Source of the DNA: a phage | Sequence record: PV808484.1 | DNA length: 64,000 nucleotides | Strand: one strand, 5' to 3' | In this document: one piece after another, positions 1 through 64,000 of the stretch | Layout: every line of letters starts with the position of its first letter | Numbering within the stretch: position 1 is the first letter of the stretch | Made by a program: the position numbers and the translations under genes | The notes under the pieces: generated by a model | What the model saw: the letters and a program-made list of their open reading frames with translations, nothing else | Database searches by the model: none | What the model was told of the DNA's origin: nothing

Positions 1-216
1 CCGCACACTGTTAAAAAATGCAAGTCAAGTTTTATTTTCAGATGACGAGTATTTCAACAAAGACATTACAGGCGTGAAAAATTTAAAAGACGTGAAGGAT
101 GTTATCGGTATCCGTGGATCTTTACGTAAAGGTGACATATACGGTAACAAGGTGCAATATAAACTGTCAAAAGATTATGATTTTACTTTGACAATTATCA
201 ATTAAGGGATCACAAA

Positions 217-375
217 ATGAAAACTTGCCAATGTGGTAAAAAGTCTATCTCTGGTTTAAAACGTGGCGTTGCTCTTTGTCAATATCACTATAACGCTCAA
301 ACGTGGGGTAAGCAGTGGGCGGATCAGATGGAAGAGGCAAAGAAAGAAAATATAAAAGTAGTTGCAAAGAAATAA
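217..375 (+). CDS. small Cys-rich protein (52 aa), possible zinc-binding
   Basis: ATG 217, stop 373-375; CQCG...CQYH spacing; below the 60 aa ORF-track cutoff. Confidence 0.35.
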   Translation: MKTCQCGKKSISGLKRGVALCQYHYNAQTWGKQWADQMEEAKKENIKVVAKK

Positions 376-400
376 AAATAAAGTAAACTGTATTCATCAA

Positions 401-422
401 GGCGGTGGAATAGCCCACCGCC
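401..422 (+). promoter_or_regulatory. GC-rich leader hairpin (GGCGGTGG-loop-CCACCGCC) just upstream of the start codon at 447
   Basis: 8 bp perfect stem read directly; same position as the conserved leader hairpins further downstream. Confidence 0.4.
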
Positions 423-446
423 TAACAAAGAGAAGAGGAAAACATC

Positions 447-617
447 ATGATCACTTTCGCTACCCGTGAAGCCGCTCGCAACGTTGCACGTAAAGTTAAC
501 GCCGCCAACCTGGGCGCTACGTTTAAAGCCCCGGTGAAAGATGAGTCAGGAAAATGGATCTTCCCTGGTCTGCGTCACGCTGATAAGCTGGGAACATTAA
601 CGTTAAAAAATAAATAA
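447..617 (+). CDS. hypothetical protein (56 aa)
   Basis: ATG 447 preceded by AGAAGAGGAA RBS-like purine run; stop 615-617. Confidence 0.35.
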   Translation: MITFATREAARNVARKVNAANLGATFKAPVKDESGKWIFPGLRHADKLGTLTLKNK

Positions 618-624
618 GATCCGC

Positions 625-683
625 TTGACAGTAGCATGATTTATAAGTAAAGTAACAACAACGGCGGGAAATGGTTTCCCGCC
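625..683 (+). promoter_or_regulatory. TTGACA-type promoter plus conserved leader hairpin GGCGGGA-AATGGTT-TCCCGCC (663-683)
   Basis: TTGACA at 625-630; identical 21 nt hairpin recurs at 2973, 4856 and 5715; followed by conserved ATCAATAAAGAGATAAG and ATG 704. Confidence 0.5.
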
Positions 684-703
684 ATCAATAAAGAGATAAG
701 ATT

Positions 704-1063
704 ATGAAATCAGTAAAAGCAATCAAAACTTACATTGTATCGGCTATTTCTTTTGAAGGTACTACAACCGAAAAAGAAAAAATCACCGAACTGATGCGCC
801 GTTTTAATTCTGAATACTGGTATCCCGATAATCAAAAACGTTACAATTATAACGTGATCAAGGCGATAGCCTCATGGTTACAAGGTTTACCGTCAGACAT
901 TAACATCGCCTTTGATTATAACGAGATCGATCACTTGTTAATTGAATGGAAGTACATAAAAGAAACAAGCAAAGAAACAACCGTTACCCGTGAGCGGGAA
1001 AATTATTGGTTATATATTGCAAGCATGATCGTAATCCTGGCAAAACAGCATAACGTGGCGTAA
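704..1063 (+). CDS. hypothetical protein
   Basis: ORF track; start directly after conserved leader. Confidence 0.5.
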   Translation: MKSVKAIKTYIVSAISFEGTTTEKEKITELMRRFNSEYWYPDNQKRYNYNVIKAIASWLQGLPSDINIAFDYNEIDHLLIEWKYIKETSKETTVTRERENYWLYIASMIVILAKQHNVA

Positions 1064-1078
1064 TTAAGAGGAAGAAAC

Positions 1079-1216
1079 ATGAACGCATCACAGCAGATCG
1101 AAAAATTCAACCGCAGCAAGGCGCGTAAAGATTGGAACGAAGAGATCACCAAAAAAGGCGACAAGCGGAACAAAACAAAAAGAGATCGCAGCACAAAAAG
1201 ACACTGGAACGAATAA
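1079..1216 (+). CDS. small basic protein (45 aa)
   Basis: AAGAGG RBS, ATG 1079; Lys/Arg-rich; followed by terminator. Confidence 0.35.
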   Translation: MNASQQIEKFNRSKARKDWNEEITKKGDKRNKTKRDRSTKRHWNE

Positions 1217-1223
1217 CAAAAAA

Positions 1224-1244
1224 GGGCGCAATAAGCGCCCTTTT
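1224..1244 (+). terminator. intrinsic terminator hairpin GGGCGC-AATAA-GCGCCC plus T-run
   Basis: read directly. Confidence 0.6.
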
Positions 1245-1334
1245 AGCTTATATAGAGGCTTGTTACCCATAGGCAATGGTAACGCCAGGGCAAGCCTATA
1301 AACAACGTTAGACGGCTTTACAGGAGCTTTAAAA

Positions 1335-1517
1335 ATGAGATTAGAAGAAATAAGCAAGGCACTAGCCCAGGGGCAAAGGTTATGCGCCAGATATCGTGAT
1401 CAATATGGCTTCATAACTAGCGGCGTGATCCTGGGGATTGAAGGCAATAAGATTTTTATTGACACGTTGAAAAACGTTGTATATAGTGACAATATAATCT
1501 CAATAAAACATATATGA
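1335..1517 (+). CDS. hypothetical protein
   Basis: ORF track. Confidence 0.4.
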   Translation: MRLEEISKALAQGQRLCARYRDQYGFITSGVILGIEGNKIFIDTLKNVVYSDNIISIKHI

Positions 1518-1525
1518 GGCAAGAA

Positions 1526-1927
1526 ATGAAAAACTTATTGATCGCTGGTTTACTCTCTTTTGGTATGGTTGGAACATCTAGCGCGGCGATATCCTCCACA
1601 GTAGCAGAATTAAGCGCCGTTGATGCAATGGAAAACGTCATGCTTATTAATAATGCGATCCCCGATGAAATCATGGAGGATTCACACATGATCGCTTATG
1701 GTGCTGTTACACAACTAACGGCAAAAATAGATAAATCTATTGTTAATGGCTTAAATGAAGATGTACCATGTGAAATTATTACCAGTGTGCTTACTACTCA
1801 AAATTTTACGCCGTGGTTAAAAAGTATTCAAAAAGTACACAGTACAGCCGCAGATCGTAGCAATGAAAAACTAGTGTCAGCACTTGCAACGTATACCCTA
1901 GCAAAATGCACCGAGATAAAAGATTGA
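1526..1927 (+). CDS. hypothetical secreted protein (N-terminal signal-peptide-like segment)
   Basis: start moved to the ATG at 1526 (MKNLLIAGLLSFGMVGTSSAA hydrophobic leader). Confidence 0.45.
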   Translation: MKNLLIAGLLSFGMVGTSSAAISSTVAELSAVDAMENVMLINNAIPDEIMEDSHMIAYGAVTQLTAKIDKSIVNGLNEDVPCEIITSVLTTQNFTPWLKSIQKVHSTAADRSNEKLVSALATYTLAKCTEIKD

Positions 1928-1974
1928 CAACATAGAAAGCACGTTATAAGATACACACAACAAAGGAGAACTAC

Positions 1975-2277
1975 ATGAACGGCATAGCTAAAACGTTTTT
2001 TCTTTTTTCTGGTGTAAATGATCCATCAATAAAAGTCGATAGTGTAAAAGAAAACAATACTATCACCGCTAAATTGTTTCAAGATGAAACAAATAACGTG
2101 CTAATCATTAATCTTAAAGAAATAACTAAAGGTTATTATACTATTGCTTACCATGCAATCTATCATGCTGGTACTAGTGAGGAAGTGCAAACAAGCAACA
2201 ACGAAAGCGCGGCGCTACCTGGTGATCTGGTGCTGGGCGTTATCAGTTTAATTGTCAATGATTTTTTTAAGGAGTAA
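1975..2277 (+). CDS. hypothetical protein
   Basis: ORF track; AAAGGAG RBS. Confidence 0.45.
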   Translation: MNGIAKTFFLFSGVNDPSIKVDSVKENNTITAKLFQDETNNVLIINLKEITKGYYTIAYHAIYHAGTSEEVQTSNNESAALPGDLVLGVISLIVNDFFKE

Positions 2278-2606
2278 AACCATGCCCTATTTACATTTAT
2301 TTTTCGGTATCTTATTGACAGGATCTTTTTTCTTCTGTATGCTTGTTTCTATTGTAAACCACGTTTTAAGACATTAAGGAAACAGCATGAAAATTATTCC
2401 CGTACAATATAGCGTAATAAATCCAGCATACGAGGAAGGAAGGAAAACAAGCATGGCTTTATGTTGTATTGCTACTATAGCCATGTTGTTATGCATTGTG
2501 TTTTAATAGGTTTTATAGTTGTACGCTTTAAAGGCTTGACAATTTTTTGTTATGCTTTAAACTATATCTTGAAAACGGCAAAGGCCGCAAACAAAAGGGT
2601 AAAATT

Positions 2607-2930
2607 ATGAAATCTGTGATCGGTGTTTATTTGGATAACTCTGATTTTTTCTATCATCGCGCTCGTTTCCTTGATGCGATTGAAATGATAGAATCAGGCT
2701 TTAAAGAGTATCGCCTTGCACATGATGACCTGGAAGCATTACAGGGCAATAGTGTTTTTACATTGCAAGCTAAAGCACTATGCAAAAGCCGGATCGACAT
2801 TGCGAGCAAAAAGATAGAACGCGGCATGTCCTGGTTGCGCACCGCAGAAATCAACATGGGGCAATGGTACGGCGAAAACTTAGAAAATAAACATGCTTTT
2901 GTCAATGTAGAAAATATTGAAGATTATTGA
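2607..2930 (+). CDS. hypothetical protein
   Basis: start at internal ATG 2607 after promoter-like TTGACA at 2536. Confidence 0.45.
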   Translation: MKSVIGVYLDNSDFFYHRARFLDAIEMIESGFKEYRLAHDDLEALQGNSVFTLQAKALCKSRIDIASKKIERGMSWLRTAEINMGQWYGENLENKHAFVNVENIEDY

Positions 2931-2993
2931 TTGACAGCACACCTAACGGGTAGTATATTGTATCTCATAGAGCGGGGAAATGGTTTCCCCGCC
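2931..2993 (+). promoter_or_regulatory. promoter TTGACA-17-TATATT plus conserved leader hairpin GCGGGGA-AATGGTT-TCCCCGC (2973-2993)
   Basis: read directly; followed by ATCAATAAAGAGATAAG and ATG 3013. Confidence 0.55.
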
Positions 2994-3012
2994 ATCAATA
3001 AAGAGATAAGCT

Positions 3013-3297
3013 ATGAAGATCACAAAAGCACTTTCCAACTATGCAGCACGTCGCGGATTATGTTTAACCGTTGAAAATTTAGGGAAAGAAGATTTTTTGT
3101 GCTTTTGGGAGCTTGAGAATGATAATGAGTGGATCTTCTCTTATTCTATCTGCGAAGATCAAAACGGTTGTTTATTAACCTGGCGCGGTAATATCTATCT
3201 ACCGGAAGAAATCAAAGAAGAATTACCAGGCACGATCATGACTGAGAAACAGCTTAAGGAAGTGATCAATTTTGTAGGGCAAAACATTAAAAAATAA
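3013..3297 (+). CDS. hypothetical protein
   Basis: ORF track. Confidence 0.5.
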   Translation: MKITKALSNYAARRGLCLTVENLGKEDFLCFWELENDNEWIFSYSICEDQNGCLLTWRGNIYLPEEIKEELPGTIMTEKQLKEVINFVGQNIKK

Positions 3298-3355
3298 TTT
3301 GACAGCAGAAAAACAACGTAGTAAAGTTTATCACATAGGGCGGCAATAGTGCCGC
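3298..3355 (+). promoter_or_regulatory. TTGACA promoter plus leader hairpin GCGGCA-ATAG-TGCCGC
   Basis: read directly; precedes ATG 3379. Confidence 0.45.
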
Positions 3356-3378
3356 TCATAACAGAAGAGAAACAAATC

Positions 3379-3549
3379 ATGATCCCGACTATGTTTTATG
3401 TATCGCGCAAAGGTCACAATATTTTTTGGTCTGAAGATTTAAATGAAGCCATGACGTTTGCCCGTGATCGTGTTGCTATCGGTGGCGTTAACATTACTGT
3501 AACCGATGAAAATGGCATTGAATACTATAACGGCGACGATGAAGAGTAA
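3379..3549 (+). CDS. hypothetical protein (56 aa)
   Basis: internal ATG of ORF 3349..3549, lying after the leader hairpin. Confidence 0.4.
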   Translation: MIPTMFYVSRKGHNIFWSEDLNEAMTFARDRVAIGGVNITVTDENGIEYYNGDDEE

Positions 3550-3556
3550 TTAACAA

Positions 3557-3575
3557 GGCGGGGAGTATTCCCGCC
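3557..3575 (+). promoter_or_regulatory. leader hairpin GGCGGG-GAGTATT-CCCGCC followed by GTCAATAAAGGATAA and ATG 3595
   Basis: read directly; variant of the conserved leader cassette. Confidence 0.45.
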
Positions 3576-3594
3576 GTCAATAAAGGATAATATC

Positions 3595-3732
3595 ATGAAA
3601 ACTTTCAACGCAACAGCATCAACAATTGGTTATATTATCACCGTGCAAGCTATTGATCTAGTAGCTGCAACAAACAAGATTAAAAACATGATCCCTGTAG
3701 GCAGTGATTTTTCCGTTTGGGAAGTAAAATAA
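3595..3732 (+). CDS. hypothetical protein (45 aa)
   Basis: ATG after leader cassette; below ORF-track cutoff. Confidence 0.35.
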   Translation: MKTFNATASTIGYIITVQAIDLVAATNKIKNMIPVGSDFSVWEVK

Positions 3733-3735
3733 ATC

Positions 3736-3797
3736 TTGACAGTGATTTGTTATTTGATAAGATGTACTACGTAGGGCGTGGCAATAAGGCAACGCCC
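3736..3797 (+). promoter_or_regulatory. TTGACA promoter plus leader hairpin GGGCGT...ACGCCC
   Basis: read directly; precedes ATG 3819. Confidence 0.45.
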
Positions 3798-3818
3798 CAC
3801 ATCAGAAAGGGAAAGATT

Positions 3819-4055
3819 ATGACTATAGCAACAGTATTAACCGCCGTTAAAACCGCCGAATCATCCGGCTTGCATGTTGAGATTATAGATCAACCAGGTG
3901 GCGATCTCCTTGTCCAGGTTTACCCGCCGAAAGTAGGGGATGATTATTATTGGTGCTATTCTGATACGTTCGAACAAGTAGACACGAAAGCGATCACGGC
4001 TTTTATTTTAAAAGCTATTGAAGAAAATAACTTTCATTATAACATCAATCAATAA
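3819..4055 (+). CDS. hypothetical protein
   Basis: internal ATG of ORF 3717..4055; the upstream part of that ORF overlaps the promoter. Confidence 0.45.
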   Translation: MTIATVLTAVKTAESSGLHVEIIDQPGGDLLVQVYPPKVGDDYYWCYSDTFEQVDTKAITAFILKAIEENNFHYNINQ

Positions 4056-4097
4056 ACCATAAGCGGGGCAGTAACGCCCACTAATGAGGGTAAAATC

Positions 4098-4202
4098 ATG
4101 TTAGAGAAAATTTTCACGGTTGTAGTAGTGGGCCTGGCGTTATCGGTTGGAGTGGTTGCAACTATGGCTAACATGATTCTATCTTCTCACGGTATTGGAT
4201 AA
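4098..4202 (+). CDS. small hydrophobic protein (34 aa)
   Basis: ATG 4098; predicted single transmembrane helix. Confidence 0.3.
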   Translation: MLEKIFTVVVVGLALSVGVVATMANMILSSHGIG

Positions 4203-4212
4203 GGTGAATCAA

Positions 4213-4428
4213 ATGATCACGAATAAGACAGGTAAAACAGAATTTTTACGCGGCTTGCAAATAGGTAAACCTGAGATCTGGCATTGCACTAAATCCGCGC
4301 ATAATGAAATGAAAGATTTTACCGCTACTTTACAACGTGTTAAAATATCTATCACACAGAAAAAAGCCTTGTTAGTAGTAGAAAACGAGATCCCGCAAAC
4401 TATTATTATTGTCGAGCGTACAGCATGA
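4213..4428 (+). CDS. hypothetical protein
   Basis: ORF track, start at internal ATG 4213. Confidence 0.4.
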   Translation: MITNKTGKTEFLRGLQIGKPEIWHCTKSAHNEMKDFTATLQRVKISITQKKALLVVENEIPQTIIIVERTA

Positions 4429-4811
4429 AAACAGAAATCATTATTGAAATCATCAACGGTTATAAAGAAGCCTTTATTTTTGCTGAATCCGCCAGGGATC
4501 ATGAAGGTAATTTTATTGATAACTTGACTGATTATGATTTTTCAGATCAAGCCCATCAGCGGATCATTCATGACGTAGCGGCTTATTGTGATGCCAATGA
4601 TGCCGCTATCTCTGAGGCAATGAGCGACGGCGCAACAGCCAACCAGATCGGGAATGATTTACATTTTACCCGTAATAGTCACGGCGTAGGCTTTTGGGAT
4701 CGCCCTGAAATATACACTACTAACACCGCCAACCGCTTAACTAATGCAGCTAAATTGATGCCATCGGTGCATGCTTACATTGGTGAAGATAATTTGATTT
4801 ATATTGAATAA
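4425..4811 (+). CDS. hypothetical protein
   Basis: ORF track; ATGA stop-start overlap with upstream gene. Confidence 0.5.
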   Translation: MKTEIIIEIINGYKEAFIFAESARDHEGNFIDNLTDYDFSDQAHQRIIHDVAAYCDANDAAISEAMSDGATANQIGNDLHFTRNSHGVGFWDRPEIYTTNTANRLTNAAKLMPSVHAYIGEDNLIYIE

Positions 4812-4817
4812 AAAGTA

Positions 4818-4876
4818 TTGACACCGATCCCCAATATGGTACTATTTACCACGTAGGCGGGAAATGGTTTCCCGCC
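4818..4876 (+). promoter_or_regulatory. promoter TTGACA-17-TACTAT plus conserved leader hairpin GGCGGGA-AATGGTT-TCCCGCC (4856-4876)
   Basis: read directly. Confidence 0.55.
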
Positions 4877-4899
4877 AGGTAATCAAAAAGGTAAATACT

Positions 4900-5289
4900 A
4901 TGCGCAACCTGGTTTCTGTTTCTAACGTTGAAAAATTTCAATCTTTACAGGGTATCGTTAACAACGTAGCGCCTTTTTTAGTCAACGGCTTGATTGCAAA
5001 GATGAAAAATAAACATCATGCGGCATGGTCTGCTTACTGCTTTGATAATGATGAAAAAGCGGCTGAAATGATGTTAAATATGCTGTTAGACAGTGTAGAA
5101 TCATCTTTACCGGAAAACATCGCAGAAGAGATCACCTATCGTTATAATATGGCGATCACTTACCAGGAGGTTGCGCAATTTAATATGATGGACGATGACG
5201 AACAACAGGATCAGGAAATTTTCTGGGAGTATGCAGATCGTCAATCGGCTTTTGATGAAAAGTTAGCGATGTATTATAACGAATATTAA
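4900..5289 (+). CDS. hypothetical protein
   Basis: start moved to ATG 4900; the ORF-track start at 4864 lies inside the leader hairpin. Confidence 0.45.
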   Translation: MRNLVSVSNVEKFQSLQGIVNNVAPFLVNGLIAKMKNKHHAAWSAYCFDNDEKAAEMMLNMLLDSVESSLPENIAEEITYRYNMAITYQEVAQFNMMDDDEQQDQEIFWEYADRQSAFDEKLAMYYNEY

Positions 5290-5306
5290 TACACGGTAAA
5301 AGAAAG

Positions 5307-5329
5307 GGGCGCACTAAGCGCCCTTTTTT
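5307..5329 (+). terminator. intrinsic terminator GGGCGC-ACTAA-GCGCCC plus T-run
   Basis: read directly. Confidence 0.6.
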
Positions 5330-5675
5330 GTATTCTTTTTTCACAATGGAAGCGACACGTAAAGAATAGGCGTAAAAGGTGGCGTAAAACCATCTAAAAC
5401 CGACTGTAACCGCTTAAACAAGGCAGGGATGATTAATCCCCTTACCAGGATGAAAAAGCTGTTAGAGAGCTATTCATAGCGTTTAAAGCACATAGGAAAT
5501 AATTTGCTTTTTATCTTGCCTTTTATCCTGCTTTTGATTATTATTATGGAACGGGCGGCACCTGGGGACAGGGGAAGATAATCACCGGAAGATCCCGCTA
5601 TATATTGATAGCTAATACCTATTAAACAACAAAACATCAAAGGGATAAACTATCAAATCTTTACAATCCTACCTA

Positions 5676-5735
5676 TTGACACACGATCACCCTTATACTA
5701 ATATGTATCCCGTAGGCGGGAAATGGTTTCCCGCT
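5676..5735 (+). promoter_or_regulatory. TTGACA promoter plus conserved leader hairpin (5715-5735)
   Basis: read directly; precedes ATG 5754. Confidence 0.5.
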
Positions 5736-5753
5736 TGATATAGGAATCATACC

Positions 5754-5984
5754 ATGATCGAACAAATTAAAAGCACTCAAAATGTTAACGGCAATGTGTT
5801 CCACTTTATCGGCAATAAAGGAAAAGGCGTACCCTACGCCGCCGTAACCGTGCAACCTAATGGCGATTATTGGTTTACCGTGTACGGATCATACTCTTTC
5901 GGACGCCCGGCACATGATAAGATCTTGCAAGCGGTTAAACCTGCGGGGAAGAATATTACAGCAGAAAAATTTTATAAAAAATAG
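5754..5984 (+). CDS. hypothetical protein
   Basis: ORF track. Confidence 0.5.
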   Translation: MIEQIKSTQNVNGNVFHFIGNKGKGVPYAAVTVQPNGDYWFTVYGSYSFGRPAHDKILQAVKPAGKNITAEKFYKK

Positions 5985-6059
5985 CTTGCTTTATTTCTTC
6001 TGTTAACTTATAGTTATCGCGTAGGGCAAACAATTTTAAACGGTAGACGAGGAATCACC

Positions 6060-6443
6060 ATGAGCAATATCATCAACCTGGCAGCGACTGTAAACGGTAA
6101 AGACTTTAACGGCGCTGTAGACCGTGATCCTATGTGGTGCTTATCAGTGTTTAAAGGCGATCTGGTTGAAGTTAGAACAACCGAAGGGTATAGCGATGAT
6201 TATAAATGCGAGATCCATTTACATAACTGGTACACGGGGAAAACTTATGCGCTGAATCACGCGTTTATCGGGAAAATTGAATATCGCGAGATGATCGACG
6301 ATGAAACGGGGCAAGATTTTAGTGATTATGTTTATATTCGTTCAGAAACATTAGCCGAACGTTTGATCGAGAAAATGAAAGCAAAAAATAAAATTAATTT
6401 AGCTCATTGGCTTGATATAACAAATGATCCGGCTTACAAGTAA
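6060..6443 (+). CDS. hypothetical protein
   Basis: ORF track; GAGGAA RBS. Confidence 0.5.
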   Translation: MSNIINLAATVNGKDFNGAVDRDPMWCLSVFKGDLVEVRTTEGYSDDYKCEIHLHNWYTGKTYALNHAFIGKIEYREMIDDETGQDFSDYVYIRSETLAERLIEKMKAKNKINLAHWLDITNDPAYK

Positions 6444-6459
6444 ATAACATTTCATACCA

Positions 6460-6485
6460 GGGCGCACAAAGCGCCCTTTCTTTTT
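6460..6485 (+). terminator. intrinsic terminator GGGCGC-ACAAA-GCGCCC plus T-run
   Basis: read directly. Confidence 0.6.
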
Positions 6486-6742
6486 ACCTAAATAAAGATG
6501 ATAGCTTTTACCTATCAAAAACATTCACCGAAAAAAGTGAATAGATCGCGGTATCGAGCTAATCAAGGAGCAGATGAACAACCATACCATGAAGATCATA
6601 AGGCGCTTACAACGTGTTTTAAACCGCTTATTTTTAATTTCTCCATGTAACTATCTGGCAAAAACAGCCTTTTTCGTGTCTTTCCTCTTAAGTGATAATC
6701 ATTCTTATTTATAGCTGATTATTTATGCAATAAACTGCATAA

Positions 6743-6762
6743 TGCAATAATGATAATCATTC
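6743..6762. repeat. Fur-box-like iteron (AATGCAATAATGATAATCATT)
   Basis: shares the ATGATAATCATT core with the copies at 7629 and 7817; a shorter copy lies at 6694-6704. Confidence 0.45.
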
Positions 6763-7176
6763 TTAACTTATGACCATCTAACCTATAAAATAATAAGTTA
6801 TCTAACTAAATTAAAGCTAATTATTTCACCTTTATTTATAACTTACTGTTACTATCTCATTGATAACCTTATATTAAACAACAATAACTAATATAAATCA
6901 TTACTAAGCTAAATATAATCTATCTAACCTTTAAAACTATAACTATAATCTATCGAATTGTTGCACAAAGTAACTATTAAATTGTTAGTAACATTACTAA
7001 ATAATTCATATCCTATCTATTTATGATCTAATCTTTACTTTCCTATCTATTACCTAAATAATCCTATCATACAGTTACCATTTCATGTAATAATCATTTC
7101 ATACAATAACTATAACAAGAAATATAATTCGCAAGCGTATCATTAGCAGCCTATGCCGGACACATAGGCGGCTAAT

Positions 7177-7312
7177 AATAACGCAACTACACACCCCACA
7201 TAATAACCATCACCGATAGTTATTATTTGTGCTTATGTAGCTTGCAACAATTGCAAGCGCAACAATATACATGGTATATTGTATCCCTTACATTGTTGCG
7301 GTGCGTTATTAT
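7177..7312. repeat. long-range inverted repeat (GCTAATAATAACGCAAC / GTTGCGGTGCGTTATTATTAGC) enclosing palindromes
   Basis: read directly; inner palindromes GCCTATG-N7-CATAGGC and GCTTGCAA-CAA-TTGCAAGC. Confidence 0.4.
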
Positions 7313-7628
7313 TAGCTAATGTTTGGAACATTGGCTATAATATAAGCTAAATAATAAGCTATTCAATAATAAACATAATGAATAATGACACTGATGATCA
7401 TAATGCGCCACCTTCCAGGGGGCGCTATGTGAACACAAAGAAATCTTTCTTGTCAAGAAAAATATTAACACTATTGCGCAAAATTATTTATGTCTGAATA
7501 GATGATTTTTCATACTATTGTTATTATTTATCGGCCCTAACTATTGCCTATTTGTTGAGCCTACTTTCTTAAAAGCGCAATAAATCAGAATTATCTTGAT
7601 TTTTAGGGTGTTTTATAGTATAGAAAAT

Positions 7629-7649
7629 ATGCAAATGATAATCATTATC
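7629..7649. repeat. Fur-box-like iteron GCAAATGATAATCATTATC
   Basis: about 17 of 19 positions match the enterobacterial Fur box consensus GATAATGATAATCATTATC. Confidence 0.45.
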
Positions 7650-7816
7650 AGCTATCTTCCACGGGTGGCACTATTTCACGCAGGATCATTTCATTTGGCA
7701 AGGTGTATATAGATGTTTAGACTTGCCAAGCCATTGATTTACTTAGAATTTATCTGTTTTGTTGTGAGTAGTACCTTTCTTGCTCAGAAAATAATCAAAA
7801 GTCTTATAAGTCATTG

Positions 7817-7845
7817 AATGATAATGCAAATGATAATTATTCTCA
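7817..7845. repeat. Fur-box-like iteron pair GAATGATAATGCAAATGATAATTATTCTC
   Basis: read directly. Confidence 0.45.
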
Positions 7846-8206
7846 TTGATATTTGAGGGGGACGGTCGGCAGAAATCGGGGGGCGCTGAAAATCGCGTTA
7901 AGCACCTCTCGCAAGCGAGCAGTATTTTGCGGCAAGTTATTGATATTATTGGCTTTACGCTTATGGAAAGGGGGTGTGTCGAAATAAATCGGGTATACCG
8001 GAAAATTTTTGTGGCATAGATATTTATTTGTCTATATTATGTACAAAGGGGTGTGTTAAAAATATTAGGTATATATAGAATAATTGATAGGGAAATCCTA
8101 TACTAATTCCTCCATTAATGATGTTTCTATGTTGCTGTTCTTGTAACAGATGAAAAGACGCTGTATGATGTGTAGCATGAAACGTAAATTTATAAAGGAG
8201 TCTGAT

Positions 8207-8575
8207 ATGTGTGTTCCTCTTAGCAGTCCTCTGCTGTTAGAATTTTACAAAGCATGGATGGAAGATCATTCCTCAATGCATCGTGAGAATGTTGGTTTGT
8301 GTAATTGCCTTATGGATTACCTGGCAACCACTATGTCAAAGAAAAAGCCTACGGAAGAAGATATAGAATATTTCAAGATGGTTCGTAGCAAAACGCTGAA
8401 AGAGATGAAACTGCAATTCACGTGTGCTGGGCTATCCTCCTTCCTACCCTTTAATTATGATCTTCTATGTTATGAAGATGAAGGTAAGACACATTCTTGC
8501 CATACCAACCCAAAGAGATTGCAGTGGGTGAAAGATCGTATTGCCGATTCATGTTTGGTGTTAGGGGGGTGGTAA
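8207..8575 (+). CDS. hypothetical protein, paralog family A member 1 (Cys/His-rich)
   Basis: AAGGAG RBS; shared motifs FYKAW, GLCxCL, FTCAGL, LPFN, CHTN, LQWVKDRI with three other genes. Confidence 0.5.
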   Translation: MCVPLSSPLLLEFYKAWMEDHSSMHRENVGLCNCLMDYLATTMSKKKPTEEDIEYFKMVRSKTLKEMKLQFTCAGLSSFLPFNYDLLCYEDEGKTHSCHTNPKRLQWVKDRIADSCLVLGGW

Positions 8576-8943
8576 TGAAAAGTAATATTCCGTTGAGTAG
8601 TGCAGCTTTAATACGATTCTATAAAGCATGGATTGCCAACCATCCGGCAATGAATCGCACAACGAGTGGCTTGTGTGGTTGTCTGGTAGATTATGTAGAT
8701 GATTTTGTTGGCGAGGTAACTAGAGAAGAAGATAAAAGATGGCGTGATCGTTTGTTGGATAGTTTGAAATACGAAATGAGGAAACAATTTACATGTGCAG
8801 GACTGGACTACAATCTTCCGTTCAATGTAGATTGCATGGATTACCTTTCAGAGTGTATAGACTTGGCGTGTCATACCAACACGTTACGTCTTCAATGGGT
8901 GAAAGACAGAATCGAAGATGCAAATAATGCTTGCATTGAATAG
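8575..8943 (+). CDS. hypothetical protein, paralog family A member 2
   Basis: ATGA overlap start; same motif set as 8207..8575. Confidence 0.5.
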   Translation: MKSNIPLSSAALIRFYKAWIANHPAMNRTTSGLCGCLVDYVDDFVGEVTREEDKRWRDRLLDSLKYEMRKQFTCAGLDYNLPFNVDCMDYLSECIDLACHTNTLRLQWVKDRIEDANNACIE

Positions 8944-9014
8944 AAATGTCTGTACACTGTGTTCCATAAGATATGCAATATCGCGCATAACAAAACTACT
9001 AATGAGAGGTGTAA

Positions 9015-9473
9015 ATGAAAACTGTATCTTTGTATCTTGCTAACACGGAGCGTGTACATAATCTCGTAAAAGAATGCGGTGTGAGTGTTCAATTTAATAC
9101 AGGAAAGCCTTCCGTGGTGACAGGCAGTGAGATGTGTGTTATTGATTTCCTCAATGAATATTTTCGTGGAAAACCTATTGCTCGTCACTTCATTCAAGAA
9201 ATGCGAGATGTTCTACAGGATTATGAATTCTACCCAGAAGTTTGTGAACGCTATGAAACGATTCTTAGTTCTGTAGAAGATCCAGATACTAGTGAAACAG
9301 GTGCTTCCCACTTACTGTGGATGTTGAATGAAATTCAGGATGGGTGTAATGGTATGTCTGAAACCAAACGCCATCGTTGGCTAGGCTATATTCAGGGTGT
9401 TATGGTTATGAAAAACCTTATTACAGTGAACGATGAACGTAACGCTACACGCCCCGTCTTTAATGGAGCATAA
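9015..9473 (+). CDS. hypothetical protein
   Basis: ORF track; GAGAGG RBS. Confidence 0.5.
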   Translation: MKTVSLYLANTERVHNLVKECGVSVQFNTGKPSVVTGSEMCVIDFLNEYFRGKPIARHFIQEMRDVLQDYEFYPEVCERYETILSSVEDPDTSETGASHLLWMLNEIQDGCNGMSETKRHRWLGYIQGVMVMKNLITVNDERNATRPVFNGA

Positions 9474-9474
9474 C

Positions 9475-9690
9475 ATGAAAAGCATTAAGGTGTGTATTGA
9501 AAATAATTGTGGCTATCTGGGGTTGACACACGTTGCTTTCCCTCTTATATTGGATGCCGATATAGCTTACAGCGGAGTTGCTTATGTGTCATTCAAGACA
9601 ATGAGCCAAGTACCTGGCTGGAATTGGGAAGTAGTTGATGTTGTTGAAGGAGAAGACTATGTTTTCCTTCCACACGAATATACTGTTTAA
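9475..9690 (+). CDS. hypothetical protein
   Basis: internal ATG 9475 overlapping the upstream stop. Confidence 0.4.
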   Translation: MKSIKVCIENNCGYLGLTHVAFPLILDADIAYSGVAYVSFKTMSQVPGWNWEVVDVVEGEDYVFLPHEYTV

Positions 9691-9705
9691 AGAGAGGAAA
9701 AGAAG

Positions 9706-9882
9706 ATGGATAAACAAACTACTGTGTACTTAGTAACAAAGAATACCCCAGGCTGGAGCCAATGCAGCACTGTCCCTTACAAGATTTGTGCAACATTAGA
9801 ACTAGCACAACGCGCAGAAGCAGAAGTGGATGCCATGCAATACAGCTATGGTGAGATCATTCCTTTTACTCTTGAACAATAA
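9706..9882 (+). CDS. hypothetical protein (58 aa)
   Basis: GAGAGGAAAAGAAG RBS region, ATG 9706. Confidence 0.4.
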   Translation: MDKQTTVYLVTKNTPGWSQCSTVPYKICATLELAQRAEAEVDAMQYSYGEIIPFTLEQ

Positions 9883-9893
9883 GGAGTTGTGTA

Positions 9894-10346
9894 ATGTTTG
9901 AAATTGGTAAAGTGTATCGTTTTAAGAACGCATCTTATATCCGTAAGTTTGCTAATGTGTCTGAGTGCAATAGCAGGATTGCTTCTTTCTTAGGTGATTC
10001 CTGTTTTCGTGTATTAGATGTGGATGCCTGGTATGGTGTCACTTCTTTGCAATCCTTAGCAGGAGAGCAAGAAATTATCACTCAAAATGAAGGAGACTTT
10101 GTTCTGTGTTACACATTGCTTGCAGAAAGTGAGTTTGAGTATTTTGTAGAAGTATTAGAAGAAGCACCAAAAAGTAAACACGAAGAGAAATACCTGCTTG
10201 TAGTGGATGGAGTTCCGATCATGGAAACCACCTCCCGTGAGGAAGTTGAAAAAGAGGCAAAACGTTACAAGCTGGATCGTACACAGAGTGTAGTTGAAGT
10301 CTATTCTCTTGTTGGTGTTGCAGATGTTCATGTGAACATTGTATAA
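9894..10346 (+). CDS. hypothetical protein
   Basis: ORF track; AAGGAG RBS. Confidence 0.5.
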   Translation: MFEIGKVYRFKNASYIRKFANVSECNSRIASFLGDSCFRVLDVDAWYGVTSLQSLAGEQEIITQNEGDFVLCYTLLAESEFEYFVEVLEEAPKSKHEEKYLLVVDGVPIMETTSREEVEKEAKRYKLDRTQSVVEVYSLVGVADVHVNIV

Positions 10347-10349
10347 TAT

Positions 10350-10562
10350 ATGTGTAATGATAGATACATTCTTCGTGTATCTGATAAGTCTCCTATGTTT
10401 GACTGGCGGGGCTGGTGGCTACTAGCTCCGATGCAAGGTCTGACAGACGTGGAAAAGGAGGCTTATGTGTATACAAAAGAAGAGATAGAAGATAGCCTTT
10501 ATTTGACAGATAACATTAAGAATGGTATCTTTGAGTGTAAATTGAAAGGAGAGGAAGAATGA
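10350..10562 (+). CDS. hypothetical protein
   Basis: ORF track. Confidence 0.4.
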   Translation: MCNDRYILRVSDKSPMFDWRGWWLLAPMQGLTDVEKEAYVYTKEEIEDSLYLTDNIKNGIFECKLKGEEE

Positions 10563-10858
10563 CTATTACAGAAAAACTGCGCTGTATTGCAAAGCAAAGT
10601 GGAGAAGGTTTATGGTTTCCTATTGAGGAAATTATTCAGGACTGTTATGATCAGGCTAAGACTGGCAAATACTCCAAAGCATTTAAACCGTCTGTTTTCG
10701 GTTTGGATGACTATCCAAAAAATGAACAAGCAAAGAAACGACAAGTTGATTTGATTGATCTGGCTATGGAAGCACTACGAGAGCATGGACTTAGTAAGGT
10801 GTATGCTTTAAACACCAAAGAGGGCTTTGTAGATTCCGTGATCGTAGACTGGTATTAA
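10559..10858 (+). CDS. hypothetical protein
   Basis: ORF track; ATGA overlap. Confidence 0.45.
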   Translation: MTITEKLRCIAKQSGEGLWFPIEEIIQDCYDQAKTGKYSKAFKPSVFGLDDYPKNEQAKKRQVDLIDLAMEALREHGLSKVYALNTKEGFVDSVIVDWY

Positions 10859-10867
10859 GGAGAAGTC

Positions 10868-11236
10868 ATGCAAGAGAATAGTAAAGTGTGTAGCATGAAA
10901 AGCAGCCCCTATTTGCTACAATTTTATGAGTGGTGGTTAGAACAAGAAGATACAAACTTTAGCAAAAAACATTATGGTCTTTGCACGTGTCTTGTAGACT
11001 TCTTGTACAATATTGCTTTGATAAAAGATGTTGAGAATGTAGCAAAGCTCCAATCCTCTGTACGAGAGGAAATGAAGGAACAATTTAAGAAAGCGGGTTT
11101 GAACCATTTACATCCGTTTAATACGGATTTCTCGCACTACTTTACGGAAACAGAGCTAGGCATTGCACACCTTAATAAAGAACGTGTACAATGGGTGATT
11201 GATCGTATTCGTGATATGGAGGAATACAATGGTTAA
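10868..11236 (+). CDS. hypothetical protein, paralog family A member 3
   Basis: AAGGAG RBS; motifs FYEWW, GLCTCL, HPFN, VQWVIDRI. Confidence 0.5.
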   Translation: MQENSKVCSMKSSPYLLQFYEWWLEQEDTNFSKKHYGLCTCLVDFLYNIALIKDVENVAKLQSSVREEMKEQFKKAGLNHLHPFNTDFSHYFTETELGIAHLNKERVQWVIDRIRDMEEYNG

Positions 11237-11438
11237 GTTTAAAACTTTCTGTGCAATCACTGTTTGTCTTATTCTTGCATACGTGTTATTCTCTGGTATC
11301 GTTCGTTTAGGTGAGTATATGGCAAGAGAAGCTCGTGAAAGTGCAGCTAAAAAAGAACAGTGTATTGTGTTCAAGCATCAAAGAGATGCTGAAAAGTTTC
11401 TTGAACAGGATTGTGGGCGCTATGTGAATTATAATTAG
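11229..11438 (+). CDS. small membrane protein, paralog of 16226..16450
   Basis: GGAGG RBS, ATG 11229; transmembrane helix then C.I.KH...AE.FL...C..Y..Y pattern shared with 16226..16450. Confidence 0.45.
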   Translation: MVKFKTFCAITVCLILAYVLFSGIVRLGEYMAREARESAAKKEQCIVFKHQRDAEKFLEQDCGRYVNYN

Positions 11439-11447
11439 GAGGGAAGT

Positions 11448-11696
11448 ATGTTAGATATTTTTACCTTTGATCGTGTTGGTACACCGATTACCGAAGAAGA
11501 ACGTACCAAAATTGAACAAGAATTGGATGCTTTACGTGCGTCTCTTACAGACACAGCCTCACTACAACGTGAAGCTGCACATCTCACAGAGATCACTGGT
11601 ATTCAGTGGAACACGGAGTGGGTTGTAATTACAATTGAAGCGGATATTTGGGGACATGAAGAGACGCTACGTACCGGAGTAGTAACGGTTTGGTGA
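11448..11696 (+). CDS. hypothetical protein
   Basis: ORF track; AGGAGGG RBS. Confidence 0.5.
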   Translation: MLDIFTFDRVGTPITEEERTKIEQELDALRASLTDTASLQREAAHLTEITGIQWNTEWVVITIEADIWGHEETLRTGVVTVW

Positions 11697-11742
11697 TAGA
11701 TGTTATTCTTTTGTGTTTCTTGATATATAAATAGGAGGGTTT

Positions 11743-11967
11743 ATGGTAAAACGTCTGGAATGGGATGCGTGTACTGCTCACGCTTGTCACTGTGATATTG
11801 TTGAAGATCCTAATGGAGAGATGGTGTATTATGAGGATTACGAAGCATTGCACAATGCTGTGATTGCTTTACTGGATGATATTAGCTCACGCTATCCAGG
11901 ACAACAATTCACGTGTCCACATATCCAACTATTAGCCGAACTTACGGAGTATCCAAGTGTTCCATAA
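11743..11967 (+). CDS. hypothetical protein, paralog of 17102..17374
   Basis: AGGAGGG RBS; shared CDIVxDPxG...DY motif. Confidence 0.45.
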   Translation: MVKRLEWDACTAHACHCDIVEDPNGEMVYYEDYEALHNAVIALLDDISSRYPGQQFTCPHIQLLAELTEYPSVP

Positions 11968-11968
11968 T

Positions 11969-12136
11969 ATGGGTGTCCCTGAACAACTGCTCTTTATTGT
12001 AGGATTAGTAGGCTTATTGGCGGCTGGCGCTAAAGCCGCTTCTCACACGCATCACATAATGTTAAGATTTCTGTTCCTACTCCCTTCTATCCTTGTATTA
12101 TTAGTCATATTGATTGATAACATTTTTCACAATTAA
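11969..12136 (+). CDS. small hydrophobic protein (55 aa)
   Basis: ATG overlapping upstream stop; two predicted transmembrane segments. Confidence 0.3.
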   Translation: MGVPEQLLFIVGLVGLLAAGAKAASHTHHIMLRFLFLLPSILVLLVILIDNIFHN

Positions 12137-12145
12137 GGAGAGGTT

Positions 12146-12730
12146 ATGAGTAAAATTATACCAAGCAGTTATGAATTATTGCAGTTTTATGTATATTACT
12201 TAGACTGGGTTAATAGATCGAATGTTAAAGACAATGCGATGTTTAGTAAAAACATCTGTTTAACAGAAAGTATCTTCCGTTATTGGCACACAGGCAGAAA
12301 GTGTACACACAGTGAAGCTATGCGCATTGTAGGTGAATACCTGGAGCAATTGCAAAAAGCAGAACTTCCTGTCCTTCACCCATTCAACGAATCTAAAGAA
12401 GAATTAGAACAAGAGTGTAGAGAAGGTAAGTGCCATTTAAATGAAAAACGTATCGAATGGGTGAGGCAACGTTTAGCCGATGCAGGGAATCCTCCTAGTG
12501 ACTCTGACTATACGTGGTATGATGTAGAGGGTTTAGTTCAAGGTTTTGAGGCTTGTGCTATAGGTAATACCAACTTTGCCAAAGTTTTATGCGAGGTTTA
12601 TGATCTGGCAGATAAAATCCGAAATCACGGATGGAAACAAGAGCATAAAGAATCATATGAACGCCTTGACAAGATTTTCAAACAGATCTATTCTAACCAC
12701 AAAGAGATGTTCCAAATGGAGGATGTGTAA
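12146..12730 (+). CDS. hypothetical protein, paralog family A member 4 (C-terminally extended)
   Basis: AAGGAGAGG RBS; motifs LQFY, HPFN, CHLN, IEWVRQRLAD. Confidence 0.5.
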   Translation: MSKIIPSSYELLQFYVYYLDWVNRSNVKDNAMFSKNICLTESIFRYWHTGRKCTHSEAMRIVGEYLEQLQKAELPVLHPFNESKEELEQECREGKCHLNEKRIEWVRQRLADAGNPPSDSDYTWYDVEGLVQGFEACAIGNTNFAKVLCEVYDLADKIRNHGWKQEHKESYERLDKIFKQIYSNHKEMFQMEDV

Positions 12731-13416
12731 TGAAAGAGATTATGTTTGAAGGGCATCGTTACGAAGTTCCAGACAATGCAAATTTCATGGCTCGTGATAT
12801 CACTGGAGATGTGTTCTGGTTTGAAGATGAACCTGTGTTTTCTTCGAACAAACACTGGTTTTCACAACAATCTTCTTCGGAAAATATGACTTTTGGCTAC
12901 GTAGAGCCTAAAGTGCGCTGCAAAGCAGCTTCTTCTTTGGTAAAAATTTCCCAAGATGATCAAGAAAATACTCCAGATGTTGTTAGTGCACTACTGAAGT
13001 ACATTGCAGAACTTGAGAAGAAAATTAAAGAAGCAGAAACTAAGGTGAAAGCACGATCAGCCATCATTGAAGCTATGTCTGAACGTATCTTAGAGCTAGA
13101 AGATTTGTGTGGAGAGGCTTATCAAGTGGTTGGTGCGCTGGCTTGTGAAGCACAAATGTTTGAAACTTCAGAACAAGTTTCACATATGTTAGATAATTTG
13201 AGTGAATGTAAAATGATTCATGATGATGTATTGCCATTTTGTTGCAATGTTAACAAAACAGAGCAAACACAAGATTCAGAAACAGTTTATGTTCCGCTAA
13301 TGTGTGTTCCAGATCATCTAAAAGGTGTATTCTCTTGTAAATGGTCGCTGTTGAGCGTTACTAATTGTGGTGAAAACTATTCTGCCAACATTGAATTGCT
13401 AAAACACGTTAAATAA
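12730..13416 (+). CDS. hypothetical protein with coiled-coil-like central segment
   Basis: ORF track; ATGA overlap. Confidence 0.5.
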   Translation: MKEIMFEGHRYEVPDNANFMARDITGDVFWFEDEPVFSSNKHWFSQQSSSENMTFGYVEPKVRCKAASSLVKISQDDQENTPDVVSALLKYIAELEKKIKEAETKVKARSAIIEAMSERILELEDLCGEAYQVVGALACEAQMFETSEQVSHMLDNLSECKMIHDDVLPFCCNVNKTEQTQDSETVYVPLMCVPDHLKGVFSCKWSLLSVTNCGENYSANIELLKHVK

Positions 13417-13426
13417 GGAGAGTAAT

Positions 13427-13831
13427 ATGTGGTCTGTTAAAATCAAATATAATGCGCAGTATTATGGTGGAAAGCCTTACGAAGTTGTTATTTGTGACTG
13501 TATCTCTAAAGAAGTTGCACAGCTTTGTGGTGCTGGTGTTAGTGAAGCTATGAACAAAATGCATAACTCGACTGTGCGTTACCTGGATCAAGATATTCCA
13601 GAAGATGTAAATGACTATGCTTACGAAGTTATTTACAGTGAAGGTAAGAAGCTCTCTATTGAAGATGCACTTAAAGCACTACCTGCTATGTGCAGCCCAA
13701 CACCAGAAGCAGTTAAAGAGATTTTACCAGAATCCAACCCCGATGAATATGCCTCTATGGTTGCTTCAGATATGTGGAATCTCTGTCGAGAAACTATGAT
13801 TAAAAATCTTGTGGAAATGGCGCATGAGTAA
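13427..13831 (+). CDS. hypothetical protein
   Basis: ORF track; AAGGAG RBS. Confidence 0.5.
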   Translation: MWSVKIKYNAQYYGGKPYEVVICDCISKEVAQLCGAGVSEAMNKMHNSTVRYLDQDIPEDVNDYAYEVIYSEGKKLSIEDALKALPAMCSPTPEAVKEILPESNPDEYASMVASDMWNLCRETMIKNLVEMAHE

Positions 13832-14042
13832 AACACACTTTATACATCCGTTTGATCCAAAGAACAAGGCGGTTATACACCGCCGTTGGACTGAAACGCG
13901 CATTACAAAATGTCCTGTGCCAGCAGCACAGGAATATAACAAAACATATAAAGCAGAATTTGTGGAGTACACCTTTGTAAATAACAAAGGGAAGGAGGTT
14001 TATGTTCCAGAATACTGCCTTTGGATAAAATGGGAGGAATAA
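13824..14042 (+). CDS. hypothetical protein
   Basis: internal ATG (MSKTHF...) of ORF 13809..14042. Confidence 0.4.
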   Translation: MSKTHFIHPFDPKNKAVIHRRWTETRITKCPVPAAQEYNKTYKAEFVEYTFVNNKGKEVYVPEYCLWIKWEE

Positions 14043-14209
14043 TGCAAACATTTTTTATCGACAAGTTCAATAAAAGTATGAACACGTGGATGGCAACATT
14101 CACTATGCAATTTGCGTCATTTAAAGAAGCTCAAGAATGGTGCGATCAACACAAGGATTTTGATTTTTACTATCAAATTAATACAAATCTTTCTCCAGAG
14201 GATAAATAA
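14042..14209 (+). CDS. hypothetical protein
   Basis: GGGAGG RBS, ATG 14042. Confidence 0.4.
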   Translation: MQTFFIDKFNKSMNTWMATFTMQFASFKEAQEWCDQHKDFDFYYQINTNLSPEDK

Positions 14210-14210
14210 T

Positions 14211-14555
14211 ATGTTGGCTGATATTGAAATCCTTATGTACCGCCAAGGTATGATCAAAATGTGGCTGGATTCTTTTAGCAACATATACTGCACAGTGCGA
14301 TCAGCAGAGGAGCGTAAAACGCTTATTTTATCTGCTATTGTTGATAAACAACGTTTCTTCAAAGAAGTTTTGCAAACAGGCTTCTCCGATGCAGGAGTAG
14401 AGATTGCAACTCTTAGTCTTGGGGTGCTGTCTTACTTGGAGTCCGTTGTTTTATATGTCTTCTCTTTAGAAGAACACTTGCAATTTGAAGCATTAAAACT
14501 TATCTTAGATGCTGCAATTGACATAGAACAAAATCGAATTGATTCTTTTGAATAA
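14211..14555 (+). CDS. hypothetical protein
   Basis: internal ATG of ORF 14112..14555 directly after the upstream stop. Confidence 0.45.
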   Translation: MLADIEILMYRQGMIKMWLDSFSNIYCTVRSAEERKTLILSAIVDKQRFFKEVLQTGFSDAGVEIATLSLGVLSYLESVVLYVFSLEEHLQFEALKLILDAAIDIEQNRIDSFE

Positions 14556-14570
14556 AATAAGGAGAAAACT

Positions 14571-15029
14571 ATGCAAGAGGTTAAACATTATCCACATGGT
14601 CGTAGTTTTGTAGCTGTATGGCATGTTCCTGCTCGTAATGAACTGTTTTGTGCATCTTTTCATTACAAAGATGGACAATATTTCACCTATGATGAGACGA
14701 TGGATGATTTTATCCCAGAGTGCGATCATGGGTATACACCAATGTTCTTTAAACGTATGAAAGCTCGTTTCTTCGTTACAGATGTTGATGGTGAACCTAC
14801 TTGGCACATCGAAGAAGATTGGCAAGATTCTGTGGATATTAAAGAAGCCCCAGAATGGGCTACACTACTGGTACACGTGAAAACCCCTACCCTTGACATT
14901 ATGGCGTGGGTTAATCATGATGATACCCATTACCAATACATAAACAGTAGCACAGAGATTTCTGGTGAGATTATTGGTCGTTGGAAGCCTACGAATCAGG
15001 TTGCTATTGTCGGATATAAGACAGTATAA
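14571..15029 (+). CDS. hypothetical protein
   Basis: ORF track; AAGGAG RBS. Confidence 0.5.
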   Translation: MQEVKHYPHGRSFVAVWHVPARNELFCASFHYKDGQYFTYDETMDDFIPECDHGYTPMFFKRMKARFFVTDVDGEPTWHIEEDWQDSVDIKEAPEWATLLVHVKTPTLDIMAWVNHDDTHYQYINSSTEISGEIIGRWKPTNQVAIVGYKTV

Positions 15030-15030
15030 T

Positions 15031-15225
15031 ATGAAAAGTAGCGTAGATTGGGATGATTTATCCGCTTTTGAAAAATGGTTCTTAGGTAGTGGTTGTTATG
15101 CAGATGGGGATCTCGAAAGAGATCCTTCTGGAAACTACATTATGCCATTAACCCAAGGTTTTTATGAGTGCTGGTGCGCAGCACAAAACAACGTACTGAA
15201 TAAGGAGACAACACAATGCAATTAA
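15031..15225 (+). CDS. hypothetical protein
   Basis: internal ATG of ORF 14965..15225. Confidence 0.4.
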   Translation: MKSSVDWDDLSAFEKWFLGSGCYADGDLERDPSGNYIMPLTQGFYECWCAAQNNVLNKETTQCN

Positions 15226-15455
15226 ACATCGGACAACCCATTTTTGATGCAGATACTGGTCAATATGCAGTGATTGTTGCTCGTATGAGCGGTGATGACT
15301 TTATTGTTTCAGAACTACTCGGATCAGATCCGCAACTGCGAGTAGTATGTGACCTATATCTTCGAGACGAAAGTGATCGCATTGCACTGAAAGAAGATGG
15401 TATGCTTTACTACACCTGGACTAGAGATCCTGGTGTAAAGGAGGTAGAGGTATAA
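15216..15455 (+). CDS. hypothetical protein
   Basis: ORF track; AAGGAG RBS. Confidence 0.45.
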   Translation: MQLNIGQPIFDADTGQYAVIVARMSGDDFIVSELLGSDPQLRVVCDLYLRDESDRIALKEDGMLYYTWTRDPGVKEVEV

Positions 15456-15754
15456 TGGTAAGGAATAGGGGTTTACATAAAAGAAGACACCTTACTTACT
15501 GGCATCGCAAAGTACATGAACCTGTATCAAAGAAAGAATGGCAATACCTTCCTTATGGAAAGGAGCGAAGGAAGTATTTGTTAGCTCATTTAAGGGTACA
15601 TGGTTCGCTTCCTGTTAACAGTAAGTGGCAATTGCAAACAGCTTATGACGAAGATATGAAATATCTGTTAAAGAGAGGCATTATTTGCCTTGTTAAGATA
15701 GGACGATGGAAATCTCGTCAATCTTATATCGTACTTAAACAGGAGAAACCATGA
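15455..15754 (+). CDS. hypothetical basic protein
   Basis: ORF track; Lys/Arg/His-rich N-terminal half. Confidence 0.45.
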   Translation: MVRNRGLHKRRHLTYWHRKVHEPVSKKEWQYLPYGKERRKYLLAHLRVHGSLPVNSKWQLQTAYDEDMKYLLKRGIICLVKIGRWKSRQSYIVLKQEKP

Positions 15755-16002
15755 ATATCAAAGATGTTGTAGCATATGTAGAAGATGAAGTTAAAAACCA
15801 TACAAGTTTACTGAAAGTAATGGTTGTGGTTAAAAATGGCATTGGACAAGTAAACGTACAACATGTCTTATCTGATACTGTATATAATGTGTTTGAATGT
15901 AAAGACACACCTCATGGAGTACGTGTGGTGTATATTGATAACAATTTCAAAGAGTGTGTGAGACATACCTTAGAAAATGAGCTAAGGATCACAATCTTAT
16001 GA
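15751..16002 (+). CDS. hypothetical protein
   Basis: ORF track. Confidence 0.45.
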   Translation: MNIKDVVAYVEDEVKNHTSLLKVMVVVKNGIGQVNVQHVLSDTVYNVFECKDTPHGVRVVYIDNNFKECVRHTLENELRITIL

Positions 16003-16172
16003 GTTATTATGTTGTACCCTATGCCAATAAGTGGAGAGTAAGAGAAACTTGTTTTCTATTCTCCTGGTGGGCTACGTTCGGAGATGGTTGTGGAAATGAT
16101 ACAGGGAAGCCTGTAGAGTATGACACAAAAGAAGAATGTGAACAGTGGATAAAATTAACACAAAGATGTTGA
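15999..16172 (+). CDS. hypothetical Cys-containing protein (57 aa)
   Basis: ATGA overlap start at 15999. Confidence 0.3.
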   Translation: MSYYVVPYANKWRVRETCFLFSWWATFGDGCGNDTGKPVEYDTKEECEQWIKLTQRC

Positions 16173-16225
16173 CACGATCTTAACTTCTTGTTAGTATCAA
16201 TATGTACTAACGATAAGGAGGGTTT

Positions 16226-16450
16226 ATGAAGTCTGTAAACAAGTTGCAACAATTTTTGTTATCAACAGCAATCTTTTTGCTTTTGTTAATTGGTATTCTG
16301 TATGGTGCATCTAACTTATACAATCTACACAACAATGTAGAACATAATATAGAGAAGTGCACCATCCTAAAACACAATAAACAAGCAGAAGATTTCTTAA
16401 AGAACAAGTGTTACAACTACATTGATTATGAGGAGACAAACAATGATTAA
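16226..16450 (+). CDS. small membrane protein, paralog of 11229..11438
   Basis: AAGGAGGG RBS; promoter-like TTGACA at 16169. Confidence 0.45.
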   Translation: MKSVNKLQQFLLSTAIFLLLLIGILYGASNLYNLHNNVEHNIEKCTILKHNKQAEDFLKNKCYNYIDYEETNND

Positions 16451-16685
16451 AGAATTAGGTATGCGAGTATACAGTGAGTGGACTCCAAGCAATGGCCCAG
16501 GAGTTGTTGCAGCTAAATGTATCAATGGTCGTATTGAGTACCTAGAAGGGTATGAAGATAATGAAGAGTTAGTAGATTATGCTAAATCTTTTATTGAAGA
16601 TGATACAGACTTTATTGTATTATATGATACAGGAGAGTTAGAGTATGGATATGATGGAGATGGGGATATCTTTGAACTTCAATAA
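16443..16685 (+). CDS. hypothetical acidic protein
   Basis: internal ATG of ORF 16422..16685. Confidence 0.4.
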   Translation: MIKELGMRVYSEWTPSNGPGVVAAKCINGRIEYLEGYEDNEELVDYAKSFIEDDTDFIVLYDTGELEYGYDGDGDIFELQ

Positions 16686-16892
16686 GAGTAGTAAGTAAGG
16701 TATAAAGAGTATATAGTTAGTTATAGAGTTAGTAACATTACATATACTCTTCCCATGTATAACATGGAATATTCTCTACCTCGCTATCGCTCGGTATATA
16801 AGATTAGGGTAGCATGTTTTTTACGAAAAGTAAAACTGTTTATACCGATTGATAGCAGGTTTTTAATAGATTCTATCTATGAGGAGTAGAAA

Positions 16893-17111
16893 GTGTACAA
16901 ATTATATAAAGGAAAAGATAAGTTTACGGGTAATACATCTGGTTTCTATGTAACACCACGTGGCGTTGCTGTATTTGATTGGATTCCTGGTACTCCAGAT
17001 CGTGAAATGATCTCTCTTGTAAAACTGTCGGAACAAGAGTACACTTACGGTGACATTACAACATTCTATTCTCGTGCAGAAAATCCAAAACTGATCGCGG
17101 AGTGGGAATAA
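16893..17111 (+). CDS. hypothetical protein
   Basis: ORF track; GAGGAG RBS. Confidence 0.5.
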   Translation: MYKLYKGKDKFTGNTSGFYVTPRGVAVFDWIPGTPDREMISLVKLSEQEYTYGDITTFYSRAENPKLIAEWE

Positions 17112-17374
17112 TGGTTACACGATATGATTTAGAGGTGTACAGCCAAGGTGCTGCTGGTCAATGTGATATTGTACCAGATCCAGAAGGAGACTATGTTCTT
17201 CTTGCTGATTACAACAAGCTAGAAGAAAGACTTCTGGCTGTGTATGCTAAAGAGAACAAAACAATCTGTCCTTATTGCAATGGAATGGGTTGGGTGGTTG
17301 CAGATGTTGGACAAATGTATGAATGTGTACCTTGTAAAACCACAGGCTTTATTGAAAAGGATACTGACAAATGA
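17102..17374 (+). CDS. hypothetical protein with C-terminal CxxC...CxxC, paralog of 11743..11967
   Basis: ORF track; shared CDIVPDPEG motif. Confidence 0.45.
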   Translation: MGIMVTRYDLEVYSQGAAGQCDIVPDPEGDYVLLADYNKLEERLLAVYAKENKTICPYCNGMGWVVADVGQMYECVPCKTTGFIEKDTDK

Positions 17375-17619
17375 CTGTAGCAGATAAAATGAGAGAAATG
17401 GCAGAAAACGCAGAACTTAACAAAGCAAAGGAGAGTTTACAAAACATCTACGCGTATATTGAAAGAGCAGCTAAAGATGGAGACAGAGAAGCTGCCATAT
17501 ACACGCTTTATCCAACTTTTGTAAAAGTTAGTTTGGATGCTGAAGGTTTTTCAACTTTTATTGATACAGAAACATCTCATTACGATGAAAATTTTACTCG
17601 AATAGTTATTCGATGGTAA
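17371..17619 (+). CDS. hypothetical protein
   Basis: ORF track. Confidence 0.45.
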   Translation: MTVADKMREMAENAELNKAKESLQNIYAYIERAAKDGDREAAIYTLYPTFVKVSLDAEGFSTFIDTETSHYDENFTRIVIRW

Positions 17620-17635
17620 ATTTCTGATATTTATG

Positions 17636-17700
17636 CGCCCTGGCTACCTGGGCGTAATAAATTCAGCTTATATTTGATCCGCGCCTTCGGCGCTTAGGCA
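17636..17700 (+). terminator. tandem GC-rich hairpins (GCGCCTTCGGCGC and upstream stem)
   Basis: read directly in intergenic gap. Confidence 0.4.
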
Positions 17701-17724
17701 AAGCCACGCCACACAGGAGAGTTT

Positions 17725-18135
17725 ATGTTCAAATGGTTAAAAGAGTTTCTAACATCTTTGGCAGAACCTAAGCAAGATGTTATTAAAAGCTCTATCACAG
17801 GAAAACCGCTTGTTATAGTTACAGGCGGCTTTGGTCATGGGTTTTCTCTTAAACAAACAGATATAGGTTTACAGGGATCTTTGATTAGTTTTAGAATCAC
17901 TCAATTAGGAGATAATAGACAAACAATCTTAGACCTTTTCAATGGGGAATTTGATGATTATTTATCCAAGAGTGGTAAAGAACGTCTGATCGAGCATATA
18001 AAACACCGCTATGAGCATGGTGGTTACTACTTAGATACAAAACGTAATGCACAAGGTGATCTTGACATAGTTCGTATAGCGTGGGATAATGAATTTAAAA
18101 CTAAACTTGGTAAACTTCTGGAGGAGTTATGGTAA
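17725..18135 (+). CDS. hypothetical protein
   Basis: ORF track; AGGAGAG RBS. Confidence 0.5.
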   Translation: MFKWLKEFLTSLAEPKQDVIKSSITGKPLVIVTGGFGHGFSLKQTDIGLQGSLISFRITQLGDNRQTILDLFNGEFDDYLSKSGKERLIEHIKHRYEHGGYYLDTKRNAQGDLDIVRIAWDNEFKTKLGKLLEELW

Positions 18136-18311
18136 ATATTAAAACAGGTGATATTGTACGTCTTGCTAGTGAAGAAATGTTAATGACTGTAATGGTATCT
18201 ACCTACGATACTTGCGAAGTGGTGTGGTTTGATGTTAATGAACAACTACAGAAAGCTACATTTGATAAACGTATGCTTCGTAAAGTTGAAGAAGTGAAGG
18301 AGGAAGAATAA
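18129..18311 (+). CDS. hypothetical protein
   Basis: ORF track. Confidence 0.45.
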   Translation: MVNIKTGDIVRLASEEMLMTVMVSTYDTCEVVWFDVNEQLQKATFDKRMLRKVEEVKEEE

Positions 18312-18312
18312 T

Positions 18313-18525
18313 ATGACAATGTTGCTTCGTATGTTTGTGTTTCTTATGTTCTGGATTATCGTTGGTAACGGTATTGTGTTTTTGATTTTTCCTGAAGTAA
18401 TGACAGGTAATGAAAATAAGGCAGTGCCTTACATTATGCTTATCGGTTACGGTATTGGTACACTCGGATTACTGTTTGCTGACTGGTTAGTCAATACTTT
18501 GTTCTCTAAGTACAGGAACAACTAA
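18313..18525 (+). CDS. small membrane protein (two predicted TM helices)
   Basis: ORF track; hydrophobic. Confidence 0.5.
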   Translation: MTMLLRMFVFLMFWIIVGNGIVFLIFPEVMTGNENKAVPYIMLIGYGIGTLGLLFADWLVNTLFSKYRNN

Positions 18526-18526
18526 T

Positions 18527-18799
18527 ATGTCGGAAAAATTACCTAATGTTTTCTTTTGTTTTGTAGATTGTGTTACACAAGAAATTATAGTTGACGAAGA
18601 AGGTATGTTTACTTATTTTGCATCTGAAGAAGAGGTAAAACTGTCAGCTATGAAATGTATAAGCCAATTGTCAGTACCTGCTGTCAACAGGTTCGGTATT
18701 GCACAGGTGTATAAAACAGTAACAGAGTTTACACCAGATCGAAAACTAACTTTTCTTAACGTTCACTTTGTTTGTAAGTTTAGTGAACTACGACATTAA
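18527..18799 (+). CDS. hypothetical protein
   Basis: ORF track. Confidence 0.45.
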   Translation: MSEKLPNVFFCFVDCVTQEIIVDEEGMFTYFASEEEVKLSAMKCISQLSVPAVNRFGIAQVYKTVTEFTPDRKLTFLNVHFVCKFSELRH

Positions 18800-18812
18800 A
18801 TCAGGAGTGAAA

Positions 18813-19412
18813 ATGAAAGAATATTGGAGTGGTGAGAAGGGCTTACTAAAGCCAGGAATGCTTTTGCGAGTGAAGAACATGTTGATCACACAAGATTACA
18901 TAATGCCTAATCCTGGAGCATTAGTAGAATTCCTTACTGCGCGAGATCAACCTGGGGTTGGTGAAATGTGGATTGTAACGTGGATATCTCTCGATGGTAA
19001 ATTGCGCGTTGCTCCTATTGACCCAAAACACCTAGAATCTCCTTACGCCAGTATTGATCCTCGGATCATAGATTTGGCTAGAGTTTATAAAGCTCGTACT
19101 GGTGTAGAATTAAATGTGGAAATTTTAAATCAATGTATTGACTTCTTACCGGAAAAAGTGCATAATGCACAACAAGAAGGTAACGGTTTAGAAGTTGTTC
19201 TTCTTAATGATGGGATGTTCTCTGGTTTGGCATCCGTAGATTTTCCAATAACATTAAGATTGTTACCTGGAGAATATGTACTGGATGAAGATACTATTGC
19301 TATATCCTCTAAAATTTTAGAACTCATTCCAGGTGCAAGGTGTGTTGGTGATACATCTTCCTTGCTGTTTACTCTGAATGAAGAAGCCATTATAGTTAAA
19401 AAGGAGAAGTAA
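18813..19412 (+). CDS. hypothetical protein
   Basis: internal ATG 18813 with CAGGAG RBS. Confidence 0.5.
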   Translation: MKEYWSGEKGLLKPGMLLRVKNMLITQDYIMPNPGALVEFLTARDQPGVGEMWIVTWISLDGKLRVAPIDPKHLESPYASIDPRIIDLARVYKARTGVELNVEILNQCIDFLPEKVHNAQQEGNGLEVVLLNDGMFSGLASVDFPITLRLLPGEYVLDEDTIAISSKILELIPGARCVGDTSSLLFTLNEEAIIVKKEK

Positions 19413-19517
19413 ATGATGACGTTTATTGTTGGTGTTATTGTTGGTTATTTTGGTCACAAGTACCAGGATGTTATCATCGCTAAAGTTGACGAAGTAATCG
19501 AAAAATTTAAACACTAA
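19413..19517 (+). CDS. small hydrophobic protein (34 aa)
   Basis: ATG directly after upstream stop. Confidence 0.3.
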   Translation: MMTFIVGVIVGYFGHKYQDVIIAKVDEVIEKFKH

Positions 19518-19568
19518 TTTTTTAAAAGGCTGTACTGCTGTGCAGCCTATCTTTCAAAGGAGAGTAAA

Positions 19569-19742
19569 ATGTTCAAAGATACCAATTATAAATGTGTACA
19601 TTGCGGTAAATCTTTTGGTGATCACAAAGCTAAAACATTCAATTGTCCACGAAAAGGGCGGGGTAGCTTTAAAGGTTTTAATCCATCCCACGTTTACTCT
19701 CCCAACTACGACAAACCAGAAGAAGAAAAATTTGTAATCTGA
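19569..19742 (+). CDS. small zinc-finger-like protein (CxxC...H...C, 57 aa)
   Basis: AAAGGAG RBS 7 nt upstream of ATG 19569; preferred over the ORF-track frame 19540..19737. Confidence 0.4.
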   Translation: MFKDTNYKCVHCGKSFGDHKAKTFNCPRKGRGSFKGFNPSHVYSPNYDKPEEEKFVI

Positions 19743-19751
19743 GGAGGCAAT

Positions 19752-20039
19752 ATGGAACTAGTGCAAGAAGTTTATGAAAAACTGAAAGAAGAGAATCTTG
19801 ATTGGCCTGAACATGCTCTTATTGTCGTCAAAGATACTAATGGTGAAATAAAATTCTCAAGTGTAAGTGAAGATGATGTTGTTTTAAGTCCTACAGGGTA
19901 TTATATGAGAGGTGTTACGTGTCTATTCAACACCAAAGTGTATCCTGAAATTAAACTTAGTTACGGTGAACCTGATCATCCAGAAATCGTTACACGTAAT
20001 GAATATGAAAATTATTATTTTGCTCGTGAAAGCAAATAA
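19752..20039 (+). CDS. hypothetical protein
   Basis: ORF track; GAGGAGG RBS. Confidence 0.5.
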   Translation: MELVQEVYEKLKEENLDWPEHALIVVKDTNGEIKFSSVSEDDVVLSPTGYYMRGVTCLFNTKVYPEIKLSYGEPDHPEIVTRNEYENYYFARESK

Positions 20040-20047
20040 GGAAAACT

Positions 20048-20371
20048 ATGCAAAAAATAAACACTGGTTCTCGTCCTAAACAGAAGCAAACAAAAGCAAG
20101 GGTATCTTATGTTGACAACTCTTGTTATAATTTCAAAAATGTTAAAGAAGTTATCATTGATGAAAAAGAAGGTTTGATTCACATTTCATCTGAACGTTTG
20201 AAAGGTAGTGTTACTCTTCGTGAGAATGTATCTATACCTATGAAAGTTGTGGCTACACTCTGTGTTGATAAGCCAGATGTTGTTAACTACTATGTGTTCC
20301 GTGATAGTTGTATTTCATTACATAATAAGATTTTTAAATCTTCGCACGTTAAAACAAAACACATTGTATAA
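20048..20371 (+). CDS. hypothetical protein
   Basis: ORF track. Confidence 0.5.
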   Translation: MQKINTGSRPKQKQTKARVSYVDNSCYNFKNVKEVIIDEKEGLIHISSERLKGSVTLRENVSIPMKVVATLCVDKPDVVNYYVFRDSCISLHNKIFKSSHVKTKHIV

Positions 20372-20377
20372 CACATA

Positions 20378-20400
20378 AACCCGCTTCGGCGGGTTTTCTT
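20378..20400 (+). terminator. intrinsic terminator AAACCCGC-TTCG-GCGGGTTT plus T-run
   Basis: read directly. Confidence 0.6.
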
Positions 20401-20456
20401 GTATATATGCTCTTTGTGTGTTTTTATTTGTCTTAGCCTAAACAGTAGGAGGTCTT

Positions 20457-20678
20457 ATGTCTGTAGTTGTAGAAGGTAGTATTGGTTTCTTAGTAGATAA
20501 CCCTCACCCTTTCGTGGTTAAGGTTCATATTCAAGAAAAGGTAAGCAACAATACGTGGTTGTGCTTGTTAGATAGTAAGATACACTCTTATACAGAGGTT
20601 TATCTTCACACTTGGCAAATTGGTACGATAACAGCAGAGGATGAATTGATAATTGAATTATATGAACGAGATCTATAG
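20457..20678 (+). CDS. hypothetical protein
   Basis: ORF track; AGGAGG RBS. Confidence 0.5.
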   Translation: MSVVVEGSIGFLVDNPHPFVVKVHIQEKVSNNTWLCLLDSKIHSYTEVYLHTWQIGTITAEDELIIELYERDL

Positions 20679-20757
20679 ATGACTTTACTAGAGAGTATCG
20701 TAGTGTTAATCATCTTTATCATTGTTGTCATAGGATATTTTACAGAAGACTAAAATA

Positions 20758-20790
20758 AAGCCCCTAGAATCGCTTCTAGGGGCTTTTGTT
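20758..20790. terminator. bidirectional terminator hairpin at the convergent strand switch
   Basis: AGCCCCTAGAA-TCGC-TTCTAGGGGCT flanked by A-run and T-run. Confidence 0.55.
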
Positions 20791-20853
20791 TGCATTAGAT
20801 AGGGAAACGTATTACTAAGATAAAAAGTGCGTTAGAATGCGTTACAGGAGGTT

Positions 20854-21111
20854 TTAGGAATGCATAAAATCTTCTTCAGGGCAGGTTGAAAGATAAGAGA
20901 TGCACGTTGGGACAACAACAACATTGTCTTTAAGGTTTGCAACCAAGCCTTTTGTAATTCCAGCCACTGCCCCGTTAATATCTGCTTGACGGATACCAAA
21001 ACCTTGTTGTGCGGATAGATAACAAAATCCCTCACCTTTCTGTTGATTATTATTGAAGTAATAAACGTAGTGCATCATAAAATGGTCTTTAACGATTTGT
21101 TCTGTGGTCAT
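20854..21111 (-). CDS. hypothetical protein
   Basis: ORF track. Confidence 0.4.
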   Translation of the reverse strand: MTTEQIVKDHFMMHYVYYFNNNQQKGEGFCYLSAQQGFGIRQADINGAVAGITKGLVANLKDNVVVVPTCISYLSTCPEEDFMHS

Positions 21112-21126
21112 AATATTCTCCTATAA

Positions 21127-21147
21127 GAAAAGGGGCTTTCGCCCCCT
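21127..21147 (-). terminator. terminator hairpin GGGGCTTTCGCCCC (recurrent element)
   Basis: same hairpin at 32417 and 45499. Confidence 0.5.
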
Positions 21148-21155
21148 TGGTCAAG

Positions 21156-21968
21156 TTACTTAGTCAAATGATCTTCTATCATTTTTATGAAAGCAGGATT
21201 GCTAAAAGCATCTGCTGCCTTTTCTCTATAAACAAAGACTCCTCTATCTTCGTAAAGAAGAGTTTCTTCGTAATTAATTCCTGGGTTAACAACAATCATT
21301 TTTGTACCCATATTAAGTGCAGGGAATAATTCCCAATTAAAATTGATAACTTGGTTTGAACATCCTACTACAACAACCAAATCTTGCATGGTCAAAGTAT
21401 CAAACAAGTGAGCCATATCTGCATACAAAGGTGCAGCCTCACCAAAAAATACAACATTAGGCTTCACCCAGTTATAATCATCTATGTTTATACTATTGTA
21501 ACCAATGTCTACCAGTGTTTTGTAATCTCCAGGATGCATACGGTAAACTACTTCAGGAAGATACCCGTGCACGTGAATAACAGAATCCCTGTCCACACCT
21601 GCTCGCTCTAGTAGATCATCAACGTTTGTTGTCAAGTTTACTACTTGGTTAGGATATTCCTTAAACCACTTTGCTATTTGAATATGTGCAGCATTAGGTT
21701 GTACATCTTTAAGCTCAACACGTCTTTTGTTATAAAATTCGTGTGTTTTGGCATACAAGTCCATACCGTTCTCGTCTACACCACCGACCACTGGAAGATC
21801 TGGAGATGTTCTCACACGATAACCTGCTTGGAAAGCTCCAATATCGCAGACCTCTTCTAAGTCATATTCTTCCCATAAGGCACGACCACTATCTGTGTCT
21901 GTTCGGAACGTTCGAATCCCACTGTCTGCACTTAAACCTGCGCCACTAACAAAAATTACTCTTCGCAT
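21156..21968 (-). CDS. sirtuin-like (Sir2/CobB family) NAD-dependent protein
   Basis: GAGLSADSGIRTFR, NVDDLLERAG, HVHGYL and VVFFGE match sirtuin signature blocks in order. Confidence 0.75.
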   Translation of the reverse strand: MRRVIFVSGAGLSADSGIRTFRTDTDSGRALWEEYDLEEVCDIGAFQAGYRVRTSPDLPVVGGVDENGMDLYAKTHEFYNKRRVELKDVQPNAAHIQIAKWFKEYPNQVVNLTTNVDDLLERAGVDRDSVIHVHGYLPEVVYRMHPGDYKTLVDIGYNSINIDDYNWVKPNVVFFGEAAPLYADMAHLFDTLTMQDLVVVVGCSNQVINFNWELFPALNMGTKMIVVNPGINYEETLLYEDRGVFVYREKAADAFSNPAFIKMIEDHLTK

Positions 21969-21979
21969 TCAATATCCTC

Positions 21980-22525
21980 TTAGTAATCATCATCCCAAGA
22001 AGATGCGTCGTAACGCTCTTCCTCTTCGAAATCCCAATTAATTTCTACTCCAAAATCTAAAAACAATTTAACAATGTTTTCTGTAGAGTAGTATTTATCA
22101 TAAGCATTAGCTAGTTCCCAATACTTGTCACTCAATTTTTTATATTTAGGATCATTATAGTCATAATCTACTTTATAACCATAATCATACATCTCTTGTT
22201 CAGCTTTAAGCATAGCTTCTGGTGTAAGAAGATTAGGGAACGGACGATTTCTTTCTTTTAACTTAGAAGCAATCCAGTTTGCAACATTCGCCACTTCACC
22301 ATCTCGATTATCACCTAAACAACTTGCATAATCTCCATCTTCGTAAGTGCCTAAATCCCCACTAACTTCATGTACAATAGACGAATACGATCCACACGTT
22401 TCACAATCTGAAAAAGTGTCTACTGTTGTAATATCAATAGATAAAACTGGTAAAGCCATAGCTTCTTTCACACAAGCCTCCTCATATAATAACATGTCAT
22501 CAAAACCCATATATCCTCCAGACAA
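21980..22525 (-). CDS. hypothetical acidic protein
   Basis: ORF track. Confidence 0.45.
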   Translation of the reverse strand: MSGGYMGFDDMLLYEEACVKEAMALPVLSIDITTVDTFSDCETCGSYSSIVHEVSGDLGTYEDGDYASCLGDNRDGEVANVANWIASKLKERNRPFPNLLTPEAMLKAEQEMYDYGYKVDYDYNDPKYKKLSDKYWELANAYDKYYSTENIVKLFLDFGVEINWDFEEEERYDASSWDDDY

Positions 22526-22564
22526 ATAAAGCCCCTGTTTGGGGCTTTGGTTAAGTTTTACGGA

Positions 22565-23176
22565 TTATACCAGACTTTTAAGGTACTTGTCAAGGGCTTC
22601 TTGATCACCTTGACAAACATAGCAACGGAAGTCTTGAGCAGAAGGTTCTTTGTCCTCGTCCCAATCCCAATAGACAGTACCTTTATAGCGTGAGCCTGGG
22701 AACTCGAAGTATGCCACATGAGTAATATGGTGTGGGCCACCCCAAAATTCTGTAAAAGTAAATTGAGGATACGCTGCTTTAACTGTATTTTCAAACCAAG
22801 TTTTACGATCTAATGCTTCGTTTATAAAATAAGCATGGCGTTCCATTTCATCCCAATCTTTCCAAACGCATTTTTCATCCAGAGAAAAAACAAAATCTTC
22901 ACTGTTAAAATCGTCTGTATCTGATTCCAAAATATCATAATCATGTGCACTAGGTATCCACCATCCAGCTTCTAATAGTGCTTTTGCAGGTACAAAACCT
23001 TTTTCAGCATATTGATCAAATTCTTTTACTCTACGTACAGTGCAGTATTCATCTTCACCACCAATGTCCAGTAGACAAGCACCTTTGCGTCTTGCTGCAA
23101 GACCATGTGTATCAAAAACTACAACACTACCTTCACCGTCTTCACGATCTACTTGATATGCAACTTTTTGAGTCAT
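22565..23176 (-). CDS. hypothetical protein
   Basis: ORF track. Confidence 0.45.
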   Translation of the reverse strand: MTQKVAYQVDREDGEGSVVVFDTHGLAARRKGACLLDIGGEDEYCTVRRVKEFDQYAEKGFVPAKALLEAGWWIPSAHDYDILESDTDDFNSEDFVFSLDEKCVWKDWDEMERHAYFINEALDRKTWFENTVKAAYPQFTFTEFWGGPHHITHVAYFEFPGSRYKGTVYWDWDEDKEPSAQDFRCYVCQGDQEALDKYLKSLV

Positions 23177-23299
23177 ATTACCCCCAATGTATATGGGAAA
23201 TTAACCAAAAGATAAATTCCCAAAAACACCAACCAAGAAAAGTTAATGGAATTATAAAGGCTATCAGAGCAGTCTTCCAGCCTTTCCACAATGTTTCCA

Positions 23300-24289
23300 C
23301 TATTCCTCCATACATTTAAGAATATGTGCAATGACAGGTATAGTCCAACCGTTACCTAACATCTTATATGCTTGTGTGTTACTACTCACTTTAAAGTAAT
23401 CATCTGGCACACCTTGCAAGCGGCAACACTCTTTAACCGTTAACTTTCTATAATGTACGCCTTCACTCAATTTTTCAAAGGCATCTAGATATCTTCCAGG
23501 TGGAATGTAGGCTAATAGTACGTCTTTAGGCACAGTCGTGAGGCAACGAGTTTTTTCACTGTCCTGAACTTCCAAACAATGTACCAAACGATCAGTTTTA
23601 GATGTACTACGTTTGCCATTTTCATTAATTCTACGCCCATATATTGCTGCCGGATAAAAAACCAGTTGTCTGCGACTCTTTTCAAAATACTGTTCTATAT
23701 TACCACCTTTGGCATAATTTGCATCTATGCAATAAGCCTTATCTCTGTCTACAATACTATCATCTTCAATGATATCTTGCAACACTTCATTGGTAATCTC
23801 CCAGGGTTTTATTTCCCAGTTGCACCAGTATAAACGTTGTCTATTCTGTGCCGTGAAATCTGCGGAGTTAATGAATACGGGATCAACACCTAAGTAACTT
23901 GTGATCACGTTTTCCCACTCCACTTTCATCTTAACGTTTTCAAGCATGAACTTAACATTAGGATTAAACTTTTTAATATGTTCAAGAATTTCAACATATT
24001 CGAAGAATAGCTTAGATCGCGGATCTTGAAAGTTCAAACCCTTACCAGAAGAAGAGAAGCCTTGACACGGACTACCACCTAACAAAAGATCAATTTCTCC
24101 CCACGGGATATCCCATTCTCTCCATTTTGTAACATCACCTAACTGAATAATATCTGGAAAATTTGCTTGGCTTTCAGCTACGGCAAATTTGTCTAATTCT
24201 GAAGCGTAATATGTATCTACTTCAATACCTGCACTTTTTAGCGCAAGCATTCCTCCTGACATACCATCAAAAAGACTTAAAACTTTCAT
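23300..24289 (-). CDS. dcm: DNA (cytosine-5)-methyltransferase
   Basis: LFDGMSGG (motif I), GGSPCQGFS (motif IV), ENV (motif VI). Confidence 0.85.
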   Translation of the reverse strand: MKVLSLFDGMSGGMLALKSAGIEVDTYYASELDKFAVAESQANFPDIIQLGDVTKWREWDIPWGEIDLLLGGSPCQGFSSSGKGLNFQDPRSKLFFEYVEILEHIKKFNPNVKFMLENVKMKVEWENVITSYLGVDPVFINSADFTAQNRQRLYWCNWEIKPWEITNEVLQDIIEDDSIVDRDKAYCIDANYAKGGNIEQYFEKSRRQLVFYPAAIYGRRINENGKRSTSKTDRLVHCLEVQDSEKTRCLTTVPKDVLLAYIPPGRYLDAFEKLSEGVHYRKLTVKECCRLQGVPDDYFKVSSNTQAYKMLGNGWTIPVIAHILKCMEE

Positions 24290-24291
24290 TA

Positions 24292-24702
24292 TTACTTCTT
24301 CTCCTTAACACTAGCTGGTAATTCTGCCTTGAGGCAGAAGTTTAAACGGTAAGCCTCATTCTCATTTAAAAGTACAGATTCACACGATAACCAGAACAAG
24401 AGATCCTCAATACCAGGACTGTTAAGCCAACAGTGCAGAAGAGAATGTTGTTCTATATCAATGTAATTTAGTAACAAGGCTTGTAAGGCGTAACTAGTTC
24501 CTGTCGTTTTTGCTTTTTCAAGGATGATATTGTGTTTACTAACAACTTTCTTCCTAAGACCAAACCATTTATTAACAACAACAGTCTCTTCTTGTAGTTG
24601 TTTTCTTATTTTCTCACATTCTTTAACTACAATCTGCATCTTATCCACTGCTGATTGAAGTTGTTCTTTTGTTGGGTTTACAAAATAATCACTATAATAC
24701 AT
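24292..24702 (-). CDS. hypothetical protein
   Basis: ORF track. Confidence 0.45.
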   Translation of the reverse strand: MYYSDYFVNPTKEQLQSAVDKMQIVVKECEKIRKQLQEETVVVNKWFGLRKKVVSKHNIILEKAKTTGTSYALQALLLNYIDIEQHSLLHCWLNSPGIEDLLFWLSCESVLLNENEAYRLNFCLKAELPASVKEKK

Positions 24703-24784
24703 GCTAAACTCCTCTTCTGTTTTTCTGTAGTCTATTCGAAAAAACTGGTGTTGTCAACAAAAAACCCGCCGAAGCGGGTTTATA

Positions 24785-25042
24785 TTATTCTACAGGAACT
24801 TCTTCACCAAGAGAAACTTCTAAACGGAATGCTTTACTTTCAATACATTCACTACCTTTTAAGAAATCGAATTGCACTATAGACTGACTTAATAGAATAG
24901 ATAGAATCACATCGCAATCTTCACTAGGGGCTAGATGTTTGTATTCTTCCTTCAAGGTAACATCATAAAAACATAAGTCCCCTACTCCTAGTTCATCCCA
25001 TCCTTCCCATGCATCTACAAAGTTAAATTCTAAACCTTTCAT
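24785..25042 (-). CDS. hypothetical protein
   Basis: ORF track. Confidence 0.4.
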   Translation of the reverse strand: MKGLEFNFVDAWEGWDELGVGDLCFYDVTLKEEYKHLAPSEDCDVILSILLSQSIVQFDFLKGSECIESKAFRLEVSLGEEVPVE

Positions 25043-25563
25043 ACAACCTCCTCGTAATCGTTATTGTGTTTTACTGTCTCAACATACAATAAAGATTCCA
25101 TCTGTAATACATTACCAGAAAGAATAAACCCATAAGCCATTTCAGATGTGTCTATATCATATGCCCCGTCTTCCGGTTTAGCAAAGTGTAAAACTATTTC
25201 ATCTGGGTTTTCTGCATCCCATAGTTTAGAAATTTTCCGAACCAGAATGTTAGCTAAAATAGTTGACATTCGGGATAAAGCTGTATCCTCATATCTTTTA
25301 AAACCTAGCCAATAGAGGTTAAGAATTTCTACTTCTTCTTGTGTTAAGTTTTTGTCTAAAGTAATCAGATCTGTAGAGCACGGCGTTTTTGTTGAACCTA
25401 CTGTTACAAAACCTGGAGTGTTATGAAAAACAATCTTAACTTTATCACGTATAAAGTTTAAACCTTGTGCCTCAACTATATATTGTATTGTAGGTACAAT
25501 ATCGTTTGTTACATCAATAAAACTATCTTTAATGACGCTTATATTATTTCTGGACAAGACCAT
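25039..25563 (-). CDS. hypothetical protein
   Basis: ORF track. Confidence 0.45.
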   Translation of the reverse strand: MVLSRNNISVIKDSFIDVTNDIVPTIQYIVEAQGLNFIRDKVKIVFHNTPGFVTVGSTKTPCSTDLITLDKNLTQEEVEILNLYWLGFKRYEDTALSRMSTILANILVRKISKLWDAENPDEIVLHFAKPEDGAYDIDTSEMAYGFILSGNVLQMESLLYVETVKHNNDYEEVV

Positions 25564-26122
25564 TCTCCTCTAAAATAGGCTTAATAAATTCGAAAATTTG
25601 TTTTTTACTTTTACCTCGAATATTAAAACAAGGAACATTAAACTTTTTAGCCAACATCCAAGCTGTTCTTGTACCACCTAAAGGATCTCCATTTTTATCT
25701 GTATTTGCACAAGCTAAAAGAAAACAAGATGGTTTTGGATTCTCAAGATCTCTTCCAAGAACTTGGTGGATATTTCTTTGATGTAATTTTTTAGCACCTT
25801 GAGATAATCTGTCCCAAGCTGGATGCAATTCTTTTGCATATTGCAAGGTTAGAGCATAGTTTACACTATCTGGTCTGTCAAGAACAATAACCTCTCCCTC
25901 TATTTCATTACCTTTAAACGAGAGCCAAGGGATGTATATTTCTTTCTTTGTATTGTTCCCACTATCATATACCCCGCATTCAAATGCGGAATCTGCACCT
26001 TCTGCTTTACCGGATCGCAAAATGAACCATGTAGATAACCATTTTGCAACAGATACCATAGTATCCCATTCTTCGTCTGTAATATCTCTGCTACCAACAC
26101 CTGTGTAGAATAAATCGCTCAT
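25544..26122 (-). CDS. Rossmann-fold nucleotide-binding protein, possibly SLOG/DprA-like
   Basis: start moved to ATG 26122 (AAGGAG RBS); YTGVGSRDIT and GKAEGADSAFECG glycine-rich loops; family assignment tentative. Confidence 0.35.
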   Translation of the reverse strand: MSDLFYTGVGSRDITDEEWDTMVSVAKWLSTWFILRSGKAEGADSAFECGVYDSGNNTKKEIYIPWLSFKGNEIEGEVIVLDRPDSVNYALTLQYAKELHPAWDRLSQGAKKLHQRNIHQVLGRDLENPKPSCFLLACANTDKNGDPLGGTRTAWMLAKKFNVPCFNIRGKSKKQIFEFIKPILEENGLVQK

Positions 26123-26132
26123 GGTTTTCTCC

Positions 26133-26453
26133 TTAACAAGTAATATTGGGAGTAACAATTGGATTAACAATTGGAGTAATAGGGTACGTAAACCAAGGGC
26201 TTCCAATTTCCCAAGGATAATAAGGTCTACGAGGATCGTATGGAGGAGTTACTTCAGGCTTTTTCCAAATCTCCGCTAATTGTTTCTTCCATTTATCCCT
26301 TGCTGTCTCATTATCTTCATCCAACTGTTCATCATTATCTTTTATTTCTGGTTTTGGAAATAAAAGCTCTTTGACTAATTCAACATCTTCCGTCTCAATA
26401 GTAGTTTCTTTCGTAAGTTCTCCTACTGTTTCTTTAATTGTGATTTTATACAT
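26133..26453 (-). CDS. hypothetical Pro-rich protein
   Basis: ORF track. Confidence 0.4.
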   Translation of the reverse strand: MYKITIKETVGELTKETTIETEDVELVKELLFPKPEIKDNDEQLDEDNETARDKWKKQLAEIWKKPEVTPPYDPRRPYYPWEIGSPWFTYPITPIVNPIVTPNITC

Positions 26454-27199
26454 TAGTCCTCCTCTAAAGTAGAATAAAATTGTAACGTATTTGAATCATC
26501 AAAATATGCAAAGGTTAAATTACCATTGAAGCAAGATCCTGTGTCCATATATACCCTATTACTGCTAATCACAGGTTTAGGAACATAAGAATGCCCGTGA
26601 AATACATAATCTACTCCTGAAACCCTAGGAAGAAGAATTCCTTCAAGTGCGCAATCTATCATATCACGATCCCACATTAAAGATTCTGTGAATCGAGAAA
26701 CTTGCTCTTTATTCATATTCAAACAAAATGGCAAAACTTCTGTCACTGGCAAATGTTCCAAAACTGAAGGATACCCACCGTGAATAAAGCCTAGTTTCAT
26801 ATTACGATAATTGACAACAAGTACAACAGGTAAATCTTCTAGCATCAAAGCAAGAGCAGTTGCACCCTCTTCTCCACACTCGTCTAGAACTGTATGGCCT
26901 CCGTTCTGAAACCAACATTCGTAATATCGTCTATCACCTTCTAGCAACCCTTTAATCATCATATCTTCATGGTTCCCACGAATAGCATAACGATTTAGCT
27001 TTCTGGTGAATTCAACAACACAACGAAAATTCTGCTTGCCGCGATCTGTAAGATCTCCTAAAGATACAACAACATCTTGATCTCGGATACCTAAAGTATT
27101 AACACCTTTCTGGTACAAATCAAAGCAACCATGTAAATCACCAATAATAAACAGGTCTTGATCATCTTTTACACTAATTTCTTGATATACTAACATCAA
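26453..27199 (-). CDS. PPP-family Ser/Thr protein phosphatase (lambda-phosphatase-like)
   Basis: GDLHG, GDLTDRG and GNHE metallophosphoesterase motifs in canonical order. Confidence 0.85.
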   Translation of the reverse strand: MMLVYQEISVKDDQDLFIIGDLHGCFDLYQKGVNTLGIRDQDVVVSLGDLTDRGKQNFRCVVEFTRKLNRYAIRGNHEDMMIKGLLEGDRRYYECWFQNGGHTVLDECGEEGATALALMLEDLPVVLVVNYRNMKLGFIHGGYPSVLEHLPVTEVLPFCLNMNKEQVSRFTESLMWDRDMIDCALEGILLPRVSGVDYVFHGHSYVPKPVISSNRVYMDTGSCFNGNLTFAYFDDSNTLQFYSTLEED

Positions 27200-27522
27200 C
27201 TCTCCTCAAAATCCATAAGTATAAAGATATTAACTTTACCTTCTATATTATGTTCTACAACAAGATCTGCAAATTCTTTGTAGGCTTTTTCTTCTATTTG
27301 TTCAATGTGAGACGCTACATCTTTGTATATAGCGTCACCATCTACTTTAACAAGGAGGAATAGAGATCTTACTTCAATCTCTTTATTTTTACGGGGTAGA
27401 AAATCGACGGCTTCTTGTATACGCCAGCCGAGATACCCTGGAGTCCTTTGAATATCCTCCAAATGACTTTCTAAGATTTCCCTTCCTTTGTCTATTAAAG
27501 CCTGTTCTGTCGTTATTTTCAT
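27196..27522 (-). CDS. hypothetical protein
   Basis: ORF track. Confidence 0.45.
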   Translation of the reverse strand: MKITTEQALIDKGREILESHLEDIQRTPGYLGWRIQEAVDFLPRKNKEIEVRSLFLLVKVDGDAIYKDVASHIEQIEEKAYKEFADLVVEHNIEGKVNIFILMDFEES

Positions 27523-27532
27523 CCCCTTCTCC

Positions 27533-28105
27533 TTAATGTGTTAATGAAACTGCGTAGCTAAACACAGGTTCAGATATTACATCGGCTACAGTAATAAAAA
27601 CGTCTTCGTCTTGAGTTGTTTCTACACGACATACAGTTACACCATTCACCACGAATTCAACGCAATGTGGAATATTTTCACAAACGAAGGTAGTGTAAGT
27701 AACACCCAAAGCATCATACAAAGATTTAACAGTGTTTGCAAGTGCCGCAGTTTCTTCTTTTTCTGAGACAATGAATGCTGTAACAACAAGATTGTTTGCA
27801 TAGTTTAGACTGTCCTCTATAGCCAATGATTTACAAGGTAGTAATGCAAAATATTTACCTGGTTTAATCAGACCTGCTTCCCATTGATTCAAAATTGCCT
27901 GGGATGGTTTAGTAATATAAAACAGATTTTCACTTGGGTTATCAATATTACTTCTGGCGATACAACGTGAAGGATTATTAATATCAAACACATGATCAAA
28001 ATCTACACAAACAGGTAAACTGAAAGGTGTGAATTTTTTACCTAATAATCCTATGGCTGATAATATGTTTGCTGTGCTTATCTTCCCGTTAAAAGCTAAA
28101 CGCAT
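27533..28105 (-). CDS. hypothetical protein
   Basis: ORF track. Confidence 0.45.
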   Translation of the reverse strand: MRLAFNGKISTANILSAIGLLGKKFTPFSLPVCVDFDHVFDINNPSRCIARSNIDNPSENLFYITKPSQAILNQWEAGLIKPGKYFALLPCKSLAIEDSLNYANNLVVTAFIVSEKEETAALANTVKSLYDALGVTYTTFVCENIPHCVEFVVNGVTVCRVETTQDEDVFITVADVISEPVFSYAVSLTH

Positions 28106-28116
28106 ATTTAACTCCT

Positions 28117-28320
28117 TTAACTAGCAACCGTAACTTCCGAACTTTCTTCTTTCGTACTGTCTACGATATGCCTGGTGGCAATATACGAGACTTGCCAGTT
28201 ACCATCTGGTGTAGTCTCAATAAGTACCCTATCTACTTCGAGAAAATGCAAAAATTCAACCATCGCTCGCTTCGATAGGAATTGTTTTTTAACAGTCTCC
28301 TCAAAAGATTGAACTGCCAT
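28117..28320 (-). CDS. hypothetical protein
   Basis: ORF track. Confidence 0.4.
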   Translation of the reverse strand: MAVQSFEETVKKQFLSKRAMVEFLHFLEVDRVLIETTPDGNWQVSYIATRHIVDSTKEESSEVTVAS

Positions 28321-28329
28321 GTTTCCTCC

Positions 28330-28992
28330 TTATTTAATATTCAATTTTGCACAAAGACGTTGTACCGCTTTGGCATCGAACAAACTCCCACGAATAGTTC
28401 TCTTTCCTGATTCATTCAGATGCTTTGCAATCGTCATATATGGCGTTTTACAAGCTCTGTATGCAACTAAAGAATCTTTTAAAGAAAGCGCAAACTCTCT
28501 TGAGCGTTTTGCTTCTTCCGTTTTCGTATAATCTGTTCTTTTGTATTTAGGGTTTGCTGCACCAAGAAGCGTTCCCTTCGCTTTTGCTACCTTAAGGCTC
28601 TTCTTAACACGATCAGATATTGCACGAGCCTCTTCTTCTGCCAGAACTGCTAAAATATTTATTATCATATTTTCAGCGGAGGGCATAGTTGCTATTCGTA
28701 CATTAATCATCTCTAACAAGGTTGCAACAGAAGCTGTGTTACGTCCAAGACGGTCAACCTTAGCAACAACAAGTGTAGCACCTGTTTCTTTGCAAAGATT
28801 AACAGCTTTTACAAGCTCTCTACGTTGCTTCCAATCGCCTTTACCCGAATAAAACTCTGCAAAGCTACCTACAATAGTATAATTTTCTTGTGAATCCAGG
28901 AAGCGTTGAATATCTGCTTCCTGTGATTCTATACCATACTGGTTGCCTTGTTGTTTCTTCTTAGAAAGTCGATGATATAGTACAAACTTCAT
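28330..28992 (-). CDS. serine recombinase (resolvase/invertase family)
   Basis: N-terminal YHRLSKKKQ (catalytic Ser), VVAKVDRLGRN, SDRVKKSLKVAKAKG; C-terminal HTH-like tail. Confidence 0.75.
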   Translation of the reverse strand: MKFVLYHRLSKKKQQGNQYGIESQEADIQRFLDSQENYTIVGSFAEFYSGKGDWKQRRELVKAVNLCKETGATLVVAKVDRLGRNTASVATLLEMINVRIATMPSAENMIINILAVLAEEEARAISDRVKKSLKVAKAKGTLLGAANPKYKRTDYTKTEEAKRSREFALSLKDSLVAYRACKTPYMTIAKHLNESGKRTIRGSLFDAKAVQRLCAKLNIK

Positions 28993-29049
28993 AATACCCT
29001 CCTGTTCTGTTACAGGAAGTATGCACTACCTTAATGTTAAAGTCAACAG

Positions 29050-29253
29050 TTAAGTAGTGGTAATATCATCCTCTTGAATACCAGGGTCAACTTCTGCAAA
29101 GATAGCCTCTACAGGAATTTCTTCACCTGCTATTCTAGAAAGAAGCACTGAACCAATAGCTTTTGCGTGTTCTTCGGATTCCGCATAAACATTAGTTCCT
29201 GTGTCTTTTTTCTTAGTTTCGTTAAAATATACCAGATAGTAATTGTATGCCAT
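29050..29253 (-). CDS. hypothetical protein
   Basis: ORF track. Confidence 0.4.
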   Translation of the reverse strand: MAYNYYLVYFNETKKKDTGTNVYAESEEHAKAIGSVLLSRIAGEEIPVEAIFAEVDPGIQEDDITTT

Positions 29254-29504
29254 TATTCATCCCAATCGTTGTTACGAGCACTTTCAAGAACCTTGACAAC
29301 TTCTGCATACTCTACAGCTAAACCAGCACACACTTCAGCTTGTTTTGCAATTGCTTGTTTAAAGAACATAGCGATTGCAACACTCTGTGTTGTGTGAATG
29401 TTATCTGCTTTAGTTGATACATGAAGATCAAAATCTTCTTCATCAAAGGTGAGTTCCATAGTAACAATAAATTTCTCGGTCATAAAAATGCTCCTCTTAA
29501 ACAA
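29253..29504 (-). CDS. hypothetical protein
   Basis: ORF track. Confidence 0.4.
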   Translation of the reverse strand: MFKRSIFMTEKFIVTMELTFDEEDFDLHVSTKADNIHTTQSVAIAMFFKQAIAKQAEVCAGLAVEYAEVVKVLESARNNDWDE

Positions 29505-30006
29505 AATAGAAAGGTTGAGTTAAACCCAGCCTGTTTTTTGGGTCGTAGACGTACCAAGCATATGCTGTCTTATCAGTACCACCTGCAACAAAAGATGGTC
29601 GTTCAGAAAGAACAATCAAATTTGTTGGTGGATTCTGTTTATGGAATTCCCTTCGTTTAATAGACTCTAGGAACCCAAGACGCAACAAGTATATGCAAAC
29701 GTCTGCTTCTTTTAAGCTCTTTTGCAAGAACTCAAGTGCAAGTTTGAATGGGGGATTTGTGATTATAATATCCGGCTTAGTATGCCATTCGTGGTTAAAA
29801 TAATCTTTCCCTTCTTCTAACTCACAATATTCTGATCCTTCTGGAAAATGTTGATAAATTGCAGCAGCAGCGCCTTTACACGGTTCTGCAAAAATAAAAC
29901 CTTCTTCTTTAAGGTTATTAAAATCTATTACACTAAATAATGCATTTATACATTTTTGTGGAGTAGGATAGTAATCAGTTGGTGGACGATCATACTTATT
30001 TGCCAC
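29497..30006 (-). CDS. DNA N6-adenine methyltransferase (small phage Dam-like)
   Basis: YPTP, EPCKGAAA (AdoMet loop) and IITNPPF motifs. Confidence 0.6.
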   Translation of the reverse strand: MANKYDRPPTDYYPTPQKCINALFSVIDFNNLKEEGFIFAEPCKGAAAAIYQHFPEGSEYCELEEGKDYFNHEWHTKPDIIITNPPFKLALEFLQKSLKEADVCIYLLRLGFLESIKRREFHKQNPPTNLIVLSERPSFVAGGTDKTAYAWYVYDPKNRLGLTQPFYFV

Positions 30007-30424
30007 TACTTAAAATCTCCTCTTTTGTGATTTCAGGGTCTTCTTCAAAAACCATAATATCTCTTAAGAACGTTAATTCTTCCATAGATACTGGTATTGT
30101 ATCTTCTTCTGTTTTTCGTTTACATAAATCGTCAAGAAAGTTTTTAAAGTTTTCTGACAAGTCGTAAAATTTCAACAGTTGATAATCACAGGAGGAGATC
30201 CTATCTAGTTCTAACATTCTTTCTAAGATATTTTCTGTGTTGCCGTACAACACACGAACTTCTCCGAAAGGGTTGACTAAATATTGTGAAGTTCTGAACC
30301 ATCCCTTTTTAGATACAGTGTAACGCTGTTCTGCTAAACTTTCAATAAAATTTTTAGCTCTTTTACAGTTTTGTTCTAAAGAGTAGTAGGCTTTTTCTAC
30401 AAAGTTTACAGGTACTGGTAACAT
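29996..30424 (-). CDS. hypothetical protein
   Basis: ORF track. Confidence 0.45.
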   Translation of the reverse strand: MLPVPVNFVEKAYYSLEQNCKRAKNFIESLAEQRYTVSKKGWFRTSQYLVNPFGEVRVLYGNTENILERMLELDRISSCDYQLLKFYDLSENFKNFLDDLCKRKTEEDTIPVSMEELTFLRDIMVFEEDPEITKEEILSSGK

Positions 30425-30429
30425 ATCTC

Positions 30430-30458
30430 CTCCTAATAACCCCCCTTGAGGGGGTTTA
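30430..30458 (-). terminator. terminator hairpin CCCCCCTTGAGGGGG
   Basis: read directly. Confidence 0.5.
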
Positions 30459-30465
30459 TACTAGA

Positions 30466-31119
30466 TTAATTATCAGAGGACACTTTATCAAGTTTTTCAG
30501 AGACTGTCAATACTTTTTCTTGTGATTCTTTCATTTCTGCTAAAATACTTTCAGCTTCATCACTATCAGGATCACCAGTCAACAGCATACTAATTAGTTG
30601 CTCCTTGCTGAAGTTCAGAATATCTTCCGCTGTTAACTCCAGTTGTTCTTCGATCTCTTCGATAAAAGTTTCACCGCCTGAAAAAGCATCTCGCAGTTTT
30701 GCAACTTCCATCGCTTCTTCTGGGGTTGCCCCAGCGTCTAAAGCTGCTAAAGCAAAATCTGCCCCACTACCCACAGCATAATAATCTTCAGTTAAAGGAT
30801 ATGCTCGCGTTGGATTATTACCCTCGTGCATATAAATTTTACCGTCTGGGTGAACAACCAATGCCACAAACTCTTCATCTTCTTTATCAGGATCTGACTG
30901 GATCACCAAACCTGGGATTGTCTCTTGTGCTGCTTGGCATTGTAAGTTTTGTTCGAACCAAGAAAAGAAAGTCAGGATAGAAGACAGACGTCCTGCACCA
31001 CCAACAAGGTAATCCCCAATTTTACGCACTTTCTTGAAATTTAAAGTGTCTACACGACTACCTACTGTTACCTTACCGTCAGACAGAATTTTGTTACGTG
31101 TTGCAATAATTGTTGTCAT
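30466..31119 (-). CDS. HslV/proteasome beta-subunit-like N-terminal-nucleophile peptidase with acidic C-terminal extension
   Basis: MTTIIATR (Thr2), KKVRKIGDYLVGGAG and YAVGSGADFALAA align with the HslV N-terminus, Gly-rich loop and GSG block. Confidence 0.6.
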   Translation of the reverse strand: MTTIIATRNKILSDGKVTVGSRVDTLNFKKVRKIGDYLVGGAGRLSSILTFFSWFEQNLQCQAAQETIPGLVIQSDPDKEDEEFVALVVHPDGKIYMHEGNNPTRAYPLTEDYYAVGSGADFALAALDAGATPEEAMEVAKLRDAFSGGETFIEEIEEQLELTAEDILNFSKEQLISMLLTGDPDSDEAESILAEMKESQEKVLTVSEKLDKVSSDN

Positions 31120-31610
31120 TATACTTCCTCCTGTAGTGTTTTAAGGACTGCTTTACCACCGCTTACATATTTACGGAGGTAATCAATAGCTCTTAGTGTT
31201 TCTTTATCCACAAGAATTTTATTAGTTCTTGTTAGTGGATGATTTAGTAAATCACTGCAATTTCTTACTAACATAGATTTCTTGTGAAAGATACTGCTAA
31301 GAAAAAGAAGTTTAGAATCTTCTTCATCAATCAGGAGTAATTCTGAATTAGACCCAGCTATATTTATTATACACTCAAACAAGCCTTCTTGACTATCAGA
31401 TAATTCCTGGTAATATTTAGTTAGCCAATCCTCGCCTTTTAACCAACTAAAAAACATCTGAACTTTTTGCAAAGTTGTCATGTTCTCTAAACGAAGAGAT
31501 ATTTCTTTTTCAATCTTGTCAATATAAATCTGTCTAAACTCATTCGGCTTAACTAAGCCAGCTTGATAGCATTCATCAATACCATTGCGATCAATCTCAA
31601 TTAGCGTCAT
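31119..31610 (-). CDS. hypothetical protein
   Basis: ORF track. Confidence 0.45.
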   Translation of the reverse strand: MTLIEIDRNGIDECYQAGLVKPNEFRQIYIDKIEKEISLRLENMTTLQKVQMFFSWLKGEDWLTKYYQELSDSQEGLFECIINIAGSNSELLLIDEEDSKLLFLSSIFHKKSMLVRNCSDLLNHPLTRTNKILVDKETLRAIDYLRKYVSGGKAVLKTLQEEV

Positions 31611-31646
31611 TTAACCTCCATAACAGGCATCCTTGCCTTGTAATTA

Positions 31647-32399
31647 TTAATATACTTCCGTGATGAACTGAGACAAACGGGAACGTTGGTTATCAGCAGT
31701 TGTCATTTCAACATAACCAATAAAATCCACAATAGCTTCCCTTTCTCCTTCTTCGTTAATAGGAACAACACGATCTAACAAATCACCTAACCCGTTAGCT
31801 CTTCGTTTAATTGCATATGTTTGATTAACATCGCCCATAATGACAATACGTGTATTAAGACCTGCTCGCTCAAGGAGAAGTTTTACTGTATTTGGTGACA
31901 TAAGTTGAACTTCATCAATAAGAATAATGCTGTTATCCCACGTAGCACCTAGTGCATAGTTTGGAATATTAAGTTCAATTTTGCCACTTGCAATATCGTT
32001 TTCCAATTTATTTGCAGTCATAAACTGTTGGAAAATTCTTTTAGTTGATTCGTAGTGTGCTGCTAGTTTATCAGTTTTATCTCCAGATAAGAAACCAATT
32101 TGATCATCACCTACTTCTGTCGGGTTTTTAAGGAAAATCAACTTTCTGAAATCACCAGCTTTAAGCATTTGCAATGCTTTCCATAGTGCTGTTGTCGTTT
32201 TTCCTGTTCCTGCTGGGGCATTAACAATGGTTAAATCATTCCAAACCATGCTTCTTACAATAGCTTCTTGATTCCCAATAGGGGTAAATTCATCAAGACG
32301 GTAATCATCATTTCCTACTGCTTTAGCCGCATAACGACTGGCACGTTTGTCATCATTGGCTGCTGATTGACGACGAGCCTTTGCGGTTTTATTTCCCAT
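31647..32399 (-). CDS. phoH: PhoH-like ATPase
   Basis: Walker A GTGKTTTAL and overall PhoH-like layout. Confidence 0.8.
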   Translation of the reverse strand: MGNKTAKARRQSAANDDKRASRYAAKAVGNDDYRLDEFTPIGNQEAIVRSMVWNDLTIVNAPAGTGKTTTALWKALQMLKAGDFRKLIFLKNPTEVGDDQIGFLSGDKTDKLAAHYESTKRIFQQFMTANKLENDIASGKIELNIPNYALGATWDNSIILIDEVQLMSPNTVKLLLERAGLNTRIVIMGDVNQTYAIKRRANGLGDLLDRVVPINEEGEREAIVDFIGYVEMTTADNQRSRLSQFITEVY

Positions 32400-32416
32400 G
32401 TTTGCACTCCTTATAA

Positions 32417-32434
32417 AAGGGGCTTTCGCCCCTT
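32417..32434 (-). terminator. terminator hairpin GGGGCTTTCGCCCC
   Basis: recurrent element. Confidence 0.5.
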
Positions 32435-32437
32435 TGT

Positions 32438-32938
32438 TTAGTTATAAGCGTCTAATGTTCCAGTTTTAAGTACCTGAATTACACGCTCTGCGCGATTAGG
32501 CGTTTGGCGATACCATTTACTTTTACGTAAATTTATAGAGGCTTGAGTATAATATGAATTACTCACTAAAGTCAAGCTATTTTTGAAAGATTCTGCACCT
32601 TTCAATCCCATTTGAAATACCATATTAATAATAGCCATTTTACGATTAGGACTTACTTTATCGTAAATAGGAGATAATATGGTACTTGAATGGATTTGTT
32701 GTATCGCTTTCTTTACGTCACTCTCAAAGATTTTTCTAGCTTCCGCTTCAGTAATAACTCCATTGGTTTTTCTACCTACTAAGTTATCAAGAATGCGTAT
32801 AGCTTCTGCTTTATCTTTGCGTTTTGTCAGAAGGTGTCCAATACCAACTGTCCAATACCCTTCGGTATCAGGATATACAGTTAGCTTTAGTCCTTCATCA
32901 AAACGTAACATATCAAACACATCAACTACCTTAGCCAT
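32438..32938 (-). CDS. T4-type lysozyme (endolysin)
   Basis: N-terminus MLRFDEGLKLTVYPDTEGYWTVGIGHLLT matches the T4 lysozyme catalytic Glu/Asp/Thr block; C-terminal KSKWYRQTPNRAERV. Confidence 0.9.
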   Translation of the reverse strand: MAKVVDVFDMLRFDEGLKLTVYPDTEGYWTVGIGHLLTKRKDKAEAIRILDNLVGRKTNGVITEAEARKIFESDVKKAIQQIHSSTILSPIYDKVSPNRKMAIINMVFQMGLKGAESFKNSLTLVSNSYYTQASINLRKSKWYRQTPNRAERVIQVLKTGTLDAYN

Positions 32939-32950
32939 GTTTTCCTTATA

Positions 32951-33094
32951 TCAGTCGCCCTCCCCATGATCTAGCTCTTGAAACAGTAGGTGTTCAGGAG
33001 ACATTTCACGTTTAGGCTTCGTCTTTTTAGTTTGGGACTTAAGCTCTGTTGCCAAAGCACGAGAAAAGATCTTACGTTTCTGTTTACCTTTCAT
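32951..33094 (-). CDS. small basic protein (47 aa)
   Basis: ATG 33094 to stop 32951; Lys/Arg-rich; below ORF-track cutoff. Confidence 0.25.
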   Translation of the reverse strand: MKGKQKRKIFSRALATELKSQTKKTKPKREMSPEHLLFQELDHGEGD

Positions 33095-33098
33095 ATTG

Positions 33099-33365
33099 TT
33101 ACTCCGCAATCTGAGCCATGAATTCACGTAGTTCAGAAAAACCTCCTACGTGGGTTAGCTGTTCACCATCTTCCACAAAAATCTGAGGAAATGTGCGTGG
33201 TAGAACACCTGTTTTCTCTAAAACCAGATTCTGAATCTGATCTAAAGAATAGTCTTCATCTAAGGTAAGGTATTTAAAATCCTGTTCACGCTGTTCTAGT
33301 AGAATCTTAGCGTTAGTGCAGAAAGGACAATTTGGTTTACCGTAGATAATAAAATTCATTTTCAC
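33099..33365 (-). CDS. glutaredoxin/NrdH-like redoxin
   Basis: N-terminal IYGKPNCPFC active site; next to the nrd genes. Confidence 0.8.
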   Translation of the reverse strand: MKMNFIIYGKPNCPFCTNAKILLEQREQDFKYLTLDEDYSLDQIQNLVLEKTGVLPRTFPQIFVEDGEQLTHVGGFSELREFMAQIAE

Positions 33366-34192
33366 TCCTTGTTTAAAAGTATAGTTAAAGTTCTTACAAT
33401 ACCGCTATCAACACTTCGCGGATTTAAAGTAGGATCTGTTTTTAAATAAGATGTTGCTGGTCTGACTGCTTTGGAATTATAGGTTGAAGCAGACACAGGA
33501 TTAACTGTAACAGATAAATCTATAACAAGAAATATCTTTCGTGCAAAATCATACCAAGAAATATAATCTGCACCTGCATAGTGTACAATTTTACTATTTA
33601 CACCATCTTTTACAAGTTTAAAAATTGTTTCTGCAAGATCAGGTGCATAAGTAGGACATGATAAATGATCACATACTACATTAAATTCTTTTTGACCACC
33701 GTTGTAGCGTTCCAACATAGTTTTCAAAAAGTTATGTCCAAATTCACTATAAACAGAAGCTGTTCTGATAATAAGTGCTGTAGGACAAACTGTTTGTACT
33801 AAAGTTTCACCTAATTGTTTACTGTAACCGTAGGTGTTCAAGGGGTTTGTTTTACTATCTTCTGTGCCAGCAACATGCCCATCAAAAACATAGTCTGTTG
33901 AAATATGTACAAACTGTATCAGTAAATCATTACATGCTTTGGCAATGTTTGTTGCACCGTATGCATTAACATTTATACAGGTGTTAACATCTTCTTCAGC
34001 TTTATCTACTGCCGTGTAAGCCGCACAATTCACAACAACATCAGGCACATGCTGTACAAGACTATTCATAACATCTTTAAAGTTGGTAATGTCTATATCA
34101 CTTGCTTCAATCAAAACAACATCTTCTGGTGCAACTTTTGCCAAAGATTGTCCTAATTGACCTTTTGATCCAAAGACTAAAAATTTTGTCAA
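33362..34192 (-). CDS. rmlD: dTDP-4-dehydrorhamnose reductase
   Basis: VFGSKGQLGQSL N-terminal Rossmann motif, VNCAAYTAVDKAEED, STDYVF, YGYSK; last gene of the rml operon. Confidence 0.85.
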   Translation of the reverse strand: MTKFLVFGSKGQLGQSLAKVAPEDVVLIEASDIDITNFKDVMNSLVQHVPDVVVNCAAYTAVDKAEEDVNTCINVNAYGATNIAKACNDLLIQFVHISTDYVFDGHVAGTEDSKTNPLNTYGYSKQLGETLVQTVCPTALIIRTASVYSEFGHNFLKTMLERYNGGQKEFNVVCDHLSCPTYAPDLAETIFKLVKDGVNSKIVHYAGADYISWYDFARKIFLVIDLSVTVNPVSASTYNSKAVRPATSYLKTDPTLNPRSVDSGIVRTLTILLNKE

Positions 34193-34743
34193 AGTATGAT
34201 CTCCTTTAGTGTTTTTGCTTCCTGATCTTTTTGTGACAAGATAGGTTTAAAATTAATATCATTAAAGATTAAATCAAAACCCCAATCTATATTGATATCT
34301 GGATCATTCCACGCAAGACTACATTCTGAAGTCGGATCGTAATATTCTGTACATTTATATTCAAAATCAGCAATATCGCTAATCACAACAAAGCCATGAG
34401 CGAAACCAGGAGGAATCCAAAATTGTGTTTTATTCTTTTCAGATAAGAGAACACCTACCCATTCTCCAAATGTTGGACTACCAACCCTAATATCTACAGC
34501 AACATCATAAACTTCACCACGAACACAGCGTACTAACTTCCCTTGTGGGTTTTTCTTTTGAAAATGAAGCCCACGTAGAACTCCTCGGATAGAACGTGAA
34601 TGGTTATCTTGGACAAAGTTTTGTTTACCTATGTATTGATCATATAAAGCCTGATTAAAACTTTCTAAGAAAAAGCCACGTTCATCTCCGTAAACGTCAG
34701 GTTGAATGATCAACAAATCTTCGATTTTTGTTGCTTGAATCAT
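34189..34743 (-). CDS. rmlC: dTDP-4-dehydrorhamnose 3,5-epimerase
   Basis: DERGFFLESF, RGLHFQ and WIPPGFAHGF cupin motifs. Confidence 0.85.
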   Translation of the reverse strand: MIQATKIEDLLIIQPDVYGDERGFFLESFNQALYDQYIGKQNFVQDNHSRSIRGVLRGLHFQKKNPQGKLVRCVRGEVYDVAVDIRVGSPTFGEWVGVLLSEKNKTQFWIPPGFAHGFVVISDIADFEYKCTEYYDPTSECSLAWNDPDINIDWGFDLIFNDINFKPILSQKDQEAKTLKEIIL

Positions 34744-34755
34744 TTAATTCCCCTT

Positions 34756-35625
34756 TTATTTTAATTTAAGTAAATACTTACCGTAGTCTGTTTTACTTAA
34801 AACCTCTCCAGAACTTTTTACAGAGTCTAAAGTAATCCATTCATTTTTAAAAGCAATCTCTTCCAGGCATGCAACCTTCATACCTTGTTGCTTCTCTATT
34901 GCATGAACAAATTGAGATGCTTCCATAAGACTTTCATGTGTTCCTGTATCCAGCCAAGTGAAACCTCTTCCTAGCTTACAGACACGTAAAGCCTTTTCTT
35001 TCCAGTACATCTCATTTATATCTGTGATCTCTAACTCCCCTCTAGCAGAAGGCTTAACGCTTTTAGCTTTCTGTATAACAGAATTATCGTAAAAGTACAA
35101 GCCTGTAATTGCATAGTTGCTTTTTGGTGCTTTTGGTTTTTCTTCAATACTTACTACTGTACCTTCAGAATCAAACTCAACAACACCAAATCTTTCAGGA
35201 TCATTTACGTGATACCCAAAAATATTAGCTCCACCATTCTTTTCAATATGTTCTCTAGCAGAATCTAAAATGCTACCAAAACTCTGACCAAAGAATAAAT
35301 TATCACCTAGAACAAGTGCTACAGAATCTTCACCAATAAAGCTCTCACCAATAATAAACGCTTCTGCTAAACCTTTTGGGCTGTCCTGTATTGCATACTG
35401 TAGGGAAACACCAAAAGAAGAACCATCACCTAGAAGATTTACAAAATTAATTTGATCTTCTGGTGTTGTAATTATTAGTATTTCCCTAATTCCAGAAAGC
35501 ATTAGGACAGAGAGTGGATAATAAATCATAGGTTTATCGTAAATTGGTAATAGTTGTTTACTAACCCCTTTAGTAACTGGGTAAAGTCTTGTCCCACTAC
35601 CACCCGCTAAGATAATACCTTTCAT
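34756..35625 (-). CDS. rmlA: glucose-1-phosphate thymidylyltransferase
   Basis: [39 protein letters not shown] is close to the enterobacterial RfbA N-terminus. Confidence 0.95.
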
Positions 35626-35633
35626 ACTCCTCC

Positions 35634-36623
35634 TTAAACTTTATTTTCCCACCACTCTTTGTTATCTACATACCAATCAATGGTTGAATAAAGTTTTTCT
35701 TCAAATGTGCCTTTAGCTTTCCACCCTAATTCCTTTTCAATCTTATAAGGATTCACTTCATATCTTAAATCATGCCCAGGTCTATCTGTAACCATCTCAA
35801 TGAGGCTACAAGCATCTGTTTCAGATGGATATACCGCATCCATATAATCACAAATCATATAGATTACATCAATATTAGTTCTAGGGTTTCTGCTCCCAAT
35901 ATTATATGTCTCTCCAGATTTGCCTTTAGTTACTACCAGGTGTAATGCTTCTGCGTGATCATCAACGTATAGCCAATCTCTTACTTGAAGACCATCGCCA
36001 TAAACAGGGATTGGTTTATTCATTAAGATATTTGTTATCGTCTTAGGTATTAGTTTTTCTGGATGATGATATGCTCCAAAATTATTTGAACAATTTGTTA
36101 TAACTGTCGGAATACCATAAGTACGATGCCACGCTCTTACCAAATGATCGCTTGCAGCTTTAGATGCAGCATATGGACTACTTGGTTTATAAGGATTCTG
36201 TTCTGTAAACGGATAATCCCCTTCTTCCATATCACCATACACTTCATCTGTTGAAATATGATGGAACATTTTAAGATTTGATTTATCTCCCATTAAACGA
36301 ACAGCTTCTAGAAGATTAAATGTTCCAACAATATTTGAATTTATAAAAACACTCGGTGATGCTATTGAATTATCTACGTGACTCTCTGCTGCAAGATGCA
36401 TTATATAATCTGGATTAACATCTGCCACAATCTTAGCAGTTAACTGCGCATTTGTCAAGTCAACACGACAAAACTTTACATTAGGTGTTTCTGATAAATT
36501 TCTAGGGTCTGAAGCGTAACCCCATTTATCTATAACGTAAATATCATTCTTAGTATTTTTAGCTAGGAAACGAACTACCGCACTTCCAATAAAGCCTAAA
36601 CCACCTGTTACTAAGTATTTCAT
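35634..36623 (-). CDS. rmlB: dTDP-glucose 4,6-dehydratase
   Basis: [19 protein letters not shown], catalytic [11 protein letters not shown] (YxxxK), ISTDEVYG. Confidence 0.9.
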
Positions 36624-36817
36624 TTAGTCTCCTTCCAATTATTACCTTCAGTAAAAATAATACCTTCATAAAACAACCATCTGGAACCTTTTTCAACAGG
36701 AACAGGAAGCTCTTCTTCAGTAAAGTTATAAACCTCTCTAGCATCTTCTAAAAGTGATGCAAATGTTTTTGGACTTACTGTTACGCGAGGAGCATTGATC
36801 AATTGATCTAGCATCAT
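36620..36817 (-). CDS. hypothetical protein
   Basis: start moved to internal Met with AAGGAGG RBS at 36821-36830. Confidence 0.4.
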   Translation of the reverse strand: MMLDQLINAPRVTVSPKTFASLLEDAREVYNFTEEELPVPVEKGSRWLFYEGIIFTEGNNWKETK

Positions 36818-36830
36818 TCTACTATCCTCC

Positions 36831-37157
36831 TTACCAAACGTGTTGAGAAATAATAGTTTCCGTTTCAATGTTATATTTTTCAAGAAGTTGTGCATAGGCT
36901 TCTTTTGCATTTTTATTTAGTTGCTCAAGATCTACAGCTACACTTCCTTCGCCACCTTCTAAATAAATGCCATATATGCAATAAGATTCATCAGCGTCAT
37001 AGAAAGGTGAGATACGGCTTAAATCAAGACCTTCTTGTAAGAACCAATTAAAATCTCCATCAAATTCTTCTTCAATTCTAGGATCTTCTCCTACAGCCTC
37101 TTCCCATTTATTAAAAGGTGCACCCTGTAACATACGCCATTCAGTGTCAACTCCCAT
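36831..37157 (-). CDS. hypothetical acidic protein
   Basis: ORF track. Confidence 0.45.
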   Translation of the reverse strand: MGVDTEWRMLQGAPFNKWEEAVGEDPRIEEEFDGDFNWFLQEGLDLSRISPFYDADESYCIYGIYLEGGEGSVAVDLEQLNKNAKEAYAQLLEKYNIETETIISQHVW

Positions 37158-37297
37158 TATCTTCCTCTTCTTCTTCCGTGTGAACGAAGCCTAAACCGTT
37201 ACAATTCCAACACGGAATAAATTGTTCCATACTAACAATAAAATTCCCAGTACCACCGCAGATAGGACAAATACTTACATCATCCATTATTAAAGCT
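37157..37297 (-). CDS. small zinc-ribbon protein (CPICGG...CWNC, 46 aa)
   Basis: manual translation; two CxxC pairs; below ORF-track cutoff. Confidence 0.3.
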
Positions 37298-37496
37298 CCT
37301 CAATCTTTTCTAACATCTGTTTTAACTCATTCTCTGTTAACAGAATTTCTGTGATACCATCATAAGTTTCTACCATCAGAGTAAAACATTTTTCTCCATC
37401 TGAACACACAAAAGCACCACCTTCATCTTCTGTTAAGTCAGAATTAATATCCACATCAACAAAATCAATCATCTTTTTCTCCTTTGATAATTTCAA
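37290..37496 (-). CDS. hypothetical protein
   Basis: ORF track. Confidence 0.4.
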   Translation of the reverse strand: MKLSKEKKMIDFVDVDINSDLTEDEGGAFVCSDGEKCFTLMVETYDGITEILLTENELKQMLEKIEEL

Positions 37497-37683
37497 ACTT
37501 GGCTACACCATTAACTATAATGTGACCGCAAGACATAACCCCTAGCCAATGATCACCATTCTTTTTTAAACGTTTACCGTAAACATCACAGAAACCATTC
37601 TGTAATTCGGAAGCCTCATAAGAGGCTCCCTTTTCGAAAACGTCTTTGAAGTCAGAAATTAATCCAACACAAAGTAGTTTCAT
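37465..37683 (-). CDS. hypothetical protein
   Basis: ORF track. Confidence 0.4.
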   Translation of the reverse strand: MKLLCVGLISDFKDVFEKGASYEASELQNGFCDVYGKRLKKNGDHWLGVMSCGHIIVNGVAKFEIIKGEKDD

Positions 37684-38768
37684 TAAAAGTCTAACTCCTC
37701 GTCATCACTTACATCTTTATTTGCTGAATTCAGTTTGTAAGCTGTAATTTGGATCTCCTGTGCTGCTGCTTGAATTTGATCTGGATTTAACCAAACATCC
37801 ATCCAAGGCAGTGGACTTTTCTTCGGTGCACGGAATTTGTGTTTCATTTTCAGTCTGCGATAGATAGGCGCGGCATTGAAGTAAACCCAAAGTTTGAACA
37901 ACTCTGCGTTACCACCAACGATAACCCTTCCTTCACTAAACAGATAGTCACACCAATCTTCCTCTTGTCCAACTACCGTATCAAGAATTTCTGTCAGAAC
38001 GTCGATATTGTCTTCGTATACTTTTCTCCAGACAGGATCTTTCAGCAGTGCATCAATAATAGCATAATCCATTTTAACGTGCAATAGTTCATCCAACATA
38101 ATTTTTTGAATGAGTTTAGCTGCACCTACAAACAGTTGCTGCTCTGCTAAGGCAAATGTTGCAGCAAAAGATGATATGAATTGAATGCCTTCCAGACCGA
38201 TAAGTGCAATCATTCCTTTCAGAATCAGTAGACGAAGGTTATCATCCTTCTCAATCAGACCTAGAGCATATTTATGTCCTGCCTCTGCCAGATCACTCAT
38301 TATCTCTTCAACTATACCCATCCTCTGGAAGATTCTTTCGTTCTCCATAATCTGATCGATAACTTCATTTGGATTAGGGATACACTGACGAATAATTTCA
38401 GAATATGTCAAAGCGTGTAAAACTTCCATTTCTGATTGCTTCATCATCATTGCACATGCTTCGTTGTTGCTTAAAAATGGTGCAAACAAAGTGATGATTG
38501 ATTTAGCAAGTGAATCATTTTCCCATTGGAAGGATAGGTTTTTGATCATAACATCATAGTTGCTTTTAGAACAAGCTACGAAATCTTTTCGTGTCTGATC
38601 TAAGTTTACTTCGTTTTCATCCCAATCTTGCTGTTTTTGTAGTTTGTACAGACGATGCATTTCTGGGTATGTTACATTAATAGAATCAAAAATACCTAAC
38701 TGTTCTCCCAAAAATACAGGGTAGAAACCTTCTTTGTAAGTGTCGTTGTATAAGTTAATTGCTGCCAT
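37683..38768 (-). CDS. nrdB: ribonucleotide reductase class Ia beta subunit
   Basis: length and conserved-block layout of the R2 subunit; adjacent to nrdA. Confidence 0.85.
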   Translation of the reverse strand: MAAINLYNDTYKEGFYPVFLGEQLGIFDSINVTYPEMHRLYKLQKQQDWDENEVNLDQTRKDFVACSKSNYDVMIKNLSFQWENDSLAKSIITLFAPFLSNNEACAMMMKQSEMEVLHALTYSEIIRQCIPNPNEVIDQIMENERIFQRMGIVEEIMSDLAEAGHKYALGLIEKDDNLRLLILKGMIALIGLEGIQFISSFAATFALAEQQLFVGAAKLIQKIMLDELLHVKMDYAIIDALLKDPVWRKVYEDNIDVLTEILDTVVGQEEDWCDYLFSEGRVIVGGNAELFKLWVYFNAAPIYRRLKMKHKFRAPKKSPLPWMDVWLNPDQIQAAAQEIQITAYKLNSANKDVSDDEELDF

Positions 38769-39090
38769 TTAAATCCTCCACAATATCACACATTGCTTTT
38801 ATTGTATCAATGTGTTCTCTCTCCATACCATCCTCTAGGTAAGCCTTCTCTAATGCGTCCCATACACTCTTTGTGAGTAGTATAGTAACCTCTCCCTCAT
38901 ACCTTGCTCTGGTTAAAGCATACCAGGTAGCTATGGGATCATTGGAAGCCCATATTTCAACACTGGAAAATTGAAAACCTGCAATATAATGACAACACCA
39001 ATCGAATGTAAAATCTTTACTATCTACCAGTGTATAATTTCCCCAGCGTCTTTGTGGTGTTGCCCCAGGTAATACAACTAATGTAGGCAT
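38755..39090 (-). CDS. hypothetical protein
   Basis: start moved to internal Met with AAGGAGGAAT RBS; the ORF-track N-terminus would overlap nrdA. Confidence 0.4.
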   Translation of the reverse strand: MPTLVVLPGATPQRRWGNYTLVDSKDFTFDWCCHYIAGFQFSSVEIWASNDPIATWYALTRARYEGEVTILLTKSVWDALEKAYLEDGMEREHIDTIKAMCDIVEDLNGSN

Positions 39091-39104
39091 ATTCCTCCTT
39101 AAGA

Positions 39105-39125
39105 AAGGGGGACAAAGCCCCCTAG
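39105..39125 (-). terminator. terminator hairpin GGGGGACAAAGCCCCC
   Basis: read directly downstream of nrdA. Confidence 0.5.
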
Positions 39126-39130
39126 TTTCA

Positions 39131-41392
39131 TTACATCTTACAAGCCTCACAACCGGATTCTTCATCCTCTTGAGCGAGTGAGGTTGCCGATTTTGTTCTG
39201 CTATTTAGATAGTACAAAGATTTACCACCAAGTTTTGCAAACTGAAGAATATATTGCATTTCTGATTTAATGGATAAACGACCACCTTCCATCTTAGAAT
39301 AGTCAATCCACTTATCACATGATGCACCTTGATCTAAGAATTTAGTCAATAGTCCATATGCTTCAGCCATATCTTTATCTGGCGTATCCCAAGCCGATTG
39401 GTAAATATCTTTTAGTTTATCGTAATCTGGCACAATAAACAGAACATTACCTTTTTGGCTTTGTTTATAAACTATAGTATCACGTACAGGATACACAGAG
39501 TTAGTCGTATTACTTACAAGACTACTGGACTCATTCGGAGCAATAGCTGCTAATACACTATTTCGGATACCGCCTTGTGCAATGATATCTTGTCGTAAAC
39601 CTTCCCAATCCATTTTAAGTTTAAAATTGCCAATATCATCTACAGCTTTAGCGTAGGTGTCAATAGGCAACCATCCTTCAGGCCATTTGGTTTTATGCAT
39701 CCATTCTGCATTACCTTTCTCTTTTGCCAAACGAAGAGAAGCTCTTGCTAACCAATAATAATGTCTTTCTGCTAATTCGTGAATTAGTTTTTTGCCGTAA
39801 GGATCTGAATAAGTAACAAAATTACTTGCCAGATAATGTGCAAGGTTTGTAATACCTACACCGATAGACCTACGTGCTTTAGCAGTGATTTCGTTATGTT
39901 TAAACGGATACTGCATTGTTTCAATCACATTATCAATAGTTAGAACGGTATAATATGCAACATCTTCATATTCTTCTGGTGTAACACGACCAGCTACAAT
40001 AGAAGACAAGAAGCATAATGCCAATTCTTGATCTTCTGTGTTCTCACCTGTGAAAAGATCCGTCATACTGTGAAATGCTTTCGTAGGTAAGAAAATTTCT
40101 TGGCACAAGTTTGACTGATAAATAACATCCTTAAACGGAGTATGCTTATTAGCATTATCCGCAAAGAACATATAAATACGTCCTGTCTCTGCTCTTTGTG
40201 TAATAATTTCTGCCAGAAGATCTCGTGCTTTTACAAACTTCTTCTTAATTCGTTTGCGACTAACTTTTTCATATACTTCTTCAAACTCTTCCTCGCTTTT
40301 ATAAAGCGCCTCATAGAGTTCTGGTGCTTCGTCATAACTGACTAGCATCCAATCTTTGCCTTTTGCTGCACGGCGCAGGAAAGCATTGTTTACTACAATA
40401 GAGTAATCAAGTTTATCTACTCGTTTTTCACTAACAGTAGTTGGGTTTTTCAAACGTACCAGATCTTCAAAATCAGGTTCTAGTATTGTAAACGTTACTG
40501 TTGCACTTCCACCACGACTTGCTTGTTTTGATGCTCCAACACTTGTTTCCATCCATTTCAGATATGGTAAAAGACCACCGTGAACGATACGGTTGTTCTT
40601 AACACCTTGTCCTGTAGCACGGGTTTGGAGGTTAACACCAATACCTGCATTATTCAATGTATATTCATGAGCAAGATAGTTAGCAATTGCTAAAGATTCT
40701 GCTGTATCGTCTGCTCTAAACAGACAACAAGAAGCACTACCTTTAATCTTAGTACGCAAAGTTGTTAAATAAGGTGATGGTAAATTAATCTTAAGATCAC
40801 TTACGTAGGTATATAGACGTTTAATGTCTTCTACTCTGCGATCTTTTGGTTGGATTTCCATTACCTTCATTGCTACACCAATGAATAAAAATTGTGGTGA
40901 TTCAAAAACCACATCATTGATCGCATCTTTCACAAGATACTTATCAACCATCTGGCGCAGTACGGAATAACCATAAGTTAGGTTTTTATCATGATTGATA
41001 ATTTTACCAATCTCAATAATTTCTTCTTCTGTATAATCCATTTTCCCCCAATAGCCTTTACTTACAGACATATTGTAGAAATCCAGGAGGGAGGGGATAT
41101 TGTGATATCCCCCATGAGCCTGTTTATAGATCATACCAAGAAGTAACCGACCTGCCATATCACTATATGCCTGATCTTTCTTATCAATACATGCTGCTAT
41201 CATAGCTTTATGTAAATCACGAGTAGGCACACCGTCGTAACAACGTTTAACAGCTTCGAGTTCAATTTCAGACCAATTTAATTTACCAGCAGCAAACTCT
41301 GACCATTTACGAAGTTTTTCTGGATTAAATTCTTCTTTCTTGCCGTTTGTTTTTGTTACATAACGGATAGATTTGCTTAGATACTGAGTCAC
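39131..41392 (-). CDS. nrdA: ribonucleotide reductase class Ia alpha subunit
   Basis: 753 aa; SNLCQEIFLPTK, STGRIYM blocks and C-terminal ESGCEACKM tail characteristic of NrdA. Confidence 0.95.
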   Translation of the reverse strand: MTQYLSKSIRYVTKTNGKKEEFNPEKLRKWSEFAAGKLNWSEIELEAVKRCYDGVPTRDLHKAMIAACIDKKDQAYSDMAGRLLLGMIYKQAHGGYHNIPSLLDFYNMSVSKGYWGKMDYTEEEIIEIGKIINHDKNLTYGYSVLRQMVDKYLVKDAINDVVFESPQFLFIGVAMKVMEIQPKDRRVEDIKRLYTYVSDLKINLPSPYLTTLRTKIKGSASCCLFRADDTAESLAIANYLAHEYTLNNAGIGVNLQTRATGQGVKNNRIVHGGLLPYLKWMETSVGASKQASRGGSATVTFTILEPDFEDLVRLKNPTTVSEKRVDKLDYSIVVNNAFLRRAAKGKDWMLVSYDEAPELYEALYKSEEEFEEVYEKVSRKRIKKKFVKARDLLAEIITQRAETGRIYMFFADNANKHTPFKDVIYQSNLCQEIFLPTKAFHSMTDLFTGENTEDQELALCFLSSIVAGRVTPEEYEDVAYYTVLTIDNVIETMQYPFKHNEITAKARRSIGVGITNLAHYLASNFVTYSDPYGKKLIHELAERHYYWLARASLRLAKEKGNAEWMHKTKWPEGWLPIDTYAKAVDDIGNFKLKMDWEGLRQDIIAQGGIRNSVLAAIAPNESSSLVSNTTNSVYPVRDTIVYKQSQKGNVLFIVPDYDKLKDIYQSAWDTPDKDMAEAYGLLTKFLDQGASCDKWIDYSKMEGGRLSIKSEMQYILQFAKLGGKSLYYLNSRTKSATSLAQEDEESGCEACKM

Positions 41393-41403
41393 TTCCTCTC
41401 CTA

Positions 41404-41664
41404 TTAATTGTGCATGTTTAGAACATCTACATCATAACCGCCACGCATCTCATTATATAAGCCATTTGCGTATAGAAAACCTTCAAAATGATCTATACCT
41501 TCAAAACCTTTTGCCTTTGCTTTGCGGTCTGCTTCTTGTCTTTTTGGGGATAATCTTTTAGATGTATCAAGGATAACTGTTACATTGCAACCTAATGTTT
41601 CATCAAAATAGACTTCAATTTCACAGCCTTCATATTTATTACTTTCTGTCATTTGGCCTCTCAA
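41404..41664 (-). CDS. hypothetical protein
   Basis: ORF track. Confidence 0.45.
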   Translation of the reverse strand: MRGQMTESNKYEGCEIEVYFDETLGCNVTVILDTSKRLSPKRQEADRKAKAKGFEGIDHFEGFLYANGLYNEMRGGYDVDVLNMHN

Positions 41665-42075
41665 TTAGAATTCAGAATCATCATCTCGTGATGGATCATG
41701 TTCATTTCCGAAGTCTTCCATTTTGATATGAGAGCTACCCCAACCTGTAAAATCTTCTTCTCCAAAGTGCAAAATATCTACACCTTGATAGATTCGCTTA
41801 TATTTATAGTCTTGTCGAACTGGGAAAGTATACAATGTAGTATTTGCAAACACCACACGTCGATTGTTGTTACTACGAATATTAACACCACGTTCTACTG
41901 TATAATGTCCATCGGTAGACATACCAAGCATTACTAATGCTGCTCGCAATGTAGTGTTATGATATTCGTGAGGAATTTTTCCTCCGTGCTTTTTAGCCAT
42001 TTCTTTCCAGATCGGTGTAGCCTTAATGGTAGACATACTTACGGTCGCCCAAATGGTTGTATTAATTAGTGACAT
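41665..42075 (-). CDS. hypothetical protein
   Basis: ORF track. Confidence 0.45.
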   Translation of the reverse strand: MSLINTTIWATVSMSTIKATPIWKEMAKKHGGKIPHEYHNTTLRAALVMLGMSTDGHYTVERGVNIRSNNNRRVVFANTTLYTFPVRQDYKYKRIYQGVDILHFGEEDFTGWGSSHIKMEDFGNEHDPSRDDDSEF

Positions 42076-42172
42076 AAATTCTCCTTCTCTCTTTTAAGGA
42101 GAGCATAGCTCTCCTAACGTTAGCCTATACTACACGAATCTCAATTAAAAGTCAACTATAATTTTAAGTTGA

Positions 42173-43144
42173 TCACCATTTTGTATGGTTAGTCAAAAGT
42201 TGACGATGTTGAATCCAACCACAGAAGTTTCCACTCCACAAACGATGTTTACGATCCATATGTGTAATACCTTCTTCCCAAGAGGAAGGGAACGGAGGAA
42301 TATTAATACCACCTTTCTGTTGTTTTAATCCTGACAAATCCATTTCTTTCATTGGCGTTGCCTGGTGTTCAAACGGAGATGCATGTACCTTTTGTCCAGA
42401 CAGCAAACGAGAATAGATATCCAATGCTTTATCTTTAGTATCATTCAACTTACGATAACTTACCTGAGCGCAACAAGAAGCTGAAATAGCTTTTGCTTCA
42501 TCTTCTGTCAACATTTTCTCGTTGGAGAAGGTTTCACCCAAGAAATAACGGATCATACCAGTTTCTGGATCTCGATCACGATTAACGTAAGGTGTATGCC
42601 ACTCCCCTGGGAAAAGAAGATATGGTTCAGAAGATTCATACAGTTTTTTAATTTCTTTAGCAAGAGCCTCAATAGTAGGATCTGCATCAGCATCTACGCG
42701 CAACCACAAGAAGTTTTCTAACTCTGTAGTGGTTACTACAGTCTTCATACGCTGGAATGGTTCTAGTAGTCGGTTTGCAACCTGTTTATGATAACCAGCA
42801 AGAGCAAACTCTTCTGCAAAACGTGCAGCACTTAGCGCAGCCAAGTCCCACCATTCTTTTGCAGTGTAACCTGCATCAATCAGGGCATCGTGATCTGTGC
42901 CTTTATCTTGCATACCTGGTTGGTTAGCACCAAAACGATAAGGACGTGCTGGAGATTGCCGTACCATTTCAATTAGAGTTTTAACAGGGATAGCTCGACT
43001 TGATGCGGCATTACGAGAAAACAAACGATGCGTCATCAATTCAGAGTGAATGATTCGAGGATATTCAAGTTCAAAGGTAACAATATCCTTACCTTCAGAT
43101 GTTTGAGAGTGTGCAATAATTTTTGCTGAAATAGAATCTGTCAT
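42173..43144 (-). CDS. thyX: ThyX-like flavin-dependent thymidylate synthase (extended, 323 aa)
   Basis: HRLFSRNAASSRAIP resembles the ThyX RHRxxxxxS motif (first Arg replaced by Thr); C-terminal HASPFEH block. Confidence 0.6.
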   Translation of the reverse strand: MTDSISAKIIAHSQTSEGKDIVTFELEYPRIIHSELMTHRLFSRNAASSRAIPVKTLIEMVRQSPARPYRFGANQPGMQDKGTDHDALIDAGYTAKEWWDLAALSAARFAEEFALAGYHKQVANRLLEPFQRMKTVVTTTELENFLWLRVDADADPTIEALAKEIKKLYESSEPYLLFPGEWHTPYVNRDRDPETGMIRYFLGETFSNEKMLTEDEAKAISASCCAQVSYRKLNDTKDKALDIYSRLLSGQKVHASPFEHQATPMKEMDLSGLKQQKGGINIPPFPSSWEEGITHMDRKHRLWSGNFCGWIQHRQLLTNHTKW

Positions 43145-43153
43145 TATTTCTCC

Positions 43154-43744
43154 TTAAGGTAGTAAAATACTTTCAATTTCTTCCCACTGATTATCTAAAC
43201 CAGTGATAATTACATTAGGAAGTTTCTTTAACTCTTCCAAGTATGGATCTTCATAAATAGTGTTGAAATATATTTTCAACGTTTCATCTGGAAACAGGAC
43301 AAGATTTTCAGCCCTATCATCAATAGTTACGTCGCAAGGTAATAAGTATTTTTCTTTTGTTGCGAAAAAACCATTACCAGATGTTCTACTAAAATCCACT
43401 TTATCTAAAGACCGTGTTACGTGTCTATATTTAGAACTAAGGTGTCCACCCTTAGTGTGGCTTGCTATAGATATATTAGCTCCATTTGCAATTATACGAT
43501 GAACAACATCTGTACTATTAGGTACTACGCCCATAGTATCATATAGATGTTGGTTATCCCAAAAAGAGTAAGGATCTACACCAAATTGCTTTTTAAAATC
43601 AGGGAAATATTTCGTAATATCATAATGCACAGTTTTATGTGTCTTATCAAATTTGATATTAGATCTACTTACCGCATTTAACCAATTTAACCATTCTATA
43701 TCCGCAGGAGCTATTACTAAATCCCAATCACATACTAGACGCAT
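43154..43744 (-). CDS. HAD-superfamily phosphatase, possible 5'-deoxynucleotidase
   Basis: start moved to Met with AGGAG RBS; N-terminal DWD (DxD motif I) and distal IDDR. Confidence 0.4.
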   Translation of the reverse strand: MRLVCDWDLVIAPADIEWLNWLNAVSRSNIKFDKTHKTVHYDITKYFPDFKKQFGVDPYSFWDNQHLYDTMGVVPNSTDVVHRIIANGANISIASHTKGGHLSSKYRHVTRSLDKVDFSRTSGNGFFATKEKYLLPCDVTIDDRAENLVLFPDETLKIYFNTIYEDPYLEELKKLPNVIITGLDNQWEEIESILLP

Positions 43745-44291
43745 TATTTCTCCTGTTATAACATTTTCTACACATTGTTTCGTAAATGTCTTCTCCCCCA
43801 ATAACAATCTGTTCTTTAGAGTCGATAAGTCTAGCATTGAAAATAGCTTTTCTTCCACATTTACAAATGCTTTTCAATTCTGTAATTGAATCTGCTATAG
43901 CTAATAACCGTTCAGAACCTTCAAACAATTCTGTAGCAAAATCTGTTTTAAGTCCATAGCAGAATACAGGAATATCGTAATTATCTACCACATCTCCAAG
44001 AATGTCAACCATATCTTTAGTTAGGAATTGTGATTCATCTACAAATACTGCATCTACTGGATTTTCTTTAAGCTGTGTATAAATTTCCAGCATATCTTCT
44101 TTTGTTTTAACTGGTTTTGCTTCCTCTTTAATACCTATCCTAGAAGCAATAGCACAACCAGATCTGGTATCTAAAGCTGAAGTTAAAAGAAGAACTTTCA
44201 TATTTCTTTCTTTATAGTTCCAAGCTGTTTGTAGAAGATGTGTGCTTTTACCACTGTTCATCGGACTATATCGGAAATAAAGTTTAGCCAT
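43728..44291 (-). CDS. tdk: thymidine kinase
   Basis: FRYSPMNSGKSTHLLQ P-loop; C-terminal CRKCYNRR zinc-binding tail. Confidence 0.9.
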   Translation of the reverse strand: MAKLYFRYSPMNSGKSTHLLQTAWNYKERNMKVLLLTSALDTRSGCAIASRIGIKEEAKPVKTKEDMLEIYTQLKENPVDAVFVDESQFLTKDMVDILGDVVDNYDIPVFCYGLKTDFATELFEGSERLLAIADSITELKSICKCGRKAIFNARLIDSKEQIVIGGEDIYETMCRKCYNRRNNASSM

Positions 44292-44336
44292 ATTTTCTCC
44301 TCTAACGCTCCCGTTTGTGGGAGCGATAATACTTTA

Positions 44337-44912
44337 TTATTTCTCTTCGTCAAGAAGAATTTTTACTATTTGTTTTCTTCGCTTACTTACTGTACTTTCT
44401 GGTGAAATTCCGCGCTTCGTTAGCCAATTTTTATCCTTTTTAGACTGGCATAAAGCTATCGCTTCCTTCTCCGCTTTTGCTTCCCTGAATGTCATATCGT
44501 GCTTGTCAGCATAAGCCAGGATAGCGTTACACTGCTTACAAACTACACGCAGGTCGTCTTCTGTTACATACAATAGGCGTAAAACAAAACTTGGGATATC
44601 TTCATAACAGGTTAATGTACCTGCTGCATTGATATGGTCTACTTGAAAGTCTTTCATACCTCCTGTGTGTCCACACAATTCACACTTACAATTCCAAACC
44701 TGTTTCGGTTTGCCTGTTTTCTTATCTAAAACTACATTGCCATCTTTGTCCAACCTATCGGCTTTAAATCGTACAGATTGGATCTTTTTTATCTTATTTG
44801 GGTGTCTCACCCATGCTTTCCTTAAGCAACCCCTTAAATATGTATAAAAGGCTGCTTGAGTTTTCCAAGGTGTTCCATCTCCCCAAATAACTTTAGGTTC
44901 TTTATTTTCCAA
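44337..44912 (-). CDS. HNH-type endonuclease-like protein
   Basis: CELCGHTGG...DHINAAG...CKQCN metal-binding pattern; assignment tentative. Confidence 0.4.
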   Translation of the reverse strand: MENKEPKVIWGDGTPWKTQAAFYTYLRGCLRKAWVRHPNKIKKIQSVRFKADRLDKDGNVVLDKKTGKPKQVWNCKCELCGHTGGMKDFQVDHINAAGTLTCYEDIPSFVLRLLYVTEDDLRVVCKQCNAILAYADKHDMTFREAKAEKEAIALCQSKKDKNWLTKRGISPESTVSKRRKQIVKILLDEEK

Positions 44913-45096
44913 TAGTGCTCACCTTTTTAGCTACATAATCTCCAGGTGGGATGTTATATTTAAAGAAAAGCATACGGTCTAAACCAGCCTTACACATGTT
45001 TTCTGGGATTGTGATTGTATATAGGAGTTTATCTCCACGCTTATTGTATATTTTATATACTTCACCCTCTCCGTATTGTTTACCGTGAGAAGCCAT
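44902..45096 (-). CDS. hypothetical protein
   Basis: ORF track. Confidence 0.4.
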   Translation of the reverse strand: MASHGKQYGEGEVYKIYNKRGDKLLYTITIPENMCKAGLDRMLFFKYNIPPGDYVAKKVSTIGK

Positions 45097-45481
45097 CTAC
45101 ACTCTCCTTCAATTGTTCAATAGCATCTGCTGCTTCAATGTACTTACCTTTATACATTGCTTTTAAAGCCTTACGAACAAGATCATCGTCTGTGTATAAA
45201 TCAATTAGCTGATTAGCTAACTCAATTTTTACAGGGTTTTTTAGATTAGGGTAGGCTTCATACAACATATTGTAATACTTATCACTCAATTCTTTTTCAA
45301 TATGAATAACGTGAATCGCTTTGTTTAGGTTGATCACACGATCACCTTTGTTTCGACAAGCATACTTAGCTAACTTAGTGAAACAAGGAGTTGCACCAAT
45401 TAGATATGCAAGTTCCAAAGGTTGCATACGCATACGTTTGTAGTGATCACCATCAATTTGAATATCCAGTGCTGTAGTCAT
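45080..45481 (-). CDS. hypothetical protein, DUF3310-like
   Basis: IDGDHYK...MQPLELAYLIGATPCF pattern recalled from phage DUF3310 proteins; tentative. Confidence 0.35.
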   Translation of the reverse strand: MTTALDIQIDGDHYKRMRMQPLELAYLIGATPCFTKLAKYACRNKGDRVINLNKAIHVIHIEKELSDKYYNMLYEAYPNLKNPVKIELANQLIDLYTDDDLVRKALKAMYKGKYIEAADAIEQLKESVDGFSR

Positions 45482-45498
45482 AAATCCTCCAAAAATAA

Positions 45499-45516
45499 AG
45501 GGGCTTTCGCCCCTTT
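45499..45516 (-). terminator. terminator hairpin GGGGCTTTCGCCCC
   Basis: recurrent element. Confidence 0.5.
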
Positions 45517-45519
45517 TTA

Positions 45520-46482
45520 TTAAATTCCAATAACAGTGTTTACACGCTTCTCTTTGCTACGCAAATTAACACGTCCACGAGACAGGCTATTACATGATGT
45601 GCATCTTAGCACTTGGAATGTACTAACCGCTGTTGTGTAAACCTTACCAGGAACAACTTCAAGGTGCTCTTTACCGCAACGAGGACAACGAAGTTTTTCA
45701 TCGTCATAGAATGCAGATACGTTAGGATGCTGTGGAATCCACGCACGAAGTTTGATGTAAAGATCTCTAAGAGAAACAACATCACCATCGTTGTATGTTT
45801 GCATACGGAAGAAGGCGTGTCTGTCTCCTTCACAACATGCTTTCCACAAAGGAAAACCTTCATTGTCAAGTTTAAAGTTTTCTGTATCAAAATACAAACA
45901 CATTTCTTTAAGCGCATTAGAAGGTAGTGCAAACTGCTTCTTAGCTGCCTTGAGTGTATCAATCACAACATAGTGTGATGGTGGCTCCATACCGTGAAAA
46001 GCAAAACGTTGGTTAATATAAGCCTTATCAAACTTAATACCGTTATGCGCGATCACAATATCTGCATCGTCAAGCAAGTGCCACAGATCTTGACATAATT
46101 CCCAATCATCGGTATGATCTATGTCAAACAGAGGGTAATTGCTAAGGTTCTTACCTTCTACTTCTCCTGTTTCTAAGTCAGCAGATGAATAGGAAAGCAA
46201 GTAACCTCGACGAATAACTTGTTCAGGTGAAATAAAGGCTTTGAAACGTGAGAAGCTATACACAATCTCCGGTGCTGTCTCTACGTCAATAATTTTAATT
46301 ACTGGCCCACCTTTGTCTTGCGGAGCACCGCGATGTGGTGAATTTACACGAGCTAAGTAATCATTTACTGTGCTCTTCTTAGTAGAACTTCCCAACACCT
46401 CTTGTGCAATCTTACGCGAAGAGTAACCTTGTGCTTTCATAGATACAATCAAGGCTTTCTGTTCGTCTGTTAATTTACTCAA
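45520..46482 (-). CDS. DEDD-family 3'-5' exonuclease with N-terminal HTH-like and C-terminal zinc-ribbon segments
   Basis: IIDVETAPE and HNGIKFDKAYI exonuclease motifs; CPRCGK...CTSCNS. Confidence 0.65.
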   Translation of the reverse strand: MSKLTDEQKALIVSMKAQGYSSRKIAQEVLGSSTKKSTVNDYLARVNSPHRGAPQDKGGPVIKIIDVETAPEIVYSFSRFKAFISPEQVIRRGYLLSYSSADLETGEVEGKNLSNYPLFDIDHTDDWELCQDLWHLLDDADIVIAHNGIKFDKAYINQRFAFHGMEPPSHYVVIDTLKAAKKQFALPSNALKEMCLYFDTENFKLDNEGFPLWKACCEGDRHAFFRMQTYNDGDVVSLRDLYIKLRAWIPQHPNVSAFYDDEKLRCPRCGKEHLEVVPGKVYTTAVSTFQVLRCTSCNSLSRGRVNLRSKEKRVNTVIGI

Positions 46483-47513
46483 TGTTCCTCCTGCTCTGAA
46501 ATATATGCTTGTAGCATACTTTCAAAAGTTGTTTCATCATTCGCCCAACGTTTCATATATACCAACTGAAAAATTGTCTCTATCCATTCGTCAGTTGTCA
46601 TCTCTACTTCTTCACCATCCCAAGAAGTAAATTTAACGCCATCTGGGAACCATTCATAATACTGATCTTTAACTGTCTGAAAAAGTTCAGCCTGTGTTTT
46701 ACATTTGGAAATAAGATTAAAGCAAGTAATATCTCCAAACTTAACATCGAAATCTTGGTAAGGTCGAATACTATCTGTCTTATCGCCCATTAGCATTTGA
46801 TAAGCTAACCAGTAACTACCCCAGCCCTTAATTTCTTTTTTCTTACCTTTTTCTACGATCCAGATATCACCGATAGATTCATCAATCAAAATAATACAAG
46901 GGTTTTTATAAACACCATCCTCTTTATAAAAGTTAAAGAGTAAACTTGGTGTGTGTAAGCTATCTTTGTCGATAGATGCTACAATATGAGAAAACTTACC
47001 AGTTTCCTTGTAGGCTTTATACCCTGCATATCCATAGATTTCTAAAGCATCATCTGCCTCAATACCAGTAACAACGTCACCGTTATGTTTTTCAACTAGA
47101 TAATCTTTAGTATCTGATAAATGGATTGGTCTTAAATCTGATCGTTCTGATTTATATTCTTTTGGCATTTTGAAAGAATGCCGGAAGGTTTTTCCTACCC
47201 CGATGACACCGCAATACTTTTGAAGTTTTAGGTGATCCATCATCTGGGTTATTTTTGTCTTTGCAGCTTGAAACGTAAAAGAAATATTATCTGGGACTAT
47301 TTGAACATCTTTTATTTCAAAATCTTCTCTAGAGAACAACTTTTTACCAGCAGCTTCGCGTTGCGCGTTAAGTGCTCCTAGCCATCCTCCAATATTTTTT
47401 GAAGACTTACCCCAAAAATCTGTTCTTGTTTCAAACTCTTTTACATTACCGGAAGCCTTGTGTACAGCGTGGATTTTTCTTTGTTCTAAAGCTGAAGACG
47501 CTTGGAACGCCAC
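46479..47513 (-). CDS. 5'-3' exonuclease / flap endonuclease
   Basis: GIEADDALEIYG, SIDKDSLHT and MGDKTDSIRP match FEN acidic clusters and H3TH region. Confidence 0.7.
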   Translation of the reverse strand: MAFQASSALEQRKIHAVHKASGNVKEFETRTDFWGKSSKNIGGWLGALNAQREAAGKKLFSREDFEIKDVQIVPDNISFTFQAAKTKITQMMDHLKLQKYCGVIGVGKTFRHSFKMPKEYKSERSDLRPIHLSDTKDYLVEKHNGDVVTGIEADDALEIYGYAGYKAYKETGKFSHIVASIDKDSLHTPSLLFNFYKEDGVYKNPCIILIDESIGDIWIVEKGKKKEIKGWGSYWLAYQMLMGDKTDSIRPYQDFDVKFGDITCFNLISKCKTQAELFQTVKDQYYEWFPDGVKFTSWDGEEVEMTTDEWIETIFQLVYMKRWANDETTFESMLQAYISEQEEH

Positions 47514-47605
47514 TTGATCGTAGTCTATTGCAAGAATTGTGTTCTCGTCAACATATTTGTGCAGGTCTTCCGGTTGGATTAAAATGTAACCGCTAATATT
47601 ACCTC

Positions 47606-47818
47606 CTATTCATCATCTGAACTCTCTGTTGAGAATGTTCGTGTGTAGGGACACTGACGACTTGCAGAAACCTCTATAACCTTGTCGTACATACCGTTAG
47701 AGTAAAAACAGTATTTTGTACTTCCAGAAACTTGTTCTCCAGAATTAATTAAAGTTATTTGACCAGCATAAGAATAAGAACTGATTACTAAAAGTAAACC
47801 GACAAGAAGTTTTTTCAT
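47606..47818 (-). CDS. small secreted protein (signal peptide)
   Basis: MKKLLVGLLLVISSYSYAGQ signal-peptide-like N-terminus. Confidence 0.5.
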   Translation of the reverse strand: MKKLLVGLLLVISSYSYAGQITLINSGEQVSGSTKYCFYSNGMYDKVIEVSASRQCPYTRTFSTESSDDE

Positions 47819-47893
47819 TGGTGTGTCTCCTTAAAAGCCCACCTAACTAAGTAGGTAGGCATATTAACACATATTAAATTAGTAAGTCAAGTA

Positions 47894-48778
47894 TTATTTT
47901 TGAATAGTTGACTTGATAAGGTCTTGCATAATACCACGGATTTCATTAAAGCACAGAAGGACAGATGCTTCAAAAGATCCTTCTTCATCGTTAAAGTATT
48001 TAGGGAATTTAATACCACTCAACTTAAATTCTTTATCGACAATAAAGTTAACGAAACCGTCATATTCCAGGCCAATGGCAACAACGTGCTTACCATCTTC
48101 CATAAGTTCTACTGCACGAGATTCATAAAGGGACTCTTTACTCCATACAACCACACCTTCAGAATCTTCAAGTTTAATATAATTACCCAGGGTAAGTCGT
48201 TCAGCCTCATGTTCTTCTAAGATGGTATCAAAACCTTTAATAATGGCTTCTTCGTGTACACTAAACGGCAGAACTGGGAAAGTACCCAACACCTCACGAA
48301 GAAATACAGCAATATCTTCACTAATTTTCTTAGAACCATTAAGAACATAGGTAATACTGTTTTCAGTGTCTACAACAACATAGTTGTAGAAATCATCTGC
48401 CTCTGTTTCTGGAAGCAGAGAAAACACGATATCAGCCTCAATTGCTTTTTTACTTTCTTTATCCAAGAAGAATTCTTTAGTAGGATTTGCAGCAATAAAT
48501 TCTTGTTCCATCTCCTGGAGTTTTTCATTAAGAATGCGTTTAACTTTCTTCTTGTTAACTTTCTTAACAGACTGCCCTACTTTAATAACCTCTAAACCAG
48601 AGAACACTTTTACATAGGAACCATCATCTTCAAAACGAACAAGACCAATGGTATGTGCTTGTTGCCCCTGTGCCACAACAAAATCCAGCGGTTTGTCTGT
48701 TACTGTGTCCAGTGCTGAAATAGACAGACCATCACCAGAAATCAGGGTTACGCAAGATTTGAAATTTTTAGCAAACAT
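47894..48778 (-). CDS. RdgC-like recombination-associated protein
   Basis: start moved to Met with GAGGAG RBS; length and LGTFPVLPFS block resemble RdgC. Confidence 0.5.
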   Translation of the reverse strand: MFAKNFKSCVTLISGDGLSISALDTVTDKPLDFVVAQGQQAHTIGLVRFEDDGSYVKVFSGLEVIKVGQSVKKVNKKKVKRILNEKLQEMEQEFIAANPTKEFFLDKESKKAIEADIVFSLLPETEADDFYNYVVVDTENSITYVLNGSKKISEDIAVFLREVLGTFPVLPFSVHEEAIIKGFDTILEEHEAERLTLGNYIKLEDSEGVVVWSKESLYESRAVELMEDGKHVVAIGLEYDGFVNFIVDKEFKLSGIKFPKYFNDEEGSFEASVLLCFNEIRGIMQDLIKSTIQK

Positions 48779-48788
48779 AGTTTTCTCC

Positions 48789-49067
48789 TCAAATAACAAC
48801 TACAAAATATTTTACACCATCATATTCTACAATATGATCAGGATATTTAAATCCTTTATAAGATTTACCAAACAGACTAACAGCCTCATTAGCTTTGTTT
48901 TGCGGATTACTCAACCACTGTTCTTCTGTGTAAAACTTAAATTCTGTTCTCTTACCTTCTTTTTCTAAACCAACAATTTCCTGTGTGATATCTTCAATAC
49001 CTGCATTCTTCAAGGATTTGATCACCTGACGCAAACCGTGTTTAAAGATATCTTCTGCTGTTAACAT
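48789..49067 (-). CDS. hypothetical protein
   Basis: ORF track. Confidence 0.45.
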   Translation of the reverse strand: MLTAEDIFKHGLRQVIKSLKNAGIEDITQEIVGLEKEGKRTEFKFYTEEQWLSNPQNKANEAVSLFGKSYKGFKYPDHIVEYDGVKYFVVVI

Positions 49068-49079
49068 AATACCTCCAAT

Positions 49080-49097
49080 AAGCCCCCGAAGGGGCTT
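49080..49097 (-). terminator. terminator hairpin AGCCCCCGAAGGGGCT
   Basis: read directly. Confidence 0.5.
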
Positions 49098-49103
49098 TAT
49101 TTC

Positions 49104-49826
49104 TTAAGCAATGATTGCTGCGATATTAGGTTTAACAAAGGTAGATGGTTTCATAATTTTACCTTTGTCATCAAAGAATACATACACCTTTTGAACTTCG
49201 TTATATACAGCGTGTACCCCAGTATAAGAACCTTCTGCACGATCTTTGCTTCGCATCTCTATAGCATCACATTCTTTTTCAAGAGCTTCAATAATATCCT
49301 TAGTTTCCCAAATAGCCAGGAGTTGCTTCTTGGTAGGATATTTGGACTCATTGCTATTCAACACTTCACGCATAACCTTCTTCTCGTTATAAACAGAACG
49401 TACCAAAGTATCTCGTGCCATACGTGTAAGTGTAAGAGACATTAGGGCAAATTGCAAGTCATTTTCTACCATTTTATCAAATTCAATGATAACATCGTAA
49501 ATGTTTTCTGCCAGAACATCTCCTGTCGGCATTTCCAGAGCTTTATCAACACCTTCTTTACCAAAGAACATAAACGCCAGGTAGGATGCTACCACAAAAA
49601 TATCTGCTGCTGCATCAAGTAATTCAACGTGATCATTTTCCTGTGCTGCTGCTTGGAACTCTTTAAGTTCTTCTCGTACAAAAGAAAGTTGAGCTTCAAA
49701 CATCTCTTGAGTAAACTCTGGAGTTACTCCACCACGTGCCTTAGCATTCCAAGCAACAATCTGATCGGCAGCTTTGATAAAGAAGCTATTGTCCACTTTT
49801 ACTTGTTTGAAAAAATTCTCGATCAT
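49104..49826 (-). CDS. MazG-like nucleotide pyrophosphohydrolase (tentative)
   Basis: EELKEF and ELLDAAADIF acidic helices typical of all-alpha NTP pyrophosphatases. Confidence 0.4.
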   Translation of the reverse strand: MIENFFKQVKVDNSFFIKAADQIVAWNAKARGGVTPEFTQEMFEAQLSFVREELKEFQAAAQENDHVELLDAAADIFVVASYLAFMFFGKEGVDKALEMPTGDVLAENIYDVIIEFDKMVENDLQFALMSLTLTRMARDTLVRSVYNEKKVMREVLNSNESKYPTKKQLLAIWETKDIIEALEKECDAIEMRSKDRAEGSYTGVHAVYNEVQKVYVFFDDKGKIMKPSTFVKPNIAAIIA

Positions 49827-49835
49827 TGTTTCTCC

Positions 49836-50042
49836 TTATTTAAAATATTGTTCTAACAAAACACTAATGCGAACTACCGATTCGCCCATATACGCCCCAG
49901 CACAGAGGAAAACAACAAATCTACAAAAATTGCAGTACCATTTGTCAACTGGAAACGAGGCTAACATTATAATTGCAATAGCAATTAACATCATAAGAAC
50001 TGTTGCTAATACCATACTACCTCTTACTCTGCTGGTTCCCAA
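49836..50042 (-). CDS. small membrane protein
   Basis: hydrophobic core VLATVLMMLIAIAIIMLASF. Confidence 0.45.
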   Translation of the reverse strand: MGTSRVRGSMVLATVLMMLIAIAIIMLASFPVDKWYCNFCRFVVFLCAGAYMGESVVRISVLLEQYFK

Positions 50043-51139
50043 GTACCTGGAATCATCTTACGTACACGTACCCCAACAGGTTTAGTAGGAATACCTTCGT
50101 CTGAAAATTCTTCGTACTCAATTTCAACAAATTGACCAATAAGTGTCAAAGCATTTTCTTCTTTACGATAGTTAATGGTTTCATCTGAATCCTTACGCAT
50201 CAGGAATTCGACTACTTTACCATTTTCCATCTCGCCTGTCAATACCCCGTCACCATTTTTATCACGTTTTGCACTGACTACCTTAACTTCAAGAGTCTGC
50301 CGTGGTTTACGTTTAATAACATCATAAGAACGTTTATCAAACTCGTAAACACCTTGTGCGTTACGATACACAACACCTTCCGCTTTCTCATGCAGAGCTT
50401 TTGCATAGAAAGCATCAAACTGCTCTTGGTTTTCAATGTATTCTGTATGTACTACACAAATGAGTTCATCTAAACCTTTATCTTCAACAACTTCTTTTAG
50501 AGCAGCTAAAACTTGAACCCTCTTCTCAAATGGTACAGATGGCACAGGAACATCATATACATAGTATTTAAGAAGCGGAGTGTTAGCATTATGCTTTTTC
50601 CACGCACTATTAATTTGTTGAAGGCTAAGGACACCCAAACCAGCAAAAACTTCACCGTCAAGAGGATGACCAACTACTTCTTTAATGAAGGTTGGAATTT
50701 CTTTCCAGTGAGGTGGAAGTTTATATACCTCCCCAGCTTTAGATAAACATTCACCTTGCATGTTAATCATTGAACGTAGACCATTCAATTTATATTGTGC
50801 ATAACCTGGGAACAAAACACGATCAGCATAATCTTTATAATCCTGACATTTCATGGGTGTGGAAGGAACATGGTTTTCAGCTTCCTCTTTTGTTTTATAA
50901 TACCCACTCTTAAGTTGCTTTGTCCATTTGGCAAGAGCTTCTATTTCAGCTTGTTCTTCTGCTGTTGTTTCATTTGAGCGACCAATATTTTTAGGTTCTG
51001 CTGTATAAGATTTGCTAGTAATCTTTCCACCTAATTGACCATGAGCAACAGTTACAACACTACCTTCGGTATAGACTGACCACTGTTTAATTTTACCTGT
51101 AGAAGTTTTACCATATAATGTAGGATTAGTTTGTTTCAT
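50024..51139 (-). CDS. ATP-dependent DNA ligase-like nucleotidyltransferase
   Basis: start moved to Met with GGAGG RBS; motif I YKLNGLR (N where D is canonical), motif III HPLDGEV, motif IV EGVVYR, motif V DVIKRK. Confidence 0.7.
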   Translation of the reverse strand: MKQTNPTLYGKTSTGKIKQWSVYTEGSVVTVAHGQLGGKITSKSYTAEPKNIGRSNETTAEEQAEIEALAKWTKQLKSGYYKTKEEAENHVPSTPMKCQDYKDYADRVLFPGYAQYKLNGLRSMINMQGECLSKAGEVYKLPPHWKEIPTFIKEVVGHPLDGEVFAGLGVLSLQQINSAWKKHNANTPLLKYYVYDVPVPSVPFEKRVQVLAALKEVVEDKGLDELICVVHTEYIENQEQFDAFYAKALHEKAEGVVYRNAQGVYEFDKRSYDVIKRKPRQTLEVKVVSAKRDKNGDGVLTGEMENGKVVEFLMRKDSDETINYRKEENALTLIGQFVEIEYEEFSDEGIPTKPVGVRVRKMIPGTWEPAE

Positions 51140-51329
51140 CTTTAACCTCCAGTTGCGAAAGAACCCATTTAGCCATTTCAATTTCACCGTGTAGTCTGCC
51201 TAGTTCATAGGCATCATCAATATTACCACCAGTGTAATCATCCACCATAAAGTAAGGATCTTCGCTACTGTTAGGTGCGTTTGCAATTCTCGTTAGTTCT
51301 TCAATAAATGTCATAGTCACCCTTACCAA
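51126..51329 (-). CDS. hypothetical protein
   Basis: ORF track. Confidence 0.4.
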   Translation of the reverse strand: MVRVTMTFIEELTRIANAPNSSEDPYFMVDDYTGGNIDDAYELGRLHGEIEMAKWVLSQLEVKDETN

Positions 51330-51547
51330 TTATACACAAGAGTTTGAATTTCTTCCATTAAGTCTTCAAGATCTGTATCAACGTATTCAGAAGATGTTGC
51401 CATAAAGTATGTAATCATTGTGAACCCTTCTGAAGAAAGGGCATCAAGGATATCATTAAACATATCTTCCATTTCAGTATTCTCACCAAATGAGAATAAC
51501 ATTTGTTGATCTTCGCTTACACCTTTAACATAGATAGCTGTACTCAT
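51323..51547 (-). CDS. hypothetical acidic protein
   Basis: ORF track. Confidence 0.4.
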   Translation of the reverse strand: MSTAIYVKGVSEDQQMLFSFGENTEMEDMFNDILDALSSEGFTMITYFMATSSEYVDTDLEDLMEEIQTLVYNW

Positions 51548-51550
51548 ATA

Positions 51551-51871
51551 TTAATCCTTAAGACGTTCATTTAAATCTGCAATAACATCACCTAAATCTT
51601 CACATTCCAGTGTTAATTCTGAAACTTGTCCACTCAAATAACAAACTTCTTCATTTAGATCTGAAATAATGTTTTCTAATGAATCTACTTGGTCATCATA
51701 TGAACGTTTTGTTTCTTCAAGTTCTTCCGTAAGATCATTAATCAAATGGAGCAAAGATAAGATATAACCGTCTCCTGTCGCGTTCCTCCACTCACTTCCG
51801 TAGCGATAAATAATAATTTCACCATTATCGACTACTGTAAAATACTTACCTTCACCAGAATAAATTTCCAT
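51551..51871 (-). CDS. hypothetical protein with coiled-coil-like C-terminus
   Basis: ORF track. Confidence 0.45.
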   Translation of the reverse strand: MEIYSGEGKYFTVVDNGEIIIYRYGSEWRNATGDGYILSLLHLINDLTEELEETKRSYDDQVDSLENIISDLNEEVCYLSGQVSELTLECEDLGDVIADLNERLKD

Positions 51872-51880
51872 ACGCTCTCC

Positions 51881-52285
51881 TTATTGTAGCTTAAGTGAAC
51901 TGCGAAGACGTTTCTCTTGCTGATCACGAATATGTTGTGGAACCTCATGAATTGAGTCGTTACCGTGCCTATTTTCAACAACTAAAGAGATAACTTGATA
52001 ACCAAACTCTTCAGCAAGAGTAAAATAAGGTTTAAGTTCTTTCTCTGTGGTTGAAGTGTTAGAGACAATAATCTTTTTAATATTAGACTGCATAGCATCA
52101 CGAACAATGACTCGACACCATGCGTGTGCTTTACCTACATTCTCTGGCTTCCAATCGTAAACACCACTTTCTGTGTAATGATATTGATCTGCCTCACAGA
52201 TAGGCCAATAACCTTCAGAAATAATTTCTGCTACTGTAGATTTACCTGCACCTGAAACACCACGTAAAATGATAAGTTGTTTCAT
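51881..52285 (-). CDS. P-loop polynucleotide kinase-like protein
   Basis: ILRGVSGAGKST Walker A; short kinase-only protein. Confidence 0.6.
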   Translation of the reverse strand: MKQLIILRGVSGAGKSTVAEIISEGYWPICEADQYHYTESGVYDWKPENVGKAHAWCRVIVRDAMQSNIKKIIVSNTSTTEKELKPYFTLAEEFGYQVISLVVENRHGNDSIHEVPQHIRDQQEKRLRSSLKLQ

Positions 52286-53218
52286 TTAGCCTCCAAAGAA
52301 GTTTTCTATTTCTTTACGTCGCTCTTGTGGATCTAGAGCAGCCCATTGAACCTTCGTAAAATTATTTCGAAGCCATTCTAGCAAAGTATAATATTCTTCG
52401 TCAACAATTTGTTTAGCATTTTTTGGGTTGTCCCAAATCATATCCCACTTCTTATTGCCACCACGCATAAGGAATTTCTTAGCAAGATAGTATGGTGACT
52501 TAATCTTTAAAAGTAAGTTAAACGGATAGTTTGTTTCACGAACAACAAAGCCTTCGTGTCTACAATGTTTAGACATTTCAACAACATCTGAAAATTTAAT
52601 CATTGGATAAACTTCAGGACGTTTAAACTTTGTAATAGATGCAATCCCATCAAGAACACCTTCAGGTAACATGAAACTTGTCCCATCAAGATTTTGAATT
52701 CTTGCTCCAATTAAGTATGCGCCTGGTTCTTCTTCGACAATATGTGGATCAGAAGGATCACAGATTTCAAAAAGGAAAGTTGCTTTTGCACTTTCTGTCC
52801 ACTTAATGAAATACTCTATGTCGTCACACTCGGAAACAATACGGTTCTTTGCCATAATTGCAAAATCTGATTCTAGGCTCCCTGTTGTTGATACAACAAG
52901 TTTCCCTTTGTACACACCTACAGATGCCATAAAACCGTTTACTTTACGGACAGCATCTACAAGCTGGTCTGCTGGAAGATCTGTACCATTCTCAAAACGA
53001 TTAAAGATTTTAGTAAAAGGCCAAATAACAACATTGTCTTCTGAGTCAACAACCAACCCACGACAATATAGAAGCCGTTTGTCAACGTTCCACAAATTAT
53101 CCCAGAATACATTGTTTTTGTATTTAAGTACAGCAAGACCAGCATACTCTCCAGATTTAACTTCTTTTTTATGCACTAAACCTTTTGCAATCAGGTCATC
53201 ACAATTGAACTTAGCCAC
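52286..53218 (-). CDS. RNA ligase-like nucleotidyltransferase
   Basis: motif I KVNGF, motif IV EGFVVR, motif V KIKSPYY. Confidence 0.6.
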   Translation of the reverse strand: MAKFNCDDLIAKGLVHKKEVKSGEYAGLAVLKYKNNVFWDNLWNVDKRLLYCRGLVVDSEDNVVIWPFTKIFNRFENGTDLPADQLVDAVRKVNGFMASVGVYKGKLVVSTTGSLESDFAIMAKNRIVSECDDIEYFIKWTESAKATFLFEICDPSDPHIVEEEPGAYLIGARIQNLDGTSFMLPEGVLDGIASITKFKRPEVYPMIKFSDVVEMSKHCRHEGFVVRETNYPFNLLLKIKSPYYLAKKFLMRGGNKKWDMIWDNPKNAKQIVDEEYYTLLEWLRNNFTKVQWAALDPQERRKEIENFFGG

Positions 53219-53219
53219 C

Positions 53220-53771
53220 TTAATCTCCTTTGATTATCTTATGATGGTCTACAACAACAATATCACGCTTATCCATAATAGAGATGATTTCGTCAAAATG
53301 CAAGATTTTCCCGTGTGCATCCCAACCAACATCCAACATCTTCCCATACAAATGATCAGGGAATGATCCGTGAGAGTGTCCGTGTAGCATGATTGATCCA
53401 TGCCCTTGTTTATTCCAGGCAGCCATAGGGTAATGGCTTAAGACGAAAAACAGCTTCTGATATTTCACTTCGTCATAATAAACCACTTCTCCATACTCTG
53501 CAAGCACTTTTCTGTGTTTACTGTAATCATGGTTCCCAACACAGTAAGTAATATCCCCTTGGAGACGGGAAGCAATCTTACGGGTATCTTCTTCAGTCCC
53601 GAAACAGAAGTCCCCAAGATGGTACATCTTTACTCCTGGTGTTGTGGCACATTTATTCCATGCTTCGATCAGTGCTTCTGTCATATGCTCCATATCTTCC
53701 CACGGGCGATATTCAGGAGCAAACTCTCGGATACGTTTGTGCATAAAATGCAAATCACTTGTAATAAACAT
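53220..53771 (-). CDS. calcineurin-like metallophosphoesterase
   Basis: SDLHFMH, HLGDF and GNHDY motifs. Confidence 0.7.
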   Translation of the reverse strand: MFITSDLHFMHKRIREFAPEYRPWEDMEHMTEALIEAWNKCATTPGVKMYHLGDFCFGTEEDTRKIASRLQGDITYCVGNHDYSKHRKVLAEYGEVVYYDEVKYQKLFFVLSHYPMAAWNKQGHGSIMLHGHSHGSFPDHLYGKMLDVGWDAHGKILHFDEIISIMDKRDIVVVDHHKIIKGD

Positions 53772-54133
53772 TAGTATAATCCCTCGCTGAATAGTTCACT
53801 GTCGTGACCATTTCTTTCATAGTTAATTTGTTTGGCGTTATCTGCAATGATATAAGCATCTTTGCGACTCCACCAATTATAATACTGATCAATAAACCCT
53901 TGATTATCAGGTAAGCAAAACAGTTTATCGATCAATCCTGCATCTTTTAAAACATTAAGTTGTGCAGATAGTACAGGATTTGCATGCCTAACACAAGGAA
54001 TAATTAACTCTTCGCCATTGTTGAGAATATACTTATTCGCAGCGCAGACTATAACACGTTGAGCATAGTGATCCTCACCAATCCAAGTAAGAGGTTGGTA
54101 ACAAATATCATGTTGATTAGTAGCGCACATCAA
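53771..54133 (-). CDS. hypothetical protein
   Basis: ORF track. Confidence 0.45.
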   Translation of the reverse strand: MMCATNQHDICYQPLTWIGEDHYAQRVIVCAANKYILNNGEELIIPCVRHANPVLSAQLNVLKDAGLIDKLFCLPDNQGFIDQYYNWWSRKDAYIIADNAKQINYERNGHDSELFSEGLY

Positions 54134-54288
54134 TTTTCTCCATACTCTTTTAATTTATCAGCGAAAAAACTGTAGTCAGGAAGTAAAAGATCATTACTAG
54201 TATCGCTCCAGTTTTCTTCCTCTCTATAGATAAAATGCCCTTCATCCTCTTCTTGCTCTGACCAAACTGAATAATGCATAATACCTAC

Positions 54289-54663
54289 TTAATAGTTAAC
54301 ACGTTTAATTTCAACACCATAGGATGAAATAAAATTTTCCTTAGCTAACATATATTTACCAGCAGCAGAAGGATTTGATGTATGAACATAGATAGTTTTA
54401 AGAGCATCCCATTCACCCGCGTACAACATACATTCTACATCCAAGAACGCATGATATCCTTCTTGATCTTCTCCAAGATCATTGTCGAAGTGTATCTCTG
54501 AGATAGTATTGAAATTATCTTCATCTGAAACAAAAGCTAACCAATCCTCAAAAGATTTTAACCAAATGGCATCCTCATAACCATAATCTTTAGGATTTCT
54601 TAAATCGTCTAACCAAAGAATTTTAGCCACTATCAACCCCCTGCCTGTTTCTCTTCTTTCCAA
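54289..54663 (-). CDS. hypothetical protein
   Basis: ORF track. Confidence 0.45.
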   Translation of the reverse strand: MERRETGRGLIVAKILWLDDLRNPKDYGYEDAIWLKSFEDWLAFVSDEDNFNTISEIHFDNDLGEDQEGYHAFLDVECMLYAGEWDALKTIYVHTSNPSAAGKYMLAKENFISSYGVEIKRVNY

Positions 54664-54824
54664 GTTTTACCTTTATCTACCAATTTCTTAGAAACAGCAA
54701 ATCTTTCCCCATTGATATAAAACAAATAAAGAATAAAGGATTTTCCTATAGTTACAGTATCTACTACTTCTACACGCTTCACACCTTGCATGTATTTGGC
54801 TTTACCTGAATAAATAAGAAACAT
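54633..54824 (-). CDS. hypothetical protein
   Basis: ORF track. Confidence 0.35.
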   Translation of the reverse strand: MFLIYSGKAKYMQGVKRVEVVDTVTIGKSFILYLFYINGERFAVSKKLVDKGKTWKEEKQAGG

Positions 54825-55102
54825 TACTTATTCCTTTTGTTGTTGATCACATCTAAAGCTGTGTAAGGCTTGTTTGTACCGCTGTATTCAAGAATAATTG
54901 GTACATATTCATAAACCAACTCAAAAGTGCCATACACAGAATCTGCAACTGAAATAAGCATTTCAGTGCCTTCGTCGTTCTTAATTAATGAAAATCTTGC
55001 CCCTGGTTTATTGAGCACTTCATATTTCTTACCTGCTGTCAGCAAACCTGAATACCATTCGTTTTGCACAACAGACAAACACTTCAGATAAGTTTTTCTC
55101 AT
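54824..55102 (-). CDS. hypothetical protein
   Basis: ORF track. Confidence 0.45.
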   Translation of the reverse strand: MRKTYLKCLSVVQNEWYSGLLTAGKKYEVLNKPGARFSLIKNDEGTEMLISVADSVYGTFELVYEYVPIILEYSGTNKPYTALDVINNKRNK

Positions 55103-55440
55103 TTCTTTTTGCTCCTTCTTTTAGGCTTCTCGTATAAACCTAACACAGCCGATTCTTTTGCACAAATAGGAACTGACTTCATTCCTCGTTTTTTAGCTTC
55201 TGGTAGATTCAAAACCCACCAGCCAAACCAGTACAATTCATCTTCTGTGAAAGGATCTGCCATAGGATCTGCATCACGTGCTTCAAATTTAGCAAGAGCT
55301 TCTTCTATCTTTTCTATTGGAGTATCAAAGACAAAAGCCTCTGTGTCAAATTTTTGTTTCTTAGGAGCGGCTTTTGCCGCCCCATCTTTAGATGCGCGCT
55401 TTGTTACGGATCGCTTCTTCGGTGTTTTCGCCATCAACAA
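55099..55440 (-). CDS. hypothetical basic protein (Lys-rich termini)
   Basis: ORF track. Confidence 0.45.
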   Translation of the reverse strand: MLMAKTPKKRSVTKRASKDGAAKAAPKKQKFDTEAFVFDTPIEKIEEALAKFEARDADPMADPFTEDELYWFGWWVLNLPEAKKRGMKSVPICAKESAVLGLYEKPKRRSKKK

Positions 55441-55627
55441 CCTCCATGCGGTGTAAGAAATCTTGCTGGAATCGCCAATACTGTTGACCAGTCCTTACAT
55501 CTTCGTAGATCACAACAGGATCAAATACTTTAGATACACCCGCTGGTTTAGGAAAACCAACTACACGATATAAACCGCCTTTGCTAATACAAGAATATGT
55601 TACATCAGTTAAAATTTCTTTTTTCAT
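55388..55627 (-). CDS. hypothetical protein
   Basis: ORF track. Confidence 0.4.
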   Translation of the reverse strand: MKKEILTDVTYSCISKGGLYRVVGFPKPAGVSKVFDPVVIYEDVRTGQQYWRFQQDFLHRMEVVDGENTEEAIRNKARI

Positions 55628-55821
55628 TTCTTAATAAACTCCAATACAGGTACGTGATCAGCAGTTAAAGTTACACAATTGTAACTCACCTTTTCAACTT
55701 CAGAGAATGCTTCAACCCATAGCAAGAAATTCTCTTTAGCTTCTTCATAATTCAATGTTGACTTAACAACATGGAACTCGCCAAGGATTACTCTATAGAT
55801 TGTTTGCATAGTTTGATTCAT
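55624..55821 (-). CDS. hypothetical protein
   Basis: ORF track. Confidence 0.4.
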   Translation of the reverse strand: MNQTMQTIYRVILGEFHVVKSTLNYEEAKENFLLWVEAFSEVEKVSYNCVTLTADHVPVLEFIKK

Positions 55822-55887
55822 TTATTTTTCCTTTGTTTAAAATGTGTTAAACAATCGCAAATGCTTGTGACGCACTTTGTGATTCCA

Positions 55888-56256
55888 CTAATTAATGTCA
55901 GCACTATGATTGTTGAGAGTATAGGATACTCCATCGCCCAAGTCAACATGAATCTCAACTCCTAACTGTCTTTCTAATGGTAAACGTTTTGAGAATTGAT
56001 AATTACAAAGTTTACAGTCTAAGTCAAGCAATTCATGTTTGCTTAAACCTGCAACGATAACTTTGCTTCCCACTGTCCACTCAATACCTTCAAAGTTATC
56101 TCTTCTTTTCAAAATGTCAAGTAAGAAGATGATTTGTTGCCATTCCGTAGACAAGTCTTCTTCATAGAAGGCAGAACAAAAAGTTTTATCATCGTAGAAA
56201 GCATACATTATGCCTCCATCTATTGTTTCACTTCTAACGTAACGTGTGACCCTCAT
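55888..56256 (-). CDS. hypothetical protein
   Basis: ORF track. Confidence 0.45.
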   Translation of the reverse strand: MRVTRYVRSETIDGGIMYAFYDDKTFCSAFYEEDLSTEWQQIIFLLDILKRRDNFEGIEWTVGSKVIVAGLSKHELLDLDCKLCNYQFSKRLPLERQLGVEIHVDLGDGVSYTLNNHSADIN

Positions 56257-56387
56257 TATTCCCTCCTGTATGGCTCTGTAACGAGCTAATAGCCTCTAAG
56301 ATATGCAATCACCTTACCTCACAGTAAAACTCGTTACAATCGTTTTTAGGAGGTTTAGGTTGTACTTAAAAATAATCTAAAAAGGTG

Positions 56388-56416
56388 TTGACAAACGCAA
56401 AAAAGTATGCTACCCT
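56388..56416 (+). promoter_or_regulatory. TTGACA-type promoter in the divergent AT-rich region
   Basis: TTGACA 56388-56393 with TACCCT about 17 bp downstream. Confidence 0.35.
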
Positions 56417-56677
56417 AACCCCCGAAAAACGCCGAGCGCAGCGAGGGGGTGTTATCTAATCTTGTGATACATGATCTAACAGACAACTGAGTAGTCTACA
56501 TATAGCACTATGTTATGTCTATAATACTAACATACATACTCTATACTAACAATAGATTCTTTATTAATTTTATTATTAATTAAATAATAAATTAAATAAT
56601 AAATATCTATTGACTTTAGATCTATCTGGAGGTAGAGTAGAGAACATAAAGTCCTAACTCAACTAAGGAGATAAAGA

Positions 56678-57571
56678 ATGAAAGTTAGTATTCTACATGG
56701 TGTTGACTGTTATGTTACTGATGTAGACGTTAAAGTGTTTACATTCTCTGGTGGAGAACAACATGTTCAATTAGATACGAACCTGTCAGGTTTCAATCAT
56801 GCTACAGACAGAATCTTACTCACATTAGAAGTAAGATCTGCTAAAGACTTGATGACTTTGGTTATGACTAAGAATGCATTGGACAATATGCTATATCATA
56901 AACCATATTGTGTTGATTTACTCATGTTGTATGTACCGTATGCACGACAAGACAGAGTGTGTGAGCCTGGGGAAGCATTTGGAGTTAAAGCATTTGCTTC
57001 TATAATTAACTCATTAAATTTCTCACGTGTTATCGTTGCTGATCCACACAGTGATGTTACTCCAGCAGTGTTTGACAGACTCTGTGTAATACCTCAAGAA
57101 GAGATTGCTTACGAAACTTTAAAATGGAAGTTACGTATGGAGAATTTTGCTCTTGTTAGTCCTGATGGTGGTGCTCTTAAGAAAATATTTAAATTATCTA
57201 AGAAAATGTCTTTAGATGTGTTCTGTGCAGAGAAGGTTAGAGATACCGCAACAGGTGCTATTGTTCGTACAGACATTTCTGTACAGGATTTCAATAAGCG
57301 TAACCTGATGATCGTAGACGATATCTGTGATGGTGGTAGAACTTTTATCGAATTGGCTAAAGTGCTACGTGCTCGTAACGCAGGTAAGATTGAGCTATAT
57401 GTTACACACGGTATCTTTTCTAAAGGTCTTAAAGAGTTAAGTGAGCACTTTGACTGCATTCATTCTCTTAATATATGGGAAGATAACATCCAAGAAGATT
57501 CCGGTGTTCTTGTTAAGAATCAGTCAGATTTGCAACAACAAATTGTATCTCCATACGTGTGGAATTTTTAA
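56678..57571 (+). CDS. prs: ribose-phosphate pyrophosphokinase (Prs)-like enzyme; candidate ADP-ribose pyrophosphokinase
   Basis: YVPYARQDR, VIVADPHSD and MIVDDICDGGRTF phosphoribosyltransferase-type blocks aligned to Prs. Confidence 0.8.
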   Translation: MKVSILHGVDCYVTDVDVKVFTFSGGEQHVQLDTNLSGFNHATDRILLTLEVRSAKDLMTLVMTKNALDNMLYHKPYCVDLLMLYVPYARQDRVCEPGEAFGVKAFASIINSLNFSRVIVADPHSDVTPAVFDRLCVIPQEEIAYETLKWKLRMENFALVSPDGGALKKIFKLSKKMSLDVFCAEKVRDTATGAIVRTDISVQDFNKRNLMIVDDICDGGRTFIELAKVLRARNAGKIELYVTHGIFSKGLKELSEHFDCIHSLNIWEDNIQEDSGVLVKNQSDLQQQIVSPYVWNF

Positions 57572-57581
57572 ATAATAAGTG

Positions 57582-57625
57582 TTGACAATAGGGAGTATGC
57601 TTAGTAAGATACTCCCACACTAACA
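57582..57625 (+). promoter_or_regulatory. TTGACA promoter plus leader hairpin GGGAGTAT-N-ATACTCCC
   Basis: read directly upstream of ATG 57643. Confidence 0.45.
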
Positions 57626-57642
57626 AACAAGGAGACATAACT

Positions 57643-59376
57643 ATGAATATTTTTGCACCTTTTGCTACTGATTGGTATAAACCTGGTCACAAGCAGATGT
57701 ACAACCAAAATACAAAACTTATTTTCTCTAATTTAACTCCTCGTAATGATAAAAACTTTGCACACTATGCAGATCGTGAAGCACGTGGTGTCATTGTTTT
57801 AGGTATTCGTAGAGCAGTAACCGATGCTCTTGTAACTATGTGGGACGGCTTCTTTAAAATGTCTCGTAGTGCAGCAGTAAATAAATTTTATCGTATGTCT
57901 AAAAATGCATTAGGTGCTTCTGCTCCTTCTGCTGAATGTTGGGGAGAATTGCACGATTTAGGTTATCTTCCGCTGGAAGTTCGATCTCTGCCAGAAGGTG
58001 TTTTGTGTCCTATTGGTGTTCCTGTGTTTACTGTGCATAATACTTTAGAAAAATTCTTTTGGTTAACTAATTATGTGGAAACACTGTTGTCAGATGAAAC
58101 TTGGAAGACAATGACTAATGCCACAGCAGCTTTTCAGTATAAGCGTATCGCTATGGCATATGCGATGGCAACGTGTGATAATATTGATCACGTTAACTTC
58201 CAGTGTCATGACTTTAGCCTACGTGGTTTAAGTAATATCGAAGATGGTTATAAGAGTGGTATCGCTCATTTGGCATCGTTCACAGGAACAGATAATATTC
58301 TGGCTATTGAAACTGTACATGATTATTATGGTATTGATTATGATCAGTTTGTTGCAGGTTCTATTCCGGCTACAGAACATTCAGTAGCAACGACTAACAT
58401 TGGAGCTATTGTTGAAGATCTGAAGGAACATTTCCCACGTCTTAAAGATGATGTAGATTGGCTTCGTTATGTAGCAGAAAAAGAGTTTCTTCGTCGTTAT
58501 ATTGAAGAAATTGTTCCAGAAGGTTTTTGTTCATATGTAGCAGATTCTTATGATTACTGGGCTGTATTGACTAACATTCTGGTAGAGTTGAAAGATTCTA
58601 TTATGTCACGAAATGGTCGTCTTGTTATTCGTCCAGACTCAGGAGATCCGGTTAAAGTTGTTGCAGGATACAATATTGAATCTTTTGATAACTATGAAGA
58701 CCTTTTAAATAATGGTATTGCGACAGCCACTGAAGTAGTTCATTTGGCTGATGTTAATAAGTATTACAATGTTCTTCAGGATTGCAGTGTTGCTGACTGT
58801 ATTGATGAAACTTATGAAATTCCTTATTATGAAGCAGTAGGTTCTATTCAAATCCTTTGGGAAGTGTTTGGTGGTACTATCAACCGAAAAGGCTACAAGG
58901 TTCTTGATCAGCATATCGGTATGATTTATGGTGATTCTATTACTGTTGAACGAGAACACGAGATCTTACGCCGACTGAAGAAGAAAGGTTTTGCAGCTTC
59001 CAATATTGTATTTGGTGTTGGTAGTTATACTTATCAGTTCAATACACGAGATACTTTCGGTTTTGCTGTTAAAGCAACAGGTAGTATCATCGGTGAACAC
59101 GAAATTTTGGTAAGTAAGGAGCCTAAAACTGATCCTGGTAAACGCTCTGCAAAAGGCTTTATTAAGGTTGTTAAGGATACCAATGGTAATCTCTCTCTTG
59201 TAGATAATCTTTCTTTTAAAGATATCCAGGATGAAGACAATGAGTTACAAGTTATCTTCAAGAATGGTAAGGTTATTACACCACAAGTAGAAGGACGTGA
59301 TGAAACATTTACTGATATCCGCAACCGTGTTGACGTAGAGGTTCTTCGTACTATGGGAACCATCCAGGTTGACTAA
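57643..59376 (+). CDS. nadV: nicotinamide phosphoribosyltransferase (NAMPT/NadV)-like enzyme
   Basis: N-terminal FATDWYKPGHKQMY block typical of NAMPT; 577 aa with extensions. Confidence 0.85.
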   Translation: MNIFAPFATDWYKPGHKQMYNQNTKLIFSNLTPRNDKNFAHYADREARGVIVLGIRRAVTDALVTMWDGFFKMSRSAAVNKFYRMSKNALGASAPSAECWGELHDLGYLPLEVRSLPEGVLCPIGVPVFTVHNTLEKFFWLTNYVETLLSDETWKTMTNATAAFQYKRIAMAYAMATCDNIDHVNFQCHDFSLRGLSNIEDGYKSGIAHLASFTGTDNILAIETVHDYYGIDYDQFVAGSIPATEHSVATTNIGAIVEDLKEHFPRLKDDVDWLRYVAEKEFLRRYIEEIVPEGFCSYVADSYDYWAVLTNILVELKDSIMSRNGRLVIRPDSGDPVKVVAGYNIESFDNYEDLLNNGIATATEVVHLADVNKYYNVLQDCSVADCIDETYEIPYYEAVGSIQILWEVFGGTINRKGYKVLDQHIGMIYGDSITVEREHEILRRLKKKGFAASNIVFGVGSYTYQFNTRDTFGFAVKATGSIIGEHEILVSKEPKTDPGKRSAKGFIKVVKDTNGNLSLVDNLSFKDIQDEDNELQVIFKNGKVITPQVEGRDETFTDIRNRVDVEVLRTMGTIQVD

Positions 59377-59447
59377 ATAAAAACTTCGTGATAAGATTAA
59401 GGTAAGGAGAGCCTACAACTGCCCTGGATGGGCTTCACGAAGGATTT

Positions 59448-59669
59448 ATGAAACAACATAATTTTTATTTTCGTTGCCGAGCCTGTAACAGACACTTGAC
59501 TAATCATTCCCGTAGAGACAGGAATGGTAATATTCAAGAGTCGGATCTATGCTCGATTTGTACAAGTTTGGCATTCGACGACAGTCCCGAAAGGGTTTAT
59601 CAACATCAAAGTGTAACTGATCTTCTTCTAAATTACACAGCATCAGAGGAGGAATTAGATTTCACATAA
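59448..59669 (+). CDS. small zinc-finger-like protein
   Basis: CRACNRH...CSIC. Confidence 0.45.
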   Translation: MKQHNFYFRCRACNRHLTNHSRRDRNGNIQESDLCSICTSLAFDDSPERVYQHQSVTDLLLNYTASEEELDFT

Positions 59670-59682
59670 TTAAGGAAACAGT

Positions 59683-59796
59683 ATGTCTACAGAAATTATT
59701 TTTGGCTTATCTGTTTTTATTGCTATTGTATCCTTTGTATGCGGTTATACACTATTTTTATTGCTGTTGTATCTTTTGTATGCTGCTCTACACTAG
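59683..59796 (+). CDS. small hydrophobic protein (37 aa) containing a tandem 41 bp duplication
   Basis: ACAGTATG start; direct repeat 59716-59755 and 59757-59796. Confidence 0.3.
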   Translation: MSTEIIFGLSVFIAIVSFVCGYTLFLLLLYLLYAALH

Positions 59797-59830
59797 GTTA
59801 CAGATTAAGAAAAAATATTGTAAAAACTAG

Positions 59831-59860
59831 TTGACAACATAGCTAGTTATTTGCTAAGAT
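59831..59860 (+). promoter_or_regulatory. TTGACA-type promoter
   Basis: TTGACA 59831-59836, TAAGAT about 18 bp downstream. Confidence 0.4.
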
Positions 59861-59889
59861 AAGCACAAGTTAAACAAAAGGAGAAAACT

Positions 59890-60156
59890 ATGACAGAAAA
59901 GACTTATGGCAAAGAATTGATTGAGAAGCACGTATTGATTGATAATAAAGGTGGAGCAATCTTTATTTTTGATCCTGAATCAGTTCTTACTGAAAACGAA
60001 AATGGTAGCGTTAGCCTTAAAACAGAAAGTTTGGTAATTGACTTCCTTGCTCTTCTGGATGAAATGGGGCTTCCTCACGAAGAAGAAGCAGCTATTGCTT
60101 TGATTGCAGTTCTTCTGGAGAAACGCGAAGCTGGTGAAATGACCCAGTATGCTTAA
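59890..60156 (+). CDS. hypothetical protein
   Basis: ORF track; AAAGGAG RBS. Confidence 0.5.
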   Translation: MTEKTYGKELIEKHVLIDNKGGAIFIFDPESVLTENENGSVSLKTESLVIDFLALLDEMGLPHEEEAAIALIAVLLEKREAGEMTQYA

Positions 60157-60163
60157 TATTCAA

Positions 60164-60239
60164 GGTTCCATAGCTCACTGACGAGAGCGCACACCTCATA
60201 AGTGTCGAGGGCAGGGATTGTAACACTGGGGAACCACCA
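60164..60239 (+). tRNA. tRNA-like element, possible tRNA-Met (anticodon loop CTCATAA), atypical T-loop
   Basis: 6 bp acceptor pairing GGTTCC/GGAACC, ACCA 3' end, D-stem GCTC/GAGC; T-loop ATTGTAA non-canonical. Confidence 0.35.
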
Positions 60240-60270
60240 TTTAAAAGGAGGTGTTATGCATCTCCTATAT

Positions 60271-60356
60271 GCAAGTGTGGTGGAATTGGTGATACACATT
60301 GTGCTTAAAACGCAACGCTTAAATGATTGAGGGTTCGAATCCCTCCACTTGCACCA
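60271..60356 (+). tRNA. tRNA-Leu (anticodon TAA), class II
   Basis: acceptor GCAAGTG/CACTTGC, T-arm GAGGG-TTCGAAT-CCCTC, anticodon loop CTTAAAA, long variable arm, encoded CCA. Confidence 0.7.
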
Positions 60357-60358
60357 AC

Positions 60359-60464
60359 GCCTAGTAGGGTATTTGGTAATTCCGAGGCCATCAAAGCCTG
60401 AAAAATATGTTAGACCGCTTTGTCTAACTAAATACGAAATATGGTTCGATTCCATAACTAGGCT
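60359..60464 (+). tRNA. atypical 106 nt tRNA-like element
   Basis: perfect 7 bp acceptor GCCTAGT/ACTAGGC and canonical T-arm TATGG-TTCGATT-CCATA, but about 30 nt too long; candidate anticodon loop CATCAAA. Confidence 0.3.
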
Positions 60465-60497
60465 TCAATTTAAATAGTAATTTTAGTAAAAAATATC

Positions 60498-60526
60498 TTG
60501 ACATTTACTTAGTTTTTTGTTATAGT
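60498..60526 (+). promoter_or_regulatory. promoter TTGACA-17-TATAGT driving downstream tRNAs
   Basis: read directly; ideal 17 bp spacing. Confidence 0.55.
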
Positions 60527-60537
60527 CGTTATGAAAA

Positions 60538-60619
60538 CGGGGTGTATCTCACCTGACTTCTAATCAGGCGTTAACCGAGTAATTGGAGTATGCAGGTTCG
60601 AATCCTGTCACCCCGGCCA
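60538..60619 (+). tRNA. tRNA-like element, possible tRNA-Arg (anticodon loop CTTCTAA) with irregular D region
   Basis: perfect acceptor CGGGGTG/CACCCCG, T-arm GCAGG-TTCGAAT-CCTGT, CCA; perfect stem-loop CCTGA-CTTCTAA-TCAGG; cloverleaf not resolved. Confidence 0.4.
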
Positions 60620-60682
60620 AAAAGTTTTAAAAACTACTTGACAAGCAAGATAGTTTTATGTTAGATTTAAAGTATGATAACT

Positions 60683-60772
60683 GGAAGGTAGGGCGCAGCG
60701 GTGCGCAACCAGGTTTGAACCCTGGCCCATTGTAGCGATACGGTGATGGTTCGACTCCATTATCTTCCTCCA
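60683..60772 (+). tRNA. tRNA-Ser (anticodon TGA), class II
   Basis: acceptor GGAAGGT/ATCTTCC, D-arm GCGC-AGCGGT-GCGC, anticodon arm CCAGG-TTTGAAC-CCTGG, 19 nt variable arm, T-arm GATGG-TTCGACT-CCATT, CCA. Confidence 0.8.
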
Positions 60773-60790
60773 AATTCAATGAGTGATTTT

Positions 60791-60943
60791 ATGAATTATA
60801 AAACTATTGGACAGGTTGTTACCGGAGTTAAGATTGTAAATAATAAAGTTGTTTATGAGTATTCTAATCTTCAACAATCTGAAGATGGTAAGAATATTCG
60901 TATGGTAAAAGCAGAACAAAAAGATTCCGGTTGTTTTGAATAA
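60791..60943 (+). CDS. hypothetical protein (50 aa)
   Basis: internal ATG of ORF 60743..60943; the upstream part overlaps tRNA-Ser. Confidence 0.35.
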   Translation: MNYKTIGQVVTGVKIVNNKVVYEYSNLQQSEDGKNIRMVKAEQKDSGCFE

Positions 60944-60951
60944 TTAAGAAC

Positions 60952-61037
60952 GGTAGATTGGTGAAATGGTAGCCACAACAGTTTGCTAAACTGTCGTCGG
61001 AAACGGCGTGTAGGTTCAAGTCCTACATCTACCGCCA
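60952..61037 (+). tRNA. tRNA-Ser (anticodon GCT), class II
   Basis: acceptor GGTAGAT/ATCTACC, anticodon arm ACAGT-TTGCTAA-ACTGT, variable hairpin CGTCGGAAACGGCG, T-arm GTAGG-TTCAAGT-CCTAC, CCA. Confidence 0.8.
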
Positions 61038-61172
61038 AGTTATCTTTAATGTAGCTTGTAATCTTACTTTAGCAGAGTAAATCTTCGGCAAGTGGCGGTA
61101 ACCACTTTACCGATACCCCAATACTTCATAGCTAAGTGCCGCAAACACTGGCTATTTTAAAGATAATTTTAT

Positions 61173-61247
61173 ACATCGTTAGCCAAGCGGTAAGGCACTT
61201 GACTTTTAATCAAGGGAGCGAAGGTTCGAATCCTTCACGATGTACCA
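61173..61247 (+). tRNA. tRNA-Lys (anticodon TTT)
   Basis: acceptor ACATCGT/ACGATGT, anticodon arm CTTGA-CTTTTAA-TCAAG, T-arm GAAGG-TTCGAAT-CCTTC, CCA. Confidence 0.85.
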
Positions 61248-61252
61248 AACAC

Positions 61253-61339
61253 GTAGGTATCGCATAGCGGCAATTGCTGGAGACTGTAAATCTCCTGCCC
61301 TTCGGGGCTTCGTTGGTTCGAGTCCAACTACCTGCACCA
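61253..61339 (+). tRNA. tRNA-Tyr (anticodon GTA), class II
   Basis: acceptor GTAGGTA/TACCTGC (one G-U), anticodon arm GGAGA-CTGTAAA-TCTCC, variable hairpin, T-arm GTTGG-TTCGAGT-CCAAC, CCA. Confidence 0.8.
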
Positions 61340-61346
61340 AATTAAA

Positions 61347-61431
61347 GATGGATTGGCCTAGTGGTTGGGCGACGGACTGTTAATCCGTGAACGAAAGTTC
61401 TAGCAAGGTTCAAATCCTTGATCCATCGCCA
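61347..61431 (+). tRNA. tRNA with Asn anticodon (GTT) on a class II (long variable arm) scaffold
   Basis: acceptor GATGGAT/ATCCATC, 3 bp D-stem GCC/GGC, anticodon arm ACGGA-CTGTTAA-TCCGT, 15 nt extra arm GAACGAAAGTTCTAG, T-arm CAAGG-TTCAAAT-CCTTG, G73, CCA. Confidence 0.65.
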
Positions 61432-61435
61432 AATA

Positions 61436-61504
61436 GTGCTTGTAGAGTTAATAGAAACCTCTAGAATTTTCTAGAATTGTAGGTATCAAATCCTACCAAG
61501 CAAA
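61436..61504 (+). tRNA. tRNA-like element, no encoded CCA, irregular anticodon region
   Basis: 6 bp acceptor pairing, T-arm GTAGG...CCTAC with 8 nt loop; region contains TCTAGA-ATTTTC-TAGA palindrome. Confidence 0.25.
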
Positions 61505-61510
61505 TATTTT

Positions 61511-61585
61511 GCTCCTATCGTATAACGGCTATTACGGTTGCCTTGTAAGCAACTTATCAGGGTTCGAGTCCTTGTGGGAGCACCA
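61511..61585 (+). tRNA. tRNA-Thr (anticodon TGT)
   Basis: acceptor GCTCCTA/TGGGAGC (one G-U), anticodon arm GTTGC-CTTGTAA-GCAAC, T-arm CAGGG-TTCGAGT-CCTTG, CCA. Confidence 0.8.
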
Positions 61586-61607
61586 ATTTAACTCTAAAGG
61601 AGTGTAT

Positions 61608-61931
61608 GTGACAGAAAAAGAGTTAGAGAAATATTTTAATATCAATGTTTTCGATGGTTTTGATGATATTGAAGATGTTGAAAGATACTATGAAGTAGAG
61701 TTAGATAAGGATAACATTGTAATTCTTTCTGCCACTTATGATTGTGCATATTATGAAGGCGAATCTCACGTTTATTTCTATGATATGAAAACATCTTTGT
61801 TTTATGAAGTACACGCATATCATTGTTCTTGTTATGGCTTAGAAGGTCAGTGGGAACCTGAAGAAATAGGTGATTTGAGCTTTACGGTTGCATATCTAAA
61901 CAGACGTGGTGCATCTACTATTTTAAAATAA
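61608..61931 (+). CDS. hypothetical protein
   Basis: GTG start 5 nt after AAAGGAG RBS; the ORF-track N-terminus overlaps tRNA-Thr. Confidence 0.45.
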   Translation: MTEKELEKYFNINVFDGFDDIEDVERYYEVELDKDNIVILSATYDCAYYEGESHVYFYDMKTSLFYEVHAYHCSCYGLEGQWEPEEIGDLSFTVAYLNRRGASTILK

Positions 61932-61945
61932 ATATTAAAAGCCTC

Positions 61946-61975
61946 TTGACAAAGGGGCTAATAATATGTTAGAGT
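61946..61975 (+). promoter_or_regulatory. TTGACA-type promoter upstream of tRNA-Gly
   Basis: TTGACA 61946-61951. Confidence 0.45.
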
Positions 61976-61986
61976 AATATTGTTAA

Positions 61987-62061
61987 GCGGGTATAGTGTT
62001 AATGGTAGCATATGAGGTTTCCACCCTCCAGGTGCAGGTTCAAGTCCTGTTACTCGCTCCA
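61987..62061 (+). tRNA. tRNA-Gly (anticodon TCC)
   Basis: acceptor GCGGGTA/TACTCGC, anticodon loop TTTCCAC, T-arm GCAGG-TTCAAGT-CCTGT, CCA. Confidence 0.7.
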
Positions 62062-62160
62062 AGATTATTTAAATGGAATCGCTAGAGAAAATTTCTCTTT
62101 TCGCTCATGGTTTTCTCCTTCAAACTCTAGCGGTTCTTTTTAAGTGATTTTTAGTTTTAT

Positions 62161-62235
62161 TGGAGATTAGCCTAGTGGGAAGGCAACGGCCTTTGAAGTC
62201 GTGATGACTAGGTTCGATTCCTAGATCTCCAGCCA
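62161..62235 (+). tRNA. tRNA-Gln (anticodon TTG)
   Basis: U1-A72 acceptor TGGAGAT/ATCTCCA, anticodon arm ACGGC-CTTTGAA-GTCGT, T-arm CTAGG-TTCGATT-CCTAG, CCA. Confidence 0.85.
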
Positions 62236-62242
62236 ATATTTA

Positions 62243-62318
62243 CAGTGCGTAGCGCAGTTGGTAGCGTGGGAGCTTTGGATGCTTCGGGTCGCAGGTTCGA
62301 GTCCTGCCGCACTGACCA
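62243..62318 (+). tRNA. tRNA-Pro (anticodon TGG)
   Basis: acceptor CAGTGCG/CGCACTG, D-arm GCGC-AGTTGGTA-GCGT, anticodon arm GGAGC-TTTGGAT-GCTTC, T-arm GCAGG-TTCGAGT-CCTGC, CCA. Confidence 0.85.
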
Positions 62319-62323
62319 AATTT

Positions 62324-62398
62324 GCAGAGATAGCTGAGACGGATTAGTGCTACCCTGAAAAGGTAGAAAGGATGGATCGTTACCATCTCTCTGCACCA
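62324..62398 (+). tRNA. tRNA-Phe (anticodon GAA)
   Basis: acceptor GCAGAGA/TCTCTGC, anticodon arm CTACC-CTGAAAA-GGTAG, T-arm GATGG-ATCGTTA-CCATC, CCA. Confidence 0.8.
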
Positions 62399-62475
62399 AA
62401 TAACACCATCCAAGGAGTAGACTTGGTTAACTGTCAATAGCACATTGAGGCTTCTTACAGTGGTGCACTTATTAT

Positions 62476-62560
62476 GGCTAAGTGGTGGAATGGTATACAC
62501 GATACGCTTAGAACGTATTGCCCCAAGGGATTGTGAGTTCGAGTCTCACCTTAGCTACCA
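62476..62560 (+). tRNA. tRNA-Leu (anticodon TAG), class II
   Basis: acceptor GGCTAAG/CTTAGCT, anticodon arm ATACG-CTTAGAA-CGTAT, long variable arm, T-arm GTGAG-TTCGAGT-CTCAC, CCA. Confidence 0.8.
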
Positions 62561-62575
62561 AATTACTACAGATTG

Positions 62576-62654
62576 CGCGGGATAGAGGAGTCTGGTCGTC
62601 CTCGCCAGTTTCATATGCTGGAGATCATCGGTTCGAATCCGATTCCCGCCTCCA
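62576..62654 (+). tRNA. tRNA-Met (anticodon CAT; elongator, initiator or Ile2 not distinguishable)
   Basis: acceptor with one C-C mismatch at pair 1-72, D-arm GAGG...CCTC, anticodon arm CCAGT-TTCATAT-GCTGG, T-arm ATCGG-TTCGAAT-CCGAT, CCA. Confidence 0.7.
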
Positions 62655-62698
62655 ATAAATACTTCCCTTCTGGTGTAATGATTAAATTACATTGACAC

Positions 62699-62795
62699 TT
62701 CAAGGAACTCATAGCCGGGTAGATTTAAAAGAGTATGGTACTCAATATGGCTCCAAACCATAGATCAGGGGGTTCGATTCCTCACCTTGCTGCCA
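62699..62795 (+). tRNA. tRNA-like element with Trp anticodon loop (CTCCAAA) but unpaired or extended 5' region
   Basis: perfect anticodon arm TATGG-CTCCAAA-CCATA, T-arm GGGGG-TTCGATT-CCTCA, CCA; 5' acceptor partner only 5 bp and about 22 nt too far upstream. Confidence 0.35.
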
Positions 62796-62800
62796 ATTAT

Positions 62801-62876
62801 TGTGGTATCGTACAGATGGTTAGTACACTCGACCGATAATCGAGAAACAACGGTTCGACTCCGTTTACCACGACCA
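62801..62876 (+). tRNA. tRNA-Ile (anticodon GAT)
   Basis: acceptor TGTGGTA/TACCACG, D-arm GTAC...GTAC, anticodon arm CTCGA-CCGATAA-TCGAG, T-arm AACGG-TTCGACT-CCGTT, CCA. Confidence 0.85.
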
Positions 62877-62987
62877 AACTCCGTGCCAGCGGTGTCTTCG
62901 AAGAACAAGCCTAGTTCCTTCTGAGATGGAGGGGTGCGACTCCTTAACGCACAATATACTACTACTAAATACTTATCAGGAGATATC

Positions 62988-63257
62988 ATGTATACTTTAA
63001 AAGTAATTCGCAAGTTTCCTCAAGAAGAGGAAGTAAGAATTTATAACACTGTACCATTCGTAGTAAATGAAGAAGAATTCTTTTATTGCTTAGAAGATGA
63101 AGTAATTATTCAATATCATTGGGAAGGTTACGACAGACAAGATGGTGTTGTAGCTTCTGTGCTTGCTGGTGATAGAGTGTTATTCATTCACAAAACTGAA
63201 TCAGCATATTTAATGAATGATAAAGGACAAACTGTTAAAGTAATTAACAGACCATAA
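62988..63257 (+). CDS. hypothetical protein
   Basis: ATG 62988 after AGGAGA RBS; the ORF-track GTG start at 62934 lies in tRNA-like sequence. Confidence 0.45.
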   Translation: MYTLKVIRKFPQEEEVRIYNTVPFVVNEEEFFYCLEDEVIIQYHWEGYDRQDGVVASVLAGDRVLFIHKTESAYLMNDKGQTVKVINRP

Positions 63258-63270
63258 AGAATTTTATAAA

Positions 63271-63295
63271 AGCCTCCTTTTTGGAGGTTTTTTAT
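63271..63295 (+). terminator. intrinsic terminator AGCCTCC-TTTTT-GGAGGTT plus T-run
   Basis: read directly. Confidence 0.6.
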
Positions 63296-63363
63296 TATCT
63301 ATAAAATAAAGATCTTTACAAAACGTATAAAATATGTTATCCTTAAGTAAGGAGGTGCATATT

Positions 63364-63654
63364 ATGCCTAAATTGAAAAGAGGTCGAGGTAGACCTACAG
63401 CCGAAATGCAACAGATTTATGCTATGGATGCTGCACAGGCGCAAGTAAAAGAAATTTTTGCTGGTCGTTATTTAGATGCTATGCGTTACATTGCAGATCT
63501 TGTTGTAGATGAAAAGGCTTCTGCTAATATTAAGTTGACTGCTTCTAAGATCATCAAAGAACAAGTAGAAGAATGGCTGGAAGAACATTATGAATCTATG
63601 GAAGAAGAAGATATTCTTCCAGAAAATTCTCCCCCTCAAAAAATCGTTATCTAA
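63364..63654 (+). CDS. hypothetical protein
   Basis: ATG 63364 after AAGGAGG RBS. Confidence 0.5.
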   Translation: MPKLKRGRGRPTAEMQQIYAMDAAQAQVKEIFAGRYLDAMRYIADLVVDEKASANIKLTASKIIKEQVEEWLEEHYESMEEEDILPENSPPQKIVI

Positions 63655-63700
63655 TTCTCCTCTCTTGGGAACTTTGTTCCCCCTCTCCTTGTTAATTAAC

Positions 63701-63731
63701 ACCCCTTTCCGAAAGGTTAGGGGGTTTTTTA
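63701..63731 (+). terminator. GC-rich hairpin plus T-run
   Basis: CCCCTTTCCGAAAGG...GGGGG followed by TTTTTT. Confidence 0.45.
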
Positions 63732-63791
63732 TTTATACCTATTGCTTTTATATATGTTTTTATGATATGATTAATACAGGAGGATTATAAA

Positions 63792-63965
63792 ATGAGAAAC
63801 TATGTAGCTAAACACGATTTCAATAGGGCTTCTTATCACAGAGATAAGAAGAACAGTTATTCGCGTAAATGGGATCTGGAGGAAGAGTTAGACTATGATT
63901 ACAGAAGAACAATGGAAGGAGATTTTGGAGAATGCACAACCGATGGTAGTGAAGAAGATAGTTAA
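63792..63965 (+). CDS. hypothetical protein (57 aa)
   Basis: ACAGGAGG RBS, ATG 63792. Confidence 0.4.
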   Translation: MRNYVAKHDFNRASYHRDKKNSYSRKWDLEEELDYDYRRTMEGDFGECTTDGSEEDS

Positions 63966-64000
63966 TAATTCACCAAGTCTCCCTAAAGTAAAATTTAAAG

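Follow-up and report, generated by a model that had tools for sequence, protein, structure and literature searches.

Does the tRNA cluster of Escherichia phage EmilieFrey (Bas61, phi92-like; PV808484.1) encode a tRNA, the remains of tRNAs or another kind of RNA at a site where tRNA-type ends enclose an unusually long interior? The window analysed is a stretch of 64,000 nt, in which the tRNA-like element occupies positions 60359-60467 on the + strand. A sequence-only reading had proposed an intron-containing tRNA, a suppressor-type tRNA with a very long extra arm, a fused pseudo-tRNA or a different structured RNA. The stretch flagged in that reading is almost certainly a real structured RNA gene.

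Fold of the element and its extra domain

The perfect acceptor pairing (GCCTAGT at 60359-60365 with ACTAGGC at 60457-60463), the T arm immediately 5' of the acceptor 3' strand (60440-60456) and the discriminator T60464 were all found as first described, and the CATCAAA loop is present at 60389-60395. The stem proposed around this loop, GAGGC/GCCTG, does exist but has only 4 bp (AGGC/GCCT), with a G.G mismatch flanking it. The hairpin TTAGAC-CGCTTT-GTCTAA is present at 60409-60428, with 7 bp and not 6. The extra internal sequence corresponds to a variable region of 39 nt, in which a hairpin of 20 nt is flanked by joints of 8 nt (5') and 11 nt (3'). A D arm, absent from the earlier list, was also found, so all four tRNA arms are present. 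The parts of the element are as follows.

60359..60467, + strand: whole tRNA-like RNA gene, 106 nt up to the discriminator, then UCA
60359..60365, + strand: acceptor stem 5' strand GCCTAGT, 7/7 pairs, G1 and C2 invariant family-wide
60366..60367, + strand: positions 8-9 (from the alignment), A8 invariant in place of the usual U8, then G9
60368..60383, + strand: D arm GGTA-TTTGGTAA-TTCC, 4 bp, one U.U mismatch in the EmilieFrey copy
60384..60384, + strand: G26, invariant, opposite G44
60385..60399, + strand: anticodon-like arm AGGC-CATCAAA-GCCT, 4 bp, 7-nt loop, A33, triplet UCA
60400..60400, + strand: G44, invariant
60401..60408, + strand: 5' joint of the extra domain, AAAAATAT, conserved, family consensus AAAA(A)UA following G44
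60409..60428, + strand: extra-domain hairpin GTTAGAC-CGCTTT-GTCTAAC, 7 bp
60429..60439, + strand: 3' joint of the extra domain, TAAATACGAAA, family consensus (G/U)AAUACAUAG
60440..60456, + strand: T arm TATGG-TTCGATT-CCATA, 5 bp
60457..60463, + strand: acceptor stem 3' strand ACTAGGC, pairing with 60359..60365
60464..60464, + strand: discriminator U73, U throughout the family except in the rV5-like members L071 and L077 (A)
60465..60467, + strand: TCA where CCA is expected, CCA being encoded by most orthologues

Covariation was assessed in an alignment of 23 distinct family sequences over 23 pairs, with slid alignments as controls. Paired cells made up 98.3% of the alignment vs 31-46% in the slid controls, and compensatory changes on both sides occurred at 12 of the 23 pairs. 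Covarying pairs were found in the acceptor stem (3:70, 4:69 and 5:68), in the D stem (3 of 4), in the anticodon-like stem (27:43 and 30:40) and in the T stem (two pairs). The elbow pair between D-loop G19 and T-loop C56 was G:C in 14 sequences, U:A in 9 and unpaired in none. All four arms and the D-loop/T-loop elbow contact are supported by covariation, and the acceptor/T configuration was 7/5 in all 23 sequences. RNAalifold recovered the cloverleaf independently, and the single-sequence fold of the element gave z = -2.7. The D arm could extend to 6 bp with a 4-nt loop through U14:A21 and U15:A20, the form predicted by RNAalifold; these two additional pairs are invariant throughout the family alignment. 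The element is a complete cloverleaf with a 39-nt domain (60401-60439) between the anticodon and T arms.

In place of an ordinary variable region, the family carries an A-rich 5' joint and an AAUAC-containing 3' joint, both conserved, with a covarying hairpin between them. The region measures 39-41 nt across the family, and its conserved unpaired joints are 7-9 and 10-11 nt long. The 3' joint had a mean entropy of 0.27 bits, with 5 of 11 columns invariant. Most members have a hairpin at this place, and the hairpin sequences are unrelated to one another; 14 of the 18 distinct variants form 5-7 outer pairs. One clear compensatory change, C:G to U:A, was seen among close relatives. By eye and with RNAfold/RNAalifold, no conserved Watson-Crick complementarity was found between the joints or between joint and loop. 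The extra domain of the EmilieFrey copy contains a short reading frame (AUG UUA GAC CGC UUU GUC UAA), but a mini-ORF of the tmRNA type was rejected; neither the AUG nor the frame is conserved in the other members of the alignment. The protein-coding reading implied by some records was also rejected, with stops in 6/6 frames in Mydo and in most frames of most other members.

Alignment to related phage genomes, the check suggested with the sequence-only reading, showed the same architecture with compensatory changes in orthologues of unrelated phages. One covarying cloverleaf with a 39-nt domain at the variable-region position agrees with two of the original proposals, a tRNA with a very long extra arm or a different structured RNA.

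Standard tools recognized the element poorly. ARAGORN in default mode did not call it in the window, and the Rfam tRNA model RF00005 (gathering score 29 bits) gave no match to it at E<=1 or E<=10, while an rV5-like orthologue scored 35.5 bits with this model, above threshold. The tRNA-Sec model RF01852 gave 29.4 bits vs a threshold of 47. When the extra domain was cut in silico to 5 nt, ARAGORN drew a normal cloverleaf and called (tca). The family covariance model R1 scored the element at 95.9 bits, its sole strong match within the window.

Family distribution, selection and loss

The element belongs to a family of 100-110 nt RNAs found in Justusliebigvirus, five Vequintavirinae genera and one Schitoviridae phage, and kept in about 150 or more enterobacterial phage genomes. 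Near-identical copies are present in 31 Justusliebigvirus-type records. Henunavirus and the Schitoviridae phage carry full-length homologues with about 71% identity, and further members occur in Seunavirus, Mydovirus, Avunavirus and more than 100 rV5-like genomes. These include model and therapeutic coliphages (rV5-like, phi92-like and PVP-SE1-like, among them BASEL phages), whose tRNA clusters house the family.

No member was found in 5,426 complete E. coli genomes. A refined pattern run over IMG/VR added only the members L326 and L327. With the pattern CATCAAA...TAAATAC...GGTTCRA, all 58 of 58 IMG/VR matches beyond the known members were chance matches in coding DNA. Loose-pattern scans of metagenomes and genomes returned at least 120 matches each, mostly ordinary tRNAs; among the matches listed, nhmmer identified five further members on phage contigs. 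Among the bacterial genome loci listed, nhmmer identified no family member, and the absence from bacteria refers to E. coli genomes only. No description of the element was found in full-text searches of the literature. The family is undescribed and specific to the tRNA clusters of virulent enterobacterial phages.

The D loop, the T loop and the 3' joint are nearly invariant across the family. The EmilieFrey copy itself looks slightly eroded, with CCA unencoded, a U.U mismatch in the D stem and a GC content of 39%. Together with the near-identical L009, it has the lowest R1 scores (95.9 and 95.7 bits vs 98-121 in the family). Phage phi92 is without the element through a clean 125-bp deletion, so the element is dispensable, and some relatives have lost it as well. 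The missing CCA, the mismatch, the AT-rich stems, the low scores and these losses would fit a family that is functional elsewhere and of which the EmilieFrey/Justusliebigvirus copy is a decaying or neutral passenger. However, we consider this improbable. The element is identical over 109 nt in at least 19 genomes, while the surrounding 1.4 kb is just 96-98% identical. Compared with phage cardinal, EmilieFrey shows 0/109 differences in the element and 8 in the adjoining downstream 70 nt of intergenic DNA. All helices are intact except for the one mismatch.

Acceptor end, anticodon-like loop and decoding

The glycine identity set of E. coli consists of U73, G1-C72, C2-G71, C35 and C36, and U73 together with G71 occurs in tRNA-Gly only (PMC9976931). 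The element matches this set at G1-C72, C2-G71 and U73; its anticodon-like loop has C35 but A36. All 23 family sequences have G1-C72 and C2-G71, and 21 of them have U73. Within the window, G1, C2 and U73 are common to tRNA-Gly and the element alone. Members from Seunavirus and Mydovirus have C35 in all cases and C36 in all but NINP13076 (UCA), while positions 33 and 34 vary. The C2-G71 pair carried by the element is also an antideterminant against SerRS in E. coli tRNA-Leu (PMC9976931).

In EmilieFrey, KE22 and Mydo, tRNA-Gly was not the nearest tRNA to the core of the element, and a comparison with E. coli tRNAs found no similarity. Descent from tRNA-Gly or from a host tRNA is unsupported by overall similarity. 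The core is without overall likeness to phage or host tRNA-Gly, and the glycine assignment follows solely from the identity nucleotides. From these nucleotides, the element might be chargeable with glycine, to which we give somewhat less than an even chance. Annotation of phage 4MG and its ARAGORN list had hinted that the element could be the only tRNA-Gly of its phage. This idea is refuted by a tRNA-Gly(UCC) that had escaped calling at the syntenic site of 4MG and by the canonical tRNA-Gly genes of KE22, Mydo and EmilieFrey. A canonical tRNA-Gly(UCC) is also present in element-carrying phages.

The anticodon-like loop had the highest entropy among the short unpaired regions of the family. Of 17 substitution events between close relatives, 5 fell within this loop (p = 0.0018). 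The loop is a substitution hot spot, non-canonical and evolving freely. This variability could stem from relaxed constraint rather than from an arms race. Loops of 5-8 nt were found, with the triplets UCA, UCC, GCC, UUU and UAU, and a 5-bp stem and a 7-nt loop never occur together in one member. A33 is kept wherever a 7-nt loop carries UCA.

A working opal (UGA) suppressor with a giant variable arm, which would be charged, most plausibly with glycine, and would allow low-level UGA read-through, has several observations on its side. The resemblance to the opal-reading CTTCAAA loop that had been pointed out is real. The CAUCAAA loop has 7 nt, with UCA at 34-36 followed by A37, and is one substitution away from CUUCAAA; the top Rfam match of the element is tRNA-Sec, under threshold. 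The AUCAA core is kept in four lineages (Justusliebigvirus, Henunavirus, UTK0002 and L326), and Erwinia phage orthologues are labelled tRNA-sup(tca), the call that ARAGORN also made after removal of the extra domain. Suppressors of UGA derived from glyT, with a tRNA-Gly(UCA), are known in E. coli and provide a precedent; the element shares the UCA triplet, a glycine-type acceptor end and the tRNA-sup(tca) label with these and with annotated phage suppressors. Phage tRNAs can remain functional with a shortened anticodon stem (PMC12445682).

The suppressor role is nevertheless quite unlikely. Unlike those suppressors, the element has A33 in place of the near-universal U33, a stem of 4 bp and a bulky variable domain. 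Its triplet is not conserved; orthologues in sister lineages have 6-nt loops with different triplets, and substitutions concentrate in the loop. No sign of UGA recoding was seen in the 64 kb analysed of the 147-kb genome, where UGA is an ordinary stop that terminates 12 of 72 long ORFs; reading on in frame past these stops would add 0-47 codons and in no case a long extension. CCA is unencoded in the EmilieFrey copy, and phi92 manages without the element.

The short anticodon stem alone is no bar to decoding, because there are functional phage tRNA-Thr species in which this stem is shortened (PMC12445682). In the rV5-like member, U33 and the triplet UUU lie in a 7-nt loop and position 73 is A, and this member exceeds the Rfam tRNA threshold; the rV5-like branch may therefore include a working tRNA-Lys. 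For the element itself, the tRNA fold is kept, yet the anticodon loop is irregular and a 39-nt domain is added, which makes it probably a mimic and not a working stop-codon suppressor. We judge it probable that the element is not a ribosomal decoder.

A non-decoding anticodon arm, the glycine-type acceptor end, a conserved C35 with C36 in most members, and the co-existence of a canonical tRNA-Gly would also suit an RNA that is charged with glycine and hands it over in a reaction outside the ribosome, in analogy to the staphylococcal non-proteinogenic tRNA-Gly. This is very improbable. The element moved alone into an unrelated Schitoviridae phage, which argues against the need for a phage partner, and the rV5-like branch has changed to A73 and UUU.

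Genomic context, likely role and known RNAs

The element lies at the end of a putative short transcription unit, and the neighbouring genes are all on the + strand.

59831..59860, + strand: sigma-70-type promoter-like site TTGACA-18-TAAGAT, from a consensus scan
60271..60356, + strand: tRNA-Leu(UAA), called by ARAGORN, Rfam tRNA 57.1 bits, ending 2 nt before the element
60498..60526, + strand: next promoter-like site TTGACA-17-TATAGT, from a consensus scan, starting the following unit and marking the downstream limit

As the last member of its unit, 2 nt 3' of tRNA-Leu, the element might act only in cis, as a tRNA-shaped processing signal for tRNA-Leu or as an antisense terminator with no role as a free RNA; the reverse complement of its hairpin and A-run does score as a minus-strand terminator. 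However, phi92 retains tRNA-Leu without the element, a processing signal needs no conserved D/T elbow, extra domain or encoded CCA, and no neighbouring gene lies on the minus strand, which makes a purely cis-acting role extremely unlikely. An intron-containing tRNA or a fusion of two truncated tRNA remnants, suggested by the 106-nt length and by the calls of intron-mode ARAGORN, is practically out of the question, since the insert lies at the variable-region position and outside the anticodon loop, the six calls among orthologues conflict in identity (Leu, Ile, Gly, Met, Gln, Asn) and in intron position and length, the Rfam search gave no intron or ribozyme match, and the four arms covary as a single cloverleaf in the homologue alignment.

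The best overall reading, which we consider to have an even chance, is a selected, L-shaped, tRNA-like RNA that is co-transcribed and processed like a tRNA and serves as a non-decoding mimic of the kind that engages host factors. The promoter-like site at 59831 probably drives a unit consisting of the small ORF 59890-60156, a tRNA-Met-like gene, tRNA-Leu and the element, which would be transcribed jointly. RNase P would then cleave at G60359. The 3' end would be trimmed and CCA attached by a host enzyme, because the EmilieFrey copy encodes UCA; its tail is U73-UCA, whereas all 14 ordinary tRNAs called by ARAGORN in the window encode CCA. The RNA might be charged by GlyRS. It would not decode on the ribosome but would engage a host tRNA-directed factor as a tRNA mimic, with the extra domain as a family-specific recognition surface. 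The likeliest role would be that of a decoy or sponge, whose target would be a synthetase or a defence nuclease or toxin directed against tRNAs. The steps after the fold, namely expression, ends, charging and phenotype, we infer from sequence, and a decoy or anti-defence role is put forward only tentatively, at well under an even chance.

Phage tRNA clusters have lately been seen as counter-defence loci against PARIS, retron-Eco7, P2-OLD and Schlafens. Phage tRNAs counter tRNA-cleaving defences through an altered anticodon stem-loop (PMC11464382, PMC11555353, PMC12445682, PMC10264068). Like the element, the T5 tRNA-Lys that evades PARIS, the phage tRNA-Tyr that evades retron-Eco7 and the tRNA-Thr that evades P2-OLD are cluster genes. 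Their anticodon stem-loops are unlike those of the host and include shortened stems (PMC11464382, PMC11555353, PMC12445682), and that of the element is likewise irregular. The rV5-like member, with UUU and A73, has the Lys identity set (PMC9976931). However, these nuclease-evading tRNAs are reported to decode and to rescue translation by codon reading (PMC12445682), which most members of the element family cannot plausibly do. If the element is a mimic rather than a decoder, it offers a testable RNA bait in the conflict over tRNAs and possibly some light on the T4/T5 stable RNAs; if it also acts as a decoy, bait would be a second phage strategy beside replacement against tRNA-targeting immunity.

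Several phage RNAs resemble the element in size and position. T5 RNA1, RNA2, RNAI, RNAIII and RNAIV and T4 rnaC (species 1) and rnaD (species 2) are 103-144 nt long and lie in phage tRNA clusters. T5 RNA1 and RNA2 and T4 rnaC place a tRNA-type T arm around a larger interior, as the element does, and T5 RNA1 and RNA2 also share its acceptor-like terminal helix. GenBank describes the T4/T5 RNAs as stable RNAs of unknown function and terms T5 RNA1 and RNA2 tRNA-like. Their interiors are arranged otherwise, whereas the element family has a full D arm and an anticodon-like arm; model R1 gave no match with the T5 stable RNAs and at most 9.4 bits with T4 rnaC. The element would be a previously undescribed form of phage tRNA-like stable RNA, a kind known from T4 and T5.

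The structure is unlike that of any tRNA class in its conserved single-stranded joints flanking an extra hairpin, its A8 and its unconstrained anticodon loop. With canonical elongator tRNAs (RF00005) it shares the 7/5 acceptor/T stack, the UUCRANY T loop and the G18/G19 elbow, but it is without a 5-bp anticodon stem, U33 and an anticodon conserved among orthologues. The variable region has 4-5 nt in class I tRNAs and one stem-loop of at most about 20 nt with minimal joints in class II tRNAs, whereas that of the element has 39 nt. Class II tRNAs and tRNA-Sec share with it a cloverleaf in which an additional stem-loop separates the anticodon arm from the T arm, together with UUCGAUU as T loop and G18/G19 in the D loop. 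The UCA triplet of the EmilieFrey copy is a further point in common, and a 6-bp D stem with a 4-nt loop, the form seen in tRNA-Sec, would be possible. The element differs from both in A33, a non-canonical anticodon arm, conserved unpaired joints and scores below both Rfam thresholds. Bacterial tRNA-Sec has an 8/5 (13-bp) helix and G73, whereas the element has 7/5 and U73 and scores under the tRNA-Sec threshold.

Allo-tRNAs are also irregular: their V arm is long, their D arm resembles that of tRNA-Sec and position 73 is G or U (Mukai et al. 2017, PMC5389517). Related 8/4 tRNA-Ser and tRNA-His species occur in phage tRNA clusters, and allo-tRNAs are possibly non-decoding or suppressor species (PMC5389517). 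However, they are defined by an 8/4 or 9/3 configuration and have longer anticodon stems, while the element family has 7/5 and a shorter stem. B. cereus tRNA-Other, the tRNA-like domain of tmRNA and YrlA are processed mimics, some of them charged, and not ordinary decoders (PMC3399842, PMC4201824). In these RNAs one or more arms are missing or the anticodon side is open, whereas the element has all arms and an added domain, and the Rfam search found no sequence or model match between it and such non-translational tRNA-like RNAs.

It is doubtful, though conceivable, that the family forms a new class of phage non-decoding tRNA mimics with a glycine-type acceptor end, processed and possibly charged, that serve as decoys or sponges for factors attacking or sensing tRNAs. 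The conserved extra domain and the fast-evolving anticodon-like loop would enable such decoy action, and candidate targets are anticodon nucleases, CCA-end-modifying enzymes and GNAT toxins recognising U73 with G71.

Standard annotation tools miss or mislabel the family members. Database labels are inconsistent and include tRNA-sup(tca), tRNA-Lys, tRNA-OTHER, tRNA-??? and hypothetical protein, while other members are unannotated. The tRNA-sup, tRNA-Lys and hypothetical protein labels need correcting, and covariance model R1 could give the family a consistent annotation.

Fold and covariation of the tRNA-like element

The element occupies 60359-60467 (+), and its sequence resolves into the following parts, all on the plus strand:

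60359-60365 and 60457-60463 (+), acceptor stem, GCCTAGT paired with ACTAGGC
positions 8 and 9 (+), A8 and G9
60368-60383 (+), D arm, GGTA-TTTGGTAA-TTCC, with one U.U mismatch
G26 (+), single nucleotide between the D arm and the anticodon-like arm
60385-60399 (+), anticodon-like arm, AGGC-CATCAAA-GCCT
G44 (+), single nucleotide after the anticodon-like arm
60401-60439 (+), extra domain of 39 nt, AAAAATAT, hairpin GTTAGAC-CGCTTT-GTCTAAC (60409-60428) and TAAATACGAAA
60440-60456 (+), T arm, TATGG-TTCGATT-CCATA
60464 (+), discriminator U, with UCA next

The acceptor stem, T arm, CATCAAA loop and second hairpin of the sequence-only reading were all present, as was a D arm absent from its list. The stem it gave as GAGGC/GCCTG exists but has only 4 bp, with a flanking G.G. 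No CCA is encoded. The single-sequence fold was modestly better than shuffles (z = -2.7). ARAGORN did not call the element, the Rfam tRNA model did not match it even at E<=10 in a 114-nt search, and its best Rfam match was tRNA-Sec at 29.4 bits, under the 47-bit threshold.

Structure statistics were derived from 23 distinct sequences of the family (the element and its phage orthologues) aligned to R1, a covariance model built here. Standard pairs filled 98.3% of cells, compared with 31-46% when partners were slid by 1-3 columns, and both sides had changed in 12 of the 23 pairs, across the acceptor, D, anticodon-like and T stems. The elbow pair covaried, with D-loop G19/T-loop C56 in 14 sequences, U19/A56 in 9 and a mismatch in none. 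RNAalifold independently recovered the same cloverleaf and predicted a D stem of 6 bp with a 4-nt loop, as in tRNA-Sec; this longer stem is unproven because the two added U:A pairs never vary.

The extra-domain hairpin was found at the same place in most members with unrelated sequences. Of 18 distinct variants, 14 formed 5-7 outer pairs in it, and a compensatory C:G to U:A change separated two close relatives. Both joints of the domain are conserved, the 5' joint as AAAA(A)UA following the invariant G44 and the 3' joint as (G/U)AAUACAUAG, the latter with a mean entropy of 0.27 bits, near the 0.19 of the D loop and the 0.14 of the T loop. Trimming the domain in silico to 5 nt led ARAGORN to draw an ordinary cloverleaf. 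On the minus strand, the reverse complement of the hairpin (60409-60428) followed by a T-run, the complement of the A-rich joint (60401-60408), scored as an intrinsic terminator, which is probably incidental since all nearby genes lie on the plus strand.

The suggestion of a suppressor tRNA with a very long extra arm holds in part: family alignment and covariation identify a single tRNA-shaped molecule carrying an added domain, while a suppressor role was judged unlikely. The same evidence contradicts a fusion of two tRNA remnants. As for an intron-containing tRNA, the insert occupies the variable-region position, no intron or ribozyme in Rfam matched the element, and ARAGORN in intron mode returned Leu(caa), Ile(aat), Gly(ccc), Met(cat), Gln(ttg) and Asn(gtt) on orthologues with differing intron positions, an artefact pattern. 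A protein-coding reading was rejected, with stops breaking every one of the six frames in Mydo and, in most other orthologues examined, the majority of frames. Measured against canonical tRNA, tRNA-Sec, allo-tRNA, intron-containing tRNA and suppressor tRNA, the family departs from each class in features that define it. Closest in concept are the stable tRNA-like RNAs, their function unknown, annotated in the T5 and T4 tRNA clusters; by R1 these are not homologous to the family.

Distribution and conservation of the family

With the element as query, blastn detected 31 near-identical copies in Justusliebigvirus-type phages and full-length homologues of ~71% identity in Erwinia phages Hena1 and pEa_SNUABM_55 (Vequintavirinae, Henunavirus) and Salmonella phage UTK0002 (Schitoviridae). 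Searching again with the UTK0002 and rV5-like versions added Seunavirus, Mydovirus, Avunavirus and >100 rV5-like Vequintavirus genomes, and a few further variants came from IMG/VR and metagenome contigs. The element and its near-identical copy L009 had the lowest R1 scores in the family. Records label members as tRNA-TERM/sup(tca), tRNA-OTHER, tRNA-Lys, tRNA-???(atcc), hypothetical protein or nothing, and searches of full-text literature turned up no description of this RNA. No member was detected in 5,426 complete E. coli genomes; the sole plasmid match was a 137.5-kb record whose size and best match suggest an rV5-like phage genome. An Erwinia myovirus and a Salmonella N4-like podovirus share a copy at 88.5% identity, which suggests that the gene was transferred horizontally on its own, and such transfer between unrelated phages argues for an RNA that depends on host components, not on a phage protein confined to one lineage.

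Window 59800-61200 matches Escherichia phage EmilieFrey (Bas61, MZ501063; Stephanstirmvirinae, Justusliebigvirus, phi92-like) at 100% identity, and the record of this phage leaves the element unannotated. Between EmilieFrey and phage cardinal, none of the 109 positions of the element differed, compared with 8 of 70 for the spacer directly downstream and 4-24% for other spacers, which points to purifying selection. In phi92, a 125-bp gap removes exactly the element and 19 nt downstream between otherwise almost identical flanks; judged from this genome, the element is dispensable in at least one host.

Acceptor identity and the anticodon-like arm

G1-C72 and C2-G71 are invariant in the family, and 21 of 23 sequences carry U73. 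In E. coli, glycine identity is set by U73, G1-C72, C2-G71, C35 and C36; U73 with G71 is found only in tRNA-Gly and is read by the TacT toxin, and in E. coli tRNA-Leu C2-G71 is listed among the antideterminants against SerRS (PMC9976931). Within the window, only tRNA-Gly and the element combine G1, C2 and U73. Seunavirus and Mydovirus members all keep C35, and all except NINP13076 (UCA) keep C36, while positions 33 and 34 vary, as would be expected were charging identity important and decoding not. The element carries A36 where the glycine set has C36, and its core did not resemble phage tRNA-Gly or host tRNAs overall. The element RNA may be glycylated. It is not the phage's only tRNA-Gly, a separate tRNA-Gly(UCC) being present in each of EmilieFrey, KE22, Mydo and 4MG. 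The 4MG gene (L328 5425-5498, minus strand), of T5 type with A8 and an unusual D arm, was missed by record annotation and ARAGORN; without it, the phage tRNA set would falsely seem to lack glycine alone.

The anticodon-like arm is the least tRNA-like part of the family. Its loops were CAUCAAA and AAUCAAG (7 nt, 4-bp stem, A33, UCA), CAUCCA, CUUCCA, CCUCCA, CCGCCA, CAGCCA and CCUCAA (6 nt, 5-bp stem), and UUUUUAA and UUUAUAA (rV5-like and Av-05); a 5-bp stem and a 7-nt loop did not occur together in any family member. Entropy in the loop averaged 0.78 bits, the highest among short unpaired regions. When near-identical members were compared, the six loop columns held 5 of the 17 substitution events inferred (binomial p = 0.0018). 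These 5 lay at positions 33, 34 and 36, which would be the most constrained in a decoding tRNA. UGA is the stop codon of 12 of the window's 72 long ORFs, and none of the 12 continues far in frame beyond it. Stem length by itself does not settle the case against decoding, since functional phage tRNA-Thr with shortened anticodon stems are reported (PMC12445682). The element RNA is predicted not to decode on the ribosome. In the rV5-like branch the triplet has become UUU and the discriminator A73, together the Lys identity set (PMC9976931); with U33 and 35.5 bits, over the Rfam tRNA threshold, this branch could be a working tRNA-Lys. The rV5 paper lists six phage tRNAs, none of them tRNA-Lys (PMC3606486).

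Genomic setting and a proposed tRNA mimic

The element sits in the EmilieFrey tRNA cluster, 2 nt past tRNA-Leu(UAA) and downstream of PRPP synthetase and nicotinamide phosphoribosyltransferase genes; ARAGORN called 14 tRNAs between 60271 and 62876 of the window. Near-consensus sigma-70 promoter-like sites at 59831-59860, 60498-60526 and 60638-60667 (+; each matching at 10-11 of 12 positions and carrying an extended -10 TG) stand before individual tRNA or tRNA-like genes, so the cluster seems to be divided into many very short transcription units. The two NAD-salvage genes lie at 56678-59376 (+) and precede the first tRNA-like gene by ~1 kb, as does a NAMPT gene in Mydo; the cluster may belong to a wider counter-defence region.

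Beyond the fold, conservation pattern and genomic setting, which were observed, we infer the steps that follow. Transcription would be driven from the promoter-like site at 59831-59860, with the ORF at 59890-60156, a tRNA-Met-like sequence and tRNA-Leu co-transcribed with the element, and the promoter at 60498 would open the following unit. RNase P would cut at G60359, after which the 3' end would be trimmed and CCA added by a host enzyme. The RNA would take an L shape with the extra domain projecting, its conserved joints forming a putative family-specific surface. Such an RNA would act as a tRNA mimic that binds, or preferentially draws attack from, a host tRNA-directed factor. Phage tRNAs are reported to counter PARIS, retron-Eco7 and P2-OLD via anticodon stem-loop changes (PMC11464382, PMC11555353, PMC12445682, PMC10264068); these cases, and the arm swap in the neighbouring tRNA-Lys, are supporting context for a mimic, not proof.

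In that tRNA-Lys(UUU) gene (61173-61247, +), the D and anticodon arms are swapped between sister phages: EmilieFrey and cardinal differ at 21 of 75 positions, with identical acceptor and T arms. This looks like cassette-style diversification of the part recognised by anticodon nucleases. The phi92 allele has a 6-nt anticodon loop as read by ARAGORN. Other well-formed tRNA genes with 6-nt loops (L330 6129-6203 in Mydo, L328 5265-5334 in 4MG, L001 3749-3824 in phi92) were returned by ARAGORN as tRNA-??? (ga), (gt) and (tt), so irregular anticodon loops recur in these clusters beyond the studied family.

A tRNA-Arg(UCU)-like gene (60538-60616, +), behind the site at 60498-60526, has 4 nt in place of the D arm and a variable region of ~22 nt. 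It scored 38.6 bits on Rfam tRNA, was missed by ARAGORN, is labelled tRNA-OTHER in cardinal and unannotated in EmilieFrey, and is present in phi92 too. The tRNA-Met-like sequence (60164-60240, +), immediately past the ORF, has the loop CUCAUAA and an aberrant T loop and was called by neither ARAGORN nor Rfam in the window; its phi92 orthologue is tRNA-Met by ARAGORN and 'hypothetical tRNA' in the record. Between tRNA-Met and tRNA-Ile, an unannotated tRNA-Trp-like sequence (62714-62797, +; TTGACA at about 62693) has the stem-loop TATGG-CTCCAAA-CCATA, T loop TTCGATT and 3' GCCA, but its acceptor stem is imperfect and its D arm odd; it gave only weak matches (tRNA-Sec 22 bits, R1 16 bits) and folded no better than shuffles. 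The 85-nt tRNA-Asn(GUU) (61347-61431, +) has a variable loop unusually long for a class I tRNA, shared by its 4MG and KE22 orthologues (89 and 85 nt).

What the first reader, a model, noticed from the sequence alone, without database searches (positions are those of the whole stretch)
61347..61431. tRNA with an Asn anticodon (GUU) on a class II, long-variable-arm scaffold
In my hand fold the anticodon arm ACGGA-CTGTTAA-TCCGT is essentially that of enterobacterial tRNA-Asn, but the molecule has a 3 bp D-stem and a 15 nt extra arm forming a GAAC-GAAA-GTTC hairpin, features normally restricted to Leu, Ser and Tyr tRNAs. Seryl-tRNA synthetase recognises the long arm rather than the anticodon, so such a chimera could in principle be charged with Ser and misread Asn codons. 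Alternatively it is a true tRNA-Asn with an unusual insertion. The neighbouring tRNA-Tyr differs in the anticodon loop by one base (CTGTAAA versus CTGTTAA).
Basis: seen in the sequence. Interest (0 to 1): 0.6.

Follow-up and report, generated by a model that had tools for sequence, protein, structure and literature searches.

The report
Phage asparagine tRNA with extra arm
A coliphage tRNA that reads asparagine codons carries a conserved extra hairpin arm normally seen only in serine, leucine and tyrosine tRNAs; it is almost certainly a working asparagine tRNA, the same oddity turns up in hundreds of phages but hardly any bacteria, and the arm may help the tRNA escape bacterial tRNA-cutting defences.

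Summary
Window 61347-61431 (+) is an 85-nt tRNA with anticodon GUU, found by ARAGORN, Rfam (56.5 bits) and free-energy folding. All place the 15 extra bases (61389-61403) in the variable region as a GAAC/GAAA/GUUC hairpin plus UAG.

The window is Escherichia phage EmilieFrey (Bas61, phi92-like). The same architecture occurs in Stephanstirmvirinae, Vequintavirinae, T5-like Demerecviridae, at least 80 IMG/VR contigs, and only 7 of 185,579 species genomes. The arm's stem covaries.

The Ser-mischarging idea is not supported:
- G2-C71 is absent, though 32 of 33 phage tRNA-Ser keep it.
- The arm geometry differs from tRNA-Ser.
- Ser and Tyr covariance models score it like any long-arm tRNA.
- The Asn determinants (GUU, G73) are present.
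- The anticodon stem-loop matches E. coli asnT at 16 of 17 bases.
- AAY codons make up 5% of phage codons and sit at conserved Asn sites.

Best reading: a genuine Asn tRNA. Its arm probably shields it from tRNA-cleaving defences such as PARIS AriB. A comparison of the T5-like phages Bas33 and Bas34 supports this indirectly.

No paper I could search describes this architecture. I rate it a new variant of a known kind, of moderate interest.

The parts
61347..61431 (+). Complete tRNA gene, anticodon GUU (Asn), 85 nt with an encoded CCA end
   Evidence: ARAGORN. Rfam RF00005, 56.5 bits. RNAfold cloverleaf. Annotated tRNA-Asn bas61_0265 in MZ501063.
61347..61353 (+). Acceptor stem 5' strand GAUGGAU (G1-C72, A2-U71, U3-A70)
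   Evidence: ARAGORN bracket structure. Five of the 7 acceptor pairs covary in alignment A1.
61356..61370 (+). D arm: GCC / UAGUGGUUG / GGC. Three Watson-Crick pairs plus a possible U13.G22; C11-G24 and G18G19 are present.
61372..61388 (+). Anticodon stem-loop ACGGA-CUGUUAA-UCCGU, with anticodon GUU at 61379-61381. It matches E. coli asnT at 16 of 17 positions and contains an unchanged AriB site U36AAUC|C41.
   Evidence: AriB site from PMC12409363.
61389..61403 (+). Long variable arm: 4-bp stem GAAC/GUUC (61389-61392 with 61397-61400), GAAA tetraloop (61393-61396) and 3-nt spacer UAG (61401-61403). The last base acts as position 48.
   Evidence: Rfam places the extra bases here. ARAGORN. Three of 4 pairs covary: GAAC/GTTC, GAGA/TCTC, GAGT/ACTC, GTTC/GAAC, GTC/GAC. 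The 15-48 partner covaries across the family as G-C or A-U.
61404..61420 (+). T arm CAAGG-UUCAAAU-CCUUG
61421..61427 (+). Acceptor stem 3' strand AUCCAUC
61428..61431 (+). Discriminator G73 (61428) and encoded CCA (61429-61431)
   Evidence: Read from the sequence. G73 is kept in 37 of 41 parsed long-arm Asn tRNAs.
60638..60667 (+). Nearest upstream sigma-70-like promoter match (TTGACA, 18 nt, TG-TAGATT). It could drive the run Ser-Ser-Lys-Tyr-Asn-Thr. Tentative.
   Evidence: Consensus scan only. The tRNA lies 7 nt after tRNA-Tyr on the same strand.

Best explanation
This is a genuine, expressed phage tRNA that decodes AAC and AAU as asparagine.

Shown: it is a well-formed tRNA, and its 15-nt variable region folds into a conserved 4-bp, GAAA-capped hairpin. 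That makes it class II-like in shape.

Inferred: host AsnRS charges it through the two known E. coli Asn determinants, the anticodon G34-U35-U36 and the discriminator G73. It lacks the acceptor-stem determinant and the arm geometry used for tRNA-Ser, and it lacks the A73 required for Tyr and Leu. It supplements or replaces host tRNA-Asn for an AT-rich genome in which Asn codons are 5% of all codons.

Inferred, less certain: the extra arm is kept by selection because it changes the shape of the tRNA core next to the 3' strand of the anticodon stem. Host tRNA-targeting defence nucleases then cannot dock, even though the anticodon stem-loop itself stays host-like. The candidates are the TOPRIM enzymes PARIS AriB, which cuts E. 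coli tRNA-Asn between positions 40 and 41, and P2 OLD.

My rough split is about 0.85 that it is an Asn-decoding tRNA and about 0.45-0.5 that the arm's role is defence evasion.
For: It is a real tRNA.

The arm is conserved with compensatory changes across Stephanstirmvirinae, Vequintavirinae and Demerecviridae.

The Asn determinants are present. GUU plus G73 confer Asn identity even when transplanted into tRNA-Lys (PMC9976931). The anticodon stem-loop matches asnT at 16 of 17 positions. G73 occurs in 37 of 41 family members and U1-A72 in 23 of 41.

It is not Ser-like. It has A2-U71, against G2-C71 in 32 of 33 phage tRNA-Ser. Its arm has a 3-4 bp stem and a 3-4 nt 3' spacer, against 4-6 bp and 1-2 nt. 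The Ser model gives 52.1 bits against 73.2 for the phage's Ser(GCU).

It is not Tyr. All 26 parsed phage tRNA-Tyr have A73. The Tyr model gives 46.2 bits against 79.5.

It is the only Asn tRNA among the phage's 14 tRNAs. Asn is 4.95% of codons, with AAT at 31.6 per thousand. AAY codons align with conserved Asn in NAMPT homologues.

It is virus-associated: at least 80 IMG/VR contigs against 7 hits in 185,579 species genomes, several of those inside phage-like tRNA arrays.

The defence link rests on these points:
- E. coli tRNA-Asn(GUU) is an AriB target, and phage tRNAs rescue PARIS toxicity (PMC12409363).
- Bas33 carries an intact long-arm Asn and a long-arm Thr(UGU), both with unchanged AriB sites. 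It needs only an added tRNA-Lys to escape PARIS.
- Bas34's 'tRNA-Asn' is a broken Asn/Met fusion. It needs T5 tRNA-Asn as well.
- The Bas33 Thr(UGU) tRNA, which is long-arm, strongly counters the OLD TOPRIM tRNase. The class-I T5 Thr does so only partly (bioRxiv 10.64898/2026.07.10.737580).
- In T5-like phages the same genomic slot holds either a class-I Asn with a mutated anticodon stem or a long-arm Asn with a host-like stem. This looks like two alternative escape solutions.
Against: No aminoacylation, expression or cleavage data exist for this tRNA or for any long-arm Asn tRNA. The Bas33/Bas34 argument is indirect.

Asn is only a secondary AriB target. T4 and T7 escape PARIS without any Asn tRNA.

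The experimentally tested 'T5 tRNA-Asn' is a class-I allele, not this type.

Long variable arms are not confined to nuclease targets. They occur sporadically in Cys, Glu, Trp, Met, Ile and other isotypes in the same arrays. Among Thr(UGU) alleles, a long arm does not clearly go with a host-like cleavage site.

The T5-like versions do carry G1-C72, G2-C71, C11-G24 and G73, so some SerRS recognition cannot be excluded for them.

Class II synthetases such as AsnRS approach the tRNA from the variable-loop side (my own knowledge), so whether AsnRS tolerates the arm is untested.

The IMG/VR scan fixed the anticodon stem-loop sequence, so conservation of that stem-loop across those 80 loci is imposed by the search rather than observed.
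Confidence: 0.5

Rival explanations
1. It is a normal Asn-decoding tRNA, and the long arm has no defence role. The arm would be a tolerated legacy of a class II-like scaffold or of a hairpin insertion. It would be kept only because, once present, it must stay paired for the tRNA to fold. It might also give generic stability or a processing benefit.
For: Long variable arms appear sporadically in many class-I isotypes in these viral tRNA arrays: Cys 6 of 27, Glu 4 of 30, Trp 4 of 18, Met 4 of 58. T5-like tRNA-Leu have conversely lost their arm. This suggests the variable region is simply plastic in phage tRNAs. Among Thr(UGU) alleles there is no clear link between arm length and cleavage-site sequence. 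The body of the tRNA resembles phage tRNA-Ser only weakly.
Against: The arm is kept over large evolutionary distances, with a constant design: a 0-1 nt 5' spacer, 3-4 bp, mostly a GAAA loop, and a 3-4 nt spacer. It is nearly absent from cellular genomes. T5-like phages carry alternative alleles in the same slot, both of which depart from the host tRNA near the AriB site. The Bas33/Bas34 contrast also argues against it.
Confidence: 0.3
2. It is a serine-accepting or dual Ser/Asn tRNA. SerRS would recognise the long arm plus G73, so the phage would insert Ser at Asn codons.
For: The tRNA has a long variable arm, G73, G1-C72, C11-G24 and U8-G9-GCC...GGC, as in tRNA-Ser. SerRS ignores the anticodon, and tRNA-Ser anticodon variants do mistranslate (PMC9976931). 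Its best non-Asn body matches are tRNA-Ser. More than 10 viral contigs carry both a class-I and a long-arm tRNA(GUU), which hints that the two are not redundant.
Against: It has A2-U71 instead of G2-C71, which is invariant in E. coli tRNA-Ser and present in 32 of 33 phage tRNA-Ser. The acceptor stems of the family are not Ser-like, and most have U1-A72. The arm has a shorter stem and a longer 3' spacer than tRNA-Ser. The Ser model scores it no better than Leu or Tyr tRNAs. Both AsnRS determinants are present. It is the phage's only Asn tRNA, Asn codons are 5% of the proteome, and they sit at conserved Asn positions.
Confidence: 0.06
3. It is not mainly a translational adaptor. It would act as a decoy or competitive inhibitor that binds host tRNases or other tRNA-binding defence proteins, or as a regulatory tRNA-like RNA.
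For: The authors of the PARIS paper raise the possibility that some viral tRNAs inhibit AriB by competition when overexpressed. The anticodon stem-loop keeps the intact AriB recognition sequence. A non-canonical tRNA-like RNA (rna3-like) lies directly downstream, so the cluster does contain non-adaptor RNAs.
Against: Every element needed for translation is intact and conserved: the 7-bp acceptor stem, G73-CCA, G18G19, the T loop, U33 and A37. It is the only Asn tRNA of a phage with high Asn codon usage. In the OLD study, host tRNA was still degraded while the phage Thr tRNA stayed stable, which points to supplementation rather than inhibition.
Confidence: 0.08

Closest known systems
Enterobacterial tRNA-Asn(GUU) (E. 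coli asnT/U/V/W)
   Same: Same anticodon and same anticodon loop CUGUUAA. The anticodon stem-loop is identical at 16 of 17 positions. Both have G73 and a CCA end.
   Different: The host tRNA is class I, with a 5-nt variable loop AUGUC, a 4-bp D stem and U1-A72. The phage tRNA has a 15-nt hairpin arm, a 3(+1)-bp D stem and G1-C72. Outside the anticodon arm there is no recognisable sequence similarity.
Bacterial and phage class II tRNAs: tRNA-Ser (especially Ser GCU), tRNA-Tyr, tRNA-Leu
   Same: All have a long variable arm capped by a tetraloop (GAAA, as in many tRNA-Ser). The phage tRNA shares a U8-G9-GCC...GGC D arm, a short D stem, and G73 with tRNA-Ser.
   Different: Against tRNA-Ser, it lacks G2-C71 and A3-U70, has a 4-bp rather than 4-6 bp arm stem, and has a 3-nt rather than 1-2 nt 3' spacer. 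Against Tyr and Leu, it has G73 rather than A73. The Ser and Tyr covariance models score it 20-33 bits below true members.
Phage T5 tRNA variants that neutralise PARIS (T5 tRNA-Lys(UUU), Thr(UGU), Asn(GUU); PMC12409363)
   Same: These are phage-encoded copies of the isoacceptors that AriB cleaves. The T5 tRNA-Asn gene sits in the same slot (Cys-Asn-rna3-Asp) as the long-arm Asn allele of other T5-like phages, and the same Asn-rna3 pairing is present in this window.
   Different: The T5 Asn is class I (78 nt) and escapes through substitutions and mismatches in the anticodon stem (GCAUC/GUUGA). The tRNA here keeps the host-like stem and instead carries the extra arm. Resistance of the long-arm type has not been measured.
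Long-arm tRNA-Thr(UGU) of T5-like phages (Bas33 HildyBeyeler, Salmonella phage SP01 and others)
   Same: It is a class-I isotype on a class II-like scaffold. Its arm has the same design (A + GGA-GUAA-UCC + CGUU, a 4-nt 3' spacer) and its anticodon arm is host-like. The Bas33 Thr(UGU) tRNA is reported to counter the OLD tRNase strongly.
   Different: It is a different isoacceptor, and it is absent from this window, whose Thr tRNA is class I at 75 nt. The papers that used it do not mention the arm.
Anticodon-switched tRNA-Ser and allo-tRNAs that mistranslate sense codons
   Same: A long-arm, G73 scaffold carrying a non-Ser anticodon (PMC7609411; PMC9976931).
   Different: Those keep the Ser acceptor-stem identity or an unusual 8/4 or 9/3 acceptor/T geometry. 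This tRNA has a normal 7/5 geometry, lacks G2-C71 and retains the full Asn determinants.

Membership tests
tRNA (Rfam RF00005) | Cloverleaf with a 7-bp acceptor stem, D, anticodon and T arms, a 7-nt anticodon loop, and a score above the gathering threshold (29 bits) | tested here: met
   56.5 bits, E 1e-10, full-length match. ARAGORN call. The minimum-energy fold is a cloverleaf.
tRNA-Asn (E. coli AsnRS substrate) | Anticodon G34-U35-U36 | tested here: met
   GTT at 61379-61381. Determinant according to PMC9976931.
tRNA-Asn (E. coli AsnRS substrate) | Discriminator G73 | tested here: met
   G at 61428. G in 37 of 41 parsed family members.
tRNA-Asn (E. coli AsnRS substrate) | Class I architecture (4-5 nt variable loop), as in all described bacterial tRNA-Asn | tested here: not met
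   15-nt hairpin arm at 61389-61403, against AUGUC in asnT.
tRNA-Asn (E. coli AsnRS substrate) | Actual charging with asparagine | not testable with these tools
   This needs an aminoacylation assay or charged-tRNA sequencing. The only support is indirect: Bas33 escapes PARIS without an added Asn tRNA.
tRNA-Ser (bacterial SerRS substrate) | Long variable arm | tested here: met
   15-nt arm.
tRNA-Ser (bacterial SerRS substrate) | G1-C72 and G2-C71 acceptor pairs | tested here: not met
   G1-C72 is present, but position 2-71 is A-U. G2-C71 occurs in 32 of 33 phage tRNA-Ser and in only 17 of 41 long-arm Asn tRNAs. It is 'absolutely conserved' in E. coli tRNA-Ser.
tRNA-Ser (bacterial SerRS substrate) | Ser-type arm geometry (4-6 bp stem, 1-2 unpaired nt before the T stem) | tested here: not met
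   4-bp stem and 3-nt spacer. The family as a whole has 3-4 bp and 3-4 nt.
tRNA-Ser (bacterial SerRS substrate) | Scores as a member under a Ser-specific covariance model | tested here: not met
   Model R2, built from 38 phage tRNA-Ser: 52.1 bits. Window Ser(GCU) scores 73.2, Leu 56.7 and Tyr 54.9. This is a stand-in for the tRNAscan-SE isotype models, which were not available.
tRNA-Tyr (bacterial TyrRS substrate) | A73 discriminator and anticodon GUA | tested here: not met
   G73 and GUU. All 26 parsed phage tRNA-Tyr have A73. Tyr model R3 gives 46.2 bits against 79.5 for the window's tRNA-Tyr.
Defence-evading phage tRNA (nuclease-resistant copy of a targeted host tRNA) | Phage-encoded copy of a host tRNA that a defence nuclease is known to cleave | tested here: met
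   E. coli tRNA-Asn(GUU) is cleaved by PARIS AriB (PMC12409363). The gene lies in a phage tRNA cluster.
Defence-evading phage tRNA (nuclease-resistant copy of a targeted host tRNA) | Sequence change at or next to the cleavage site, as in T5 tRNA-Lys and tRNA-Asn | tested here: not met
   Positions 36-43 (UAAUCCGU) are identical to asnT. The first difference is the arm, which starts at position 44, three nucleotides 3' of the cut.
Defence-evading phage tRNA (nuclease-resistant copy of a targeted host tRNA) | Demonstrated resistance to the nuclease | not testable with these tools
   There is only the indirect Bas33/Bas34 comparison and the OLD result for the Bas33 Thr tRNA.

The most novel reading that the evidence does not exclude
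The long-arm tRNA(GUU) has dual or switched identity. SerRS, or another enzyme that reads the arm, charges at least part of the pool, so these phages deliberately introduce Asn-to-Ser ambiguity during infection, or hold a second, functionally distinct GUU tRNA. This would explain why more than 10 viral contigs carry both a class-I and a long-arm tRNA(GUU). The evidence here argues against it but cannot exclude it without a charging assay, particularly for the T5-like alleles, which do carry G1-C72, G2-C71, C11-G24 and G73.
Probability: 0.06. Interest if true: 0.9.

Novelty: new variant of a known kind. Interest (0 to 1): 0.55.

Why it matters
Textbook tRNA classification reserves the long variable arm for Leu, Ser, bacterial Tyr and Sec. 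Here a conserved long-arm tRNA-Asn is present in well over 400 sequenced enterobacterial phage genomes and in many uncultured viral contigs, yet in almost no cellular genomes. Long-arm Thr, Lys, Cys and Glu versions occur alongside it.

Three things follow if the arm is a shield against tRNA-cleaving immune nucleases such as PARIS AriB and OLD:
- It would be a new, shape-based route of immune evasion, beside the known anticodon-arm point mutations.
- It would help explain published phage-by-phage differences in PARIS and OLD sensitivity.
- It would give a simple design rule for nuclease-resistant tRNAs.

It also shows that AsnRS, and probably ThrRS, can apparently tolerate a class II-shaped substrate. 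That bears on tRNA identity and on engineering orthogonal tRNAs.

On the practical side, annotation pipelines name these genes by anticodon alone, so the oddity is invisible in the databases.

Tried and rejected
1. Intron or mis-joined neighbour. Rejected. Rfam, ARAGORN and RNAfold all put the extra bases in the variable region as a hairpin.

2. Recent duplicate of the adjacent tRNA-Tyr with an A36U change. Rejected. The two bodies are dissimilar, the discriminator is G73 rather than A73, and the Tyr model gives 46 against 79.5 bits.

3. Point-mutated copy of the phage's own tRNA-Ser(GCU), C35U. Rejected. Body similarity is low and the anticodon stem is different.

4. I first assumed that the 'T5 tRNA-Asn' shown to counter PARIS was this long-arm type. 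That was wrong. T5 itself has a 78-nt class-I allele with a mismatched anticodon stem. The T5 GenBank notes on amber suppression therefore do not apply either.

5. I looked for a link between long arms and retention of the host-like AriB site among Thr(UGU) alleles. There was no clear enrichment: 2 of 6 long-arm alleles against about 7 of 23 short-arm ones.

6. I tested whether long arms are confined to the AriB targets Lys, Thr and Asn. They are not; they occur sporadically in many isotypes.

7. A blastn of the tRNA against 5,426 E. coli genomes found nothing.

8. A search with the covariance model built from the 7 homologues (R1) simply hit all tRNAs, so it could not delimit the family.

9. 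Six full-text literature searches and several paper look-ups found no description of a long-arm tRNA-Asn in phages. The PARIS paper has no supplementary text on file.
Full report
**Where the window comes from.** Region 61150-61650 is 100% identical to Escherichia phage EmilieFrey (BASEL phage Bas61; Justusliebigvirus, phi92-like, Stephanstirmvirinae; MZ501063). The window covers the last 64 kb of that record. The finding lies in a cluster of 14 same-strand tRNA genes at 60271-62876. There is no second Asn tRNA in the cluster or at the start of the genome record.

**Checking the observation.**
- ARAGORN calls tRNA-Asn(GTT) at exactly 61347-61431.
- Rfam RF00005 matches it end to end at 56.5 bits, with all stems canonical and 12 inserted bases in the variable region.
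- RNAfold gives a five-arm cloverleaf as both minimum-energy and centroid structure (-29.5 kcal/mol, z -2.57).
- The parts are: acceptor GAUGGAU/AUCCAUC; U8 G9; D arm GCC-UAGUGGUUG-GGC, with a possible fourth U.G pair; anticodon arm ACGGA-CUGUUAA-UCCGU; variable arm GAAC-GAAA-GUUC-UAG (61389-61403); T arm CAAGG-UUCAAAU-CCUUG; G73; CCA.
- The anticodon stem-loop matches E. coli K-12 asnT at 16 of 17 positions.

**Is the arm real and selected?** Homologues of 82-86 nt occur in several lineages:
- other phi92-like phages (100% identical);
- Klebsiella phage KP13-26;
- Phapecoctavirus;
- the Vequintavirinae phage PVP-SE1;
- T5-like Demerecviridae: Lindwurm, Proteus phage Stubb and Providencia phage PSTCR5.

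In their alignment the arm stem reads GAAC/GTTC, GAGA/TCTC, GAGT/ACTC, GTTC/GAAC, GTC/GAC and GTTC/GGAC around an invariant GAAA loop. All cells of all 24 pairs are paired. Three of the 4 arm pairs change on both sides. None of 500 shuffles reaches the observed covariation, and structures slid by one to three columns collapse.

In most of the wider family, the last arm nucleotide forms a canonical 15-48 combination with position 15 (G-C, or A-U in some). It therefore behaves as the Levitt-pair partner of a normally folded tRNA. The window's tRNA has G15-G48.

**How widespread is it?** I scanned IMG/VR for the Asn anticodon arm followed, at long-arm distance, by a T arm. The scan returned 80 loci, which is apparently the cap. 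ARAGORN found 88 long (79-91 nt) tRNA(GUU) genes there, 56 of them distinct, on contigs from 6 kb to 476 kb. More than 10 contigs carry both a class-I and a long-arm tRNA(GUU).

The same pattern hit only 7 places in one genome for each of 185,579 bacterial and archaeal species. Five of those are called as long tRNA-Asn genes, and three of the five sit in dense, phage-like tRNA arrays.

In the curated phage collection, 155 records match the window's tRNA and 291 T5-like records carry an 83-nt long-arm allele. Two caveats apply. The scans fixed the anticodon-arm sequence, and I could not run a class-I control on the genome collection.

**Which amino acid?** Published identity rules (PMC9976931) say the following:
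- E. coli Asn identity lies in G34-U35-U36 plus G73, and can be transplanted into another tRNA.
- Ser identity lies in the long arm, supported by G73 and the acceptor stem, with G1-C72 and G2-C71 invariant in E. coli.
- Tyr and Leu need A73.

I parsed all tRNAs in the fetched loci:
- Phage tRNA-Ser: G2-C71 in 32 of 33, A3-U70 in 26 of 33, arm stems of 4-6 bp, and 1-2 unpaired nucleotides before the T stem.
- Phage tRNA-Tyr and long-arm tRNA-Leu: A73 in every parsed case (26 of 26 and 31 of 31).
- Long-arm tRNA(GUU): G73 in 37 of 41, U1-A72 (the bacterial tRNA-Asn hallmark) in 23 of 41, no conserved 2-71 or 3-70 pair, arm stems of 3-4 bp, and a 3-4 nt 3' spacer.

The window's tRNA has A2-U71 and U3-A70.

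As a stand-in for isotype-specific models, I built covariance models from 38 phage tRNA-Ser and 30 phage tRNA-Tyr:
- Ser model: the tRNA scores 52.1 bits, against 73.2 for the window's Ser(GCU), 56.7 for Leu and 54.9 for Tyr.
- Tyr model: it scores 46.2 bits, against 79.5 for the window's Tyr.

It is therefore a generic long-arm tRNA by shape, and neither a normal Ser nor a normal Tyr tRNA.

Asn codons make up 4.95% of codons in the window's ORFs, mostly AAT. In the phage's nicotinamide phosphoribosyltransferase they align with conserved Asn residues of solved homologues. A Ser-inserting tRNA that is also the phage's only Asn tRNA would damage its own proteome. I conclude it decodes Asn, with about 85% confidence. 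No charging experiment exists.

**What is the arm for?** The literature gives a lead. [quoted passage not shown] T5 tRNA variants rescue cells from PARIS (PMC12409363).

I first assumed the T5 Asn tRNA was the long-arm type. It is not. T5 proper has a 78-nt class-I tRNA-Asn whose anticodon stem is mutated and mismatched. 134 phage records carry that allele. 291 T5-like records carry the 83-nt long-arm allele, which in the genomes I inspected occupies the same Cys-Asn-Asp slot. One allele changes the cleavage site. The other keeps a host-like site and adds an arm three nucleotides downstream of the cut.

A comparison between two sequenced T5-like phages in published data fits the shield idea:
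- Bas33 (HildyBeyeler) carries an intact 86-nt long-arm tRNA-Asn and an 87-nt long-arm tRNA-Thr(UGU), both with unchanged AriB sites, and no tRNA-Lys(UUU) in the 12-kb tRNA region I fetched, as the PARIS paper also states. According to the paper, adding T5 tRNA-Lys alone is enough for Bas33 to escape PARIS.
- Bas34 (SelmaRatti) needed tRNA-Lys, tRNA-Thr and tRNA-Asn, 'despite' encoding a tRNA-Asn. I find that this annotated gene is a deletion fusion. Its 5' two-thirds come from a long-arm Asn tRNA and its 3' end from a tRNA-Met. The acceptor strands cannot pair, and ARAGORN does not call it.
- A 2026 preprint reports that the Thr(UGU) tRNAs of T4, Bas32, Bas33 and HK446 strongly counter the P2 OLD TOPRIM tRNase, while the class-I T5 Thr does so only partly. 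The Bas33 Thr tRNA is the long-arm one.

Neither paper mentions the variable arm.

Together these points suggest that long-arm versions of class-I isoacceptors work in translation and survive TOPRIM tRNases. This remains inference, for three reasons:
- Asn is a secondary AriB target, and T4 and T7 escape without it.
- Long arms also occur in isotypes not known to be targeted.
- Among Thr(UGU) alleles, arm length does not track cleavage-site sequence.

I put the defence-shield role at roughly 45-50%. A neutral or purely structural legacy gets about 30%. Ser or dual charging gets about 6%, and a decoy role about 8%.

**Novelty.** The gene is annotated as tRNA-Asn in hundreds of GenBank records; the BASEL annotation used tRNAscan-SE, which names tRNAs by anticodon. 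In that sense it is known. I found no description of its class II-like architecture, or of the wider viral family, in six full-text searches and several targeted reads. Subscription-only older T5 literature was not searchable. I therefore rate it a new variant of a known kind, with moderate interest.

Noticed in passing
window 61434-61506 (+): A tRNA-like RNA lies directly 3' of the Asn tRNA and is not called by ARAGORN. It is homologous to phage T5 'rna3' (T5s07, 'putative tRNA-like RNA'), which also directly follows the T5 tRNA-Asn. Conserved blocks TGTAGAGTTAAG..AAACC and ATTG..GGTATCGAATCC are shared with Phapecoctavirus and T5-like phages. The predicted fold has a 6-bp acceptor-like stem, a TCTAGA palindrome hairpin and a T-arm-like hairpin (z -2.98). 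It scores 20.8 bits on the Tyr-derived tRNA model.
   Followed up: partly
L103:10598-10681 (Escherichia phage SelmaRatti = Bas34, MZ501103 72597-72680): The annotated tRNA-Asn bas34_0089 is a deletion fusion of the 5' two-thirds of a long-arm tRNA-Asn with the 3' end of a tRNA-Met-like gene. The join is inside the shared GGTTCGA of the T arm. The acceptor strands do not pair, and ARAGORN does not call it. This probably explains the published puzzle that Bas34 needs T5 tRNA-Asn to escape PARIS despite 'encoding' one.
   Followed up: yes
L100:6001-6087 (Bas33 HildyBeyeler); L013:4406-4492; 92 phage records: T5-like phages carry an 87-nt tRNA-Thr(UGU) with a long variable arm (A + GGA-GUAA-UCC + CGUU) and a host-like anticodon arm. 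T5 itself and this window have class-I Thr tRNAs of 75 nt. The Bas33 copy is one of the Thr tRNAs reported to counter the OLD tRNase strongly.
   Followed up: partly
L006:1198-1274 and L013 (T5-like phages): tRNA-Leu(UAA) and tRNA-Leu(UAG) of 77 nt have only a 5-nt variable loop. These are class-I-shaped leucine tRNAs, the reverse oddity to the long-arm Asn.
   Followed up: no
L090:1693-1780, L092:4198-4287, L003:3805-3893 and other loci: Long variable arms (9-26 nt) occur sporadically in many class-I isotypes in viral tRNA arrays: Lys(UUU) 88-90 nt, Glu(UUC) 86-89 nt, Cys 82-89 nt, Trp 83-84 nt, and also Met, Ile, Asp, His, Gln, Pro, Val and Gly.
   Followed up: partly
L025/L057, L027, L029, L032, L040, L044 group, L046, L011, L086, L068, L092: These single viral contigs carry both a class-I (72-76 nt) and a long-arm (83-90 nt) tRNA(GUU). 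This suggests the two forms are not redundant.
   Followed up: no
window 60538-60616 (+): Rfam tRNA match of 38.6 bits (above the gathering score), also 40.9 bits on the Ser model. ARAGORN does not call it and the GenBank record does not annotate it. It may be a degenerate or unusual tRNA.
   Followed up: no
window 62718-62794 (+): A weak tRNA-Sec-like or tRNA-like match (22.4 bits on RF01852, 18.6 bits on the Ser model) lies between tRNA-Met and tRNA-Ile. It may be another tRNA-like remnant.
   Followed up: no
window 60683-60772 (+): tRNA-Ser(UGA) is atypical. It has a U73 discriminator and a 3-nt spacer after the acceptor stem. Its best Rfam family is tRNA-Sec, at 35.3 bits, below that family's threshold. 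It scores only 51.5 bits on the phage-Ser model.
   Followed up: no
GenBank MG065639, MG065645, MG065656, MG065689: Records named 'Campylobacter phage A150/A145/C3/A110a' (about 146 kb, unannotated) are 96% identical to this E. coli phi92-like tRNA region. They are probably mislabelled or come from contaminating coliphages.
   Followed up: no
window 57643-59376 (+) and upstream: The phage encodes a nicotinamide phosphoribosyltransferase (E 1e-118 to solved NAMPT structures) next to a putative PRPP synthetase, just upstream of the tRNA cluster. This is an NAD-salvage module.
   Followed up: partly
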